Assembly: GCA_026026165.1 (NCBI GenBank)
Contig: JAPEUD010000006.1
Location: forward strand, 372,001-436,000
Length of the DNA stretch: 64,000 nt
Origin: Sarea resinae
Lineage: Eukaryota
Reading direction: 5' to 3'
Notes under the pieces: model-generated
The model's input: the letters and a program-made list of their open reading frames with translations, nothing else
Told to the model about the DNA's origin: nothing
Databases searched by the model: none
In this document: piece by piece, positions 1-64,000 of the stretch
Numbering within the stretch: the first letter of the stretch is position 1
Layout: each line of letters begins with the position of its first letter
Program-made: the position numbers and the translations under genes

Positions 1-2580
1 ACTTTGCTTCGGGTAGGGGTAAGCTTCAATGATATGGATGAGGCAAGTATCCTAATACTGACACTCAGAACAATCAGGTCAGCCATATTGCCTTCCTCAG
101 GTGAGCTTCTACCGCGTACCCTTTATTCTAGCTAATGGAACAAGGGACTTCTTCGATGAAGATTGCTTCGAAAATCGCTACTACGACAAGAGATCCTCTA
201 TGTGTTCGTACGAAAGCTTCATTAATGGCGACGAACCCTTCAATGAAATCGACCAAGGAGATGGTGGTTGCGATCGAAAGAAAGGACCAGCAAGTTCCAG
301 GCTAAAGCTTCTTGTTCGGAATCGAGATCCGCGCGCAGACCGCCTGCTAGACTGGTTGGTGAGTATATTTGCCAGAAATACATGGATTTTATTGCGATGA
401 CTGACTGGAAAAGGAACTCGGTATCTTCGAAGCAATTCAGTTCAATTTCCTAGCCGCTATGCAGATAACCGTCTATGCGGACAAGAAAGATCCCAAGAAC
501 GTTCTCGAGACATATACTTTCAGTTTCAACTATACAACCAACGGAGAATCTGTGGATCGAAGTCTAGTTGGAGTGGAATTGGCCGGATCCAAGGGAAAGC
601 CAGTAACAATAAGAGAGGTCAAGTACGATCTTCAGATGATGATTCTCCGTCTAACGGGAATCACGACTTTTCTTCCAGAGCTTCCAGGTGCGGAGAGACA
701 TTCGACATGAAGGACATGTTCCCTCTGCTGACCAGCATGATCCTCCTAGACCGCCGATACGTCGCTGTCCACTTATTTTACACTGAATCTTGTCCGCCAG
801 ATTATGAACCGAATGGCTTCAGAGAAGCCAAGGAAGACGGCATCTCTTTCCCGAACACCGAGAAATTGAAGAAAAGGACCGACGACTGTGGCAAACTGGA
901 TTCTGGTTATCATGCGTAGGATACTTTCCACCTTTTGTATGTGCACTCCAATAATATTTGCTTAGGGTCGGCCTCAAAGTATCATATTCTCAGTGGATAG
1001 ACACGTGCGAGAGTGATTCTGGTAGTAGCCAAGACAATGCGCCAACGAGACGTGAAAGTCGGACTGAAGTCTCTCGCCAAGAAGATATCAATCTCGGTTC
1101 TGTATGGCACGAAGATGCTGGAGCAGATGGACAATATTCTCAACAAGGTGCAGAGCGACATGAGATGCCCGCTATCTCTGATGCAGAATCCTCCGAAAGG
1201 GACACAACAGTGCTGGAGTCCGAAAAGTCAGCGCAGGTCCTGCACGACAGTCTTAACAGTCAAGCTTCTATGGCATCAAATGACCGAAGAGATAGAGCAT
1301 GCTTAGAGCAAATGATAAAGGTGACTTACTCGCTCTGCACCATTTTGACCCAATCCTGATTCGAACTAGCCATCCCAGAATGCTCAATCCAACGATCTCA
1401 TTCCGACACAGAGAGTACAATCGTCCACTCCATCTGGCCGTGAAGTGAGAGCTCAAACGGGGTTGACTACTAAGGATTCGCGCCTACTTCTCAAGATACG
1501 CCTTGTTGAGTCAAAGCTTCGAGACCTCCAAAGCAGAAAGGACGAACTTGCGCGTGCTGCCAAGTCTCGCACCAGACAGATGAACCACAATAAACGACGA
1601 GGTGATCCAGCTGAGGATTCTTCAGACATTGTCAGCTGTCAGTGCGGCTGGGAAGATGAGGAGGATGGAATGGTATGTATCGTTATTCCTTTTGAAGCCC
1701 TAATTTTAATATTATCTAGGTTCAATGTGAATTTTGCAAAACCTGGCAACATCTACATTGCTATGGTTTCAAGGAAGAGGACGACCCTGCTTTGCCAGAA
1801 GGTCATGTCTGCTACAATTGTCTCCTCCATGGAATAGATCCACTATTGTTGGAGAGATTGAAGACACTGTCTTTGTATCGAAGAGCCGTCGATATCATCT
1901 ATGGCTTAGGATATCCATCGAATGAACGAGGTTTTGTCCAATTGCTTGGTAAGTCTTGTTGGATTCCACGTGATAACTCTTCTGACCTTGCCAGGTTGTA
2001 AGCCAGAAGTTGCTAGGTCAATAGCAGTGAAGCTTCAAGACCTAGGATGCCTTCAGTCGACACGCTCTTCCAGGAGGACTTGCAATAAGGAGCCAGCAGG
2101 ACAGCTGAAAGCAGTCAAATCATCCTTGCAACGCCGACGTATTGAACGACTATTTTTTAATCCTCGAGCTTTGATAGAGCATTTTGTACGAGACTTCCTA
2201 ATCCCACATCTTCTGCGGTGAGTGCTGACTAGATTACTTCCATCGGCCAGCTATATCCTTCAGGTGACGACTTGATCGAAAACTCTCAATCCTCGGAACA
2301 AGCAAATGGATGGTATGGCGCAATGAATTATGCATTCCTCTCTGATGGACTTCATGCAAATTTGGGGGCTTCCAGCAGTGGCAGTGACATGAATCTTGAT
2401 CTCAGTGCTTCCCGACATAGCCGCAAAACAGTGTCGAAAAAGAGAACACAAGACGACGAGCACACCGACAGGACTAGGAAAAAGCTTAGAAGTAGCCACG
2501 TGGAGAAGCCGATCAACATCGGCGTCGGACTGGACACCCCTTCGCCTCTCCGAATCGCCCAATTTTCAGGGTCTGAATAG
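1..2580 (+). CDS. HOP1: Meiotic HORMA-domain chromosome axis protein Hop1 (multi-exon, 5' end outside the window)
   Basis: Spliced ORF pieces give HORMA-like segments (VSHIAFLR/DFFDEDCFENRYY, NVLETYTFSFNY, RRYVAVHLFYTESCPPDYEPNGF). These are followed by a PHD finger (CQCG...VQCEFCKTWQHLHCYG...HVCYNC) and a C-terminal tail ending at TAG 2580. GT-AG introns link the ORF-track fragments. Confidence 0.85.
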
Positions 2581-5361
2581 GCTTTTGGCAAGCCTCGCTT
2601 CGCTATGCTTTGAACGAGTGATGGCTACTCTTGCTTTTGGATGAAAATACAGGGTCGATTTGCTGAGGCGGGATTACACGCGGCCTTTTGTTTCTGAATT
2701 TCAAGCTGCAATCGATGCTGCTGCTCATCCTTATCAGCTATCATAGCTTCTATCTGTCTACCTACTGTATCTACCAGTAGAGTATCACTTGCCTTAGGTC
2801 AGCAATAAGTCTACTCCGTACATGCCTAGGTACATAGTAGTACTGCGGTAGAGGCACGACTTATAGTACTAGCGTGGTCGTTCTTCCTTGCTCATGACGA
2901 TTTTCCCAAAGGAAATATGACACCAACAAGGGTCCAGGTCTTTATCCATACCTTACTCCTAATTCGCGAACCATGCCGTGCGACGCTGGCGTGCAGCATC
3001 CCGAGGAATTTCAGTCACGCATTTCTAATCGCACAAGGCGGCTCCATCAGAACTTTTGACCAACAAGTCGTCTCACCATATGGCTGAAGGAGGCAGCGTG
3101 TCGCACAGAGCATATCGAGATGTCTTCACTGATCGCCAACAATTCTTCCATGTTTCAGTACTAGTGCCGGCTCTTACAAGCAAAGTTGCTGCACCGATTT
3201 CAACAAGAGAAAAGCATCACGATTGTACTTCCAACGAAGTAGGAAGCATGAGCATCTGTTTTGTGCATTAGGTCGCCACGTCGAGCATGCTGGCAGTCTG
3301 CCTCTTCGAAGAGTGCTGCATCGCCGTATTAGCAGTTCTGCATGCCAGCCTGAAAGGAGCTCTCCATACATACATATTAGACCACATTGTTTCTCCATTC
3401 TATGATGATCACGAGTATTCAAGGTTCACTACCAAGAGATCGTCACGCGATTCGTGATCATCGCCACGACTCTCATTTGTGCGGTCGATAGCAACAGCAA
3501 CAGAAGCCATGAAGGTGACCCGGTCCCTGCCGGAGCAAGCCGCGATATCCCAAAGAGGTAATGAGTCGTACTCCGGAGTAGACAGCAAGTGCTGGTCTTT
3601 GCCGCATTAGGGCAACGGGCCAGGGAAACTTTGGTGCCTGCAGCGGCTGGCCGGCCTACCCAAATCCTTTCGAGTATCTCATATCGCACCCCGTCCGTGA
3701 CTCGCAATTTTATCCCTGGATCAAGGTAAGATTCCTCTTAGCCCCGACTTTAGGCCCGTGAAGTTCCCTTTGAGTCTCTCGAAAGGCTCGAGATACCCGG
3801 TCCGGCCAAGATGCACCACATGCACATGGCAAGGTGAGGCGCATACGGACACCGTCAACCCGGGTGGCTCTGCCCATGGTCCACCAATGAGGATACTGGG
3901 GAGGCGCAATCGAAGACAGGTTCGACTTGGTACCTTGAACGTCCTCGTAGGGCATCTCGGTGCTACGAGAAGGGACTCTAGTCTCTACCATCCATGGTAC
4001 AAATAGTCTACTCTGGAGTTATGGAGTACATGGAAAGGGCGGCTTTACTATGTACTCCGGAGTATGTGCTGTCTTTTCCCCTGATGAATCAAATTGACTT
4101 TCGTCCACCCCTGATCGCAGTCTGGCTTGGTACCGGACGGGCGGACAATAGCCGAGAGTCTACTCATAGTAGTAGGTACTATGAGTACCTCAGATAGCGT
4201 GGCGCATGGGACTCGTTACGAATCATTACTGCGGTACGGAGTCGGTCAGGGTCAGGGCCCTCTTGGCCATAAGGGACTACTCCGTACTCACCCCGTCCTC
4301 GATCCAGACGGCTGTGATGGAGCACGAGGGCGGCATAAGCTGTACATAGTAGGAGTAGCAGGTGGGCCAGGAACGAGAGGGTGGAGAGGCTTGTCCTGTT
4401 CTTCCTCATCCTGCTCAAAGTGCGTTCATCATTGTCCCAAACGGAAAGCATCATGCTGGCCATTCTCTCTCCCTCTATACCCGCCCCATCCGCGTGACGG
4501 TGGACACCTCATCTGTGATGTTGGCGGGTGGTTGCTGAGTGCGACTCGGTACGAAATACTGCTCACATCATCTGGCAAATTGCAATGGCTTGCTTGCCCT
4601 GACCACCCCCGGACGAAAAGACACTCATAGAGGCATACTACGTACTTCGTACATGGCACGCACCGGACTCAGTCGTCATATCGGACCGGGCAGCGACGCC
4701 TCTTCTTCATCTAAATCCCCGGCGCAGCGCTATGTTCCCATCCGGGAGTAGGTAGGTAATGTAGGTACTGCGTAGGTAGGTCATCATTGCTCGAATGATA
4801 TCCCGTCCAGTAGAGTACCCAAGAGTACCACGCAGTAGAGTACGGTGGAGTGGTAGTCCAGCCAAAGCGTAGGCGCCTTTCCCTTTCCCTTTCCCTTGTC
4901 AGCCATACCAACCTATGTATTCGGATACCCCGTCTGATTGATTCTGAAAAAACATCCGTTCAACTCTCCTACCACTCAGTGCTCACTCAGTGGGTCTATC
5001 AACTGGGTATCTCTTCCTTCGACCGCCATTACGACTTCGAAAGATCCTAGATACATACCCGTTCGATGCCTTGAACCCAAGCAAGATGCGTTTCCATGGT
5101 CTGCACTAACGGTGGATCGGCTTCGATGTCGAGGGCGCGGATCTGCAATGATCACAGACGAGCAAGCTGATCTCGTTCTTGGCTAGTTCTGATGGCATAC
5201 ATCACTACCACTCTTGATTCAGCTGCATCCATTCGCCTTGTTCCAGCCCTATCTTCGGAAAGTCCTTGCGGCCCCGCCGCAGAGCATCTACCACCGCTGT
5301 CTCGACCGTCAACTTCGCATCAGCGTTCGAGCGCTCAGCAGACCTCAACGGCATCATCAAG

Positions 5362-7899
5362 ATGGGTCGAAGCTCCATGTTCTCCTTCTCGAGACCACAT
5401 CGGAGAACCGCAACACCGGTATCGATCAATCCTCCGGAAGGACTTCCGATAGCGGTCAACCCTCCTGTGAACAACAACTTCTCCTCGAAAGCAGATAGGC
5501 TGCTTGGTACGCCAACACCGGATCAAGATAATGGAACCCGAGGTCTGCCAAGAGGAGCATACTTCAGAGAAGAGCATGGCTATGGAAGTGTACCAGTTTC
5601 AGAGAGGAGCTTCGACGAAGGGCGTACATCCGTTCAGGAGAATTCTTCCGCAAGAACAAGTCCTAGGCACGGATTGTTGAGATTGCCACAAAAAAGGGCC
5701 GTCCAGCCGCGACCATCATCTCCTTTACTCGGACAACGCTACCACGACTCGTCAAATGGACACCTTACCGATCAAGTTGGCCGACAAGGGCGATACAACG
5801 GATCTTCATCCACACTTCACTCAACAAATGACCAATTGCGCCCGCCTACAGCTTTATCCGGGCGTACAGGTGCCTCTTCTATCTATAGCCAACCCTCTCC
5901 TCCAAGATCATTTGCTGTGATGGCCGACAACAATCGCAGCACGCCCTCCCCACTTCGCCAAAATCTGCCCGCAATCGCACAAGACGACCGTCAAAGCGTA
6001 TCTTCGATCGCTCCTGATGACCATGGCGATCATACACGACGACATCTAAAAGGGAGGCCACCTTTTGGCCTCACCAGATTCTTCCCGAAACCTCGCTCAA
6101 CCACTGGATCGATGTACTCTGCTCATACAGCTGTCAATTCTCCGCCTGAACGGTTGACTGATTCCGATCGAGCTCAGCCTCAAAATCAGGGACGGTGGAA
6201 GAATCTAAGAGGTGTGAAGTCAAAAGAGTCGATCTCTGCCTCAAGCAACTATTCCTTAAAGCCAGCCCCTTCACTTCCATATACTCAAGCAGGAGGGAAA
6301 GTAAACGTCAGGAAACCAAAACGGGGAATACAAAATTGGTTTGATGATTTTGAACAAGATGAGGAACCCGACTCGGACGACATGACCGCCACGCGACCCA
6401 ATTCTGTAGCTGCTCGAAGCTCTGTGGGTGCTGCTAATAGGACTCCAGATACCAGCGTTAGACGTAACAGCCGCTCGGCAAGGGACAGCACCTTTAGTAA
6501 TAGAACCTTTCAAACCCAGGATTCTGGCCACACCTTTGGACGCCAGGTCGATCTGCTTCCTCCACGTCCATACAAGCCTGTCAAAACAAACCTGGGCGCT
6601 CCGCCGATGGATGCCAGCAGCACCACCTCGAAATCCAGCCGGAAGAGTGAGAGTTCGAGGAGGACGGGCGGCAGTATGCTTTCAAAATCAGACTTGCAGC
6701 AACATAGCGTCCTCGCATTGTCTTCTTCCGAGGATGAAGATGGTGGCGAAGATGAGGAAGAGGAGACCTTCTCTTTTCGCGATGGAGATTTTGACGCAGG
6801 CCCGGAAAATTATCCAGAAGAGAGCGACTACAATGAATTCACGATATGCAATGCGCATGAAGTTGTGACCAAATTCGCAGGGGCACCCAGCTTGGAAGAT
6901 CGGTCTCCCCGTGGACTCATGCCCCGGCCTACAGCTAAAGAACGTGGGTCAAGAAGGAGGCCGCAGAGTATTAGGTCGTTTGGCTCTCATCATCGAACAA
7001 TGCCAGGTATCCCCGAGGATACAAGGCAAGAGATGTCAAGGCTATCATTGTCCACTGTCGGCGGGACTAGCAAGTCAAAACGAAGCTCTTCGAATTTCGC
7101 CACAACTGATAGCAGAGGCCGGATACGCCACGCTTCCCCTCCTGGCCCGGCGACAGGGACAGAAAGTAGAGTAGAGAGCCGGTTCAGCCAATCAGCTTTC
7201 TCGAGCAGAAAAGAAGAGAGAGCAGGTGAGGACGAAGAGGAGGACGAGGAGGACGAGGAGGACGAGGAGGACGAGGAAGACATGATAGCGACTGAAGCAA
7301 GGATGTCGAGTCTGCGCCCTGGACCGACAGGCCAGGCATACGAATCACCACCAGCTTCTGAGATAGGAGATACTCTGGCCCCCGAAGAAGACCCCTTTTT
7401 CCTCGAATTAGACAGTTCCGGGCCTTTTGCGCCCGGGAATAGCAATTCTGGAAGGAGACACTCGGGTTCTCCTACGGGGCGATCTGCTAAGCTTGAAGAA
7501 AGAACTTCCCTTTCTCCATTGGAAACCTCCCTCCATCCACATCCAAGATCATTCTTGCCGACACCAAACGTATCGCCGAGCCTTCATTTCAGCCCCTACG
7601 AGATACGCCCATCGTCCTACGCAAGCTACGCGACTAGTGGCAGTCTTGCTTCTGACCACGCCGCTTCAGATAACCGGGCAAGAACCTTCATGCGCGATTC
7701 CAATTCAACTATGGCGCATGTGAGTGGTGCCTTCGATGACCGAAGGCGCTCGAGGAGAAGCACCACGAGCACAGCCCCTTTCCTATTGCAAGGCGTGAGG
7801 GAGGGTGTTCAGGAAAGCGAGCAGGCGACCGAAGAACTCTACAAGATATGGAGCTTAGAGGGCTGGAAAGGATTGAACGGATTGACTGCAGCTGGTTGA
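5362..7899 (+). CDS. Hypothetical S/R/P-rich, largely disordered protein (~845 aa)
   Basis: Single 877-codon ORF (5266-7899); first ATG at 5362 (MGRSSMFSF). Contains acidic tracts and short ordered islands (VRKPKRGIQNWFD; SDLQQHSVLALSSSEDE). No domain recognised. Confidence 0.75.
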   Translation: MGRSSMFSFSRPHRRTATPVSINPPEGLPIAVNPPVNNNFSSKADRLLGTPTPDQDNGTRGLPRGAYFREEHGYGSVPVSERSFDEGRTSVQENSSARTSPRHGLLRLPQKRAVQPRPSSPLLGQRYHDSSNGHLTDQVGRQGRYNGSSSTLHSTNDQLRPPTALSGRTGASSIYSQPSPPRSFAVMADNNRSTPSPLRQNLPAIAQDDRQSVSSIAPDDHGDHTRRHLKGRPPFGLTRFFPKPRSTTGSMYSAHTAVNSPPERLTDSDRAQPQNQGRWKNLRGVKSKESISASSNYSLKPAPSLPYTQAGGKVNVRKPKRGIQNWFDDFEQDEEPDSDDMTATRPNSVAARSSVGAANRTPDTSVRRNSRSARDSTFSNRTFQTQDSGHTFGRQVDLLPPRPYKPVKTNLGAPPMDASSTTSKSSRKSESSRRTGGSMLSKSDLQQHSVLALSSSEDEDGGEDEEEETFSFRDGDFDAGPENYPEESDYNEFTICNAHEVVTKFAGAPSLEDRSPRGLMPRPTAKERGSRRRPQSIRSFGSHHRTMPGIPEDTRQEMSRLSLSTVGGTSKSKRSSSNFATTDSRGRIRHASPPGPATGTESRVESRFSQSAFSSRKEERAGEDEEEDEEDEEDEEDEEDMIATEARMSSLRPGPTGQAYESPPASEIGDTLAPEEDPFFLELDSSGPFAPGNSNSGRRHSGSPTGRSAKLEERTSLSPLETSLHPHPRSFLPTPNVSPSLHFSPYEIRPSSYASYATSGSLASDHAASDNRARTFMRDSNSTMAHVSGAFDDRRRSRRSTTSTAPFLLQGVREGVQESEQATEELYKIWSLEGWKGLNGLTAAG

Positions 7900-8755
7900 A
7901 GACGAAGCGAGAGCTCAAATGTTAGCGTCTCATCTCGAATCACGGTTAATGCGCTGGACGGGTAATATGACATGACTTGCATTATAGGCTTTCTGCTGGG
8001 ATCACATTTATTTCGGTTTAATATCTAATTGTTATTTCTTTCGCTGGAGTACTTGAGTCTCTGGGGCGGGGGCGCTGATCGGGTCATCTCCGGTAAACCT
8101 AGCTCTTCGATTTTGTCTCTTCGACGTTCGATTTCTTTCGGAGGATCTCTGGAGATGTCTATAGGAATGGACGTAGCTCAGATTTCACTTTGTTGTAAAT
8201 GAAGACGGACTCCACATACTCGGTCTTATATTGGCTCAGACAGTCGACTGCGAGTGAGCTGTACTATTAGTACTTCGTACCTCGTCTGTCTGGGAAGGAC
8301 GTGATGTGCTACAGGGGGTTGGCCAACCGAGCTGGGCCCAACCAAGGTGATACCAGATGAGGAAGAGCCAAGATTCACCCCGTAAGGTACCGAGCGACCT
8401 TGTGATTAGCCGAGCTGGCCTAGGGGAAACGATGATGACCATGACAATTTACCTGGTCGACCTCTACCTTACCTACCTCCAGCTCACCTACCTACATTTC
8501 CCATACTGACCCCAATACTTACCTCAAGCATTCGACTCCTTCGCATGTCATTTTACACCTTGGGCCTCAGCGTCCACGTCCCGTGTCTCTGCTGTTGCTC
8601 CAGTGGCTTCCCACCGTGTTACGCTGCATCGTTTGCCTTTGTTGTTGCTTGAAGATCTCGTCATTCTATGTTGCTCTGGCCAGCATCTACGACTCTATAT
8701 CTCTCAAGATCCTAACTAGAGCATCCCGTCAAGTCAAGCGAGAGGGCTTCAGAGG

Positions 8756-10272
8756 ATGGCGGCCGGTGGCCTTCATGAGCCAGCATGGGGTGGGATCCCA
8801 TTGAAGCGCATCTCTCTAGTATCTGTGAGTCTCTTCATACATCTAGAGGGGAAGGAATCGCGCTGATAATCGTGCAGCTCATGTTTCAAAATTCTGCCTT
8901 GATACTGGTATACTGGATCCTTTTGTCCCGCTTAGATTTTACTTTCTTATGCCATAGCTGACACCAGCGCATAGATCATGCACTATTCTCGGATTATGCC
9001 TTTAGTTGGTGGCCATCGATACCTCACTTCTACTGCCGTGTTTCTGAACGAGGCGATCAAACTGGCCGTCTGCCTAAGCATTGCGCTGTATGACATTTCT
9101 CGAAATCTATCTCCCTCTACACCCGCAACATCGCTGTTCAGCACACTCTCGAGAGCGGTCTTCACAGGTGACAGCTGGAAACTCGCCATTCCAGCCATGC
9201 TCTACACCCTCCAGAATTCCCTCCAGTACATTGCTGTCTCAAATCTCGATGCGGCTACCTTTCAGGTCACCTATCAGCTCAAGATCTTTGCAACAGCTAT
9301 CTTCAGTGTTTTACTGCTTGGACGAAGCCTCTCGGCCAAAAAATGGGTTGCGCTTGTGATGCTCATGCTGGGAGTGGCAATTGCGCAAGCACCAAATGCC
9401 GAATCTGTTCCTCTTGGATCCTTCAAGGATGCGCAGTCGAGATTCTATTCCTCGCGGTCACTAGAGGGCTTGCGAGGGAGGAATAATCCCGGAGGGGCGA
9501 TGATGAGTAAGCGATCTGCAACCTATGAAGGCATACAAGAGGATGATGTGCTTGAAAACCCTCAGTCGAACGCTTCTGTCGGTTTCATGGCTGCTCTTGC
9601 GGCATGCATCCTCTCTGGATTTGCTGGAGTCTACTTCGAGAAAGTACTCAAAGATTCCAATGCTTCCGCCTCGCTATGGGTGCGGAATGTACAGCTCTCG
9701 TTCTATTCACTCTTTCCAGCACTATTCATTGGAGTCATCTTCAAAGACGGAGAAGAAATTGCTAAGAACGGCTTTTTCACGGGCTATAATTGGGTGGTTT
9801 GGACGGCGATTGGTTTCCAAGCCTTGGGTGGAATTCTGGTTGGGCTCTGCGTAAATTACGCAAATAACATCGCCAAGAACTTTGCGACAAGTAACAGCAT
9901 CATCATAAGCTTTCTCGCATGCATTTGGTTCTTCAACTTCGAGGTTACGACAAATGTGTGCTATCCCACCTTACGACCTTGACGACCTCTGCTAACGCTC
10001 TGTTCTAGTTCCTGCTCGGCACCACGATCGTCATATTCGCGACATACCTTTACAGCAGACCAGACCGCCCAAGACCACCGCCAATCAAGATCGTAAAGTA
10101 CGAGAAGACTACCATTGACCGCGATCCTCCTACATACGAAGAAAAGTCTTTGAATGTTCCTACGACGCCAATGACTGGTGAAGGTTTATCTACTTCCAGG
10201 CCAAGCTCTCCAATGCGACATCACTCTCGAACCGCTTCCGGAAGAGGAAAGAGTGGGAAACGAGATGCCTAG
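8756..10272 (+). CDS. Nucleotide-sugar (UDP-galactose-type, SLC35A/gms1-like) transporter
   Basis: Exons MAAGG...KRISLVS / LMFQNSALIL / MHYSR...EVTTN / FLLGTTIVIFATYLY...RDA*. Family motifs STAVFLNEAIKL, LYTLQNSLQY, FQVTYQLKI, GFAGVYFEKVLK and WVRNVQLS. Confidence 0.9.
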
Positions 10273-10936
10273 ACAGCCGCATCTTATTCCGTCTCGATCG
10301 ACTACAGTTGGCACCCGCTGCGTCTAGGGCTGGGATGCTTTTACTCAGCATTGGTTTGGTAGTTCGGTCGAACGTTGATCAATTTATTATCTCAGTTGCG
10401 AGAGCCAATGAATGCCCTGAACGCGGCTAGCGAGAAGGGGCCGTAGTTCACAGGCGTCATAGCACGCATTATCGGTCTATGAGAAGACAGATGCTCGGAG
10501 AGACCAGCGTTTTCGCCGTCAGCTAGTGTTCTTGACCTATCCCATTCCGGTTCACTTGAATTTGGGCCAGAACGGGAGTCTGAAATTAGGATTAGTGGCG
10601 TTATAGTCTGGCAAAGGGGGCTTGGGGTAGGAATATGTGTATGGGCCGAGAATGCTCTTCGCAATTTGATATGATCATAACCATCCCTCACCCGGTTCTT
10701 TTTGACTCTGAATTTGAAGCGCATGTTGAAATTTGGCTTAGTAACGGTCTCTACAATCATACCTCAAATTCATTTCGTCCCTCTCCCCGACCAAAACGAT
10801 CAATTGTCCAGACTACCTTGTCTCAGGATTGGTCACCGGCGCCTCGCTTTTCAACATTCCGCATAAATTTATAAACAGTAGCTGGAATATGCGAACACCT
10901 TCCTTCATATAAATTGCTTTATCAAGTTCCGTATAG

Positions 10937-13900
10937 ATGGATCAGAGTATAGAGGCTCTGCTGCGAGAGCTTACAGGGTCTGATGAGGCTCATGGGGGAA
11001 GAGAAGCAGCGTTGGATGGCACAGGTTCCAATATACCATGCAGCCCTAACGCCTCTCACCGCAGCTATGCCGAAAGATCGGCGAATTATTCCGGCCAACA
11101 GGAATTGAGGCACGAGCTGGAATTTTTGGAACCAGCCTTTGATGCTTTTGGTAAGTAACAACACCCACGAAAAGAGCTGAAGGGCTTGATTAACGCACGA
11201 AAGACCAAAATCTGCTGCGGCAGCCGCAAGATAATAGACACTTGAGGGCGCCTCGTGGGGAAATGAGGCTTTCGCTGCCAGTGGGGCTCCCGCCAGGTAT
11301 GCCAGATACGATCGGTAACTTGAATCGAGAGGAAGGACGGCAGGGCCCATCTAGTGGTTATTTCAATTTCGAAGTTTGATGTGGCGGGTGCCTTTTTTTC
11401 GCTGGGAGCTAATATAATAACAGGCCACGCCACGATGCAACACCCTAATTACGAAGGTAGGTTTGCATCAATCTCAATTAATGTAGTGAACGTAAAAGAC
11501 CGCTAAGTCATAACAGGCTCTTATCCTGAAAGTCCACTCGGCCACGCACAAGGCTACAGCTCGCCTCCTAACCAGCTATTGTCTAGTCCTTCTGTATGGG
11601 CAAGTCAGAGGCCTGGAAGAGTGCAGCAATCACAAAGGCGTGACCCCAATGAGCCTGTCCATGACATACACCGGCCAGCTCAAAGAGAACACCGTTTGCC
11701 AATCTCTTCTCCCCAGCCATTAGCGTTGAGGCAGGCTCCACCTATAGTTCACGGGATTCAGCTCGTATCCTTGGACTGCTTGCCTGACCGCTTCCGTTCC
11801 GTCTTCCCGTATCCTATATTGAACGCAGTGCAGTCGAAGTGCTTCGAACCAGTCTATAATACCAACGACAACTTTGTGCTTTCAGCTCCTACCGGTAGTG
11901 GGAAGACGGCTGTCCTTGAACTAGCGATCTGCCGATTGCTCCTCGGCTTTCGAGCCGGCCAGTACAAGGTCATTTACCAGGCTCCTACTAAATCTCTCTG
12001 CTCCGAGAGGTGGAGGGACTGGCAAGCCAAATTCACTCCTCTCGGTCTCAAGTGTGCTGAACTTACAGGAGACACCGAGCACGCCCAGCTGAGGAACGTA
12101 CAGCATGCTGATATAATTATCACAACCCCTGAGAAATGGGATAGCATAACCAGGAAATGGAAGGATCACAGACGGCTCATGGACCTGATAAAGCTTTTTC
12201 TCGTTGACGAAATACATATCTTGAAGGATACTCGCGGTGCTACTTTGGAGGCAGTAGTATCTCGCATGAAATCGCTTCAATCAGATGTCCGCTTCATAGC
12301 ATTGAGTGCGACTGTCCCCAACTCTGACGACGTCGCGACTTGGTTAGGCAAGAGTTCGACCTCAGTGAACTTACCGGCTATCAGACAGGTGTTTGGAGAG
12401 GACTTTCGGCCAGTCAAGCTCCAAAAGTTTGTTTATGGCTTTATGGGGCAAGGAAATGATTTTGCTCTCGATAAAGTTCTTGATAAGAAGTATGCGGTAG
12501 TCCCTCATGAGGCTCGAAGCCACTGCTATTACTAATGACTAAAGGCTTCCCGACCTTATCATCAAACACTCTCACAAAAAACCTGTCATGATATTCTGTC
12601 CAACAAGAAATTCAGCAATCTCAACTGCGAAGCTGCTGTCGAAAGCATGGGCACTGAAACATCCGCGCGACCGTCCATGGCCCTCCACTGGCCAACGAAT
12701 ACTTCTGCAGAACACTGAACTACGTGGTAATGTCTAAGCTCTGCACACAGGCTGGTTGGCACTGACTCCCTTTTCAGGGTATTCGGAACATGGGGTTGCT
12801 TTTCATCATGCGGGGTTAGAAAATGCAGACCGTCTGGCCGTTGAAAAGGCGTACCTTGAAGGCCACATTGGTGTTATCTGTAGCACATCTACCCTTGCAA
12901 TTGGAGTCAACCTTCCCTGCCATTTAGTCATTGTGAAGAATACTGTCGCCTGGCAAGGCAGCGCCATGCAGGAATACGCGGACCTAGATGTCATACAAAT
13001 GCTAGGGCGTGCTGGCCGGTGAGTCGTCCAGAGATCAATTCGAATGTGACCTCTGATATCATATACAGTCCACAATTTGACGATACAGCTGTAGCTGTTA
13101 TTATGACGAGGAAGGAAAAGGTGGAGCACTATGAAAGAATCGTATCTGGCCAGGAGATTTTAGAGAGCTGGTAAGGTTCGGTTCGTTCTGTGTATCACTG
13201 ACCAGAGTGGTTGACTTTGCCCGCAGCCTCCACTTGCATCTGATTGAACATCTGGTATGCGCTTACTGACCATCGGCTCTTCGGACGTGACTGACGATAA
13301 AGAACGCCGAGATAGCCCTTGGGACCATATGCGATGCTCATTCGGCCAAGAGATGGTTATGTGGGACGTTCCTTTACGTTCGACTCAAGCAAAATCCCAA
13401 ACACTACAAAATGGAGGGCGACCTTGGAGTGAAAGATGTTGATGAGAGACTTGAGCATATATGCAATCGAGATATCGGTCTTCTCCAGGACATTGATCTA
13501 GTCACGGCTGAAGGTAGACTAGAGTGTACCGACTTCGGCGATGCAATGTCTCGATACTACATGAGGTATGCAACCATGAAGACATTCATTAGTTTGGGAG
13601 GAAAGGCTAGGCTGTCAGAGATAGTAGGTTACAGACCCTCCAGGATATTCGTCCCTGACGGTCCGTAGTTATCTGCAGTTGCCCAAGCCGACGAGTTTAG
13701 GGAAGTGCGTCTCAAGGGCGGAGAAAAGCCCCTATACAAGGAGATAAATAAAGGGCTATCGATCAAGTTCCCTATCAATGTCGACATAGCATTACCAGCA
13801 CACAAAGTGTCCCTCATTATCCAGTCAGAACTCGGCGGCGCCGAATTTCCTTCGGATGAGCAGTATCAAAGACACAAGGCCCAATATCAACAGGATCGAA

Positions 13901-16281
13901 CGACGGTGTTCCAGCATATTCATCGCTTGATCCGTTGTCTGATAGACTGCCAACTCTACTTGAAAGATGCAGTTTCGTCGCGCAACGCGCTTGAGCTTGC
14001 ACGAAGCTTCAGCGCCAGAGCATGGGACGACTCTCCCTTGCAGCTAAAACAAGTTGAGCAGATTGGACCTGTAGCCGTCAGAAAGTTTGCCTCAGCTGGC
14101 ATTAACAGCATCGAAGCACTGGAAGCCACGGAGCCTCATCGTATCGAGATGATCATGAGTCGGAATCCCCCTTGGGGAAACAGGATCTTAAACCATCTAA
14201 AGCAATTTCCAAAGCCAAGAGTATCTATGAAGATGATGGGTCAGGTAAGGGGCGTGGAGAAACATCTTTAATCTATAATTGACTTCCTCCAGCAAGTGAA
14301 AAATGGACAAGGAGTGCAAATACGGATAAAAGCAGATATTGGCTTTCTCAATGAAAAAGTCCCTGCTATGCTGAACCGAAAGCCTATATACATGTGCTTC
14401 CTTGCGGAATCTTCAGACGGATACCTGTTTGACTTCAGAAGGATGAGGTAATTGCTCAAGGTTCAATTGAGATGTGAGCTAACTTGTTGATAGTGCACAA
14501 AAGCTTGGTGATGGCCAGGAGTTTGTCTTCCCAGCAGCTCTTACGAATGCTGACCAGTATATTACCGGATACGTAATGTGTGATGAGATAGGTTTGCTCA
14601 TCTGTGTGTTTCGATTTTGGTACAAGGCTAAATTTATATAGCTGGAACGTTAAGATACGCTGTTTTGAAACCGGATGTGTCACCTACGCTTTTCCCAGCA
14701 CCAGCACTCCAGCTCAAAGGTCTCAACCATAATCGAAAAGGAGTGGAGAATGCTAGTGCAAATATATCGAGAAGGAGGAGCCTTGACAGTACACATTCAG
14801 CCCGCAGGGTTCACGGAACAGACATCGATGAATTTGGAGATAGCGATCTTGATGATGGGGATATGCTGGCTGCTGGTGAGCTTGACCTCAGGCACGAACA
14901 AGTGGACAAATATATGCTTACTATCTACACAAGCAAATGATTCCGAATTTATCCATATCGAAGACTTTGACGACGTTCGACCTCTGACTCGCAAAAACAC
15001 GTTAAACAATTCGAGACTGAGTGTCCTGGTATCCAATACAGAGAAGAACCCAACGAGTGAAGAGGCTTGGCACCCAGAGCAAATGGAGAACGGAAAATGG
15101 GCATGTAACCATAAATGCAAAGACAAGACGGCGTAAGATTGAGAACGACCGCTGTAGTGGCATATCACTGACAGAAGCATAGCTGTAAGCATCTTTGCTG
15201 TCGAGAGGGCATGGCCAAGCCTCCCAAGCCACGGAAAAGTTCTAGCACAACAACGGGACAGATTGGATCCTCCAGTCAGCCACATGCCAGATCAACGATC
15301 GAGGATGCAAATCTGCAGCCGAAGTCAAGACGGTCTACGGCAACCACTGATTATTTTTCGAGCACAATTCGGCCAGAACCAGAAATACTGGATCTGTCAA
15401 GTCGAAGTCGAAAAGAACCATCCGTAATGCGTGAGCCAAGGGCTCGCGGTAAACTCGAGCGTCTGCACCTGAGCACGCAAAAGTCCAAGAATTTCGCGAC
15501 TGGCACCTTGAGGAATCTGGAACCGACATTCTCTTACGAAAAAGGCAGTCAGCCCAGTCTATCTTTTTTGGGAAATGCAGAAGATGCGGACGACCTTGAT
15601 CAGGGGCTCAGCGATTATGATGACAGCTGGATAGACGAACTTCCATCGCCGTCGCTAATTATTGCAAGGCCGCCTGATGGCACAGTCCCTTCGTTTCACT
15701 TAGATGACACAGCCAAAGAGTCCTCTAGATATGATGAGAATCTTACTGACCTCGAAGAGAGTATGGTCGGTCTGCACGACTCTGTAATATTGGAGTCGAA
15801 CAGGGATTGTGAGCAAACCAAAAATGATGACCCTACTGCAGATGACCACCCCAATTATTGGGCAGACTGGTCAGACTCATCTGGACAAGACGAAAGCCTT
15901 ATTGGGTTGCCTCATTTATCGCCCAGGAGCGATGCCTGCTTACCTGAGAAGTCGAAAGGGCAATCGCTATTTTTTTCGACCGATAGCCCCGAGAAGGTTG
16001 ATGGTTCAGGCATCGCTCCATCTCCAAAAAGCGCGAAAAGGACCAGAGACTCTTCCGAGATGGTGTCACCGTTCCCTCAAAGATCACCGCCACGAAGCAA
16101 AAAATCAAGAGTTAACCATGGCATTGCTGATTCATCCCTTTGCGTGTCAGATCACAAGGAGCCGGCCACGGGATATGGGGCACTCCCTACCAAGACCGTG
16201 GATGAATCGGTTCCTCCAGGATGGGAGAAGATCGATCCTGAGCTCCTGGCTGGATTGAGGGGCCTTGTGGACTTCATATAG
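10937..16281 (+). CDS. MER3: Meiotic Ski2-like DExH helicase Mer3/HFM1 with Sec63 domain (multi-exon)
   Basis: Motifs APTGSGKT, TTPEKWDSITRKW, DEIH, LSATVPN, GVAFHHAGL, STSTLAIGVNLP and QMLGRAGR; Sec63-like region; C-terminal Zn motif WACNHKCKDK...CKHLCC. N-terminal exon assignment is approximate. Confidence 0.92.
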
Positions 16282-17081
16282 GAAGGGTTTGTGCGTATTT
16301 ATGGCTGGCTAAGCTTCATTCTGCTTGCTCTACTTGGCCTATGTAGGAGGGCTTGAATCTACTCGCTGGCGCTAGGCTGTTGAGTGATGACATGGGGTGC
16401 CATACTTCTCTTCCTTTGCAATGTCTCATAGAGTAGCAGCTTGCTTTGCATTTTCCTTTCAACAAGCACGGGAGCTCTCAAATATTGCGCTCACATGCCT
16501 GGGATAGCTTACCTATGATATGATCAAACCGAATAATAAGACACACTACCTCACCTTAGCCTTTCCGAACTTTTTGTATGTATCGGCCTCACTAAGGTAG
16601 CTCATGCGTCGCACAGCAGCTTATGTTTCGACAGAACATCCGCTCCGAGATTTCTTCCGACGTCTAGAATGAGAATCAGGTTCATATGACCGGCCAGAGG
16701 TCTTACCGTGCAAAGGGCAGCCGCATGTAAGAGCAGCAATCTAAGACAACCCAAATTCGCACAGAGCTCAAATATTCGGAGCAGCATATGCCCGACCTGC
16801 AGTGCTTCTGTCACCTTCCGTAATCCCAGCTGCTCTACACCAAACAAGCAATCCTTACCTCATCCGTTGGAATCTTCACGAATCCAGTGAAGAAAGTCGC
16901 CGGAGTCACTAGCCAGCGGCATTATCCTGATACTTGAATGACAATCAACTCCATAAAACTATCGGATACGTTACCCTGTGCTTCCAACCATAAACAAACG
17001 TCGACCAGCTCATGCCAGAGCTGTGCGAGTCAATCTTCAAAGAGTTTAACCTCATCAGCTGCTCGAAGCAACTCATCAAGG

Positions 17082-19130
17082 ATGGGGCGCCTGAATTACA
17101 CTAATGTAAGTTTCCAAAACTCCGAATCACATTTTGAGCTCAGTGGCACTCACGGCCCTTTTCAGAGAAAGGTCGAAGGCCTCAAGCTCGGCAAGATCAT
17201 CTCGAAAGATTTGGTAAGACGAGAAACGCTGGCCTGAATGGTGTCTAGTCTACTCACTCCCAAGCAGATCAAGAGGATACCGCCCGGATCCACTTATCAT
17301 GCAGCCGTACGACATCCATACCTTGAACTAAATGCTGATGGGAGGAAGCTCACCGACGAAGGTGTCAACGAGCTCGCCGCTGGTCTTCAGCAGGCCCTGA
17401 CATTTCCAGAGTCCCAGAAATTCGTCATCTTGGAAGAACTCCATCTAGCGGAAAATAGCATGACCGTGTTCGCTCTAGATGGCCTTGCAGATGTCGTCCG
17501 GCTTGCCGCTTTGGACCTGAAAGATTTGGACCTCTCGGGCAATGATATCAAAATCGAGACCAACAAAGAAGCTGAGATCTGGGAAACTTTCCTGCGTTCT
17601 TTCCGAGACTCTCGTGTCTTGCGTCGTTTGGATCTCGGAAACAATCCCTTGGGTCCGAGGGCATTTGAGATTCTTGCCCGGGTGTACGCAAAAGAAGAAT
17701 CCGTGGCTGTATCAGTGTTTGAGGACTTGCGACTTGAGGTGGAGACGGCAAAATTAGAGACAAATTCTATAGTGTCGTCGCAGCCAAAGGAAAGTCCAGT
17801 TGTCATTGGAAAGAGGAGGAAATCCAGTGTCAGTGAAGCAATCCAAGCTATGACTTTTATTACTATGCCATCAGCACACCCCGAACAAAGTGAAGGACGA
17901 GGTAAGCTGAAATTGCGCCAGTAATGAGTTGCCATCACGAATGCTCACTTTGCTGTAGTTCGATCGGCAACAAACGAATCTATTGCTTCTGGTCATATGA
18001 AGCCACTGCCTGATAACGTTTTCTACTCGGGAACTCGCGGTCTTCGCTCGGTGCCTTACATTATCTTTTCGCAGACATCTATGATTGATGAAAGCGCGCT
18101 TCACCTATCGTATGTCCTAGCAAGTCACTATCTGCCAGCTCATCTTTTGCGCCGTGTGCCGCTCCCCAAGACCGGACCCGAGACCCAACTCCTTGAGGCT
18201 TACGACAACTCCTCTGAATGCAGAGGGGTCGTCTACCTGCCAAACGACAACATCACCAACGCAGGAATAAGATTGCTTGAGGTGGCAGAAGCAGCTCGCG
18301 ACCAACTTATAGCAGATGCAAAAGTGAGCCTTCTTCAAGAAGATATTCCCCAGGGGAGTGATTACTGGGCATCCCAGCGAGACCCTGATGTTAGTAATGT
18401 ATCTGAGAGTGTAAGGTTGCGTGGACATCGGCGCGGGACGATTTCTACCACAATGTTCGAGCCTGGCGCTCTCGGGTCGGAGGACGACACGATTAGTGGA
18501 GAACTGGATCGAGCGAGAAGCAAGATACAAGGCAATACGCTGCGAGAATCAGGAGTGCAGAGTGTTCAGCTTTGGAGAGCAACCTTAAAAATGCTAGCAT
18601 ATGGGCGAACATTAATGCCAACGTATACCCAGAACGAGGTCCGAAACGGCGACATAATTGAAAAAAAGTCCGAAGTGCCGGCTCCTCCCACCTACGCATC
18701 CAAGCTCACGACAACAGCTTCGGCCTCGGGCGAACCAGTCTTTGCTATAACGGGAGTTGCTCCCCATCCAACAATACCGATGTACACCCATCAACGTACT
18801 AGAAAGAGTTTCAGGGCTTCTCGGAACCAGAGATCTTCATCCGTCGGTGGCAGGCTAGAGGAAAGTCATTTAAACGGCACAATCGAAGGGGATTTTGATG
18901 GCACCGATCTTCCATTCCGAGTTCCGTTGGCTATATGGCAGCGTATCATCGCAGAAGCTGCAGGTGCCGATACGATCCTCGGTGACGAGCAGCAAGAAGG
19001 CGTAATAAAGTGGGCTAGAGATAGGAAGACTCTGAAGAAGGAGCAGGAGGCCTTGGGACAACCGGAAAGCGTGCAGATATGGCGGGTCTTGAAGAGCTTG
19101 GGCTGCCTGGCGTATGAGATCCGGTCTTGA
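17082..19130 (+). CDS. RNI-like leucine-rich repeat protein (fungal hypothetical)
   Basis: Short exons MGRLNYTN / RKVEGLKLGKIISKDL, then LRR motifs LEELHLAENSM, LKDLDLSGNDI and LRRLDLGNNPL. The last exon ends at TGA 19130. Confidence 0.8.
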
Positions 19131-19606
19131 AAAGATGGGACTCTACGGCATTAACATCTTCGGGATGGATCAGAGTGATCAGATATTAGCGTAGCATAGC
19201 TCAGACATGGAATGAAGCATCCAAGGAGGGTCAACACTTCAGATCTGGAGAGCATGATTCGGTATTGCCATGAACGATTCTCGCATGCCATTTTGATTAC
19301 AGCGATAGACTCAAGCTCCAAAGGTCCACGTACTGTCAATTCATGCCACACTCACCCTTTTCACGGCATATGACATCAGGCAAGATGAATGTTCCATATA
19401 TCCCAGTCTGTCGCGGTGGTTCAAGCATTTCTTTTCCGTTACCCGGTGGAATATGGCCAGAGCGCGAGCTAAGGGCGGGACGTCATAACTTACCGGAGTA
19501 CTAGGCTGCTGTCTTGACTTTCCTTATCTATCTCCTGCGTCCTTCTGTCATTTAAAGTTGAGACGCCTCTCGACCTTCTGTTTCTTTTTCTTTTTCGTCA
19601 TACTGA

Positions 19607-20447
<841 letters not shown>

Positions 20448-20892
20448 CAGAACAGGCGCAATCTATTCTTACGCTGGATTTGCCTGTAAGATGAGCATGT
20501 GCTCGTTCGTGGTTTCGGGGCGTTTTTATTGGGGCGTGTCCGGGCAAGGCGATGGGGCAACATTGCAGTGAGCGAGGCGTTGAAGACTGGTTTAACACCA
20601 TAGATGATACCAAAGAGCGGTCTCGGAGTAGAATACAAGCTTCACAAATCGATTGAACTAGGACGTTGCGAAAATAGGTATTGTTTACGGCATTGCCGTT
20701 AAAGTGAAAGACCGCAAAAGTGAAAGTCCACTACCTACCCATCTCGGCAAGTATAAACAATCGCCAACCTCACCATCAATCATCATCGTCTGTACTCCGT
20801 CCATCCCTCAACACTGGATCACCCGACGCAGGGTCCGCCACCATCTTCGGCCCCATTGCACGTCTGCAACTTTCCATATCGAGCAAAACGTA

Positions 20893-21731
20893 ATGTCCAG
20901 CAGCACAACCAAACGCGCCTCCACACGCCCCACGGAGCCAAAACCACCCAGCACCATCCACCCCAGCGCGCTTATCTCCGACACCGCGGCCCTCGTAGGC
21001 AGATGCCCCGTGTCAATAGCGCGAAATGCAGTCATTCATCCCCGCGCGCGATTGAGCAGCCTACATGGCTCTGTGGCCGTCGGCGAGGAGTGTATGGTAG
21101 AGGAGAAAGCCGTTGTCGGGATGGCTGAAGCTGGCGAGAATGATGATCATGAGGAAGAGTGTGATAGCGGAGAGGCAGGCGCCGAGGAAGAGGAAGCCGG
21201 GAAGACTAGAAGGAGACTGGGACAGCGACAGGAGGGCGTGATATTAGAAAGAGGCGTGGTGGTTGAGTCCGGGGCTGTCGTTGAGGCGAGCGTCGTGGGT
21301 GCGGGCACGGTCATTGAAGTCCGAGCGAGGATCGGAAGGGGTTGTGTCATTGGGAAGGTTTGTTCGCCCCTCTTGTTTTTATCACCATCTTCTTACGCCC
21401 CCATTCCCCTCCTCGTGTACGCGCTTCCCTTCTCTCCTCCCTTCCCTCGCCGTCCACATACTGCTTCTATAACTCCCTTCAAGCCCAGGGGAAACCAGCT
21501 CAAATTCACCATGACTAACCCCTTACCTTCCCATAGCATTGCAAGATAGCCCCCACGCTCTCGATCCCACCTTATACCTCGCTGCCCGACCACACAGTCG
21601 TCTACGGGCCACTACCGACACAGCGACGAACAGACCGGTCCGGGACCTCGGAGCTACGAGCCCGGATGAACGGACGCCACGTCGAGGTCCTCCGCGTGCT
21701 GATGGCCGACAAGCTTGTGCGGGCGGTTTGA
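20893..21731 (+). CDS. DCTN6: Dynactin subunit 6 (p27)-like left-handed beta-helix protein
   Basis: Hexapeptide repeats (IHPSALIS, VSIARNAVIHPRARL, VGAGTVIEVRARIGRGCVIGK). Intron 21358-21536, then exon HCKIAPTLSIPPYTSLPDHTVVYG...RAV* ending at 21731. Confidence 0.75.
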
Positions 21732-22913
21732 GAAGGGCATTCTTCAACGCTTAAGATAAAGTCAGGGGCGAGGCATTGGAAAGTAGGGGGGGGGAGCTGG
21801 CTGTGGGTGTTGCAGACTCCACGATCCGACAAAGGGGACAAAGATACGATTAAAGGGAAAAGGAAAGACCAACTGGCGAATAGATGGGAAGCTGAGCGGA
21901 GCCGCTACACTACGACAGTCTTAGCACGGTAGACCTTCCCTCCCTGCTCCCTCCCCTTCCTCTCATTCCCCTCCCTCTCCTTATCACCAACTTTCCGCGT
22001 CGATAAAATCTACAGCGCACCCGTTTCCTTGGACCGACCCAACTCGGTCCACGGATGGTGGGCTCTGGCATTCATCAATCAGGATCAGCCAGCCAGCCAG
22101 ACAGGCAGACAAACAGACAACAGACGCAGTCCAAGTGCCACAAGCAAGTGGGTGAAGTAACTGGAGGCAGCCTGCGGTGGACGGAGTAGACGGGTGGACG
22201 ACGAGGCAGACGGTTGCTTCAGGGCGTACAAGTCAACTTCCCAAGAGTAACGAAAAGTAAACTAAAAGGCTCTGGAAATCATCCGCAGACAAGGGAGAAT
22301 GAATCCCGTACGTGTTGCCCCTTACCAGGCAGTCCTTATCAGTTTCTTTTTTTTCCAATCTCACTCACACTCCACACTTACATATATATATGTGTGTGTA
22401 TACATATATGGATGGTAAGGACGGCAAGGATATCCAGCAGCAGCACCACCAGCACCACTCGCACCAATAGCACCAATAGCGGTGGCAGCACTCATCGAGC
22501 CATACATCCTCCTGCCATTCCCACGCCATGCCATCCAGCTCCTTACCTACCTACCTACCTACCTACCTACCTTACTCAATACCCTTCAAACTAGTCAGCC
22601 AACCAACCAGGAAGCCAGCCAGCCAGTTAGCCAGCCAGCTAGCAAGTTAATTGGGATTCCCGTCTCTGTATCCCTCTGCCTCTCCCATCTCTCCTATTTC
22701 TCCTGCCTCTCCCATCCCTCCGGTGTCCCATCTCTCTTTTTCTCCATATCTCTTCTATCTCTATCTCTTCCATCCACTCCTGTTTCTTCCATCCACTCCA
22801 GCCCACTCCACTCCACTCCAGCCAAGAAAGATAAAGATAGTTTAGACAAGATATCAATACCCAGCGCCCTAACAAGCGGAAACAAGTAGACAATGATGAT
22901 GAAGAGAAGAAGA

Positions 22914-22967
22914 GAAGAAGAAGAAGAAGAAGAAGAAGAAGAAGAAGAAGAAGAAGAAGAAGAAGAA
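22914..22967. repeat. (GAA)18 microsatellite
   Basis: Perfect trinucleotide run read directly. Confidence 0.95.
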
Positions 22968-23015
22968 AAGAGGAAATCAAGGGGGGTGGGAAGAGGAGTC
23001 GAGGTTTTAGAGCAG

Positions 23016-23083
23016 AACAGAAACAGAAACAGAAACAGAAACAGAAACAGAAACAGAAACAGAAACAGAAACAGAAACAGAAA
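23016..23083. repeat. (AACAGA)~11 microsatellite
   Basis: Perfect hexanucleotide run read directly. Confidence 0.95.
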
Positions 23084-23765
23084 TGAAATGAAATGGAATA
23101 TTTTTGGGGTATGTATTCTCAACCGACAACGACGATAACAATGGTGATGGTGATGATGATGATGACGACGAAGAAGAAGCAGAGCTACATAGACATGAAT
23201 GAAGCTGGCTGGACTTTCTCAGACGTTTCAAGTAGTCAGTCAGGGTGAAGTGGTATAGTATACATAGCACAATAGAGCATGGCATATAACATGGCGTAGC
23301 ATGGCATACCATACACAGCAAGAGCACACATTTCATTTATGATCCTACCCTTAAGCCAAGCCAAGCCCCTCGACGACTATCATTCTTTTAGGGGCCCGGG
23401 GAGGCAGAGGGACAAGACGAAGATGACGATGACGACGCATAGAGCACATGCATATACAAGCGACCGTTTTTTCCGAGTAAGAAAAATGGTAAATTGAAGT
23501 AGTAGGTAAACAAGGGCACAGATCAAGTTCCACTTAATTTAACGCCAGCCACCCCCCGTCTTACCACTGGTGGTACATGAGGGGAAAAAAAAGGTGGGAA
23601 AAAGGCTAGACCAAGGAAAAGGGAGCCCATTTTGGATATGAAGAACAAAGGGAAAAAAGAAAGATAGCAGGTAAGCCCCCATCCATCCATCCATCCATCC
23701 ATCCATCCATCCAACCCGGCCCCACACACACACTCAATGTTCAAAGCTCTTAGATACAGTATCCA

Positions 23766-26700
23766 TCAGTTCCCGGCCCCGCCACCTCGGGCTCTCTTCC
23801 CCGCACTAGCTCCGTCGACGGCATCGGACCCATCCTCTCGAGGACGCTTGCTTCCCTGGCCCGGAACAAATTGTCTCGCGCCTGCATTCAGACTCCCACG
23901 TGGACTGGACTGTTGCGGGCTCTGATTGGGATGCATGCCACTAGTCTGAATGCCCTGTTGTCCCCCTCGTCCAGGTTGGCCACCGCCTCGCCCACCTCGT
24001 CCGCCCCTGGGAAGACCAGACTGGTGACCTCCACGCTGTCCTTGGGGTAGCTGAGATGGTTGCTGCTGAGCTTGGTTCTGGTTCTGGCCCTGAGGACCTC
24101 CTCCTCGACCACCACGGCCTCTACCTGCTGGAGCGCCCACGCGCGGGATGCCCGACTGCTGTTGCATTAAACCGCGTAAAGCTGTTGGCCCAGTCCCCGC
24201 ATTATGACCTTGTGGCGGTTTGGCGGGGAGGCCTGAGCTGGTTTGTGGCTGCTGAGCCTGCTGCATTTGTGGTTGCGGCTGCGCTGGAGAATTAGGCAAC
24301 GCTTGGGGTAGCTGCGTCTGAGCGGGTGAAGCGCTCGGTGGGACATCTTGTTTCTGCTGTGGCTGAGCGGAGGCTTGTCCGGGAGTCAAAGGGCGAGGTG
24401 CCTGCGCTTGGGTCCCTTGCATGGGTGCAGCCGCCTGTTGCGGAGATGGGAAATGCTGCTGGGGCCCTGGAGTCGGTTGGCCAAACACCCCTCGTTGGAC
24501 CGCTGGAGCTGCACTCGGTTTACCGAATGAAGGCGCACCATTGGCGGATCCTTGATGCGCGGCGTTCGCGGCTTGATTCGGAGCAACAACGGCTGGAGGA
24601 GGTCTCGCGTCCTTTGCAATAGCCCAGACTTCCACAACGGCTCTCTGAGGTGTCTCGATTGCGGCCTTTTCAACTATCTCAACCTTAAACAGCGCGTTTC
24701 GGGCTTTCGTCTCCGCCATGCTTATTTTCACAGAGGATCGTTTCCCTTCCATGGCTACCGCCTGAGCCCTCATGGTTTCCGCTTTATTCCGAGCTTCCTC
24801 GAGCTTCTTCTCGCTTAATATCTCCTGCTCTTCCTTGCTCTTTGCAAGTTCCTGCTCCATTGCCGCTTTTTGTTCCTCTCTGGCCTTCGCGATCAGGGAT
24901 TCTTTCTCCTGCTGGAGCTTGGCTTGTAAGTTTCTGACAACCATCTGCTTTACGGTAGGATTATTCGCAACCAGGTCTTTGACCTCGCTCTCGGAAGGAG
25001 ACCACACTTTTGGAGCCTTATCGGCCTGGTCTGCCTTCATGTCCGCGGCCGGAGCTTCTGAGCCATCTTGACTCTTCACTTTTTGGTCTTGCTGACTCTG
25101 CTTGAGCTGCTCAAATCTTGATTCTTCCTCTTGCTTTAGCCTCTCCAGATCTTCAGTGTGCTGTACTCTCAGCCTCTCAAGTTCTTCAGTATGCTGTGTT
25201 CTCAACCGCTCTATCTCTTCTTGATGTTCGGCTGTCATTTTCGCGATTGTATCCCCATGCTCGGTTGTCAGCGTTTCACGGATTTGGTCCTTTCCTTCCG
25301 TAAGCTTTTTAGATAGCTGGGTTTTCATGCGATCGGCACGTTGCTTGAATTGCTCCTCTGCTCGATGGACCCGCGCATCATAGTCCGCTTTGAGCTCTGC
25401 CTTCATTGTTTCTACTTGTTCAGCGATCTGCTCTGCGACAGGTTTTGATCCGTTCTCAGTTTGCGCATCAGCGATAGAGGCACTGATAGATGCGTTGGCT
25501 TTCAGTGTTTCGACCTCCTGTTGCGCATTTACAAGATCCTCTTGGAGTTTTTCAAGCTGATCAGATGGTATCGCTTCTTCAGAAGCTTGAGCCTGTTTCT
25601 GTGCTTGGGAGTTGAGATGGCTGATCTGAAGATTTGCATCTTCTAGATTCTGCTCAAGCTCGCTCTAAGTCCAGATTAGTACCTCTTGGCGCGCTTCTCA
25701 TGATAAGACACTTACGATTCGTTGCTCGAGCTCATCGACGCGTGCCTGCAAGGACGCCGCTTGGCCTCTCATTTCCTCTGCGCGAGCAGACTCCTCATTA
25801 GCTTTGTGTTCCGCTGCTTCAACTCTTCCTTCCAACTCTTTCCGCTCCTCCGGAAGGCCAGCTACAGCTTCATCGATCTGGCCCTCTTCGGCAACATCCT
25901 CCACAGATGCATGCCTTGGTTGTTGTGAAGAGGGGACCGCGTGAGAGGTGGCTTCATCTCTGGCTGCTTTCGTCGCTTCGAGTTCCGTCCTCAACTCAAC
26001 GATGTCCTTTTCCAACTGCTCTTTCGCAGCCAGAGCCGCATCACATTCGGCAGCCTTCGCATTTAGTTGGCCTGTTTGCTCCCTAGCCTTCGCCTTCGCT
26101 TGTCGGATAAAGCTTTCCTTCTGTGCGCTCCATCGATTGGCCGCATTAGTCGCCTCTTCCTGAACCTGCTGAATTTTCTCCTGGATGCTATTGACTTCTT
26201 CTTGCAATGGCTGCCTAGAGGCAAGGAGTTCATCACGTTCGGTCTGTAGGCTCGTGATCTTCTCTTTCAGAGCCTCTAATTCTGCGGGATCGACGCGATC
26301 ATACTTTTGTAGGATATTCTGCGTCCGCTGTTGCCAGTGATCACGGTCTTCTTGAAGTAGCTTGAATTCTCCGACCTGAGTCTCCTTTTCATTCTCAAGT
26401 TCTCGCACCTTCGTCCGCAATGGCTCAATCTGCTGGAAAAGTTCAGCAGCTTGTTTCGACTTTTCTGCCAGCTGTGCTTGAGCCACCCGGGCCTCATTGC
26501 GCAGCGTGATGCTACTCTCACGGAAGAGGTTGAGCTCATTGATGGTATCCATCAACTTGCTGTGGCTCATCGAATTGGTTTCCTGGTCCATTTGTGCCCG
26601 GCGCTCTTGGTCGAGTTTCAGACGGGTTTCGTCAAGTTGAGACCGCGTATGGTCGAGTTGCTGGCGTAGTCGCTTGCTCTCTTGGACAGACAGCTCATAC

Positions 26701-29700
26701 TGAACATCCACAATCTCTTTCTCGCGACGCAAGTATTTGATCACTTCTTGGATGTTTTCGAGCTCCGAGCCAGGAGTGACGTTAGATTCTTCGTTTTCTC
26801 CCAGCGAAGCACGGTTCTGCTGAAGAGCTGATATTTGGCTTGTAACACTCTCGAGCTGTTGATGCAGCAATTTGTTTTGAGCATTGATATCCTCACGTCT
26901 GGTCTTGAGTTCAGATAGCTCTCTTTCGTAGTGACTCCTCGTCTCCGCCCAGCTCTCCTCGCTCTGAGAAAGCGTGGCTCTGGCTGCCTCCGCGTCCGTC
27001 CTCAGCGCGACGACTTCCGTCTTGAGCTCATTGTATTCGCCGCGCACTTTCTGAAGAGCCTTGGCTGCTTCAGCGTGCTTGACCAGCTCATTCTCGTAGT
27101 TTTGTTGTGCCCGCTGTGCGATCTCCGCCTGAGCTTTGAGGTCCTCCTGGTGGAATTGCGCAGCCGCAGCGTTGCGTTCGGATTCGTCCTTCACCCTAGC
27201 CAGGTCTGCTTCAAATTGTGCATGTTGCTCTTCGACCTTTCGAGCCTGTTCGGCCTGCTCTGATCGCAGGGTGTTGAGCTCAGTGTTCGAATTAGAAAGC
27301 TCGGCTGTGATATCTTCAACTCGTTGTTCGAGGTCGCGAATCTTAGAGTCTTTTTCTTCAAGGAGCCGATCCATTTCTGCTCGGTACTGATCTTGCGTCT
27401 CGTTGAGACTTTGCAGCTCCTCCTCACTTGATTGGCTAATAGCCTTGTACTGCTCAACGGCAGCTTGAGCGTTCTCGAATTCGCCCTTGGCAAGTTCCAG
27501 GTCGCGCTTGAGCTCGGAAACTTCCATTGCGAGTTCTTGCTCTCTCCTCAGAGCGTCCTCTTGGTCCTCTTCCGGCTGGTCAGTGTTCTCGGCATTAGAT
27601 GTTGAACGGGGCGTTGGTCTTGGCTGGAGAACTTGGACTCTCTCCTCGGCGCTTCGTAATTCGATGGTCATTTCGTCAACGCGTGCTTGTAGATGATCAC
27701 GGGTGGTCTTTGCAGCGACTAGCTCTTCACGAATAGAGCCAAGGCTGGCAACCAGATCATCAATCCGCTGTCGGTTTTGATTTGCCTCATATTCTCTTCG
27801 GAGAGCTGCCTTCTTGCCGTCCTCTACCTCGTCGTTTAATTTCCGCTTTGTCGCCTGTAGTTCAGATGCCAAAGCATCGACCCGCTCTTGAAGCCTCCTC
27901 CTCGTTTCCGAAGACGATAGTTCCCGCTCGTTCAGCAGGTTTTGGAGATTCGTATTCAGTCCATTGAGCCGGCTCTTCTCATTGAGCAAAGCCTCGTTGT
28001 CCTCATTCAATCTCTTCTCGATCTTCTTCCACAAGTCTTTCTCCGCCTTGAGATTTGCTGTCTCATTTCGCATGCTCTCCGCCAGCCCTCGTGCTTCCAC
28101 CAACTCTTCGGCCACTTGCTGAGTCTTCAAGTCTTGCTTGGCAGCACTCTCGGCAAGGACCTGGGAACGCTTTTGAAGCTCGCTGTTCTCTGACTGTAGC
28201 ATGCTGAAGTTGGCCTGTAACATGTCGTATCTTTCCCGAGCAAGCGTGACTTGACTAGAATAGCGAGCCGAATCCGCCTGGAGTTCACTCTTATCCTTTG
28301 CAAGCTTATCAATCTGATCTTTGAGGGCTCTGAGATCAGTGGCAGCCTCCTGTCGATAGGCATCGAAATGGCTTTGCAGATCTTTAAGAAGCTTGGCGTA
28401 ATCGCCCAGGTCCTTCGCGCTAGGCGACTCCGCGCTGTGCAGCAAACCGTTTGGAGGAGTGGCTGGGGGGGCACCGCCGTCAATAGACTGGCCGAACATG
28501 GATGCTAGATCAGAGTTGGGTGGTATCTGTCCACGGTGTGAGAGCATGCGTCTAAACATATCGCGTTCCCTAATATAGCTCTGTGATTGGGTGACCATGG
28601 ATTTCATCTCGTCCTTATAGCGTTCCACTCTTGAACGAAGCGTTTCCAACTCTTCTCGCTCTCCCATTCCGGCCTCGGCTGTCTGCTTAGCTCGTGATTC
28701 TTCAGCTTCCATCTTCTCACCAAGCTCTCTGGTGACCCGTAGCAGCTGCACATTCTGGTCCTGCAATTCGCGGATGTTCCTGAAAACGGTCAAACGTTGG
28801 CTGATGAATCTATCAGTATCCGTCATTCCTTCAAGTGCGTCTTCGTCAGCCTCGCCGCGAGCGATGCGTTCCAATTGCATTTGCTCGGCAGCACTGAGAG
28901 CGGTAAATCCTTCATCGTGGGAGTGGACTTCCAGAAGGAGAAGTTTGATCTGTGCGCTAAGATCACGCAACTGTTGTCGTAGAATATCACCTTCTCTTGT
29001 CAAACCTTCCACCTGGCCTTCCCACCTCCTAGATTCCTTCTTTGCTTCGTCCCGCTCTTTCCCAACCTCGTCCAAGTATGAGGATAATTCGGCCACTTCT
29101 CCCTGGAGCTGGTCATGCTCGGCGTGAAGTTCTTCGATTTCGGGTTGTTTTAGTTCAAGATCCTGGATCATCTCATCAATAGTAGCACTGAGCTTCTCAT
29201 TGCGACGACGTTCCATGTCAAGTTCGGCCTTAGCGTTGGAGTACTCCGTGTACATCTGGGTGAAGTTCAAGCCCCCCTTTATCTTTGATGCGCCGGGAGA
29301 AAACGCTGAAGCTCCAAAGCGTGTAGGTGTGCTGGCGCCGTCACCGTTCACACTTCGTCGGGGCGTGCCTGGAAGGGATGCGGCAGTCTGTAGATTCGAG
29401 ACGTCGGCTTCTAATCTTTCGATCTGAACCTCTAGCTCGATAATCCTCTGCTCGGCCGCTTCCTTCTCTGATCTCTCGGTTTCAGCCTCGGCGCGAATCT
29501 TGCCGATCTCGTCTGCTGCATCTTCCTTGGCTTGCTCCAAAGCATTTTGCAATTCCTGCATTCGTTCCCTCGCGGTAGTTGCAGCATTCTTCTGAAGCTC
29601 GGCAAGACGATTTGCACTGTCAAGCTCGACCTTGAATCCTTCCTCACTCCTGGCGGCTTCCTCCTGCAATCTCTGGATCTTGGCGAAGGCATCGTCCGCC

Positions 29701-30557
29701 TTCTGTCCCACTTCCTCGAGTCGTTTGCGCAAGGTCGTCTCGGTACGCTTCAATGACTCGACGGAAGAATTACTCTCCTCATTGAGACGCTGCAGCTCGG
29801 CGATTCGAGCGCCCTTCTCCTTGCGATATTTGAGATATTCGGCCGACTTCGTCTTTAGTTCTGACTCGAACCATTCATTGTTCTTTTTTAGGAGCTCGAT
29901 CTCTTGTTGTAAGCTCTGTTCGCGGAATTTCGAAGTCGTGGAGGATGAACTGGCCGTCTGTAGAGATTGTTCCAAATTGGATAATTCCCGGCGTAGCTCA
30001 ATGGTCTTCTGATGTTCGCTCGACAACTCATCCGCGAGTCTGTCATAGGCAGTAGACTTTGATTCCAGTAGAGACAGGGTGTCGCGATTTGAGGATTCAA
30101 GAGACGATATTCGAGACTTCAGTGCTTCGACCTCAGAGGTAGATGTGGAGGCCGAGGATTTCAGATTTTGGAGTTCCGACTCGAGTGCCGATCGCGCATT
30201 CTCTGTACATGACAGATGTCAGCCTATGACAAGCCATCGCCATCTCGCCTTCAGAGAGCTCCTACCTTGCTCCTTTAGCTTTCCCCTCACGTCTGAAACC
30301 TCCTTCAGACTCTTATCAACTGTAGACTTGAGCGCACGGTTCTTGGTCTCTCCACTTCGAACCGCATTCTCCAATTCGACGTCTGTCCGTAATTTCTCTG
30401 ATCTAAGCTCCTCATGTTCTCGGGCCTTGGAGGCGACGCTTTCGAGGAAAGACTTCACGAGCTCAGTCGTAGGTGCATCAATTAGAGCGGACAGCGTCGT
30501 TTCTGGCACGGAGCAGTAAGACGAAAGAAATGGCACATCAACAGTCGCGGCCGCCAT
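23766..30557 (-). CDS. MLP1: Nuclear basket coiled-coil nucleoporin Mlp1/Tpr (3 exons: ~30557-30266, 30202-25716, 25664-23766)
   Basis: More than 2000 aa of coiled coil with Tpr/Mlp-type segments (QLRDLSAQIKLLL, ISQRLTVFRNIRELQDQN, AQQNYENELVKHAEAA, ELNLFRESSITLRNE, WQQRTQNILQKYDRVDP). Q/G/RGG-rich tail with a basic NLS-like end. GT-AG introns join the three ORF-track pieces. Confidence 0.93.
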
Positions 30558-30918
30558 GATTGCTGACGATCGGTAGTCGAGTATGCTGTTGTTGAGTGTT
30601 GGCGAGAGCTATGCCAGAGAGAGGATCGTCCTCTCGTCCCGCAATTGAGCTTCCCTCAGCGCGTCACGGACCCTAGGGCGTGCGCAAACGTGAGAAGTGA
30701 ATACTCCTCAGTCCGGTGAAGTTCAACTATGACATCTTCACGAAAGTCGAGAGGTCATTGGGAAGGCTGGCGTGGTGAGCCCTTGATGAGTCCGATGAAT
30801 GAAAGCGATTGTTTCTAGTGTTTCTCTGACGGCTTCAATGCTTGTTTGTCTCGGGCCGTCTGTGCTCGCTACACTGCACACATGGCACCCTTAGCTTACC
30901 GAAGCCATCCTCTGAGGC

Positions 30919-30927
30919 TCCAGCTTA
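30919..30927 (+). repeat. Left target-site duplication TCCAGCTTA
   Basis: Identical 9-mer immediately outside both TIRs. If the TIR is extended by the A/T pair, the TSD reads as the 7-mer CCAGCTT. Confidence 0.85.
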
Positions 30928-30948
30928 TTGCCTCAGTATACTCAGACC
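30928..30948 (+). repeat. Left terminal inverted repeat
   Basis: Reverse complement of 38851-38871 with one mismatch. Confidence 0.9.
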
Positions 30949-31199
30949 TCGCTTGGCGGGTGGTCCGCTGCGCACGGACCACTATTGCCTAAATAGGCAA
31001 TCCACCAGCCAGAGGTCTGAGGCAATTTCTCTAATTTTCTATGTCAGCAGCGGCTAATTTGTATAGAGTCAGCGATTATTAGCAAGCATTAATTTCAAAC
31101 TATAAGATATCTGCAACTACAACGCCTATAGCAGTAATAGCTATATTATCTGAAAGCTACACTTCTATTCTATAATTAATTACTATATCTGCTTCTAGG

Positions 31200-33900
31200 A
31201 CTAATCCTAATGTGCAGAGGAAGCGCTAGCAGACAACGACTATTTCTGCACTAATATCTGCGCTAACCACGCTACAGACATTCTCTTCTGCATTGCTAAC
31301 CCTTATATTAGCGCTGTTAGCATCAAATACTAATTAGTCTCTGCTAGAAGCGTTAGCAGATAAGGTTATACCTAGCAGAATAAGTGCAGAGGCTAAGCTC
31401 TACTACATTATTGCTAAGTTATAGGAGTAGCAAGTAACGCCTTTAACTCTTATAACGTTCTAGCTAGAACATATAAAGGATAATTAAAACTTCTGCTAAG
31501 CTAAGCAAAGGAAAGACCTTATTAGATTAGTCCTTAGATTTAATAATATCAACAATCTTCTGTTAGAAGCAGACAAAGGCCTAGCTGTAGTAATAGACAG
31601 CAGTATTAGCCTTATCTGCAGCGAATTAAACTAGCTACAGAATCGTTGTCAGCTGTTTAGCTAATACAGCAAAGACTTAGACTTTAAGACACTTAATATA
31701 ACTCGCTCTACAGGCAACATCTTAGAGATAGCGCCTATGTTGTCACAACTAATTAGCAGTGCAGCTGAATCGCAGTATGCAGCGAAACATTAGCAGAGGA
31801 CCTATTTAGCAGACGCTAGACGACTTGTTATAACAGCATCTATGTTCTGTCTTAGCTACGCTAAATTGTTAATGAATTGCTTTGCCTGCCTACTAGGATT
31901 ATATCTATAAGACTCTAGGTTAACACAGCGTGCGCTAAGCACGCTCTATAGCCTAGGTCTAGTAGATAGATATCGTATAATAGACATGTAGAAACAGCAG
32001 ATATTAGATTAGAGCAAGGAATGTGTCCCCTAAACGCTACTATTAGCTAGGGCTAACTAAACAAAGGCAGATATCTGCTTAGCCGCGCAGACGTAGGACT
32101 ACACTATTATATATAACAACTTTAAATAGCACGCAAAAACACAGCATTAAACAGTTAGTTATACTAGAACGCTCTACTTATACACTACTAGAAAACTCCT
32201 ACACAGACAATGTTTACTAAGCAGAGGACTAACGCAGGACATGTTCTACTCTAATGTTTGTGCTAATGTAATGACTCTTCTAGAAGCAGACAGAAATCAA
32301 GTCGATAAAACGCAGGCGCAGATATTAACGCATTTAGTTGCTAGTGCTATTTGCACAGCATGTCTAGACGTTGTTAATGCTATATTCGCAGCAGATATTA
32401 ATGCTTTCCTGCAAATGCCAGCTGTTAACGTTCTTCTGCCCTTGCAAATAGAGTATATAACCCTTAGACTAATCACTAAATCTAAGGGCTCTGTAGCAGG
32501 CACATATTAGGTGTTAGATAACATCTTTGCTAGCTAACTAGAGAAGGATACAGTCGACTTTAAAAACAAGTTAGTGTTAGTATTTAGTGACTAGAAAACA
32601 ACAGCGCTAATCTGCTCTTATTAGCTTAAGCGATTAGAGGTAGCAGATATATATAATCGACTTAATTAGATATTATCAGTACCTAGCCTCTTTTACTTGC
32701 GGATAAACCTGCTGGCATTGATTGTTAGATCGCACTACAGCAGACAGAGCAGTCTCAACTAATACTCGACGTTATATTCGCATATAAATTACCTTAGTTG
32801 TCAGAATATACCTGCAGATAAAGCGCTGTTTCACTACTAGTAAGAGCTTGTTCAACATAGCTTTCAGGCTAGAATAGTTGCACTATTTATATCATAACTG
32901 TCTGTTTTATATAGACGACAAAGTAAAGGCTAACTAGATAAGATGCTCTGCAAAATGACTCCTGCAAACTTTCTTGCTTAGGTAGAGAATATCTGCAAAA
33001 CTATCTTCTTTGCTGCTAGCTATTAGGAGTTAGCTTAATATAAGAAGGATATACATAGTAGAGATAGAGACATAGTAGGTGCTAGTCGAAAGCAGAATTA
33101 TAAGCAGCAGCATCTCCTGCATGATTCTAAGTATTTCAATCACATTTGCTTTCTGCACTATATAGAAACATACTTGACCTTAAGGCATGCTATTAAATTC
33201 GCTGATATTAGTTTGCTCTGCCGCGCGATTACCTACAGCTGTCTGTATTTCAGCAGAAGTGGTTCGCATAACTATTTGTAAGAGATAATCTGATTTTAGC
33301 AGCTAATATTAACGCTAACGTGTGATCTATGTCTGTAAGAGGCTATACTTGCAAATAGTCTTATCAGCAACTACAACAAACTAGGTGCCTTTATAGAAGT
33401 CGATTAGATAAACAAGCTGTTAAATCTAGAATTAAAGACTATCTTACAGACTAAGGGCAATTCAACGTTTGATATAACAGCTTTATTTAAATAGTTAGTG
33501 CTGCTAACTAGCTATCTTGCTCTGCTTTGTGCTGAGTTTAAGTTTGTATTTAGCGAGCAGACAAACACTTCTTATACTAACAAATCTGCTGCTGCAGATA
33601 TTAGGAGTCTTGCAGATATCATTGCCTAAGACTCTATAATCCGCTGCAAGGATAGGATGTCTGCATATATAGCTCTAGGATTGTTGCAATTAGGTGTTAT
33701 ACAACTAGCTTAGAAGAGGCTGCCTACGCTTGCTAGCAGATATATAGATCTAGATAAGGAGGGTATTTCTAATATAGACTAACAGATAGTAGAGGCGTTA
33801 GTAGGCCTTAATATAAGTATATCTTAGCGGCTTTATTGTGATTTGTATAATAGCTGACTTTATTGTAGGCACTAGATACCTGATTAGTATAGCAGACAAA
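31200..33900 (+). pseudogene. DUF6589-like (Academ-type DDE) transposase pseudogene; boundaries approximate
   Basis: One frame (that of ORF 32241-32510) reads YNNFK* (32112; YDNFEQ after reversing C>T/G>A), VFSD*KTTALIC (32580; VFGDQKT...R), PSLFYLRIN (32682; PGLFHLRMN), HAIKFADISLL, SGSHNY and FIEVD*INKLLN (33390; D...E..N). No frameshift between these motifs. Confidence 0.75.
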
Positions 33901-34299
33901 CGCACGATTATACTACTTCCTAGTTATATACTAAATCATAATTGCAATTTGATTCTATCTACTATTATATGCCTAACTAGCTAGCTGTCAGCTTAGCTAT
34001 GTCAGACTAACAGCCTATGCAGCGGATAATGTTTAGGATCTTAAGGATATCACTTGCTATACACAACTACCCTGCTCTTAGATCTGTAATGTCTGCTTGT
34101 AAATCAGCTATTAAGTCATTGCTGACAGCGGCTGCAGCAGCAGAAGGTCCTGCAGACGCAGAAGAAGGTGCTGTTACAGCGACAGTATGTCCTGCAGACG
34201 CAGACAAAGCGGCTAGCTAATAAGAAAGACGTTAGCAGGGCTAGGTTTTAGTAAGAGGTGAGTCGCTAGCTGTGTCTTTATCTAGGTCATTATTATTAA

Positions 34300-35440
34300 C
34301 AGCTTCCTTAGTCTTCTGTTGCTAAACAATTCGTCAGCTAACCTAGTCTAATATATATATGCATCGAATATACCTTCTGTAGCCTTTTGCTATTGTCTAA
34401 CGCATTATTCTTACGCTTTTTGCCTTTGTTAAGACGCAAAGAGGTGCAGACAGCCTTCTTAATATGTTAGCTATAGCGGATATTCACTATAACATACCAC
34501 TGCTATAGCAGATATAGCGGATAGACATACTAGAGGAGTATTATTATTATTCGCATTAATCACACACAGTTTTCCAGCCTAGCGACACCCTACGCAACTG
34601 TCTCCTAGCTTAACTATATGCTTCTTAACTTCTTAGCAGTAGACCTTGCAAGGGATGCCTTTTTTAACACATTGTTCGCACTTGTAGGTTAGCTCTATAC
34701 CCTAGTATAGGTCGTTGAATATCAAATCAGCATAGGCATAGGCTTTCTAGCAAGTCTCCTTTAGCCTATTCTAAACAGCGTCTGAACACGTTAGCTAGTC
34801 TAGTTTAGTTAGACGTGCAATAAACTATTGTTTATTATAAAATCAGCATTACGCACAGTTCTCTGCAGCAGCAGATAATTAGGCCGCGGCGGCAGACAGG
34901 CTAGCAGCAGACAGGTTAGCGGCAGACAGGTTAGCAGCAGACAGGTTAGCGGCAGACAGTTAGGCGGCGGCAGACAATTAGGCGATAGCAGCAGACAGCT
35001 TATCTTCGAACAATTTCAAAGCTTTAGCATTGTTATTATCCTCTAAGACAAACCCTAAAGACTAGTCTAACGTATACTCTGCTATCCCTTTACCTTTGTC
35101 CTTTAGCCCTGTATCTAAGTCATCTTTATCTGATGATTTATCTGCTAACCCTTTACCTTTGTCCTTTAGTAGCGCTGTACCTAATTCACCTTTGTTAGAG
35201 AGTTTGTCTGCTGCCGCCCTTTTAGTATATTGTTTAATTTCTGCACGTGGCAGCAGGCGGATTAGGAAGGGATATTCTGACTAATACTTGATTGCAGAGG
35301 CAGCAGACGACTTAGCAGAGGCGGCAGACAAAACAGCAGCAGCAGACAAGACAGCAGCGGCAGCAGATAAGACAGCAGCAGCAGCAGAGACAGCAGCGGC
35401 GGCAGACTCAGCAGCGGCAGCAGACTTAGTCCTAATTAGA
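34300..35440 (-). pseudogene. Third transposon-borne gene relic with a Zn2Cys6-like cluster and low-complexity repeats; boundaries approximate
   Basis: Minus strand 34680-34564 reads CEQC-VKKGIP-C-x17-CVGC-R*AGKL-C. Upstream lie 15-bp tandem repeats (34890-34960), a duplicated KDKGKG-coding segment (~35087, ~35149) and GCA-rich repeats (35300-35430). Confidence 0.55.
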
Positions 35441-35899
35441 AGTCAGTTATTATATCTAATATAATAAAGAAAAGTTTAAGATCAGGTTAGTTAAACAGTT
35501 AAAACTTACATAACTAATGTTAAGGTTTCCTCTCTAATCAGACAAAAGTCATTAGCAGCTGACATACTATAAAGTTGCTAGTAAGAGGTTAGAGTTAGTT
35601 AGAAGTGTCAACTTATACTAGCCTTAAAGCACCTTTAGTACTATTTGCAACGTTCGACAGATATTGCTCTAATACACTGTTCTTAGCGAAGTCATCAGCT
35701 ATAATAATAGCAAGGATAATATAGATATCAGTTATTAATAATTGACAGGCTGTAGCAGAGTTATTAAACGAAAGAGGTGCGATGTTAACAATGTTAATAA
35801 GGTTAACAAGGTGATAAGGTTGATAATATTTGCAGGTCAGCTATATAAAGAAGTGGTTCTTTGTTTGAACAAAGAAATCGCTAGTCAACTATTCACTTA

Positions 35900-38400
35900 A
35901 TTTATTAGGCGTACTCGTTTGCTAGATGCAGAAGTTAATAGCAGGCAGAGGTGAGTATTTATATCTACCTTAGCTAGAGGCTGACGTCTCTTATATAATC
36001 TATTAGGTTTGTCTAACAGAGTGTCAACTTGTAGTATGTGACGCGGATTAATGACAGGTGGCAAATCAGCTAGCTGACTAGATATATCAGATGCAGATAA
36101 TAAGGACAAGTTAGCTACAGCTAGTATTAAGGCCGCGGGTTGCACAGTCAAATCCTCTGCGCATATACAGGCTAACAACGCACTTAATTCAGACTAGCTA
36201 AGATCACTGCTAGCCTATTCTGCATATCTTAGCAACAAACCTACATTATAAATACTAGTCTTCTAAACGTATATCCGCTGTATAACGTCCTCTGATATTG
36301 TATATCCTGCTATAGAGACCTAGGTCATGTCCTTGTACTTTGTCTGCGTCTGCTCTAATATCTACTGCTTAATCTAAACAGCTATATGTTTGTTAGGGTA
36401 GCTAGATCGCGGCGTAATACCTGAGTTCAGCAGTTAAAAGTATAGCTTCCTAGATAAAACTAGCTCTAGGTTGCAGTTCAAACAGCAACGTCTGCGCAGA
36501 ACAGGTTCCTTAGTGTTTTTGTCTGCTAGCTGCTTATTAAACGCCTGCATAAATATTGCCTGCAAGCAGCCTTTCTCCTTGTTTGTAAAATTGTATAGCA
36601 GAAGAGGAAGCTCTACTCGCTGTTTGTATACATCTTTGTGCTTGACTTTCATAGGCTAAGGACCTATTTCAGCTAGTACAGCAATATACAACCTCTCTAG
36701 ACTTAGCTCTTGCATTATCCGCTGTTTAATATCTGCGTTAGCCGCGTTGTCATCTGATAATGCAACAGAGGAGACAGCAGAATCAACACTTATACTGTTA
36801 GAGTCTGCGCTTTTATATGCCTGCTCTTAACTTAATAGACTTAGCTAAGACAAGGAAGTTAATGTCTGCACAGCAGATGTCTGCGTGCTAGATATCTGCG
36901 ATCTTAACTGCTAGCTATTATCACTACCTGCTTGCCTTGCCCTAGTCTGCACTCTAGGACCTTTACACTACTTATTAATAAAGAAAATTGCCTCTCCTTT
37001 CTAACTAGCACCTTGTGCTGCCTGACTAAATCGTTGCTATACTAAGCTTAGAAGGCGATCACAAAAGATGCTAAGATAAACTACCTGCTTAATATCTGCG
37101 ACATCTGCACCCTAGGCAACTGCATCTGAATAGAGCAACACTCTTATTCTTAACTGCAGCTGTAAAAACTCTGCCTATATCTGCTCTTTGTCTTGCTCTG
37201 CAAGGGTAGCGTGGTACACATTAACTGTGTGCATTACTAACTGCGCTAAATATCTGCGGTCCTTTAGCCACTAACAGACCTTGTTGCAGGCTTCTATAAG
37301 CTGCTGTTTACTGTTAATAAATATCGCTGTCTTTAGGATCCGCTGCAGAGTTAGACAGTAACGTCGTTTAGTATAGCTACTATTAGCAGACAGCATAGGC
37401 GTCTTAGATTCTATAGCTAGCGTGGCTGATGCAAGAGATTCTAGCCTAACTGCAGCAGATGTTCTAATGTTTGCAGATATAGTTAGCTAGGACCTAGCTA
37501 TATCTGCAGTGTCCTTAGCACAGCCTTTAATAACAAAGTATAGGCAGTCAAATGACTTCTTATTACTGCAGCAGATATATTCGCAGATAATAGCTAGCTC
37601 TAGTCAATCAATTAAGGTGCAGATCAATTTAACGTCGTTATTAAAGCAAGCAAGCTAGTATACCTCTGCAAAGGTGTTGTTATCTAGTGTTGCAGTGCAA
37701 GCAAACTAGGGCTTGTTTCCTAGAAATCTGCAGAGGATACTAAGCTCAGCATAGGAGCTGCGAAAGAAGGACTAGTTTGAAATTAGATAAACCTTATCTA
37801 GCACTACAAGCGCTATCTGCTCCTGCAATTATATGTCTTTCTATATCCGCTTGAAATTTGTGCTAACTACAAGCTCTAGCGAGATTAGGATGTGTGTATA
37901 TTTGCAATTACAGATATCCTTAAGGAGTTAGTTGTTATTGTTCTAACCTGTTATATAAACAGGCTTTATACCTGTAAGCTCCTTTATCTGCATAGTCTGC
38001 TTATCTCTAATCTTATTTAGCAGAAGAATAACAATAACAATAGCGTTACAGACTAGACATAGAATTGACTGCATAATTATACTCTTGCTAAACAAAGTTT
38101 TAGCAACTAGAAAGAGATCTTTCTTAGTGTATATCAGCTAGCAGAGCGCTTGCAGCTGACCTATCCTTCTGCTATATAGGTATATCGCGCAGATAATTGC
38201 ATTAATCGCTGCAAGCTGTGCCTGTTTATCTGTATAGTAGAGCTCTTAAAGTCTGTCTTACAAGGCCTATATTTGACGCTCTTTATCTGTAGTAAGGTTG
38301 CTGTATGCTATTGCTTCTGCTTACAAACGTTCTTTATCTGCAGAGGGTAGCTGTAGTAGGCAGACATATTTGCCCTAGTTAGAGCGTCTTCTTTAAGGTA
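35900..38400 (-). pseudogene. RecQ-like SF2 helicase pseudogene; boundaries approximate
   Basis: One minus-strand frame reads DLFLVAKTLFSKS (Walker A, ~38104-38081; AKTSFGKS), ILLLNKIRDKQ (motif Ia; PLNKIGDEQ), YTHILISLEL (SPE), VVLDKVYLISN* (DEVH, ~37790), FACTATLD (III), VYHATL, SDAVA*GADVADI (V), *QRFSQAAQG (VI; WQRFGRAARG) and the Zn region GCLQAIF...CCLNCN (ORF 36434-36652, same frame). Confidence 0.88.
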
Positions 38401-38850
38401 TCTAGCAAATATAAGTGATCTAATAAGGAGACTATAGCTTTTTCTAACCTTATATAATTCTCTGAAGTTGTCACAGCTGATATAGTGCAGGCGTTGTTGT
38501 GATATTAAGGTAGAAATAATTGTCTTATAGTAAATCTACTGCTTATTAGTGCAAACAGTTATTTTTACTTTAAGGCATAAGATAATCTAATTAACTGCAC
38601 CTGTTACAATACAATTAGGACTATTTGATAGCCCTATTAAAACTGTATAGATAATTAGATTTCTATAGCTGCAGCAGATATAGTTGTAGATATATGCTAA
38701 TGAACTTGTTTGCTATACAGATGAAAAATCTGGTTTTGCCGCAAATTTTCAGAAAAATTGCCTCAGACCACATTTTCGTGGATTACCCTTTCGGGAATGC
38801 TTAGTCATTCATCCGAACGGGCCGGATGTTAATCCGGATCCACGTGATGT

Positions 38851-38871
38851 GGTCTGAGTCTACTGAGGCAA
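38851..38871 (-). repeat. Right terminal inverted repeat
   Basis: GGTCTGAGTCTACTGAGGCAA, the reverse complement of the left TIR with one mismatch. Confidence 0.9.
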
Positions 38872-38880
38872 TCCAGCTTA
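38872..38880 (+). repeat. Right target-site duplication TCCAGCTTA
   Basis: Identical to 30919-30927. Confidence 0.85.
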
Positions 38881-39150
38881 TCACTCTCTGCTATCGCAAG
38901 CACATCTTGATCATTGTGATCACTGCCACAAGCACCGTCATCTGCGACTCAGAGCATCGTCGCTGGTCGACTCATCAAGTTTCGTTCGGATCTCGCAGGT
39001 CTAGACTGCGGTTCGCTTCTTGCCTGTCTTCGTTCTAAGGTTGCCCGTGTAGAGTCTTGATAATCTTTCATCAACGTCAACGAGCACCCAATTCCACGTT
39101 CTCTTTCATTGCCTGCTTCTCGAGACCTCACCTTACTCCTCGTTGCCATC

Positions 39151-40032
39151 ATGTCGTACCTTCAGAGCCAGCTCGATGCTTTCAAATCCGACCTCACCTC
39201 ATCCTCCTCGAAGATCGCCAACAAGCGCACGCTTGCCGCCGCATCAGGACCCTCCAGAACCACGCCCTCCCCCGCGCCCTCGACCGCCTCAACACCCAGC
39301 AAAAATGACCTCAAACGCAAGCGGCCCGAGGCGCCTGTGATTCCGTTCTCTCAACCTGCAGATACCGGTACCGGCAGACATATCATGACCCAGGTCACCT
39401 ACGCAGTCGAGTACCTCAAATCGAAAGACAAACCGCAGACGCTCAAGGATATATTCCGCTACCTTTCGCTGCACAAGTCCGACGAGCTGAACAGGAACAA
39501 TCTGGGCAAGATCCTACAGCAGCACGATCGCGTGGAGTTTGATCCCGCAGGTGGAGGTGGAGAGGGCGCTTTCAGATTCAGGCCTATCCACAATATCCGC
39601 TCCGAAGACCAACTACTCCGCTTCCTTCAATCGCAGCCTACCGCGCAGGGGCTCTTTGTGCGTGAGCTCAAGGACGGCTGGCCGGGCGCAATTGCGACTA
39701 TTGATGATCTCGAGCGCAGAGGGAAACTACTGGTCATTCGCAACAAGAAAGACGGCGGGGCGAAGATGGTCTGGGCAAACGATCCATCGCTGTCCCAACA
39801 TGTCGACACCGAATTTCAGAACCTCTGGCATAAAATTCCCTTGCCCAAGACGGCGGCCGATTTGATGCAGGAGTTGGAGAAGGCGAACTTGACTCCGACG
39901 AGCAAGAAAGAGGCGGTTATGATACAACCCAAAGAGAAGACCAAGAAGAAGCGGCCAGCAAAGAAGGGTGGGCGCACGACAAATACTCATATGATGGGGG
40001 TTTTGAGAGACTATTCGCATCTGCAGAGATGA
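39151..40032 (+). CDS. TFA2: Transcription initiation factor TFIIE beta subunit
   Basis: Intronless ORF from ATG 39151. Motifs TQVTYAVEYLK, FRPIHNIRSEDQLL, ELKDGWP, EFQNLWHKIPLP and a basic C-terminus RTTNTHM. Confidence 0.92.
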   Translation: MSYLQSQLDAFKSDLTSSSSKIANKRTLAAASGPSRTTPSPAPSTASTPSKNDLKRKRPEAPVIPFSQPADTGTGRHIMTQVTYAVEYLKSKDKPQTLKDIFRYLSLHKSDELNRNNLGKILQQHDRVEFDPAGGGGEGAFRFRPIHNIRSEDQLLRFLQSQPTAQGLFVRELKDGWPGAIATIDDLERRGKLLVIRNKKDGGAKMVWANDPSLSQHVDTEFQNLWHKIPLPKTAADLMQELEKANLTPTSKKEAVMIQPKEKTKKKRPAKKGGRTTNTHMMGVLRDYSHLQR

Positions 40033-40511
40033 AAGATGGGGGAATATGTCGATATATTGAATCTATGGGCGGATTGCGAGGGCTTTGGACGGACGCAGAC
40101 AAGGCCTGCCGATGGCATCGCCACGGCTTTACAGAGTTTCATCAACAGCGGATGGACAAGTTCACCCGATCTCGAGTGGCTTGCACAGAGCAAGCACCGG
40201 CGACACCTTTCCACGCTATTGCTACCACTCCCGGATTACGTCCACACGATGGACATGACGAGGAAAGCAGTTGAAGTGGTTTGCCACTTTTGCAGGGATC
40301 ATGGGCACATAGAACGGCTGACGCCGTTATTCCCAGAATGCAAATCAAGAAGTCCAAAAGGCTCTTTGGTGTTTCTTGAGCTTTTGCAAGATTGCCCTAC
40401 ATGTGAAGCTAGAGTGAATAGAATTCAACGCTACACCATTTGACCCTAGCAAACATGCTATTTCGTGAGGAGAACAATAATAATATACATTTCACTGTGA
40501 ACGAACCCCAG

Positions 40512-41378
40512 CTACACCTCCTCATCCTTTCTAACGGCAAAGAAGTAATTGCCCCATTGCTCGCTGCCCTGGACCTTTTTCCACCCCAAACCAGGCAGAT
40601 ACATGACGCCCATCGCCCTCGGCTGCCCCCATCCAGGCCGTCCCACAAACCAGCCCCGCATCTCATCCTCATTGATGTAATTCCGCCAGTCATGCGTGCC
40701 CCTCGGCACCATCCTGATGACTTCCTCGGCCACTACGACCGTGGTCAGCCAGCTCGTCCACGTGCGCGATATCGTGCTCAGCACCAGCCACCCGCCGGGC
40801 TTCACAAACGGCATACACGATTCCAGGAACGCGGACGGGTGGGCCGTGTGTTCGATGACTTCGAACAGAGAGACGACATCGCACTGGTCCTGTGTCGACT
40901 GCGGCACAGGGAGATCCTCAATGGACGTGTTCAGGTAGTTGAGCTTCTTCTGCGAGAGCAGCGCGGGGTCCTGGCGGAGGTGCGACTTGGCGACCGCTAG
41001 GACTTCGGCGCTCGGGTCGATGCCCGTGACGCTGGCCGTGGAGGGGAGACGCGCGGCGCTTTCCGTGAAGATACCACCGCCGCAGCCGATGTCGAGGTAG
41101 CGGAGCTGTTTGGGCCCGGGTTGCGGGTCGCGCGGTGCGGGCACCGAGGCCTGGCAGGAAGAGATGAAGTCGTGGCGGAGGGGGTTCATGAGATGCAGGA
41201 GGCGGGACGGGCCATGTGGATCCCACCAGCTGGAGGCCAGCGCATTGAAGTGCGCTACTTCTTGCGGGTTCACAGAGGAGGGTCCTGCAGTGTGCGTGGA
41301 GGTGTACCGGATCGTGTGTGGGGAGAGCTTGAGGAGGCGGGGGACGCCGCGGAGGGAGGAGGGGCGGAGAGTTGCCAT
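40512..41378 (-). CDS. COQ3: Ubiquinone biosynthesis O-methyltransferase (UbiG/Coq3)
   Basis: Arg-rich mitochondrial presequence; motifs HFNALASSWWDPHGPSRLLHLMNPLR, LDIGCGGG, FEVIEH, KPGGWLVLSTI and VPRGTHDW. Confidence 0.95.
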   Translation of the reverse strand: MATLRPSSLRGVPRLLKLSPHTIRYTSTHTAGPSSVNPQEVAHFNALASSWWDPHGPSRLLHLMNPLRHDFISSCQASVPAPRDPQPGPKQLRYLDIGCGGGIFTESAARLPSTASVTGIDPSAEVLAVAKSHLRQDPALLSQKKLNYLNTSIEDLPVPQSTQDQCDVVSLFEVIEHTAHPSAFLESCMPFVKPGGWLVLSTISRTWTSWLTTVVVAEEVIRMVPRGTHDWRNYINEDEMRGWFVGRPGWGQPRAMGVMYLPGLGWKKVQGSEQWGNYFFAVRKDEEV

Positions 41379-43421
41379 TGAGAGTAGTGGTAGGGAGTAG
41401 TAGATGGGGCGGGACTTGGTCTACTCAGTAGAGGTGTGGTCTCTATGGAATGTGTAAGCATTGCCCCCGTGAGAAAGCTGGCAGGCTACGGGCTGGGCTG
41501 GATGCTCACAGCAGCTCTCGTCCGCGGATTGTGACTGCCGCTGGTGCATCCGTCGGGCTTTTCCTCCCAGCGTACTTTGTGACTCAGCCCCCTCCCAACG
41601 TCAGAGGACTGATGCGGCAAGAAACGCAGAGCTTGCTAGACTTCTCTCGGTGGAGTGAATAAGGTAGGAGTAGTCATGTTGAACCTTGGTGGACCATGGA
41701 TGGCATTCAATTGAGGTAATCGACATCGGAACAACGAAGATGCGTCCCGAAATGATCTCCCAAAATGATGCTAGCGCCGATCATTGACGACCAAGGGACC
41801 TGGATGTCTTTGTGTCTTCCTGCCCTCCCACCAGCTCTTCGCCGCATTGCGATATGAATATAAATAATGCCCCATTTTACAGAGCTTGGAACAGAATCGA
41901 AACTGTCGATCATCCGTGATCTCGACTCGGGCTGCTCTGCAAGATTGCAGTAGACGGACAACCATGACTAAGCAGCACAGCACTTCCATACTAAGAGCAA
42001 AGGGGCCGATTATGGCACCTCAAGAGGACGCTGTCCTCTTCTGGAATCGTTACTGGCCCCATCATGACGCTCCGTGTCTTGACCAATTCAGACAGGCCTC
42101 CTTGAGACTATTCTCAATGCCGGCTTATCGCTGGCACGGTGCACTGGCTCCTCGATCTCAAGCTCTGTGTTGTTTGGGGAGTCTTAGGTCTTCCAGGCCG
42201 GACTGACCCACGAATGATTCTTATTCATGGCTTCAAGAATATTGTCTGCTATTCTTACTTCCATCTCATGCAAATACGCCTGCCCATTTATCTCTGATCT
42301 TATTTGAAATGGATCTCAGTCTGTCATGATGGTTACATTTCTATTTGGCATTTTATCACAGTGCTTTGGAGCTTTCCCTCTCCGAAAATATTGGTTCTAT
42401 CTTACTGCAATTCTACGGGCCATCCTTACGCCACAACAGGTCCGAAATATCTGTCCGCCCAACCTCAAACAGCAGATTAATGCCAATACCTCAGATAGAG
42501 GCCACCGGACATTCCGGCTTGTTCAATTCGCAGAGACCTTGCGGTGGCCTTCCTCCACCCAGCCTATAGAAACCACCTCATAGCCAGCACTCACGCTAGA
42601 CCACTTTGGACTGGCCGTATTTGGTGTGGTCTCAATCCTCCCATAGACTACGCGTGTTATCACTCGTTCCCTCCAAATCGGACGCTGCCATCACGACGCG
42701 TATAGTCACTCGTGCTTTCCCAGGACAAAATTCGGCCATCATGCTAGTCGAAAGCTGGCGAGTGTGCTCGTGGTTTACGAATCAGCCTTCTGGCCTGGAT
42801 TGGTTGCTCCTGCTGAGTAGCGGTGCGCCGACTATCTATCCAAACCTTGTACAGCCACTCTCAGTAGGTACTCGCTCGTGCTTTCCCTACACGAGCTTGA
42901 GATGATGTTCGAATCCCGGCCGACAACGTCTACAAACTCTTCTTCTACACCCCTTCCGGAACTTAATCCTCCCATGCCGTTGCGCTACTATAACCGCAAT
43001 GGCGATCACCCCTCCCAAAAGAATCAGCCCTACCCGATACAGAATTATATCCAGCTCTTCCTTTCGCGACGACTTCCTCATCGCTTCCCAATGTGGTCAA
43101 GAACAATCCCATACCAGCAGCCCTCGCGCCTACTTAATCCCCCCTCCGCCAGCGGTCTTCGCCCCTTCCTCTCCATCCCTCGTATTTTCCCCACTGTCCG
43201 CACGTCTTCATACGTATCGCACAGAAGATAACTATATACTCGATAGCTTGAGCCTCCACCCCAAGCCTACCAGCTTCTACTCCTTCTAGAGCCTTCAAGC
43301 CGACAGAGCACGCTTTCGAGCAGTAGCCGTCACCTACTCCTAATCGGTGTATCGAAGAAGCTGCCTTTTGGCTCTTCTTCCCCTATTCCTTCTTCTTCTG
43401 TAGAGCTGCCTGCCTACTCGT

Positions 43422-43591
43422 GAGAGTGCCACTTTACGCCTCTCCACCCACAAAAGGCCACTCAACGCCTTTCTTCGCACAAGGGCCACTTTACGCCCTT
43501 CGAAGCCAAAGGCCACTTTTACGCCTTTACCTCGACAAAAACCCCCCAGGGCCACTTCACGCCCTTCCTTCAAAGGCCACTTTACGCCTTT
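43422..43591 (+). repeat. Array of six short stem-loops with a conserved CACTYHAC loop
   Basis: Units start at 43422, 43453, 43481, 43508, 43548 and 43572. Each has a 5-7-bp stem around an 8-9-nt loop, and the spacers differ in sequence. Confidence 0.85.
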
Positions 43592-43611
43592 CAGTAGCAG
43601 CAGTCGCGATC

Positions 43612-44381
43612 ATGTCTGGACGTCGCTCCCTCTCCACTCGTTCCTCCGCCGCTCGCACCACGGCCGCTACTTCGGTCGCGAGTGCGGCGACCACCACTCC
43701 TCCCAAAATTCTAGCCGGCGGCTCGCACTCTTCTCCTGCGCCGTCGGATCAGATGAGTGAACGAGAGAGGCGGTGCCTGAAACGATCCGAGGATCGCTTT
43801 CTTGGGCGGACGCGAAATTCGAAAGGAAAACGGTTTAGAATTGGTATGTTTTTTTCTTCTTCTACTATCTTTTACGACTTTCTCCTTATTCTGCCATTTC
43901 ATTTTTATCCTTTGCAAAATCCTACTCCATTTGACACTTTTCGTTGCCTTATCTTGTCTCTCGTCGTTCAACATGCATAGAAATGGCTTCTAAAACACAC
44001 TCCAGTATTCAAAAGTCCGCCGCCACGCCTCATCTCCCCCGGAGTCGATTTGCACGCCCGATGGCCGGCGTATCAAAGTTGGTAAGTCTTCGTTTATTTC
44101 AGCATCACTTTCGAATCCACTAACACGACGGTTTGAAAAAGTCTTCACACAGAACGGGGTCCGCCTCCCGCCCCACCCTCACCCACGGTGGCAGCAGCGG
44201 GACCAAGGCCGGCCAACAAAACCGTCGTGAACGACCTCCTCCCCCCACCACTCCTACATACACACACACCGACCCGGCCTCCGCGGGGCCGGGTACGGGA
44301 AAACGGGGGCGGGGAAAGATACGCGGCTCGGTAGCGACGGGGAGACCTGAGCGTTTGTGCGGTTTGAGATCTTTGGTGTAG
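43612..44381 (+). CDS. Putative orphan basic (R/S/T/P-rich) protein, ~190 aa, 3 exons (43612-43843, 43981-44081, 44142-44381)
   Basis: Donors GTATGT and GTAAGT, a CTAAC branch site and AG acceptors join in frame. No recognisable domain, so it could be non-coding. Confidence 0.35.
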
Positions 44382-45049
44382 GGGGCGCAAAGGGGTTTTG
44401 CGATCGGTAAGTGTTTTCCTTCTCTCGATCTTTCTATTGCGTGCAAGTCGGCTGATGAAGTTTTGGGTCTCTTGAGCAGAGAATCTTCAATCTGGGATTC
44501 TCTGCATCGAGGCATTTCTCCGGCCGGTGACAACATGGGTTTTGAGGCGCGAGGGTGCTAGTGGACTTTTAGATATCCTGTAAGTCTTTCCGTCTCTCGT
44601 CTCTGTACGCGCGCTCTTTTTTCTCGTCGTGAGAGTATGCGCTGATCATTCTTTGTCCTGCGCACAGAATCTTCAACCTGGGATCCAGGTTAGCAAATAG
44701 CGATGGAAGAGCGAAGAGCCAAGAGCGAAACTTGTGCGGTTTTCTAGAGTTGGGGGAATAAAGGTTATACGCGGTCCTGTCCTGTCCTGTCATGTCATGT
44801 CATGTCTGTCTGCTTGTTTTTTGGGGTTTTTACTTTGTTGGTGGATGGGCGATTACGATGTTAGCATCATTGATTTTGTCTTCTCTTCTGCTACAGCTCT
44901 TCTCCAGATCGAAATAGAATCGCTATCGCAATCGCAATCGCAATACTAGCATTGTCAACACATCACTTCCCATCATATCATTTACTTACTTTACTCTCGG
45001 AGCCGCGTGATAGAACAAGAAAACAAGAAAACAAAGAAAACAAAAAAAG

Positions 45050-45880
45050 GGAAAAAAGAATAGGGGTGCTAGGGCTTAGGTATTAGGTAGGATATATACC
45101 TAGAGGTAGAGGAATATATATGTATATATATATATATATATATGAGGTAGTGTGTAGGTTGTGTTATAGTATAGTATAGTATAGCATTGTATACTAGGTA
45201 GGTAGGTAGGTAGTATAATGCTCTAGAGGTAGTTTAATACTCTAGAGGTACTGTATAGAAAGTAGGGGAGCAGAAGAGAGTAGGTAGAGGTAAGAGAGTT
45301 AATGAGTAGAAGCAGAAGCAGAAGCAGAGAGAGGTAAAGAGGCTAGAACGCGAGGTAGAGAGCAAGGTAAAAGTCAAGAGAGTAGAGAGAGTAGAGAGAG
45401 AGAGAGAGAGAGAGTGCAAGGTAGAGTAGGTAGAGAAAGGAGATATAATAAGTCTTTCTAGTCTAGCACTACCTTATACACACACATATATATACACTGT
45501 ATATATATACAATATAGAGAAGGAGAGATAGAGAGAGAGAGAGAGAGAGATTACTATTTCTATATAGATATCTAAACCCTAAAGGTACTTTAGATAGGTA
45601 GGAGTGTAGACCTAGAGAGGGTGAAAGGGCGTTAGAGAGAGAGGTAGAGAGCTTCAAAGGGGCGAGGGAGGTAGAGAAAGATAAGTCTCTCTGGTCTAGT
45701 CTAGTCTAGCACTGTATTATATATATATATATACTGTACTCATACACATACACATACACATACACAAACGCACACAGAGAGATAGCCAAGCTAAGTAAGG
45801 TCGAGCAAGACGAGATAAGTCTCTCTTATCTAGCCTAGCACTGTATACACACACTTCACAGAGAGAGAGAGAGAGAGATG
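45050..45880. repeat. Compound microsatellite block ((TA)n, (AG)n, (TAGG)n, (CATACA)n) with three degenerate ATAAGTCT...CTAGCACT modules
   Basis: Read directly; modules at ~45448, 45681 and 45815. Confidence 0.8.
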
Positions 45881-46141
45881 TTGCTATTATACATGGATAA
45901 AAGAAGACGGATGATGGTCGTCTGGGCACGTCTTCTATAGAGAGGGTAGATAGACATGCGATCAATTCGCTCCGGATGCAAGAAGAAAAAGGGAATCTCG
46001 GTGTTTGTTCCGACGAGACGGCCCGTGGACCTTGTTTCCATACAATTCCAAGCAGACAAAACACACAAACGAATGCCATCAATCGTAACAAAAACCACCA
46101 CAGTCCAACAGCTTCGGCGGCAAAAGACCTTCCCAGACACA

Positions 46142-46840
46142 TCAAAGCATGGTGAATCCTCGGCTCTGGTGCTTCAGGCCCTTGAACGTGCTCTTCCGCT
46201 CGCCGACCCCGAGCTCCATTCCCCGGGCCTCGAACTCGTCATGCACCTCCGCTCTCCTGGGCTCGGGCTGGTGCGTGGCTTCGTACGGTGGTGGCATGGG
46301 CATCGGCGGCGGCAGCGCCGGCAGTTTCTCGCCCTGTTTCTCGCTCGCCTTGGCGGTTCGATCGGCCGTCACCGTCGTCGTGTTGCCGTTTCCGTCGGGC
46401 GGCGTGGCGTACCATCCTTTATGCGTCGTGCTGGTCATGTTCTTGGTCGGGCCTCCTCGTGGTGATGATGATGTTGTTGCTGTCGACGCTTGGAGCTGGG
46501 CTGCGCGCCGGGCGTTGGTGGCGCGGATCCGCTCGCGCCGTCGGTAGAGGAAGTAGCCCGCTGTCATGAGCAGGAGCACGACGACGAAGACGGGGATCAG
46601 GATGACGGCGAAGGAGTGCGATGGCATGTGTGAAGAGGACGACGAGGAAAAGGGGCCGTCGGAGCTTGTCTGCGCGCTTTTGGCGCTGTCGGTCGGCGTG
46701 GAGCGCTGCAAGAGAGAGGTGGCATGTCTGATGCTCTGGGTGGAGCGTCGTAGGAGAGAAGGGACTGTGTTTTTGATCTTCTGGGCCGGGGTGAGAAGGA
46801 TGAGCGAGGCAGCTACTGGAGATGGGAGTGTTGGTGCCAT
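46142..46840 (-). CDS. Single-pass membrane protein with a cytoplasmic PPPY motif
   Basis: 232-aa ORF with an S/T-rich N-region, hydrophobic helix FAVILIPVFVVVLLLMTAGYFLY followed by RRRER, and later PPPMPMPPPYE. Confidence 0.7.
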   Translation of the reverse strand: MAPTLPSPVAASLILLTPAQKIKNTVPSLLRRSTQSIRHATSLLQRSTPTDSAKSAQTSSDGPFSSSSSSHMPSHSFAVILIPVFVVVLLLMTAGYFLYRRRERIRATNARRAAQLQASTATTSSSPRGGPTKNMTSTTHKGWYATPPDGNGNTTTVTADRTAKASEKQGEKLPALPPPMPMPPPYEATHQPEPRRAEVHDEFEARGMELGVGERKSTFKGLKHQSRGFTML

Positions 46841-47777
46841 TTTTGAATAACTCGTGTTTGTTTCCTGAGGTTCGTTTCTGGGGTGAGAGGCTGATGTTGT
46901 TTTGAGGGCTGTTTGATTGGTATCAAGGGTGACAAAAGGTCTGTTGAAACTAAGGATTGGATGTCGTTGTCTTTCGAGTGAATGCTGTTTGCCCAGGAGA
47001 TGATACTCGAGTGAATGGGATTATGCTGCCAGCAGCGACGGACGGATGGACGATGATAAAATGAGACGAGGCAAGGCTCGCAGACAGACAAGACGTGCCG
47101 GCACGTAATGTTCAAGACGGCCGATCAAAGGAGAGACGGATCCGACTCGAGATACATGGGACCGAGAACGGAAAGAATGTGGTATTCTCGATGCTTTGAT
47201 TCTTTGCAGACCAGCAGCGAGTGACTCGGTCAGGCAAGGTGAGGTGAGGTGGGAGAGAAAGAGTGTGGTGGAGGTAGATGATCGGATGAGTGCGTGAAAG
47301 GTTGAGATGAGGTGAAGAAGGAGAGGCAGGAGAAGAAGTGGGATCAGACTACGGAGTACGACGATGACTGGACGGTCGGCATGCTCGCCAACGACCTCGG
47401 AGCTGCAGTGAAGATCATCAGAGGGGGAACAGACGGTTCAGCGGGTGCGACGCGTCGAGGTCGCAGCAGGGCCACGATCAATGGATGCAAACAGTCTGCA
47501 AACAGTGTGCAAACAGTCTGCGTCTTAGGGGTGCACTAGACTGTCCTCGCTCTTCGCCCCGGAGACGTGCCGGAGTCATGTCAGGGACACACCAGGACAT
47601 CTCGACACGTCCCTCTCCGCACTGCTCGCCGGCGTCATCTCGCAGCACGGCAGAGGAGCGAGGACCAGAAGAGGAGGTATCGGCACCGCTTGACTTCATC
47701 GTCGGGTTTGGGCAGAGGTTGGGGAAATTGCATGAAACAAGGGTGAAGGCGCAAAGGTGTCAAGGAGTCGACATACG

Positions 47778-47848
47778 AAGTACAAGTACAAGTACAAGTA
47801 CAAGTACAAGTACAAGTACAAGTACAAGTACAAGTACAAGTACAAGTA
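47778..47848. repeat. (AAGTAC)~12 microsatellite
   Basis: Perfect hexanucleotide run. Confidence 0.95.
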
Positions 47849-48102
47849 TCATCTCCTCTCCAGGGTCCAGCAGGGGGGCCGTCAACCAAGCTCAGGGGTC
47901 GGGCCCTTGATCCCCTGACCCCAAGGCGCTTGACCCCAAGGGTTCATGGGAACAGAATAGTACCTACAGTAATGGTTCCGAAGCGAAGACGCTGGGGCTC
48001 GATTAGGTACTACGTATTTGTGCTTCGTCCTTCGCTTCGTAGGTACCTTACCTTGGACTCACAGTGTTATTGTGATGTCACGTAAACCTCTCGCTCGATG
48101 CT

Positions 48103-49954
48103 ATGACGGGCTTCACCAAGGCCAGGGCTCTTGGCAGCCGCCTCCTACGCAAACAAGCTTCGAGGATGCCGGCCCCGGCCACTCGGCAGCTTCAGATCGA
48201 GTGTCGAGGTAAGTCGAGGCTCAACGACCAGAGGCATGCAGCACAGAGACGTGCTCACACTGTGCTAGGGAGACCGGTGTCCGAGGAGCATGTCTTTCGT
48301 TACACCAATGGCCGCTTTCTCGTCGACGAGGCGAACCAAACCGCGAAACGCTTCGTGAGGTTCGACCTGGACAGGCTCTGTGAGGTGGTCTCGTCGGCGG
48401 CCGGATCCCCCAAATCACCAGTTCGCAAGATCGACAAGGTAGAAGGCGGCTTCAGCAAAGCACTGCTGATGACGATGGGGAACGGATCCGAGCTGGTCGC
48501 GAAGATTCCTTGCCCAAACGCTGGGAGACCAAAGTATGCCACGGCATCTGAGGTGGCCGTGTTGGATTATAGTACTGATTTTCGACGACGTGTGCAAAGG
48601 CTGATGCTGATTGAAATCTGATCGCCACAGTTAGAGCTCGGACGACGATCCCCGTCCCCAAAGTCCTGGCCTGGAATTGCGATGCATCCAACCCTGTTGG
48701 CGCCGAGTACATAGTCATGGAAAAAGTCTACGGGGTACAAATATTCAAAAAGTGGGATGAAATGGGCGAAAGCAAACGCATCGCTCTCATCAAGCGCCTC
48801 ACCCAGTGGGAAAGTGAGCTCGCCGCAATCAAGTTTCCTGCTTACGGCAGCCTGTATTATAAGTCCTCCCTCGAAGAAGCGGAAGGGGTCCCGTTGGATT
48901 CTGTCATAGACCCGCAAAGTGAATTCTGCGTGGGTCCAGCTTGTGACCCCTCCTGGCTTATCTGCGCCGGTCAAAAGCCTTTGTCGGACATTGACTGTGG
49001 TCCTTGTATGTCTCTCTGCTCTCCCAATACTCTCTAGAACTTAACTATCTTCTTGCACCAGGGATAACTCTTTCGGATCTGGGCAAATCGCTCACACGTC
49101 GCTCTATTCGGCGAGCTCATCAACGTAATGACAAGCTGCCCTCGCACTTCCTGCATGGTGCTATAGAGGAGACCTTGTCTCTTCTTGAGAAGACAGAACG
49201 AGCGATGCCTACAATTGCCACCAATTCTAAGCTCTTGGAGAATTCCCAACCGGTCATTTGGCACAATGATCTCCACATGGGCAATATATTTGTCTCCGAG
49301 GATGATCCGGGAGCTGTGACAGGCTTCATTGATTGGCAAAATACATCGGTCGGGCCCTTTTATCTACAAGCCCGGTGGCCGGTCTTTTTGGATCCTCCTC
49401 ACGATTACCAAGAAGGCCAAGTCATGCCTGGCCTCCCCGAGGACTTTGAGCAGATGGATGATGAAGCGAAAGAGCTCGCCCTGTACAATAAGGCCAAAGC
49501 TACATGGACGAAGGCCTACGAAGTGGCAAATTTCCTGAATGACAGGAAGTCGTGGCGAGCTATGCAGGTTCCCGTAGCGCTCAAAGAGCTCTTCCGCCGT
49601 TGCGGAGAGACGAGTGATGAAGGTGTAGTCCCCCTACGAGCGACACTGATCGAAATCTTTCTTAGTCAGGGGGACTTTGGATTTCCACCTGGAGTTCTTC
49701 CTCTCTTCTTCACCCCAGAGCAAATTGCCTCACATGAACAGGAATGGAAAGAGTACGAAGAACGGCAGGAGATGCGGAAGATCGCGAAAGAACTGCTTGA
49801 CACCGACGACGAGGGTTGGATTGATCCGGGGCGTGACTTCGAAGAGATGAAGTCGCGCAACGAGACGCTTCTAAATTATTACATCTCCAAGATAGCCTCA
49901 AGTAAGTCATCTGAGGAAGTCAAGAAGATGTGGCCTTTTTTCGAAGAGGCATAG
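48103..49954 (+). CDS. APH/choline-kinase-like phosphotransferase (AIM9-like), probably mitochondrial; 3 exons
   Basis: Motifs FRYTNGRFLVDE, EGGFSKALLM, ASEVAVL, PVPKVLAW, GAEYIVMEK, WHNDLHMGNIFV and IDWQ; Arg-rich N-terminus. Confidence 0.85.
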
Positions 49955-50797
49955 ACATTTTCTAGAACTAGTCTTCTTCATCGTGATGAACAGAAGATCT
50001 CGGCCCATGATCATGGCGTTAAGAGGTGGCGCTCCTTTTCAATGTTTTCCTTTGCATATGATCGAAAAACCAATGACCTTAAGAGCAAGTACTCCCAAAT
50101 CAGTCTTTTAAGACAGCCAAGGCCCAAGTCTCTCGGTAGAATTCATGAAGGGGAAGGCTTGTAGGTATAGAATCTAGTGATCTCTCTTTGAAGTTTGATA
50201 ATAGCTTTAGGAGTGAGAGAGGGTTACAGTATTGTGTTAGACATATTATTGCAAGGGCCCGGCGTTCCCCGTGAGGGGGACCGAAGGCATGACGGATCAT
50301 GAATGGAGCGTTATTGACGGTCTATCGTTGTCGAGGTGAAACGCATCTCCAGCTCGCTAAGATCGATGAGAAACCGCCCTGAAGTCCCTTGGTCCCGTTA
50401 CGATACTCGTCACTCGTGACCTCACCTCGAACGGCCTCTTAGCAATGCCGCCGTGCAAGGTAAGGTAAGGTAGCTTCCGTCTGTATTCACGTAGAACACT
50501 CCACGATACTTGCCTCAATGGTGGGCGTCAATTGATATGGTAGGAAATGTGTGTGTGAGTGAGAGAGCATTCCCTCCCGTCTACTCTGACTCGACGTGAC
50601 CAGGACACTTTCGTCGACTTTCATCATGACGAGGCAAAGGAGTGGGACCCCGGGTACGAAGACACCGGCTCTCTCCTTATCCTTATCAGTGCCCCTCCAT
50701 CCTCGTCGATAGCCCGCCAACACAACATCAAAGATCGCTCTCTCGTCCTCTTTCCCTTCCTGCTACTGACTCCTCCACTGCCCATGACCATCTCATC

Positions 50798-52817
50798 ATG
50801 GCGCATGCTCCTGGCCTTTCGGCATTGACGGCCATTGCCCTCGTCATCGCCCTCATCTACCGCTTTCTCATCTATCCCTTCTTCCTCTCCCCGCTGGCAA
50901 AGATCCCAAACGCACATCCAACCTCTCCATTATCGCCACTGTGGATCCTCTGGACTCGCTACCAATGCCGAGAAAATCGCACCGTCAATGCTGCGCACGA
51001 GAAGTATGGCCCGATCGTGAGACTCGCGCCCAATGAGATCAGCGTCAATTCGGTCGAGGGCGGCATCCGCACCGTCTATAGTGGAGGCTACGACAAGCAT
51101 GAGTGGTACTCCAATCTTTTCGACAACTACGGGTACGCTCCGTGATCTCAATTGCAGTAGACACCACCAGTAATGGAAACTTGTAGTGTTCCGAACATGT
51201 TTTCCACTATCCACAGCAAGCCCCATTCGGCCCGCAAACGCATGATCTCGAACATTTATGCCAAATCACAGTTGCAATCTTCGCCTCAGCTTGCTGCCAT
51301 TTCCAGGACCATCATCTACGACCGACTCCTCGCAAAAGTTCAGGAGGCTGCCGATGCCTCCCAGCCGCTGGATGCTCTTGACTTGCACTATGCCGTCACC
51401 ATGGACTTTGTGACGGCGTATCTCTTTGGTCGTGGAATCGGTTCAAACTTCGTGCAAGACGATGCTAAAAGAAATCATTGGATGGCGCTGTATCACAGCC
51501 GCAAGGCCCATACGTTCTTCCCACAGGAGCTCCCACGGCTGACGGCGTGGCTTGCTGCTGTGGGAATCCGACTCGTGCCGACATGGGTTGACGATGCAAA
51601 CCGCCAGATTGAGGATTGGTGTTTAGAGATGTGTGATGCGAGTGAAAGACTGCTATCGACGTCTGACTTCAGCACAGAGAAAGATATCGCTGATAAACCA
51701 GTCGTGTATGGGCAGCTGAAGAGTGCCATGGAGAAGCAGAGGGAGAAGAGCAATGGCGACTTCGTAGGCATGACCTCAAGTCAGCGGTTAGATATAGCCA
51801 GTGATTTACTAGATCAACTTGGTAGGTCTTCTATGCTGGTTCTATGGTGCATCCCAAACTTCATGTCATCCAGAGCAGCGGCAAATCCCCAAAGTCCCAT
51901 AGTGTCGAAGCCCCCCTAGGGTTCCATGGTCATCTCTGAACATCATCACAAACACGAATATAGCTAACACATCAAAGCCGCTGGTCACGAAACCTCCGGC
52001 GTGACACTCACATACCTAGTCTGGGAGCTCTCACGGCGTCCTGAGACTCAAGCGGCCCTCCGCGCCGAACTTCTCACACTCTCTCCACCGATCCTTTACA
52101 AATCAGAGATCCCAAGATCCTCCGCATCGCTGCCACCCAGCAAGGAGATCGACGCCCTCCCACTCCTTCACGCAGTCCTGATGGAAACCCTACGGCTTCA
52201 CGCCGCCATCCCGGGCGGGCAGCCCCGCATTACCCCACCTAATGCTACACTGGGACCGTACTCCAATATCCCTGCTGGCGTACGCGTGAATGCGCAAGCA
52301 TACTCGTTGCATCGGAACGAGGATGCGTTTCCTTGTGCGCAGGAATGGCGGCCCGAGAGGTGGATGATCGATACTCTCGACACGGATGAGGAACAGCTGC
52401 TCAGAGAAAAGGGTGGAGAGAAGAAGGAACGCTGGTTCTGGGCCTTTGGGTCCGGAGGAAGGATGTGTGTGGGAAGTAATCTCGCCATACAAGGTACCTA
52501 TTTTGTGGCTTCCTTTCATTCGCTGTACTATCAATCATTCACTTTCTTCATCTTTCTGTCTTGTAACTATATCCGTTCTTTTCACCTGTCGGCCTCTCTT
52601 CCCTCTCTTCCCTCATCGCATCATATCCTGCAAGCTTCTTGGCTGAAATCTTGAATGCTCATGGCTCACTACGACTATAGAGATGAAACTCATCGTCGCC
52701 TCCATCTACTCAAACTTCACCACCACCATCTCTGACGACTCCGGCATCGAGCAAGCCGACGCCTACACCGCCGGACCTGTCGGAGGGAAACTCATGATCA
52801 AATACGAACGTGCTTGA
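50798..52817 (+). CDS. Cytochrome P450 monooxygenase (4 exons)
   Basis: N-terminal TM helix, KYGPIVRLAPNEIS, I-helix AGHETS, ETLR, PERW and heme motif FGSGGRMCVG. The last exon ends at TGA 52817. Confidence 0.93.
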
Positions 52818-53621
52818 AACTTTTCTTGGGTGCTCTCCCTGGCTGTTCTCTTCCAAGTCCCTCACAACATTATCCCAATCGAAATAAGCATTAACACTAT
52901 ATTTTTTTCTGTTTAAAGCAATCCTCTAGCCGTGGGCTAGATTTGTGTCAAAATACAGTATGTAGCCCATCAAATATTCGGCCCTAAGGGGGCGGGCGCT
53001 CCCTTTTAGTATTTAACTTTTCGAGGTTAGAGCTGTATATGTTCTCTCAGAAATCATCATCAGAGCATTCCCATGCCCATGATATCCGTACTACACAGCG
53101 GAGGGTTACGATGCCATCCAATTACTCCAAAGAGCTTCTGAAGGATGGTTGTGATGAATAAACTGCTTATAATGTTATCGAGTCATAGCTGTCTCTAACA
53201 CTCTCGTAGGCTCCTTAACAGGTAGTCTCTTATAGTCATTTTAGTCATTAGCTAAAGACCGTGTATAGCTAGAGAAACCCCACACCTGGAATTTCGTGAC
53301 GCGAAGAGAGGATAAAACTAGGAGGAATTCAGGGGGCCTTTTCTACCTGAGACTTGCAATGCATCATGAGCTTTCACTGCCATGCGAGAAAGGCCTCCGG
53401 AATTAGGAATGAATGGATGGATGTTTGCATGGCCCTTTGCCAGAGATAGAGAGATTAGATTACTAGATTAGATTGCGTGATCATATGACCTCGCGTTTCT
53501 CGCCGCGTCACGAATCACGATGACAAGACAATCACGATGCTAATGATAATTCCATCTCTATCAGTCATGTAAAGGACTGTAGTGATTTCTGTGATCTTCG
53601 TCCGCGTCTCTCGAAGATGAC

Positions 53622-55236
53622 ATGAAAACCCCGTCTCCCCCCTCTCCCCTCACTCCATCTGGTAGCTGTCAGATATACCCCGCCTACTGCTGGTCCTCCT
53701 CCCCCACCTACAATACATGGGCGCGTGTCTCGATCGCTGATGTTCACGCCCTGCGTGCCGAGCTGGCATATGAAGGTGGGAGGCAACATTCCCTGCTTCA
53801 GTTGACACGTCGAGAGGAGATCGGAACTATATGCTAATGCGCCTGACATTGGAACGCCAGGCCAGAAGGTTTTCTTCTACTTGAACCACCCGATCAAAAA
53901 TGTGTGCTTGGTCGGCGTCATCATCGCATTGGAGGCCTACGAATTACGAACAATCATCACCCTCGACGACAGCTCGGGCATGACCATCGACATGATATGC
54001 CCGACCATTGCGCCTAGGAACATAGCCTCGACGGCGCACGACTCGACTACGAACGCGACCGGCCCCGCACGCCATGCTGCCGGGGCTATCGATCGCGTGA
54101 AAGAAACCCAGGCGGCCAACAGCGGCCATGCAGGCGGCGAGGATGCGTGCAGGGACCTCACGGGCTACGACATCGGCAGCGTCATCGAAGTTACCGGAAC
54201 ACTTTCGTGCTTCCGCGGCACGCGCCAACTGGATCCCAGGCGGATCTGTAAGTAACCAAAAGCTTCGTATCTCTACTTAAAGTAGGTAGACTAACAGGGC
54301 CCCGTCTTGTCCACAGCTCTCCTGCGCAGCACCTCGGACGAAGTTAAAGCTTGGGCCGAAACATGCCGATTTCATGCCTCGGTCCTCTCGAAGCCGTGGT
54401 TCTTGACCGAGGCCGCGCAAGCCCGTCTCCTCGACGAGGCGAATGGGGCTTTGCTTCGAGAGCGCGAAGACGAACGGCGTGTGGCTGAGCGACGGAGGAA
54501 GAGAGAGGAGAAGACGCAAAGGAAAAGGGACAGAGGAAAGCGGGATAAGCGAGAGGAGGTGCTGGGTAAGCGGCGACGGGAACCGGAGCGGGAAGATCGC
54601 GGCCGTGAAGTTTCGCCCCAGCGCAAACGGGATAAGGAGAGGAAGATGGAAAGAGAGAGAGAGGAAGAAGAGAGAGAGAGAGAAAAAGAGAAAGAGGAGA
54701 AAGAGAAGATGGTAAAGGCCAGGGAGAGGAGAAGGCTGAGGGAGCGCGAGGTGCTAGCGAAGCGACGACGAGAAATGGAGGCCAGAGCCCGGAAAACCGC
54801 TCCACTTCCGCACAGCGCTCCGGAGGAAGAAGAGAAGGAAGAAAAGGGGAAAAGGGGGGAAACGGAAGACAAAGACGACCAAGAGGGAAAAAGTGCACAA
54901 GAAGGAGAAGAACGAACAAAAAGAGCACACCGCCCCGAACAGACACCAGAGGAGAAACGCCCACGAAGACAAAAGCGCAAACGCCGGAAACAGGGCCCTT
55001 GTCAAGCAGCAAATACGGAACCAGAAATAGTGCCGGAGCCAGAAGAAGCCCCATCCCCTCCCCGCCGAACATATCCGTTACCCCGTCAACCTCGTCGACC
55101 ACTGTCCCGCCACCATGACCATGACCCGTGGGAGGCGCGGCAGGTATCTCGTACGTCTCGTAGGGCGCTGCCTCTGCCTAGTATTGGTCGTAGAAGCGGG
55201 GCTCAGGAGGACATGTTTGATGCCCTGGGGCTCTGA
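53622..55236 (+). CDS. STN1: CST complex OB-fold subunit Stn1 with a long charged C-terminal tail (3 exons)
   Basis: IYPAYCWSSSPTYNTW, FFYLNHPIKNVCLVGVI, TLDDSSGMTID, IGSVIEVTG and STSDEVKAW...VLSKPWFLT match the fungal Stn1 OB-fold pattern as I recall it. Confidence 0.78.
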
Positions 55237-55238
55237 CA

Positions 55239-55278
<40 letters not shown>

Positions 55279-56084
55279 GACAGAAACGGAGAAACGCGCG
55301 GGATGTGAAATTGGAAAGCGGGACAGCGAAAAGAGGGGACTTTTCGTCGTGGGGAAGATGTTTAAAAGGAGTACAGTACTACTACTGATTGATATAGCTA
55401 GATGAATATATATATATACTATGCTACACTACACCACTGTCCACTCGACCAACTATCTCTATCATAATCCGCCCCGCCCAAGAGATTAAGCTGCTCAAGT
55501 ATCCAACAGACCATTGATACTCGGCATCTGGAAATAGTACAGTAGCTCAAATAGATATTAGATATTAGATATAGATATAGAGGGCGAGGGACGGAGGGAC
55601 GGAGGTAATGGATGTATGTATGTATGTATGCATGGATGGATGTCTGTATATATATCCGTACGTATCCGTACGTACGACGAAGCAGAGTACATACCCTATA
55701 TATAGAGAGAGAGAGATAGAGAGAGAGTATAGAGAGAAGGGCGGGGTTGGGGGGGGGGGGGAGAGGATGGAAAGGGGTGGAAGTTCAAGTAGAAGTGAAA
55801 GTGGAAATAGGAGTAGAAGTGAGAGTGCAAGTGCGTCGATTTCTAGATTTCTACATCTCTTAGTAGGTGCTAGATTGACAGGATGTCGGATGAATCGGTT
55901 TTGGTTTTGCTTTCTTTTCAGCTTCCCTTTTCTTGTCTTTTCTTTTCTTTTCTTCCCCTTTCTCTTCTTTTCTTTTCTTCCCTTTTCTCTTCTTTTCTTC
56001 TCTTTTCTCTTCTTCACGTTTCCTTGGCCGCAATCGTGATGGTGATGGTCATGGTGATGGACACCCAGAGCAGATTGGTATCCC

Positions 56085-57441
56085 TCAATCCTTACCGGCC
56101 AGCATACCCTGGCCCCACTTCTCGATGCCATCATCATCGTTGTCGTCCTCGTCGGCGTGATGGCTATTCACGTTCTTGCCACCACTGCCGCCGCCACTGC
56201 CACTGCTGCTGCCACTGCCGCCGACCTCGGCCTCCAACCCCACGGCCTGCAGGATGGCCCATCGCAGATTCGGGACGCCGAGTTTCTCGCCACCGCCGGG
56301 CCCGCCCACCTCGGCGCTGACGCCTAGGATCTCGCCCAGGGCGCCGGGCGGGCCGTGAGTGCCTTGCGACTTTTTCGCACCACCACCACCACCACTGCTG
56401 CTGCTGCTGCTGCTGCTGCTGCCGCCGCCGCCACCGCTACCGCCAACGGGTTGCACGACCGGCCGCAAGTCGGCGAACAGCGCCTGCAGGCGCGCGAGGT
56501 TGGCCGTCCAGCGCTGCTGCGACGGCGGCGTCGTCTTCGAGGACGACGACTTGTTGTAGAGCACCTTGTCGATCTTCGAGAGGACCAGTTGGTGCGGGAT
56601 CGAGTTGTGCTGGAGGAGGTGCAGGAGGGAGAGGTCGGTGGGTTTGAGGCCGTGGGTGGGATCGCTGAGGAGGAAGACGCGGCGGAGTCTGTGGGGAAGA
56701 GGGTGTAAGCTCTGGCTTTCTCTTGTTCTTTTACTTGGTTTGGTCGGTAGGAGGAGGAGGTAGGGACATGTTGTTGTTGATGAAGCCGAGTACCCAAGAG
56801 GTCGGTATCTTGGGCATTTAAGGCGAAAACCCAGGGGAAAGAAAAACATACTGTTTCCTGCCGAGCAGATACTTGACAATCTCCCTGCCCCACTCCTCGC
56901 GGCTGCCGCGGCCATAGCCCGGCATATCCAGCACTACGATGCGGCCGCCCGCGACGCTGAAGGCGTTCATGCACCGCGTGCGGCCGGGCTTGCTGGACGT
57001 GTAGGCCAGCCCCTTGCGCCCCAGGAGCGCGTTCAGCAGCGAGGATTTGCCGACGTTGGACCGGCCCAGAAAGGCCACCTCGGGCGCGGATGTCGTCAGC
57101 GGCGTGCGCAGGAACGTCGAGCTCGAGAAGAGGTGCGAGGGGGCTTGCTGCTGGAAGAAGCGCGTGGCGCGTTTTAGCTGCGCCGGTGAGGGCGGGGTGG
57201 TGTCCCAGTGGTGGGAGAGCGCGGTGGGGGGCAGCTGCAGGTAGGCGCGCGGGAGGGGCGCGGTGTGTTTCTGGGTTCGTGAAGTGGTGGTGGTGGAAGA
57301 AGAACTTGGTGGAGCCGGGGCTGGGTTGCCCGTGGTGTTGGTTCTAACGGTCGTGGAGGCGCTGGTCGCGAGACGACGGGCGCAGGTCTTGCAAATAAAG
57401 CGTGCTGGCCCTGGACTGGGAGGCAGTAGTTGCGGTGCCAT
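56085..57441 (-). CDS. EngB/YihA-family GTPase (Mrx8-like), probably mitochondrial; intron 56851-56689
   Basis: G1 GRSNVGKSS, G2 SKPGRT, G3 DMPGYG, G4 SKID. Start assigned to ATG 57441 (MAPQ...). Confidence 0.88.
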
Positions 57442-57738
57442 TGTGTCCTCAATCTGGTGGTGGTGGTCGTCCTCTGGAGATGATTGTTTGGGAGCTGCTG
57501 CTGTAGAAATGAACGTCAAGCTGCGCTCGTTGGCTCGTTGGCTCACTCTCCGGCAGAAAACTAAATGTACGGTTCACAAAGTGGTCCGTGCATATCCTGT
57601 CCCCGTCGGCTTTTCGGCCATCACCATCATCATCATCAATAATCAACTCGACGTAAACCTTCGAATCCTCACTGCAGCACTCTCTCCAACCCTGTCCCCA
57701 CGAATCCCTCGAACCCATTCGAACCCGCCGCACACAAC

Positions 57739-58089
57739 ATGTCCACACACGCACCCCGGCTGCGGTCCCTTTACCGCGCCATCCTGCGCGAGCTGCCGCC
57801 GCCGCAACAGAGCTCCATGGAATCATTCCGGCGCTCGCCCCTGCACCACCGCATCCGGAACGCCTTCTCAGCAGCCCAGACAGCGCCAGCATCCGGCTCC
57901 GATGAGGAGAAGAAGATACGCACCAAGGTCGAGGAGGCGGAGCAGTTCTTAAAGTACGCCCGCGCGCAGCGCATGTACGCCACGTTGCTCGAACGGTATA
58001 ATCCCGGCATGGGCATGGATGAGGAGGAAAGGGTTCGGCTGTCGGCGAGGAGGGTGGGCATGAATTTGCCCATCGAGCATCAGAAATGA
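57739..58089 (+). CDS. FMC1: Mitochondrial F1-ATPase assembly factor Fmc1 (LYR family)
   Basis: LRSLYRAILRELP...EQFLKYARAQRMYATLLERYNPG...RVRLSARRVG; divergent from the GTPase gene. Confidence 0.88.
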   Translation: MSTHAPRLRSLYRAILRELPPPQQSSMESFRRSPLHHRIRNAFSAAQTAPASGSDEEKKIRTKVEEAEQFLKYARAQRMYATLLERYNPGMGMDEEERVRLSARRVGMNLPIEHQK

Positions 58090-58437
58090 AGGGGCTTGGT
58101 CTTTTGGTCAACGGACGCGGGGCGTGAAGATGAGACATCTGTACGATGGGGAGATTTTCTGGGTCCATGGGTGCATGGGAGGCGTACGACGGCTTTCTTT
58201 CAGCAGCCGGGAGGGGTTTACCTCGTAAGTCCTGAGCAGTCTCTTCTTTCCACAGCTGATTGACCAGCGTCGACAGGATTCAGCTAGCATGTTTGATTAC
58301 ACCTATGATTCAATGTACATTGGCCATGCTCTCTCATTGCGGCAACATATTACAAGCTATCGGGAGACTGCTAGACGTTCACTTCTGAACATCGTCGTAT
58401 ACTTTAAAGCTGACTTGAGATGATCGGGATAATTGTA

Positions 58438-59541
58438 TCAGAGCTTGGGAATGAACATGGGCGTGGTCTTCTTCCATTCCTGATAATCCTTTCGATCTCC
58501 ATACCTCTTGTCGTACTTTGTCTCGCTCATAGGAACGCCCGATACCTGGACGAGGGCACGAGGCATTAGCGATGAGAGATACTGTGCAGCGGTACAGCAT
58601 CACATACCTTGAGGAGCAAGAATGTCACAAACGCTGGGCTGATACCCGCCATGCCCAACGCCAGCAATCGGCCTGAGAGTGACCCGGTAAGGCCCATACC
58701 CACTTGACCGACATTACTCATCAACACACCACCGGCCAGGGTAGCAATACCCGTCCACAAGGTGCTCTCTCCAAAGTAATTGGGATGACGACTCTTGCTC
58801 CAGAGGCCTCGCGTGAGGAAGTCCTCATCGTGCTTCTTCTCCCTCTTCTCTGTCATCCAATTGTTCTTCTGTCTATCGGCCGTCACCTCGAAGCTTATTC
58901 CGCCAATGTAAAGGGCAAGACCCAAGACGTCAGTCAGAGCAATTGCAGGCAAACTGGCTAGAGCAGCAGCAGGAATTGAATTGACGGCTAGAACGGGAAG
59001 CAGACATAGTGAAACCCAAGTCGCTTGCGCCATGAAAGCACCGGCAAATTTAGGGGCCGAGTCTCGAATGGAATCGAAACGGGAGTCCGTTCCTTCGGCA
59101 GAGATTCGTTGGAAGAGATAGCTGCCCACTGGTTTGACGGATTAGCGAAACGTTGCAGCGACCGATCTGATACAAAGGCTTACATCTAGTCGCCCAGATA
59201 GAGACAGCCGCGCTCAGGACAATCTGCCTCCAGTTGAAAGCTCCTCCAGCGGCAGCCTTGCCAGTCAAGGTGGCCAGAAGACTGGGCCATGCCGGCTTCG
59301 TAGCACCAATGGCGGCGGCTGCAGCACGAGCCCGTAGAGCGGGAAGATAGAGACTCAGCGCGGTGCAAGAGAGATAGGTCAGCGAGCCCGAGAGATCGTA
59401 GAACTGCTCGGAGTGAGTGAGGATGGAAGGGATAGCGACGGCAGCTTGGAGGGTATAGGCGAGGGAGATGGAGGGGATCAGGGTGCGAAGGAACGGATTG
59501 CTGAAGTTGGTCAGACCCAAGAGAGCATTGAGGACAGCCAT
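58438..59541 (-). CDS. DUF1295 / steroid 5-alpha-reductase-like membrane protein (3 exons)
   Basis: Motifs SEQFYDLSGSLTY, DSRFDSIR, EVTADRQK and GLWSKSRHPNYFGE. Final exon VSGVPMSETKYDKRYGDRKDYQEWKKTTPMFIPKL* ends at 58438. Confidence 0.88.
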
Positions 59542-60349
59542 GATCCGGATGGGATTATCAACATGAAATCAGAGCTGGATAGACGACAGCTTATATATCT
59601 TTCAAGGTGATCAGGTCTCAAGTGAGGTCAATTGGTCGTCAATCAATCAATCCACGGTATTTTTGATGTGATCTGGGGCATTTGCACGGTGCCCTTCATG
59701 GATGACGACACGATACTCCTACGCTGTACTGCCCTCACTTGGCCTGCTTACCTCCACTCGGGCTCTTACCTGCACTTGGCTGCCCTGTCGACCGCCAGTG
59801 TTCTCTGTTCTCAATTCACAATGCAACCGGGCGGAACGAGCGACATGGAAGGGGGTGGAGATGTGATATTGGATCTATGGGACGCCCCGCCTCCAGACAC
59901 ATCAATGGCATCGAGGGATCTTGTCGGCGAAGATGATTAGCTGTATTAGGTAAGCATCGATGCGATCCATCCATCTAGCAGAGATGGAGACCGATCCGGG
60001 GGATCCCATGCTGGGATGCTCCGTACGGGGGGTACTTGGTACTGGATACTCAATCCGAGTACCACGAGTGCGGCACGGCGGTAGGTACTCGATACCTTGG
60101 ATCTCAGCCTAGCTGGAGGGCTACTGGTACATTTTAGCTGATTGCGGATCGTTCCTCGGTACTATGGAGTACTCGTACTCGAAGTACTCGTACTATCTCG
60201 TCCTAGACTCGAGCCCGCTTGCAGTCCCTCAGTCCCTCGGTCGCTTGACTGCGCAGTACCGTAGCTTGACCCTGCGATTCCATTCCATACCTCTATACCG
60301 TAGGCATTGGGTTGACACTTGAGTGACTGCCACAGGCATTGTTCCTCAT

Positions 60350-60440
60350 CCCCATCCTCCTCCTGATCCTCCTGATCCTGATCCTCCTGATCCTCCTGAT
60401 CCTCCTGATCCTGATCCTCCTGATCCTGATCCTCCTCATC
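60350..60440. repeat. Mixed TCCTGA / TCCTCCTGA tandem repeat
   Basis: Read directly; it produces the spurious EDQ/PPD/RRI ORFs. Confidence 0.85.
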
Positions 60441-60863
60441 CTCAAGACCCTCCATGTTATCCTCCTCTTCTGCTGCTTGCCGCATTGCCTCTTGATGTGC
60501 TGATGCCCTGTGCAACGTGAACCGAGTCGAGCATATGTGATGCGATGTGATGCAATGTGATGTGACGGCCAAATCACCCTCGTTTCGGATTCATTACTAT
60601 CTCTTCGATATCTGACCATTGGCCCTTTGGTGGCCGCTTTCCAGGAATTGATCCCCTTCGATTCAACACTCTCGCTCGCTCTATCGTCATCGGCAGAAGC
60701 TCTCGTGCTCTTCTTCAAGGCTCGGCCAGACTCATCTAATTCATCTCTCGTCGATCTTTTCTTGTCGCAGACACTCTCTCATGCTTGACCTCATGACTGG
60801 TCCAGTCGCTGCCTACGATCATCTGGTCTCTCTATCTTACACGGCTTGAGTGTCTGGCGAAAC

Positions 60864-63176
60864 ATGATGGTACCGAACCTTGCGCTCATCTCCCGTCGCT
60901 ACATGCTAAAGCCCTCATCTAGCGGCCCCTCTTTCGCAATGCATTGCCATTGCTGCTCGTCGTCGCTGTCCTTGTCCTAATGCCGTCATGCGCCGCTCAA
61001 TTTCCACCTTCCGGCCGCACTCAATCGAATCTGACCACCATATTGTCGCCCGTCAATGGCAACATCAGCATTGTCTACAAGTCCCCGCCACCTGGGACCT
61101 GTACTACCGTCTTTCCCACCCAGAAACAATACACGGGATATGTTGAGCTTCCACCATTTACACTCGCCCCTCTACAACAGAACTATTCGATCAACACCTT
61201 CTTCTGGTTCATCGAAGCTCGCGACAGTCCAGAGACAGCACCGTTGACTATCTGGTTGAATGGGGGTCCGGCAACTAGCAGCATGATTGGTTTGTTCGAG
61301 GAATCGGGGCCTTGTGAAGTCATCGAAATGGCTCGAGGTGTCTATGGCACTCAAGCGAGGCAATGGGGATGGGACAGAACATCAAACATGATTTACGTGG
61401 ATCAGGTAATATTTCACCCGATGGCTCGAAAGCTTGAATCCCGAAGACTGACGGTATTGGCAGCCGAATCAAGTAGGCTTCTCTTATGAAACGCCGGTGA
61501 ACGCTTCACTGAATCTGCTCACGGGTGATTTTGAAGCGGTTGGCCCGGTTCCCGACGATCTTCCAGCATATAGCTATCTCAATGGCACTTTCAGCCTCAC
61601 GAATAATGGAACGACCAATACCACGGAAATTTCGGCTTATGCTATCTGGCATATGCTCCAAGGATTCCTTGGCGCATTTCCACAATATAATCCCGGCACC
61701 CGCCCAAGAAGCAACGTGACTGGTGACGTTGGAATCAATTTGTTCACGGAAAGCTACGGAGGAAAGTACGGTCCGGCGTTTGCATCTGTATGGGAGGAAC
61801 AAAACGCTCGCCGGCAGAACGGTTCGATATCAAGCAACGGTACTCTGGATATTCGGTTACGGTCCTTGGGAATCATCAATGGCTGCATAGACGAGCTCAT
61901 CCAATCACCGTTCTATTCTACCTTTGCCAGCAATAACACCTACGGTATTCAGGCCGTCAGCAATACCATCTCGCAGAACATGACCGCCGGCTTCTATGCT
62001 CAAGATGGCTGCGAGAATCTTCTCAAATCGTGTAGAAATGCTATCGCCACTAGTGATCCGCAGAATATCGGAAATGCATCTTACGTTAACGAGCTCTGCG
62101 CGAAAGCGGACTTGGAATGTACCGACAACGTACAAGACCCTTATTATCAGTCCGGAAGAGGGGCCTACGATATCAGACACTTCAGCCCTGATCCATTCCC
62201 ACCAAGCAGCTATCTCGAATACTTGAACACTGCGGATGTACTGGAGGCTATCGGTGCTAGAATCAACTTTACCAGCCACAGCGATGTGGCTCAAGCTGGA
62301 TTTACCGCAAGTAAGTTATCGTTCGTGGACGTTGTTGGTGTTGTAAACGTGTCTAATGTCATTCGGATAGCTGGTGATGGCGCGCGAGGCGGTCAAATCG
62401 GCCAGCTTTCTTACCTTCTCTCTCAAGGAGTCAGAGTTGCCCTCATCTATGGTGATGCTGATTACATTTGTAATTGGCTCGGTGGTGAGGCTGCCTCGTT
62501 TTCGGTCGCCTCACAGGCATCCTACATGCCATTCTACTCTGCTGGTTATGCAGATATTCAGGTCAATGATTCCTACGTTGGTGGAGCTGTACGCTCCTAT
62601 GGAAATCTTTCGTTTTCAAGAATTTATGATTCAGGGCACCTTGTCCCAGCTTACCAACCAGAGACCGCATTTACCGTTTTTACACGTATAGTCGAAGGGG
62701 CTAATATTGCTACCGGTGAGACGGTTGATCTATCTAGCTTTGGCACCCAAGGAGACGCCAATGCGACCCATACGAATAAAGATGTGTCAGCTCCAAGTCC
62801 CACTTGTTGGATTCGAGATATCGCCTCTACTTGTACGGATGAGCAGAAGGCCATGATCATGGAGAACCAAGGTGTAGTGATGGGTGGAGTGCTCTATGAC
62901 AAGGCGAGCGATTACAAACCACCATCTTCTTCAGTCGCCGGCAAAGCAGGGAAACCTGGTGCCCTTCCAACTGCCAAGTCGTCTAGCATCGCGGCAGCTT
63001 CACATACGAGCTCATCAAAAGCAGCAAAGTCCTCGAGTAGTGCTGCGACGGGTGTTTATGTAGCCACAGCCGCGCCAAAGGTCTCTCACTTAGGCGTAGC
63101 TGGGGCAGCGATGGAGGTCAATCTACTAGCTCTAGGGTTGAGTGCCATGACGGCGTTGATTGGGGTAAATCTGTGA
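60864..63176 (+). CDS. Secreted serine carboxypeptidase (family S10), probably GPI-anchored
   Basis: Signal peptide; motifs TFFWFIEAR, WLNGGPATSS, TESYGGKYGP (catalytic Ser), GDADYICN and DSGHLVP; S/A-rich linker and hydrophobic C-terminus. Likely first exon ATGATG (60864-60869) followed by intron 60870-60922. Confidence 0.9.
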
Positions 63177-64000
63177 GTGTCAAGGGGCGTTTGGGACGAA
63201 TTCTGCGGCGTTCGAGACTCTTTACAGTCGTATCACGCATTTGCATGACTGTGGCCAGCGGAGGAGCGCAGTATTTCTGTGTACAATGATACCCCCCTTT
63301 CTGGTCTAGCATCGAAGCTTGGGCAGATGAATGGCCACATGGCTTGATGTGGACTCTTTCATTTCGTTCATGATATCTCACAGATAGGAACTAATAGATA
63401 GACTATGTTTTCAAGAAGAATAAGAAGGATTCACCAGACTGACAAGACCATACCAACAATTCAATTTCCGAGGCTCTTGGTAGTGAAGCCATCGCGAAAC
63501 CGCAAGACAGGTCGAATCAAAGTAGGTTGTCCCGAGCTTCGGGACCGAACGTTTCCAAGCGGCATTTGCCGAACGCACTTCTAGAGCTTTCCAATCTTAG
63601 CGGTGTGGTGTCTAAACGATCAGCTTCTTGCGCAGTATAAAATCGACTCGACCTCTGTTCATGTAGAATTCCATCATTTGTCCAGCACTTCTATCCCTCG
63701 CCTGTTCGACCCAGAAGCATCACACGTCACTGTAAGTAATGAGCCCGAGACCTTCCATCCACAATTATCCATTTTCATTCCCTATTCGACCCTATATGAT
63801 GAGAATTCCAGCTGGCACCAGTCCTAGAAAGACTTGTACTCTTTTTGCTGCGGATTAGCTTTGCAGGAGTCAATCTCCGCCTATCTGACTTCGTCGGTCG
63901 AATATTTGCTTCATCTAATATCATTACCTTTGTCAATGCGAGATAGAGGCTAATGTGACCGTCTGCTAGTCTTTTTCACCCCCATCATGGTTCTCCACAA

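Follow-up and report, generated by a model that had tools for sequence, protein, structure and literature searches.

A two-gene DNA transposon of probable AcademH type with RIP-like decay in a Pezizomycotina fungus

Positions 30928–38871 of the 64-kb stretch of DNA analysed here (the window) are occupied by a 7,944-bp (7.9 kb) transposon framed by TIRs and a TSD, which is probably one full-length, dead copy of a two-gene cut-and-paste element of the Academ superfamily, of the AcademH type. The initial annotation had proposed a complete, TIR-bounded and TSD-flanked DNA transposon in which a transposase and a RecQ-like helicase are encoded convergently, and this core description was borne out.

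The two TIRs, located at 30928–30948 (plus strand, TTGCCTCAGTATACTCAGACC) and 38851–38871 (minus strand), agree at 20/21 positions, in keeping with the 21-bp TIRs first described, and the perfect 9-bp TSD claimed alongside them was recovered as 9/9 identical copies of TCCAGCTTA at 30919–30927 and 38872–38880. The left TIR contains two CTCAG-type hexamer motifs in tandem, and the element's termini read 5′-TT...AA-3′. By a rough arithmetic estimate, such a combination of TIR and TSD would arise by chance anywhere in 64 kb with a probability below 1e-6. Further inside, subterminal repeats at 30996–31032 and 38751–38787 form an inverted pair (37 nt, 78%), and each carries TTGCCTCAGACC (at 31014–31025 on the minus strand and 38758–38769 on the plus strand), an inward-placed inverted copy of the terminal motif. 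Both matches to TTGCCTCAGACC in the window are these subterminal ones, against 0.33 expected, and 5/100 shuffles reached two. No further copy or fragment of the element was found in the rest of the 64-kb window. The insertion site is a divergent promoter region of ~640 bp between a TPR/Mlp1-like gene (minus strand) and a TFIIE-beta gene (plus strand). The host TFIIE-beta shows 71% identity to that of Xylona heveae, the next named matches being lichen-forming ascomycetes; the host is a Pezizomycotina fungus near Xylona and these ascomycetes.

The transposase gene relic (DUF6589 / Academ-type DDE) spans 31185–33870 on the plus strand, as delimited by Pfam and by relatives, its 3′ end being approximate. 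The Pfam comparison proposed earlier was carried out as a six-frame scan and located DUF6589 (E 5.9e-38, ~32313–33551) in the plus frame of 30930. The relic has 471 relatives at E<=1e-3 (best 3e-89), and relatives of 830–1,060 aa align with it colinearly in one frame with no frameshift needed, which agrees with the earlier claim of a plus-strand transposase relic holding a single frame. ATA stands at 31185, where a relative carries its start M. There are 48 stops in 960 codons (27 TAG, 19 TAA and 2 TGA), those at conserved columns falling on Q or W of the relatives, and the motifs have changed from YDNF to YNNF, from GDQKT to SD*KT and, in DRLNE, from glutamate to K. DUF6589 was the sole Pfam family in 18/20 scanned relatives (the other two being N-terminal fragments without a match), and likewise in 61/61 listed relatives with precomputed Pfam assignments.

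Structural modelling of the DUF6589 protein (pLDDT 80.8, pTM 0.81) indicates a DDE transposase. With VIA-align, the first 32/32 matches were DDE transposases or recombinases, led by the P element (Z 10.8, 333 residues aligned, rmsd 5.5) and hAT Hermes (Z 10.4, 304 aligned, rmsd 6.8) and including ISCth4 (Z 7.8), RAG1 (Z 6.9) and Transib (Z 5.4), while Foldseek alone gave weak matches (best E 7.7e-3). These two best structural matches have in common with the DUF6589 model an RNase-H-like core broken by a large helical insertion, yet identity to them is 9–11% and these transposases are without a helicase partner. No Pfam match to THAP, Tnp_P_element, BED or hAT-dimerisation domains was found in the 20 scanned or 61 listed relatives. 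As modelled, the fold likeness to P and hAT (Z about 10) reflects a common class of DDE transposase, not membership in either group.

Convergent to this gene, a RecQ-like SF2 helicase gene relic occupies 35900–38401 on the minus strand, in the minus frame of 38869. It is colinear with intact helicases of 671–835 aa from the start codon, where ATA at 38401–38399 replaces the start M of the relatives, to the C-terminus. Motif I (38119–38081), motif II (37813–37784, DEAH now DKVY) and motif VI (37036–37007) can all be located on the same strand, as can a remnant of a CCxxC zinc site, and 27 of 666 codons are stops. Among PDB sequences, the top 16 matches were all RecQ-family proteins (RecQ1, RecQ5 or RecQ; best E 6e-5), and tblastn against intact relatives reached E 4e-58 (locus L008); together with the one-frame colinearity, these matches substantiate the convergent minus-strand relic of the initial annotation. 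For the RIP-damaged helicase, a word-indexed protein search had earlier returned no match, which we ascribe to the mutations. The suggested search for DEAD and Helicase_C domains detected Helicase_C on the relic at E 2e-4, a match that falls short of the Pfam cut-off. That neither gene needs a frameshift is compatible with the description of both as broken only by transitions, which the ancestor would be needed to prove.

The two 3′ ends are separated by a central non-coding spacer (33901–35899), defined by stop density and the lack of a homologue. Stops make up 6.5–9.9% of codons in all six spacer frames vs 3.8–4.9% in the two coding frames, the central 2 kb have no Pfam match, and tblastn against 40 related loci found no homologue of the spacer. 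TRF detected tandem repeats of a 15-bp unit (x5.3, 34889–34968) and of 18/39-bp units (35294–35425). A Cys-rich stretch on the minus strand (C-x2-C-x6-C ... C-x2-C-x6-C, ~34680–34560) was considered as a Zn2Cys6-like third gene and rejected, as it has no Pfam match and the loop in its middle is overlong. The idea of a nested insertion with a 16-nt perfect inverted repeat (34194–34209 / 36338–36353) at its borders was likewise discarded, because the helicase homology crosses 36338 and continues to ~35900. With no Pfam match, homologue or low-stop frame in the centre, and with two genes in the intact relatives, the three-gene architecture first envisaged was abandoned.

A search with an alignment of closer relatives identified 40 metagenome loci that encode relatives, and the intact ones lie on soil-metagenome contigs; a protein Atlas search gave no usable match. 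These intact relatives have two genes in the same convergent layout, with spacers of 100–400 bp and termini of the type TTACCTCAG..., more fully TTACCTCAGTTTCCTCAGAC.../...CTGAGGTAA, which is also the type of the window's TIRs. Among 20 loci with >=900 bp downstream of the transposase, 15, spanning about nine distinct lineages, have the convergent helicase on the opposite strand and 5 are without it; L027/L028 represent a short derivative that also lacks the helicase. In L005, L006, L008, L012 and L020–L022 the two termini enclose both genes. L005, L008 and L020 moreover have inward motif copies 58–81 nt inside their ends, like those of the window. The intact helicases match DEAD and Helicase_C and, weakly, RecQ_Zn_bind; in PDB their first 37 matches were all RecQ-family (best 2.6e-28). 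A 6,038-bp segment is 100% identical between L020, L021 and L022, whose flanks differ, and L005 and L006 have 6,191 bp in common at 99.97%. When every left flank of a metagenomic end was paired with every right one and the pairs were judged by inspection, just two cases of an 8-bp TSD emerged (L005, and L028-left paired with L027-right). No TSD was found for seven other end pairs, which we take to reflect contigs assembled across identical copies.

AcademH emerged as the best-fitting known family on account of the 9-bp TSD, the encoding of the helicase by its own gene and the resemblance of the DUF6589 blocks to the Academ profile. As portrayed in papers citing its original description, AcademH combines a DDE transposase with a separate SF2 helicase, TIRs and a fungal host and has no XPG domain, all in common with the present element; the TSD of the window falls inside the 9–10 bp given for AcademH in PMC10045372, and those of the two relatives are one base shorter. 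A further difference is that the window's copy is inactivated by RIP. In the excerpted RNase_H_Academ profile (Muszewska 2017), the blocks f-D-N-w-D (states 2–6), v-v-l-t-g-D-Q (186–192) and W...D-e-a-l-E (444–454) correspond by eye, at motif level, to YDNFD, LVYGDQ and W...DRLNE of DUF6589. Their order is unchanged, and the distances between them are 163 and 245 residues in DUF6589 vs 188 and 263 states in the profile. No convincing alignment with DUF6589 was obtained for states 127–177 and 407–432 of the profile as extracted, and the conserved P of state 9 lacks an equivalent. Judged by eye from three short blocks, AcademH membership is thus likely, and the AcademH-like assignment of the initial annotation was retained at the level of motifs. 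AcademX would share the transposase signature of the superfamily, if membership holds, but according to PMC10045372 it has a transposase fused to an XPG nuclease, 3–4-bp TSDs and no helicase, none of which applies here. XPG was absent from the element's six frames (E<=1), from the 20 scanned relatives and the 61 with precomputed Pfam assignments, and from the ORFs of L005, L012 and L020.

An unlikely alternative is that this is a real two-gene transposon whose DUF6589 transposase belongs to a superfamily of its own, or to a deep unnamed lineage, and resembles Academ only through a generic DDE triad. It can point to the three short blocks compared by eye, to the relatives' 8-bp TSDs outside the range in PMC10045372, to a modelled fold nearest P element and hAT, and to Pfam, which lists the domain as one of unknown function, while the one paper found to mention DUF6589 makes no link to transposons. 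P element and hAT transposases make 8-bp TSDs. Against it, the blocks compared with the excerpted profile agree beyond the triad (DN-aromatic-D, GDQ and a W before D-x3-E) in order and rough spacing, and the separate RecQ-like helicase, the 9-bp TSD and a fungal spread peaking in rusts fit what the Academ and AcademH literature describes. We would give a similarly low probability to the proposal that DUF6589-plus-RecQ elements with TTRCCTCAG(N3)CCTCAGAC termini and 8–9-bp TSDs form a separate unnamed lineage, possibly a superfamily, distinct from the described AcademH. If this were true, this lineage of helicase-assisted DDE transposons would have a wide distribution among soil fungi of Pezizomycotina type and would still be active in them, since 100% identical 6-kb copies sit in different flanks.

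Returning to AcademH as the preferred assignment, a 2024 paper citing Kojima 2020 gives its hosts as Basidiomycota, Ascomycota and Mucoromycota (PMC10799480), and Table 1 of a 2017 survey (PMC5751038) records RNase-H domains of the Academ type 'in most taxa' of the fungi. The suspicion that an ascomycete version might be undescribed did not survive these reports: as AcademH is already known from Ascomycota, the element adds a member, and a well-preserved one, to a kind of transposon that had been described before. The family itself is probably a new entry that has not been catalogued. The literature search found no paper linking DUF6589 to Academ transposases, and there is perhaps an even chance that both the AcademH family is uncatalogued and the equation of Pfam DUF6589 with the Academ transposase has not yet been written down.

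The decay of the copy is RIP-like. GC content drops abruptly at the element ends, from 0.51–0.53 in the 20-kb flanks to 0.388 inside, and TpA/ApT rises there, likewise abruptly, from 0.64–0.72 to 1.47. Sister copies, which had been expected at the outset, were revealed by the single sequencing run that holds the stretch (X1); the study's two further runs come from other organisms and gave next to no coverage. In this run the left flank contig stops at 30957 and the right one at 38842, each 30 nt (k-1) inside the element, at depths of 337 and 360, where summed contig depth is not copy number and the run may be the window's own source sample. The stretch is matched by 674 pieces (298, 194, 93 and 89 at 99+, 95–99, 90–95 and <90% identity, respectively), and these diverged pieces from the source organism differ from one another mainly by transitions (385/446 places, 86%). 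TpA excess, transition-rich copies, stops in Q and W columns, a Pezizomycotina host and multiple copies are all features of RIP, and the composition and the sister copies fit it; the RIP-like degradation postulated earlier was therefore supported by the TpA/ApT value, the transitions and the TAG/TAA stops.

Instead of RIP, the decay of an AT-rich element through ordinary ageing could be invoked, because (CpA+TpG)/(ApC+GpT) is 1.11 over the element (1.19–1.35 in the flanks) and not below the classical RIP cut-off of ~1.03, although it falls to 0.84–0.98 in 4/16 of the element's 500-bp windows. Such ageing is very improbable, however, in view of a TpA/ApT excess that ends with the element, the preponderance of transitions between copies, 46/48 transposase stops being TAG or TAA on Q and W columns, not one frameshift across the ~1,700 codons of both relics, and a GC content of 0.43–0.51 in the intact relatives.

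Assignment to KolobokH, a fungal Kolobok lineage of DNA transposons that also encodes a RecQ helicase, has very little in its favour. Besides this common gene content, the section of PMC9587614 on the group mentions one red-algal Kolobok with its helicase on the complementary strand. According to the same section, KolobokH has TTAA 4-bp TSDs, 5′-RR...YY-3′ termini, a helicase downstream of the transposase and the C/DxxH signature, whereas the window element has a 9-bp TCCAGCTTA TSD, TT...AA termini and convergent genes, and shares none of these KolobokH traits. The C/DxxH signature, common to Kolobok, hAT, P, MuDR and Dada in that account, was not seen in the aligned DUF6589 relatives, in which the conserved H488 is preceded at −3 by G, A or S and not by C or D. 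Helitrons, which carry a Pif1-type SF1 helicase fused to an HUH nuclease and have neither TIRs nor TSDs, likewise bring their own helicase, but the window element differs from them in its RecQ-like SF2 helicase, DDE transposase, TIRs and TSD. Equally hard to credit is a chance neighbourhood of a transposase-only element and a decayed host RecQ paralogue or captured gene: the helicase-free loci (5/20) and the short L027/L028 derivative would suit it, but one TIR/TSD-bounded unit encloses both relics, the low-GC block spans both genes and ends at the TIRs, the convergent pair is kept in 15/20 loci of about nine lineages, and seven loci have both genes between their termini.

From these data we infer the following history for the Academ-type element. 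An active DDE transposase (DUF6589) would have bound the terminal motif both in the TIRs and in its inward-placed subterminal copies, excised the element and reinserted it through a staggered cut of 9 bp in this case and of 8 bp in two relatives; repair of that cut would have generated the TSD. The convergent RecQ-like helicase is a conserved accessory partner, which may have unwound the ends or helped repair. The family would then have multiplied in the genome before RIP hit its copies, C-to-T and G-to-A changes presumably lowering GC from ~0.5 to 0.39, destroying both start codons, creating 75 stops, turning candidate catalytic D into N and E into K, and altering motifs I, II, V and VI of the helicase. 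The dead copy can no longer encode anything; as its ends are nearly intact, it could in principle be moved only by an intact copy elsewhere.

The interest of the element is mostly one of annotation: it provides a clean, complete reference copy of a helicase-bearing Academ-type transposon from a poorly sampled ascomycete lineage, and shows how RIP conceals such transposons from ORF-based annotation. The 8-bp TSDs of the relatives slightly broaden the published 9–10-bp range. Pfam DUF6589 would gain a pointer to function, as the model suggests that it forms a DDE transposase's catalytic core, and the role of the RecQ-like helicase in AcademH transposition could be put to a first experimental test with the intact, identical relatives from the metagenomes.

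The feature is real, essentially as first described: the element at 30928-38871 is a DNA transposon with two genes, complete but inactivated by RIP. The 21-bp TIRs (left, 30928-30948; right, 38851-38871) and the perfect 9-bp TSD claimed by the initial annotation are both present: one TIR matches the other, inverted, at 20 of 21 positions, and copies of the TSD, TCCAGCTTA, directly abut them at 30919-30927 and 38872-38880. The terminal motif TTGCCTCAGACC recurs facing inwards at 31014-31025 (minus strand) and 38758-38769 (plus strand), both embedded in a longer subterminal inverted pair (I1) of 37 nt; the motif matches nowhere else in the 64-kb window (two matches against 0.33 expected, with at least two in 5 of 100 shuffles). 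The element interior forms a 7,944-bp low-GC block with sharp borders, with GC of 0.388 versus 0.51-0.53 in the flanks and TpA/ApT of 1.47 versus 0.64-0.72. Over the element one classical index, (CpA+TpG)/(ApC+GpT), was 1.11 and did not pass the RIP cut-off of 1.03, although four windows did, and no RIP signature was detected in the flanks. The terminal ~100 bp (30928-31030 and 38760-38871) lacked AT-enrichment (GC 0.56 and 0.49 versus 0.39 for the whole element), suggesting that RIP faded before the repeat edges or that the ends were protected or variable among copies.

All six frames of the element were translated throughout, with X at stops, and scanned against Pfam at E ≤ 1. The plus frame starting at 30930 matched DUF6589 (E 5.9e-38), and no family other than DUF6589 and Helicase_C was matched at this threshold. 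Exhaustive HMMER searching with this transposase relic retrieved 471 proteins at E ≤ 1e-3 (212 at ≤ 1e-10, 33 at ≤ 1e-30, best 3e-89); DUF6589 was the sole Pfam family in 18 of 20 scanned relatives, the remaining two, both N-terminal fragments, giving no Pfam match. The relic runs on the plus strand from an ATA at 31185, opposite a relative's start methionine, to about 33870, and aligns with full-length relatives of 830-1,060 aa in one frame. Conserved YDNF is changed to YNNF, GDQKT to SD-stop-KT and the glutamate of DRLNE to K, and 48 of 960 codons are stops (27 TAG, 19 TAA and 2 TGA), which at well-conserved columns replace Q (e.g. 14/16, 15/16) or W (14/16).

The convergent RecQ-like helicase relic was likewise recovered on the minus strand, extending from an ATA at 38401 to near 35900 by alignment with intact relatives (E 4e-58), with which it is colinear from its N-terminal IP-stop-R (MPRR in relatives) through the C-terminus. 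One minus frame matched Helicase_C under Pfam's cut-off (E 1e-3, and 2e-4 on a shorter piece), and the best 16 PDB sequence matches, weak at E 6e-5, were all RecQ-family helicases. Of its motifs, I, II, III, V and VI can still be discerned, as can what is left of a CCxxC zinc site; these carry changes of the G-to-A / C-to-T type (e.g. DEAH to DKVY), and 27 of 666 codons are stops. Neither relic required a frameshift in alignments with relatives.

The third gene proposed initially was not borne out. The 2-kb spacer that separates the 3′ ends of the genes (33901-35899) gave no Pfam match and no tblastn match in 40 related loci, and none of its six frames stands out in stop frequency (6.5-9.9%; 4.9% and 3.8% in the coding frames of the two genes, 4.7-10.9% in other frames). 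Intact relatives possess two genes only, a two-exon transposase and a helicase, separated by 100-400 bp. Tandem repeats are present in the spacer, and a Cys-rich stretch (C-x2-C-x6-C ... C-x2-C-x6-C) at ~34680-34560 on the minus strand recalls the Zn2Cys6 cluster of fungi, but its middle loop has 17 residues and it has neither a Pfam match nor a counterpart in relatives. GCAGACGCAGACAAAG and its complement form a mismatch-free 16-nt inverted repeat (34194-34209 / 36338-36353, pair I17) that spans the spacer and extends into the helicase 3′ region; it does not bound a nested element, since helicase homology continues through it, and is probably a by-product of GCAGAC-rich repeats.

Sister copies, expected from the RIP of this element, were sought in run X1, the one public sequencing run containing the stretch, whose contigs were placed on 30419-39380; X1 is possibly the source sample of the window, and its data are not independent confirmation of the locus. 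The left and right flank contigs, both single-copy (depth 337 and 360), stop at 30957 and 38842, exactly 30 nt inside each terminus, equal to k-1 for 31-mers; a de Bruijn graph behaves in this way when the terminal sequence is also present at other places, next to different flanking DNA. Within the element lay 674 pieces (298 at 99+% identity, 194 at 95-99%, 93 at 90-95% and 89 at <90%), and 385 of their 446 variant places were transitions (A>G 109, T>C 98, G>A 96, C>T 82; transversions 61). These data show that the source organism carries several transition-diverged copies with exactly these ends; summed depth inside the element was 1.7-13x flank depth, a figure that is not a copy number.

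The element splits the common ~640-bp upstream region of two divergently transcribed host genes, a TPR/Mlp1-like gene (nucleoprotein TPR; 28000-30560, minus strand) and TFIIE-beta (39151-40029, plus strand). Host TFIIE-beta shares 71% identity with its Xylona heveae counterpart, followed among named matches by lichen-forming ascomycetes, placing the host in Pezizomycotina. RIP requires methylases of the RID/Masc1 subfamily, which according to a section of PMC5751038 has been documented only in Pezizomycotina. A low-GC (0.39), strongly G- and A-skewed microsatellite block at 45000-46000, with (GA)n, (TA)n, (TAGG)n, (ACAT)n and similar repeats, is unrelated to the element.

An alignment of intact relatives, used to scan metagenome contigs from JGI, yielded 40 loci. 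Twenty of them extend 900 bp or more past the transposase on its downstream side; 15 of these (about nine sequence lineages) have a helicase homologue encoded on the opposite strand, the arrangement seen in the window, and it is absent from the other five (L010, L028, L030, L037 and L040). The termini of the loci read TTACCTCAGTTTCCTCAGAC... and ...GTCTGAGGAAACTGAGGTAA, the same design as TTGCCTCAGTATACTCAGACC in the window, and in several a further terminal motif, facing inwards, lies 58-81 nt in from the end. GC of intact relatives is 0.43-0.51. Loci L020, L021 and L022 share 6,038 bp at 100% identity in different flanks, and L005 and L006 share 6,191 bp at 99.97%, indicating recent movement of that family. 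The TSD of L005 is GCCACCAA (8 bp), and the short derivative present in both L027 and L028 is flanked by a shared CCGGATCG (8 bp), on its left in L028 and on its right in L027; no duplication was found at seven other end pairs, which we assume to reflect contigs assembled through identical copies. That ~2.4-kb derivative (L027, right end 2234; L028, left end 721) has a truncated transposase and no helicase. Its sequence is 100% identical over 2,144 bp in the two contigs, which come from different data sets, and it probably arose by deletion, is non-autonomous and occupies a single locus. In L020 the terminal motif occurs twice more (TTACCTCAG...; 2475-2585) immediately upstream of the 6,038-bp element, an arrangement that looks like insertion beside or into another copy's end, or a solo one. 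The intact relatives in soil metagenomes are apparently active, and this and their 8-bp TSDs go slightly beyond what is known.

An AlphaFold model of P0009, an intact relative, was obtained with a 65-row alignment (pLDDT 80.8, pTM 0.81) and displays the strand/helix order of an RNase-H-like core with a large helical insertion. Foldseek E-values were weak; in the VIA-align comparison the first 32 of 32 rows were DDE transposases or recombinases, including the P element (Z 10.8, 333 aligned residues, rmsd 5.5), Hermes (Z 10.4, 304, rmsd 6.8), ISCth4 (Z 7.8), RAG1 (Z 6.9) and Transib (Z 5.4). Candidates for the catalytic triad are D290, part of the conserved DNF motif on strand 285-296, and two nearly invariant residues, D453 following strand 448-452 and E698 in helix 693-710. 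Low-confidence residues 252-268 coincide with a gap between two transposase ORFs in the relatives' DNA (L005 1421-1620), likely an intron read through by gene callers; the window relic is in frame across this putative intron region.

The assignment to AcademH, the helicase-bearing Academ lineage, is the best supported, and we regard it as quite likely. A passage of PMC10045372 (citing Kojima) gives AcademH a helicase and 9-10-bp TSDs, and the RNase_H_Academ profile (465 states, from the supplement of PMC5751038), with blocks compared by eye, showed three counterparts of DUF6589 relatives: f-D-N-w-D (states 2-6, with W only slightly more likely than F at state 5) for YDNFD, v-v-l-t-g-D-Q (186-192) for LVYGDQ, and W-a-y-v-h-l-D-e-a-l-E (444-454, D and E invariant) for W(x3)DRLNE. 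The order is the same, with spacings of 163 and 245 residues in P0009 versus 188 and 263 states, and the other inspected stretches did not align by eye; the agreement is an unscored, motif-level match between sequences. KolobokH, the main rival, also bears a helicase, but of the TTAA TSDs, RR/YY termini, downstream helicase and C/DxxH signature ascribed to it in part of PMC9587614, none was found in the element. AcademX, by the same passage of PMC10045372, differs in having a nuclease and 3-4-bp TSDs, whereas the element has a 9-bp TSD and no XPG domain was found; hAT, THAP and KDZ domains were also absent, as was XPG, from every frame of the element and from the relatives scanned.

The suggestion that such elements were undescribed in ascomycetes does not hold, as AcademH is reported from Basidiomycota, Ascomycota and Mucoromycota in a passage of PMC10799480 (citing Kojima), and this family might already be listed in the Kojima 2020 supplements or Repbase. 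Among fungi, Academ RNase-H domains occur 'in most taxa' in low copy number and peak in rusts, as stated in part of PMC5751038. Our results suggest that Pfam DUF6589 is a DDE (Academ-type) transposase domain, a link slightly beyond what is known; literature searches on DUF6589 and AcademH found no paper making it. If DUF6589 is a transposase domain, its enrichment, as described in a portion of bioRxiv 10.1101/2025.10.24.684071, may simply reflect transposon load.

Follow-up and report, generated by a model that had tools for sequence, protein, structure and literature searches.

Ends that pair with themselves under changing sequence in an AcademH-like transposon of Sarea resinae

Both ends of an AcademH-like transposon in the genome of Sarea resinae can fold back on themselves, and this fold-back is a real, conserved structural feature of a known, little-studied transposon lineage. 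The element lies in a stretch of 64,000 nucleotides that was analysed as a whole and is called the window here; coordinates given without a locus name are positions in it. Related elements keep the stem while the letters change on both of its sides, a sequence pattern which suggests that the ends are handled as folded single strands and not by plain cut-and-paste. Judging from the comparison of sequences described below, we consider it somewhat probable that this fold-back acts in cis, as a DNA structure, in the transposition of the AcademH-like element.

The element in the window and its two folded ends

The element, a copy killed by RIP, occupies positions 30928-38871 on the + strand (7,944 bp), and its interior is A+T-rich and RIP-mutated. 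It is enclosed by a 9-bp target-site duplication (TCCAGCTTA), with the left copy at 30919-30927 and the right copy, of the same letters, at 38872-38880, directly after the last base of the element at 38871. The terminal inverted repeats are split into about 21 bp of outer and about 15 bp of inner repeat around differing sequence. The insertion point is located between the starts of two divergent genes, an MLP1/TPR-like nucleoporin gene as left neighbour (25698-30218, - strand) and a TFIIE-beta gene as right neighbour (39064-40032, + strand), the likely start of the latter being about 280 nt from the right end of the element. Directly outside the left duplication stands a pseudo-end-like CTGAGGC (30911-30918), the sole such case in 31 flanks from this genome and within chance.

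At the right end, a stem-loop of 97 nt spans 38762-38858. The earlier note had read its outer stem as CTCAGACCACAT (38762-38773) pairing with ATGTGGTCTGAG (38847-38858), and its second stem as CGTGGAT (38777-38783) pairing with ATCCACG (38838-38844); both pairings stand at exactly these coordinates. They are followed by a 13-nt terminal tail on the + strand (38859-38871), which ends in CTGAGGCAA and forms the 3' end of that strand. Folding of 38745-38880 as DNA (136 nt) gives -36.7 kcal/mol with a z of -8.61, a value that none of 200 shuffles reached. The predicted fold is a three-way junction composed of the stem and two arms, a long one at 38786-38821 and a short one, CCGGAT/ATCCGG, at 38822-38837. 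Three inner hairpins had been proposed, two of which are recovered: CCGGAT/ATCCGG with a pair probability of 0.99 and GAATG/CATTC with 0.94, the long arm extending beyond the latter. The third, CATCCG/CGGATG, is excluded (0.00) because it shares bases with CCGGAT/ATCCGG. The left end is built likewise, with an unpaired 13-nt terminal tail beginning TTGCCTCAG (30928-30940, + strand) and a stem of 81 nt with two inner arms, running from CTCAG to CTGAG (30941-31021, + strand); the fold of 30915-31045 has a z of -5.87. When 2,130 segments of 120 nt from the 64 kb are ranked by fold stability, the right end comes first and the left end second, both at only 50-57% G+C.

Just inside the right stem, TTGC (38758-38761, + strand) completes an inner copy of the terminus that is perfect in the window family and not conserved in others. 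The terminal CTGAGGCAA and the proximal CTGAG compete in this family for one partner (probabilities 0.17-0.80 versus 0.19-0.82), and therefore the outer five pairs are bistable. A 3' terminus able to pair with the inner copy, together with a T- or Y-shaped fold of similar size in 15 of the 20 end families introduced below, recalls Parvovirus/AAV-like rolling-hairpin replication primed from the folded end. This mode of replication is highly improbable. The inner segment of AAV occurs in two orientations (flip-flop), as the rolling-hairpin mechanism predicts, and none of 94 ends having a relative carries it inverted, so that an AAV-like flip-flop was rejected. The inner copy beyond CTGAG is not conserved, and self-priming by the 3' terminus is ruled out as a general feature, since the bases after the inner CTGAG vary between families. 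The hairpin is moreover subterminal and not terminal, the enzyme is DDE-like and the duplications measure 9 bp.

The family of the window element has two more full-length copies elsewhere in the genome. Across the genome, the terminal pattern gives 39 matches versus 0 for the reversed control pattern; of the 39, six represent a look-alike internal to one family and one more is doubtful. In family B, a motif resembling an end, about 600 bp inside, does not fold (-7 to -9 kcal/mol) and was put down to chance. All 14 elements of this genome with both ends carry the 9-bp duplication (13 at 9/9 and one at 8/9). The corresponding duplication reaches at least 8/9 in 10 of 17 metagenomic elements with both ends; the other seven have no matching 9-bp duplication at their innermost termini, and some of these joins may be assembly chimeras or composites. 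All 18 stretches taken from the Sarea resinae genome appear RIP-mutated or broken. Among the assembled contigs of two DNA sequencing runs, the insertion is occupied in one run, and neither an empty site nor an end-to-end joint was found in them; these are dead copies and uninformative for intermediates. The matches listed include no RNA sequencing run carrying the element, and no relative is present among 211 pattern matches in viral contigs.

Several further observations concern the copies themselves. Differences due to RIP between copies of families A, B and C are nearly absent from the terminal 100 nt (in the window, 30928-31027 and 38772-38871), where they affect 1/105, 6/106 and 0/110 C/G sites, versus 17-25% of the interior C/G sites; this sparing may be a general edge effect. 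The pentamer TCCGC/GCGGA occurs 13 times per kb across a less mutated copy (L042:319-8297), in all three frames of the transposase gene, against 1.9 per kb in the host DNA of the window, and its RIP form reaches 15 per kb in the window copy (30928-38871). The enrichment is also seen in the L047/L048 family and is absent from several other families. One copy of about 19.8 kb (G000:C118:39692-59533, covered by L038-L040) has both ends and an 8/9 duplication and is 12 kb longer than its relatives, and its left flank is the same as that at C11:39727. At L046:301-470 (G000:C137), a right end cut before the inner anchor continues into a degenerate left-end fragment, with no duplication seen there.

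Pairing and sequence in the ends of related elements

Homologous ends were collected from 80 metagenomic loci chosen by transposase similarity (the best 80 of 178, with 28-48% identity), partly by searches that did not depend on the end motif. A motif-free search for inverted termini with a flanking duplication returned TTACCTCAG-type termini with 9-bp duplications in 8 metagenomic loci. A motif-free fold scan upstream of the gene, applied to 20 loci that lack the strict motif, found an end in 11 and none in 9, the latter having no bearing on self-pairing as they yielded no terminus. The scan brought further ends with new stems (e.g., L051, L052 and L099), and in some of its variants the anchor pair itself is switched from A-T to G-C on both sides.

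For the analysis of covariation we used 20 end families with one hand-picked natural representative each, six from the genome of Sarea resinae and 14 metagenomic. Each end consists of TT(A/G)CCTCAG-N3-5-CTCAG and then a variable, self-complementary unit of 54-106 nt that is closed by CTGAG. The start of the stem is nearly fixed, lying 13 nt inside the terminus in 86 of 103 distinct ends and 12 nt inside in 15 (101/103 in total). Stem positions 3, 4 and 5 are paired in 20/20, 19/20 and 17/20 families and show 3, 4 and 4 Watson-Crick pair types, respectively. Position 1 changes from A-T to G-C on both sides in three families, positions 1-2 being partly fixed by the anchor patterns with which the ends were found. 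Arms pair better with their own partner than with arms swapped between families (6.5 versus 3.5 of 8 positions and 10.0 versus 5.6 of 16), and in 14-16 of the 20 families the own arm ranks first among all partners; the permutation p of about 1e-5 is optimistic, as the families are related and not independent. A first pass over 17 automatically formed clusters gave the same own-versus-swapped result; three of these clusters were flawed (a nested duplicate, a deletion variant and a mis-set anchor) and were dropped or corrected for the count of 20 families. The first pass also left out 14 of 111 motif hits that lack the 3' anchor, six of them chance hits and the rest truncated, interrupted, longer or RIP-damaged ends.

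The fold is not equally developed everywhere. A branched top is present in 15 of the 20 families and missing from five, and three families fold weakly; over 150 nt, the folds of L057 and L062 do not surpass those of shuffles (z -0.6 and -0.7). RNAalifold on four right ends from the Sarea resinae genome reports double changes in 6 of 37 pairs, but its covariation term comes out slightly unfavourable (+0.56). The earlier note had claimed that each end pairs with itself in spite of differing sequence, and this is borne out, as homologous ends pair internally with different sequences and with changes on both sides. It had also named an absence of self-pairing in homologous ends as the case that would speak against it, and the ends reached through transposase homologues did not bear this out. 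Its further claim that structure rather than sequence is maintained holds in so far as pairing is kept while letters change; selection would be what keeps it up, and not repeated template switching between the arms, and the branched top belongs to the 15 families only.

Template switching at quasi-palindromes, in replication or gap repair, can mimic compensatory change. The element could move by ordinary double-stranded cut-and-paste, with the inverted CTCAG/CTGAG as transposase-binding sites and the stem as a by-product of template switching that copies arm onto arm. The end families agree with this in that only the CTCAG motifs, two direct and one inverted, are invariant among them, and in that some stems are near-perfect, such as the 19 bp in L052. 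Several features are nevertheless hard to expect of a by-product: the stem is present at both ends and at a fixed distance to the terminus with inner sequence unrelated between families, bulges and internal loops persist between the co-varying helices, and inner arms that pair are found again and again in other letters. On balance, we regard ordinary cut-and-paste with a by-product stem as rather unlikely, and keep to a fold that has a use in transposition.

A non-coding copy of 965 bp (L036/L010) has its own 9-bp duplication and keeps both end folds, its inner arm being different yet paired. This copy bears on a role of the structure as RNA, namely as a leader or as an antisense or small-RNA substrate regulating the two genes of the element. 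Both genes face inward from the ends, and the ends also fold well as RNA, as such regulation would have it. The retention of both folds by a copy without genes speaks against it, as does Rfam, where no family matches either end and one chance-level hit falls in the interior of the element. The mismatches, too, weakly favour the strand antisense to both genes. In 14 of 17 cases the better fold is that of the outward strand, the one with the terminus at its 3' end, and all five non-Watson-Crick pairs at positions 1-5 are G-T if placed on this strand; over 16 stem positions the bias is only 8 versus 5, with RIP as a confounder. A regulatory RNA appears improbable to us, and a DNA structure remains the preferred reading.

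Another explanation takes the element as a composite in which each end is, or once was, a small mobile unit bounded by inverted termini of its own. A solo end-like unit of 147 bp (L013:1424-1570, in G000:C90) fits this description: it has termini on both sides, its inner arm is longer, and it is flanked by a 6/9 repeat whose three differences are all transitions. Extra end units adjoin the left ends in L063 and L098. The solo unit is a single degenerate case, the inner copy is mostly without terminal bases, and nested insertion could have left the extra units behind; a composite origin is accordingly very improbable. As an observation by itself, the L013 unit is a possible old mini-element made from one end.

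The encoded enzymes and comparison with known transposons

The window copy contains a broken DUF6589 transposase gene (31179-33836, + strand, E 8e-39) and a broken RecQ-like helicase gene (matched part 36461-38233, - strand, with true limits that may lie further out). The two are convergent, both pointing inward from the ends, and the helicase matches at 48-72%. The less mutated relative L042 has DUF6589 on the + strand and, on the - strand, Helicase_C above the Pfam cut-off and DEAD and RecQ_Zn_bind below it. Among the best 80 of 178 metagenomic loci, 40 have a helicase match, and in 38 of these it follows the transposase downstream, on the other strand; the remaining 40 loci include many short contigs.

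The AlphaFold model of an intact transposase homologue, P0002, built on an alignment of 102 rows, has a pLDDT of 90. Its top fold matches are DDE transposases and integrases, led by the P element (Z 9.9, rmsd 5.8, 287 aligned) and followed by Hermes (8.4), retroviral integrase cores and ISCth4 (8.1, tied with others). Foldseek returned nothing for this model at E <= 0.001, the weak hits being headed by Hermes. In P0002, D172 and E454 are conserved, and a first aspartate stands at the N-terminal strand. According to this model, the fold of Pfam DUF6589 is that of a DDE transposase, with an RNase H-like core interrupted by a large helical insertion. That the fold matches are canonical DDE enzymes is also what ordinary cut-and-paste would lead one to expect. 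The DUF6589 transposase, which we take to be tied to Academ, matches 983 representative proteins at E <= 0.001. A recent preprint places DUF6589 among possible virulence factors, and the parts of it consulted make no link between DUF6589 and Academ (bioRxiv 10.1101/2025.10.24.684071).

The earlier note had assigned the element to AcademH, and the label fits: it is given because of the 9-bp duplication, the RecQ-like helicase and the DDE-like fold, and AcademH is where the element files best. AcademH is reportedly a lineage of the Academ superfamily defined by Kojima in 2020 (Mob DNA 11:15). The element resembles AcademH in its 9-bp duplication, encoded helicase, short inverted termini, DDE-like transposase and low copy number in Ascomycota, AcademH being described with target duplications of 9 or 10 bp (PMC10045372) and as low-copy in Ascomycota (PMC10799480). 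The portions of the literature searched gave no description of self-folding, co-varying ends of Academ elements or of their insertion into their own ends; the defining paper, Repbase or supplements may hold one.

Folded ends are familiar from other transposons. Like the element here, the IS200/IS605 elements (IS608, ISDra2) have subterminal hairpins at both ends, which their transposase recognises on single-stranded DNA, cutting at a set distance from the hairpin (PMC6006769). They use an HUH (Y1) enzyme and hairpins of 20-25 nt, and the sections of the source consulted name no helicase (PMC6006769); the element described here has, in contrast, a DDE-like enzyme, mostly branched units of 54-106 nt, its own helicase and 9-bp duplications, and its DDE-like fold rules out membership in IS200/IS605. 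Helitron2/Helentron elements share with it that they are eukaryotic, encode a helicase and have hairpins at both termini in fungi, but differ in a Rep (HUH)-helicase fusion, asymmetric termini and short hairpins (PMC5148889), and Helitrons in general make no target duplication (PMC4522978). Symmetric termini, the 9-bp duplication and a DUF6589 with RNase H-like fold rule out that the element is a Helitron2/Helentron. Membership in KolobokH was likewise rejected, as its target duplication is TTAA and the duplications here are 9 bp and variable. KolobokH is otherwise similar as a fungal DDE transposon with a RecQ helicase (PMC9587614). Bacterial copy-out/paste-in insertion sequences (IS30, IS256/ISCth4, IS3) also have DDE enzymes; unlike the element here they rely on host replication, and folded ends are not described for them in the parts of the literature searched. 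The junction spacers of ISCth4, 6-8 bp long (PMC7780238), resemble the end-to-end spacings of 7 and 8 nt in L076 and L119, respectively. No circle junction was seen in the sequences of the element examined here.

Insertion into the ends of other copies and a possible role of the fold

Among metagenomic elements with at least one end, 13 of 40 have an end motif within 25 nt of a junction; L072, one of these, may have its motif by chance, and the nested L101 escaped the motif search. Counted by flank, the motif is found in 15 of 57 metagenomic insertion flanks versus 169 of 9,273 background windows of the same loci (1.8%), and the farther flanks contain only 4 terminal motifs in 232 kb. Two assemblies supply the majority of the nested cases, and where a case is seen from one side only the join may be chimeric. 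In three cases, L080, L085 and L103, the element sits inside another end, with an 8/9 duplication consisting of host-end sequence at either side; the duplication belonging to the host element itself is intact in L085 and L103. L119 and L076 lie 8 and 7 nt from another end. Nested insertions are concentrated at the terminal motif and the stem base. No enrichment of this kind is seen in the Sarea resinae genome (1/31 flanks versus 1.9%).

The individual sites in or beside the end of a like element are L080:1092, L085:8255 and 19383, L103:4125 and 15292, L107:10281, L122:10198, L091:14519, L069:225, L063:2475-2586, L098:8759-8844 and L101:9492-9579. L107 looks doubly nested. In L098, an outer leftover end and the far end of the inner element share one duplication, as if they had moved together.

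By analogy with IS30, which inserts beside its own ends (PMC9333248), part of this end-targeting could come from binding sites alone, a point that also agrees with ordinary double-stranded cut-and-paste. Unlike in IS30, most nested cases here are inside the end and not beside it.

If the fold is used in transposition, as we are inclined to think, the following sequence of steps may be proposed. The transposase would bind the CTCAG motifs and nick at the 3' terminus, and the RecQ-like helicase of the element would open about 100 nt of the end. The freed strand, probably the one with the terminus as its 3' end (for which there is a weak hint), would then fold into the stem and leave a fixed single-stranded terminal tail of 12-13 nt. 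Stem and tail together would be what the transposase recognises for strand transfer, and the outcome would be an ordinary staggered 9-bp insertion. The same recognition of ends would lead new copies into or next to the ends of other copies in repeat-rich genomes. Only as a tentative extension do we put forward that AcademH-type elements may be eukaryotic DDE transposons which move via helicase-opened, folded single-stranded ends, are possibly copied out, and have their insertion steered to the ends of other copies.

In practice, the end motif can serve to mark DUF6589 genes for annotation as transposases. The portions of the literature searched connect the AcademH helicase only with how long the target duplication is, and we found no description of its substrate in them; the structure at the two ends, which paired changes preserve, is a concrete candidate for this substrate. 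Ends that are read by their structure are known from HUH enzymes, and for a eukaryotic DDE transposase this would, if true, be a new way of end handling, combining DDE strand transfer with the recognition of ends by their structure that HUH transposons show.

Follow-up and report, generated by a model that had tools for sequence, protein, structure and literature searches.

Within a 64,000-nt stretch of the genome of the fungus Sarea resinae (contig JAPEUD010000006.1, positions 372,001 to 436,000; hereafter, the window), six hairpin units are arranged in tandem on the same strand (+) at 43422-43591, upstream of a putative start codon (ATG 43612). The array is real, constrained, found at one locus and apparently undescribed. 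As for its function, which is something that we infer, our preferred reading is that the six units make up an RNA hairpin array in a 5' leader, where they would bind a sequence-specific protein and control translation. Judging from the sequence, we give this reading a probability of around 40%.

All units follow the same design: a stem of 5-7 bp carries a loop of 8-9 nt with the form CACT..AC, and the core reads GGCCACTTTACGCC. Unit 1 (43422-43444, +) is GAGAG(T)GC-CACTTTAC-GCCTCTC, with a 7 bp stem, one bulged T and a dG of -8.7 kcal/mol. It is followed by unit 2 (43453-43472, +), AAAGGC-CACTCAAC-GCCTTT, with a dG of -6.4, and by unit 3 (43481-43500, +), AAGGGC-CACTTTAC-GCCCTT, where a compensatory change from A-T to G-C goes with a dG of -8.7. 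Unit 4 (43508-43528, +) is AAAGGC-CACTTTTAC-GCCTTT, and its loop is 9 nt long owing to an extra T (dG -5.6). Unit 5 (43548-43565, +) is AGGGC-CACTTCAC-GCCCT, with a stem of 5 bp and, again, a compensatory G-C (dG -7.8), while unit 6 (43572-43591, +) is AAAGGC-CACTTTAC-GCCTTT (dG -6.3) and ends 20 nt upstream of ATG 43612. The units are 18-23 nt long and the gaps between them measure 8, 8, 7, 19 and 6 nt; relative to ATG 43612, the array extends from -190 to -21. CACT and AC are kept in the loops of all six units, and three of them (units 1, 3 and 6) share the loop CACTTTAC. The sequence-only reading that preceded this analysis had described six units with a conserved loop, the last one 20 nt before the ATG, and every detail that we checked was accurate.

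Tandem Repeats Finder reports the array as a repeat with a period of 28 nt, 3.6 copies and 75% matches, a periodicity that points to a probable origin of the array by duplication. Duplication of a block of three units (units 1 to 3 giving rise to units 4 to 6) was tested by alignment, and the spacer scores favour no offset. A repeat encoding a peptide was also considered and discarded because the unit-to-unit spacings (29, 28, 27, 39 and 25 nt) are not, as a set, multiples of three.

The array exceeds what chance would produce, and it is unique within the window. When up to 2 mismatches are allowed, the core GGCCACTTTACGCC has five matches, all of them in the array and on the + strand; 0.30 are expected, and none of 100 shuffles reached five. 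The remaining unit escapes this count by a one-base insertion. A search of both strands of the 64 kb for CACT..AC loops on stems of 4 bp or more found no hairpin beyond these units. A covariance model was then trained on units 2, 3, 5 and 6 and run without filters over all 64 kb. Its own four units scored 27.2-37.6 bits (35.0 for unit 2), and the two units outside the training set were recovered with 22.2 bits (unit 4) and 18.1 bits (unit 1); the model treats the extra loop base of the former and the bulge of the latter as insertions. The next-best match in the 64-kb window had 11.7 bits (E 0.69). A search of this kind had been proposed in the sequence-only reading and, for its window part, the left-out units come back and nothing comparable exists in the rest of the 64 kb.

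A DNA contig of the probable source run spans the array with zero differences, at a depth of 334.9 compared with 353.7-359.7 in neighbouring contigs. Single-copy depth indicates, at the level of 31-letter words, that the array is not a dispersed high-copy element. Two further DNA runs of the same study, compared with positions 39000-45000, yielded short pieces that match the neighbouring coding genes poorly, and left the array uncovered.

In the stems, within-strand pairing appears to be under selection. In a model-based alignment of the six units, fitted to the structure and made of paralogues at a single locus, standard pairs occupy 35 of the 36 stem cells, both sides are changed in two of the six stem pairs (3 cells), and the inner five pairs show no one-sided change. 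Shuffling the 3' partners gave an equally good result in 5 cases out of 500, and sliding them by 1-3 columns made pairing fall to 19-64%. The compensatory changes noted beforehand from the letters are borne out, as all three inner-stem changes are two-sided in this comparison among paralogous units of one locus. The same reading had warned that units 3 and 5 might be one duplicated variant, leaving little independent covariation. This caveat holds: the A-T to G-C changes in both units may go back to a single ancestral event, so that two or three independent compensatory changes remain, with unit 1 contributing a further one.

A second line of evidence comes from the contrast between units and spacers. 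Mean pairwise identity is 0.83 among the six units and 0.39 among the five spacers, the latter indistinguishable from shuffled spacers (0.38, sd 0.02); the earlier description of the spacers as unrelated was therefore correct. Units that are 83% alike amid spacers at the shuffled level point to a constraint on the hairpin, and plain tandem homology is insufficient to explain them. Since duplication, what has been retained is the hairpin and not the period. A plain minisatellite was rejected on the same figures despite the 28-nt period.

Each unit, taken alone, folds into the hairpin that had been proposed for it, with an RNA dG of -5.6 to -8.7 kcal/mol that was equalled by 0-6 of 200 shuffles. 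As DNA, the same hairpins have energies of -3.3 to -4.6 kcal/mol. A 241-nt segment has a z score of -4.55 against shuffles on the + strand and -2.16 on the - strand, a difference to which we give little weight. The same six palindromes form on the - strand and in DNA; furthermore, every stem pair is Watson-Crick, and the lack of G-U pairs leaves no marker of the transcribed strand.

Complementarity of the flanks does not come with the core. In the window, five of the six units have a flank stem of at least 5 bp, and the sixth has one of 7 bp with one bulge. By comparison, among the matches listed in a metagenome search, such stems accompany 3 of 366 core occurrences, at 115 unrelated loci chosen for two adjacent cores. 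Their rarity around the core in unrelated loci argues that flank complementarity is no by-product of the core. The metagenome scan for two adjacent cores returned at least 116 stretches and, among those inspected, no relatives: they are unrelated tandem repeats with flank stems of 2-3 bp. Bacterial and archaeal genomes searched with the 20-letter hairpin gave four single matches, about four being expected by chance. In viral contigs, the hairpin had no match and the two-core pattern was present at two loci, with no more than 10.1 bits under the covariance model.

The region upstream of the array has features that would fit a transcribed leader. A pyrimidine-rich block (43360-43402, +; 83-90% C+T) ends 20 nt before unit 1, and no ATG occurs in the 517 nt of 43094-43611 (+), where 4.4 are expected (P 0.009 by shuffling). 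Further upstream, the + strand has a CCAAT (43088), an earlier CT block (43120-43195) and a TATATA (43233). Start sites of Aspergillus nidulans are described as surrounded by a sense strand rich in pyrimidines (-50 to +25) and preceded by TATA boxes at a distance of 30-45 nt, and the 5'UTRs have a median of 93 nt, 95% of them lying within 15-434 nt (PMC4046813). By analogy, base composition would place a start site near the block at 43360-43402. Judging from the CT block and the absence of ATG, the array as a whole may well belong to the leader. However, 5'UTR medians in Aspergillus are short (49-135 nt in A. fumigatus, depending on the filter; PMC12810187), and a start site typical of these species would fall inside the array.

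The ATG at 43612 opens a probable gene on the + strand. Exon 1 (43612-43843) begins with an ATG that has an A at -3, and GTATGT follows it directly. Exon 2 (43981-44081) lies across a 137-nt GT..AG intron over which the frame stays open, and exon 3 (44142-44381), preceded by an intron of 60 nt whose branch site is ACTAAC, ends with the stop TAG. In this model, introns are GT..AG and the first AG after each branch region was taken. The three exons encode 190 aa, with the frame open throughout. With a pI of about 12 for each exon, the product is highly basic; R, S and T are abundant (13 R in the 77 residues of exon 1), and it looks disordered. It has no evident relatives: exon 1 has no Pfam match, none of 692 candidates was a longer homologue at E 0.01 or better, and an atlas search found no look-alike. 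A comparison with 1.84 billion representatives yielded only two weak, multi-stretch matches (E 1.3e-4 and 6.9e-4), which are taken to be compositional. The in-frame codon score is weakly positive at 0.047; control genes in the window range from 0.05 to 0.21 and non-genic frames nearby from -0.06 to 0.00. On this basis the ORF may be considered a lineage-restricted gene, with a coding status that is probable, not secure. Its orphan status and weak codon signal make the regulated product itself uncertain.

Past the stop codon of the orphan ORF, two further segments at 44407-44680 (+) resemble introns: both have GTAAGT, a GCTGAT branch and CAG, and an almost identical sequence of 20 nt (AGAATCTTCAAYCTGGGAT) comes after each. 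The duplication is local, and it would mean introns in the 3'UTR or alternative exons.

The array sits in 4.7 kb that contain no conserved genes, between a COQ3-like methyltransferase gene (40512-41420, -) and a Psg1-like gene (46142-47020, -); a TFIIE-beta gene (39064-40032, +) lies beyond the former. Other genes of the window encode Mlp1/TPR, a Brr2-type helicase, a nucleotide-sugar transporter, a P450 and a serine carboxypeptidase. These ordinary housekeeping genes, the GTAAGT/GTATGT introns and an Aspergillus-type snoRNA indicate a filamentous ascomycete; the snoRNA, described below, would put the window in or near the Aspergillaceae. The distance from the start of the COQ3-like gene to the array (41420-43400, approximately 2.2 kb) is unusually long, and neither of its strands has an ORF matching Pfam. 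Simple sequence, with AT, AG and TACACA runs together with AGGTAG-type repeats, occupies about 1 kb (44950-45900) of the interval from the orphan gene to the Psg1-like gene; the contig of the probable source run appears to end there. Other repeats are also present in the window. An AT-rich block at 32000-38000 (GC 0.37-0.41, about 0.5 elsewhere), perhaps a repeat in decay or a region affected by RIP, contains two minisatellites, one at 34867-34991 (15-nt unit GCGGCAGACAGGTTA, 5.3 copies) and another at 35294-35425 (39-nt unit, 3.2 copies). At 47778-47848 there is a perfect AAGTAC hexamer microsatellite (11.8 copies) in which all frames on both strands are open as dipeptide repeats.

How could such an array work? 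Under our preferred reading, it would be carried on a + strand mRNA whose translation begins at 43612, and each hairpin would display the loop CACU(Y2-3)AC on a stem of 5-7 bp closed by G-C pairs. Together, the six hairpins would form a multivalent platform for one sequence-specific RNA-binding protein. By covering the leader from the vicinity of the cap to 20 nt before the AUG, the protein would block loading or scanning of the 43S complex, and the array would behave as a translational off-switch whose strength depends on the number of occupied sites. Proteins bound to cognate 5'UTR sites are described as translational repressors (PMC1635260). Control of this type is established for other RNA-protein pairs, IRE/IRP among them. 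Localisation or stabilisation of the mRNA is a less likely output of the same binding. Transcription of the array, its origin on the + strand, protein binding and translational output are all steps that we infer.

Invariance of the loop argues for something that reads it, hence the preference for a sequence-specific RNA-binding protein. Pairing within a strand is favoured over a double-stranded site by the two-sided changes, the invariant and asymmetric centre, the varying arm distance and the single orientation of the units. Unit 4 illustrates the point: a loop can accommodate its extra base, which a double-stranded site made of two fixed halves would not tolerate. For a nuclear fungal locus, an mRNA leader would be the most ordinary of the single-stranded readings, and the gene signals (a start codon in good context, GT..AG introns and a 190-codon frame) are on the + strand. 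The step from a selected hairpin to a multivalent element for translational control is plausible, and the array's location behind a CT block, the lack of ATG in the putative leader and the + strand introns fit it.

The main rival reading, which we hold to be less likely, treats the units as sites in double-stranded DNA: one transcription factor would have a homotypic cluster of six such sites in the orphan gene's proximal promoter. What it recognises would be the 14-bp core, which is asymmetric, with the palindromic flanks serving as dimer half-sites or else a legacy of the ancestral unit. Homotypic site clusters with irregular spacing of 25-39 bp are common in fungal promoters; conserved sites amid unrelated spacers are also the pattern expected of binding sites, and Watson-Crick stems lacking G-U suit DNA as well as RNA. 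With 5'UTR medians of 49-135 nt, some of the interval from -190 to -21 would be promoter territory. The details of the stems fit less well: independent half-sites need no joint change, yet both sides have changed in three of three inner-stem cases, and in unit 4 the arms are spaced differently by one base pair. Dimer sites of the Zn2Cys6 type have CGG/CCG triplets in inverted, everted or direct orientation, separated by a fixed distance with a free centre. The array was rejected as a set of such sites on the grounds that it has no CGG/CCG, its centre is invariant and its arm distance is 8 or 9; a most conserved part that is an asymmetric centre is the reverse of that architecture. Moreover, the motif precedes no other gene within 64 kb, string searches of papers with the motif as DNA, RNA and complement gave primers and siRNAs only, and no fungal transcription-factor motif that matches the array is known to us.

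Other readings keep the structure and dispense with a protein platform on the + strand; we consider them unlikely as a group. The hairpins might slow scanning by themselves or form a brake that responds to temperature or depends on a helicase. Alternatively, they might belong to a divergent or antisense transcript of the - strand, with loops reading GUAAAGUG, or be extruded, as single-stranded DNA or cruciforms, in a melted promoter. What makes these variants attractive is that the six hairpins form equally on the - strand and in DNA, and that compensatory change supports pairing and not a given strand or molecule. For each variant there is an obstacle. Single hairpins of -5.6 to -8.7 kcal/mol are weak impediments to scanning, and a structure-only brake leaves the CACT..AC loop, invariant in six of six units, unexplained; it does have a counterpart in the multi-hairpins near start codons predicted in Aspergillus 5'UTRs, for which no protein partner is known (PMC2467506). 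DNA hairpins of -3.3 to -4.6 kcal/mol are unlikely to extrude, and the intron signals and the ORF speak against a - strand transcript. Somewhat less likely still is that the array has no function, and that a decaying minisatellite with a palindromic unit by chance, or a palindrome inserted repeatedly, lies beside a spurious ORF. The 28-nt period (3.6 copies, 75% matches), the surrounding 4.7 kb with many simple repeats and no conserved gene, and an ORF that has no relatives would all fit. Neutral decay, however, should strike core and spacers alike, which is not what the 83% identity of the units and the shuffled-level identity of the spacers indicate, and the stem changes are compensatory; a dispersed high-copy element, as one form of this explanation, is at odds with single-copy depth in 31-letter words.

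To return to the preferred reading, an RNA operator array in the leader, an attractive speculation, to which we assign a low probability, concerns the identity of the ligand. The array and the gene might constitute a self-contained RNA switch, of a type so far not described for fungi, in which the arginine-rich, relative-less 190-aa product (pI ~12) would bind the six CACU(Y2-3)AC hairpins of its own leader and set its own translation, in a manner reminiscent of phage lambda N binding to boxB and of HIV Tat binding to TAR. Alternatively, the ligand might be a dedicated fungal RNA-binding protein, and the hairpin would then serve as its operator in a small regulon specific to the lineage, with this locus as one member. 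We know of no fungal RNA-binding protein with specificity for a CACU(Y2-3)AC loop, and literature searches found none.

Few hairpin operators with sequence specificity are known from eukaryotic 5' leaders, the textbook case being the iron-responsive element (IRE). To our knowledge, no natural six-fold array with a single loop motif is known in fungi, and searches of Rfam and the literature for such an array found none. Term searches within the text of two surveys of fungal structured RNAs found no tandem or repeated hairpin motif (PMC5640933, PMC8216456). If the array is transcribed and bound, it would represent a new RNA-protein recognition pair in filamentous fungi and a natural case of graded, multivalent translational control, and it would offer a compact orthogonal operator for fungal synthetic biology. 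Even as a group of DNA sites, it would reveal the motif that some as yet unassigned transcription factor recognises; if conservation is lacking, it will be a curiosity next to a young gene.

The array was also compared with known systems. At gathering thresholds, Rfam 15 placed no family on the array and matched only one element in the whole window, the Aspergillus-type C/D-box snoRNA Afu_190 (RF01498; 63794-63889, +; full length, 81.3 bits); over 43200-44800, with E up to 10, it gave two chance-level matches far below thresholds. The sequence-only reading, which recognised no known family, is in agreement with this result. Candidates rejected from the sequence include intronic snoRNAs and, by comparison of motifs only, engineered MS2, PP7 or boxB arrays, HUH or Helitron hairpins, and tRNA A/B boxes. 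CRISPR arrays have repeats of about 23-50 nt, similar near-uniform spacers and a prokaryotic host with cas genes. Here, the units measure 18-23 nt and the gaps 6-19 nt, and the window contains a fungal snoRNA and spliceosomal introns of the GTAAGT/GTATGT type; a CRISPR array is therefore out, as had been argued beforehand from the short units and the eukaryotic host. The recognition element of Vts1/Smaug, a CNGG(N) loop on a short stem, was also discarded, as CNGG is present in none of the loops.

The IRE/IRP system resembles the array in having a short 5'-leader hairpin with a sequence-specific loop, and in the proposed block of ribosome loading. However, the IRE has a CAGUGN loop with a bulged C five pairs below and is found as a single copy in 5'UTRs, whereas the array has a CACU(Y2-3)AC loop, no conserved bulge and six copies. 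An IRE was rejected because none of the loops (CACTTTAC, CACTCAAC, CACTTCAC and CACTTTTAC) is CAGUGN and the sole bulge is the T of unit 1; the Rfam search, which includes the IRE, gave no match either. Arrays of the Gal4 UAS type also place several partly palindromic sites, irregularly spaced, in around 170 bp upstream of a gene. Those sites have fixed outer triplets around a free centre and can face either way; in the array, in contrast, it is the asymmetric centre that is fixed, with outer pairs that co-vary and arms whose spacing changes by one base. Serial short hairpins with one loop motif and multivalent binding of one protein are likewise found in bacterial arrays of the CsrB/RsmZ type, which are non-coding sponge RNAs with GGA loops; the array lies in a putative mRNA leader and does not resemble them in sequence. 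Compensatory change that preserves base pairing, one of the marks of cis-regulatory RNA hairpins in 5'UTRs, is observed here among paralogous units aligned to fit the structure. The nearest published description that we found is a class of groups of short hairpins near start codons, predicted in the 5'UTRs of six Aspergillus genomes (McGuire and Galagan 2008, PMC2467506). As far as the consulted part of that report goes, the class is defined by shape, consists mostly of two or three hairpins and has no common loop sequence described, whereas the array in S. resinae brings together six hairpins with one loop and stem sequence.
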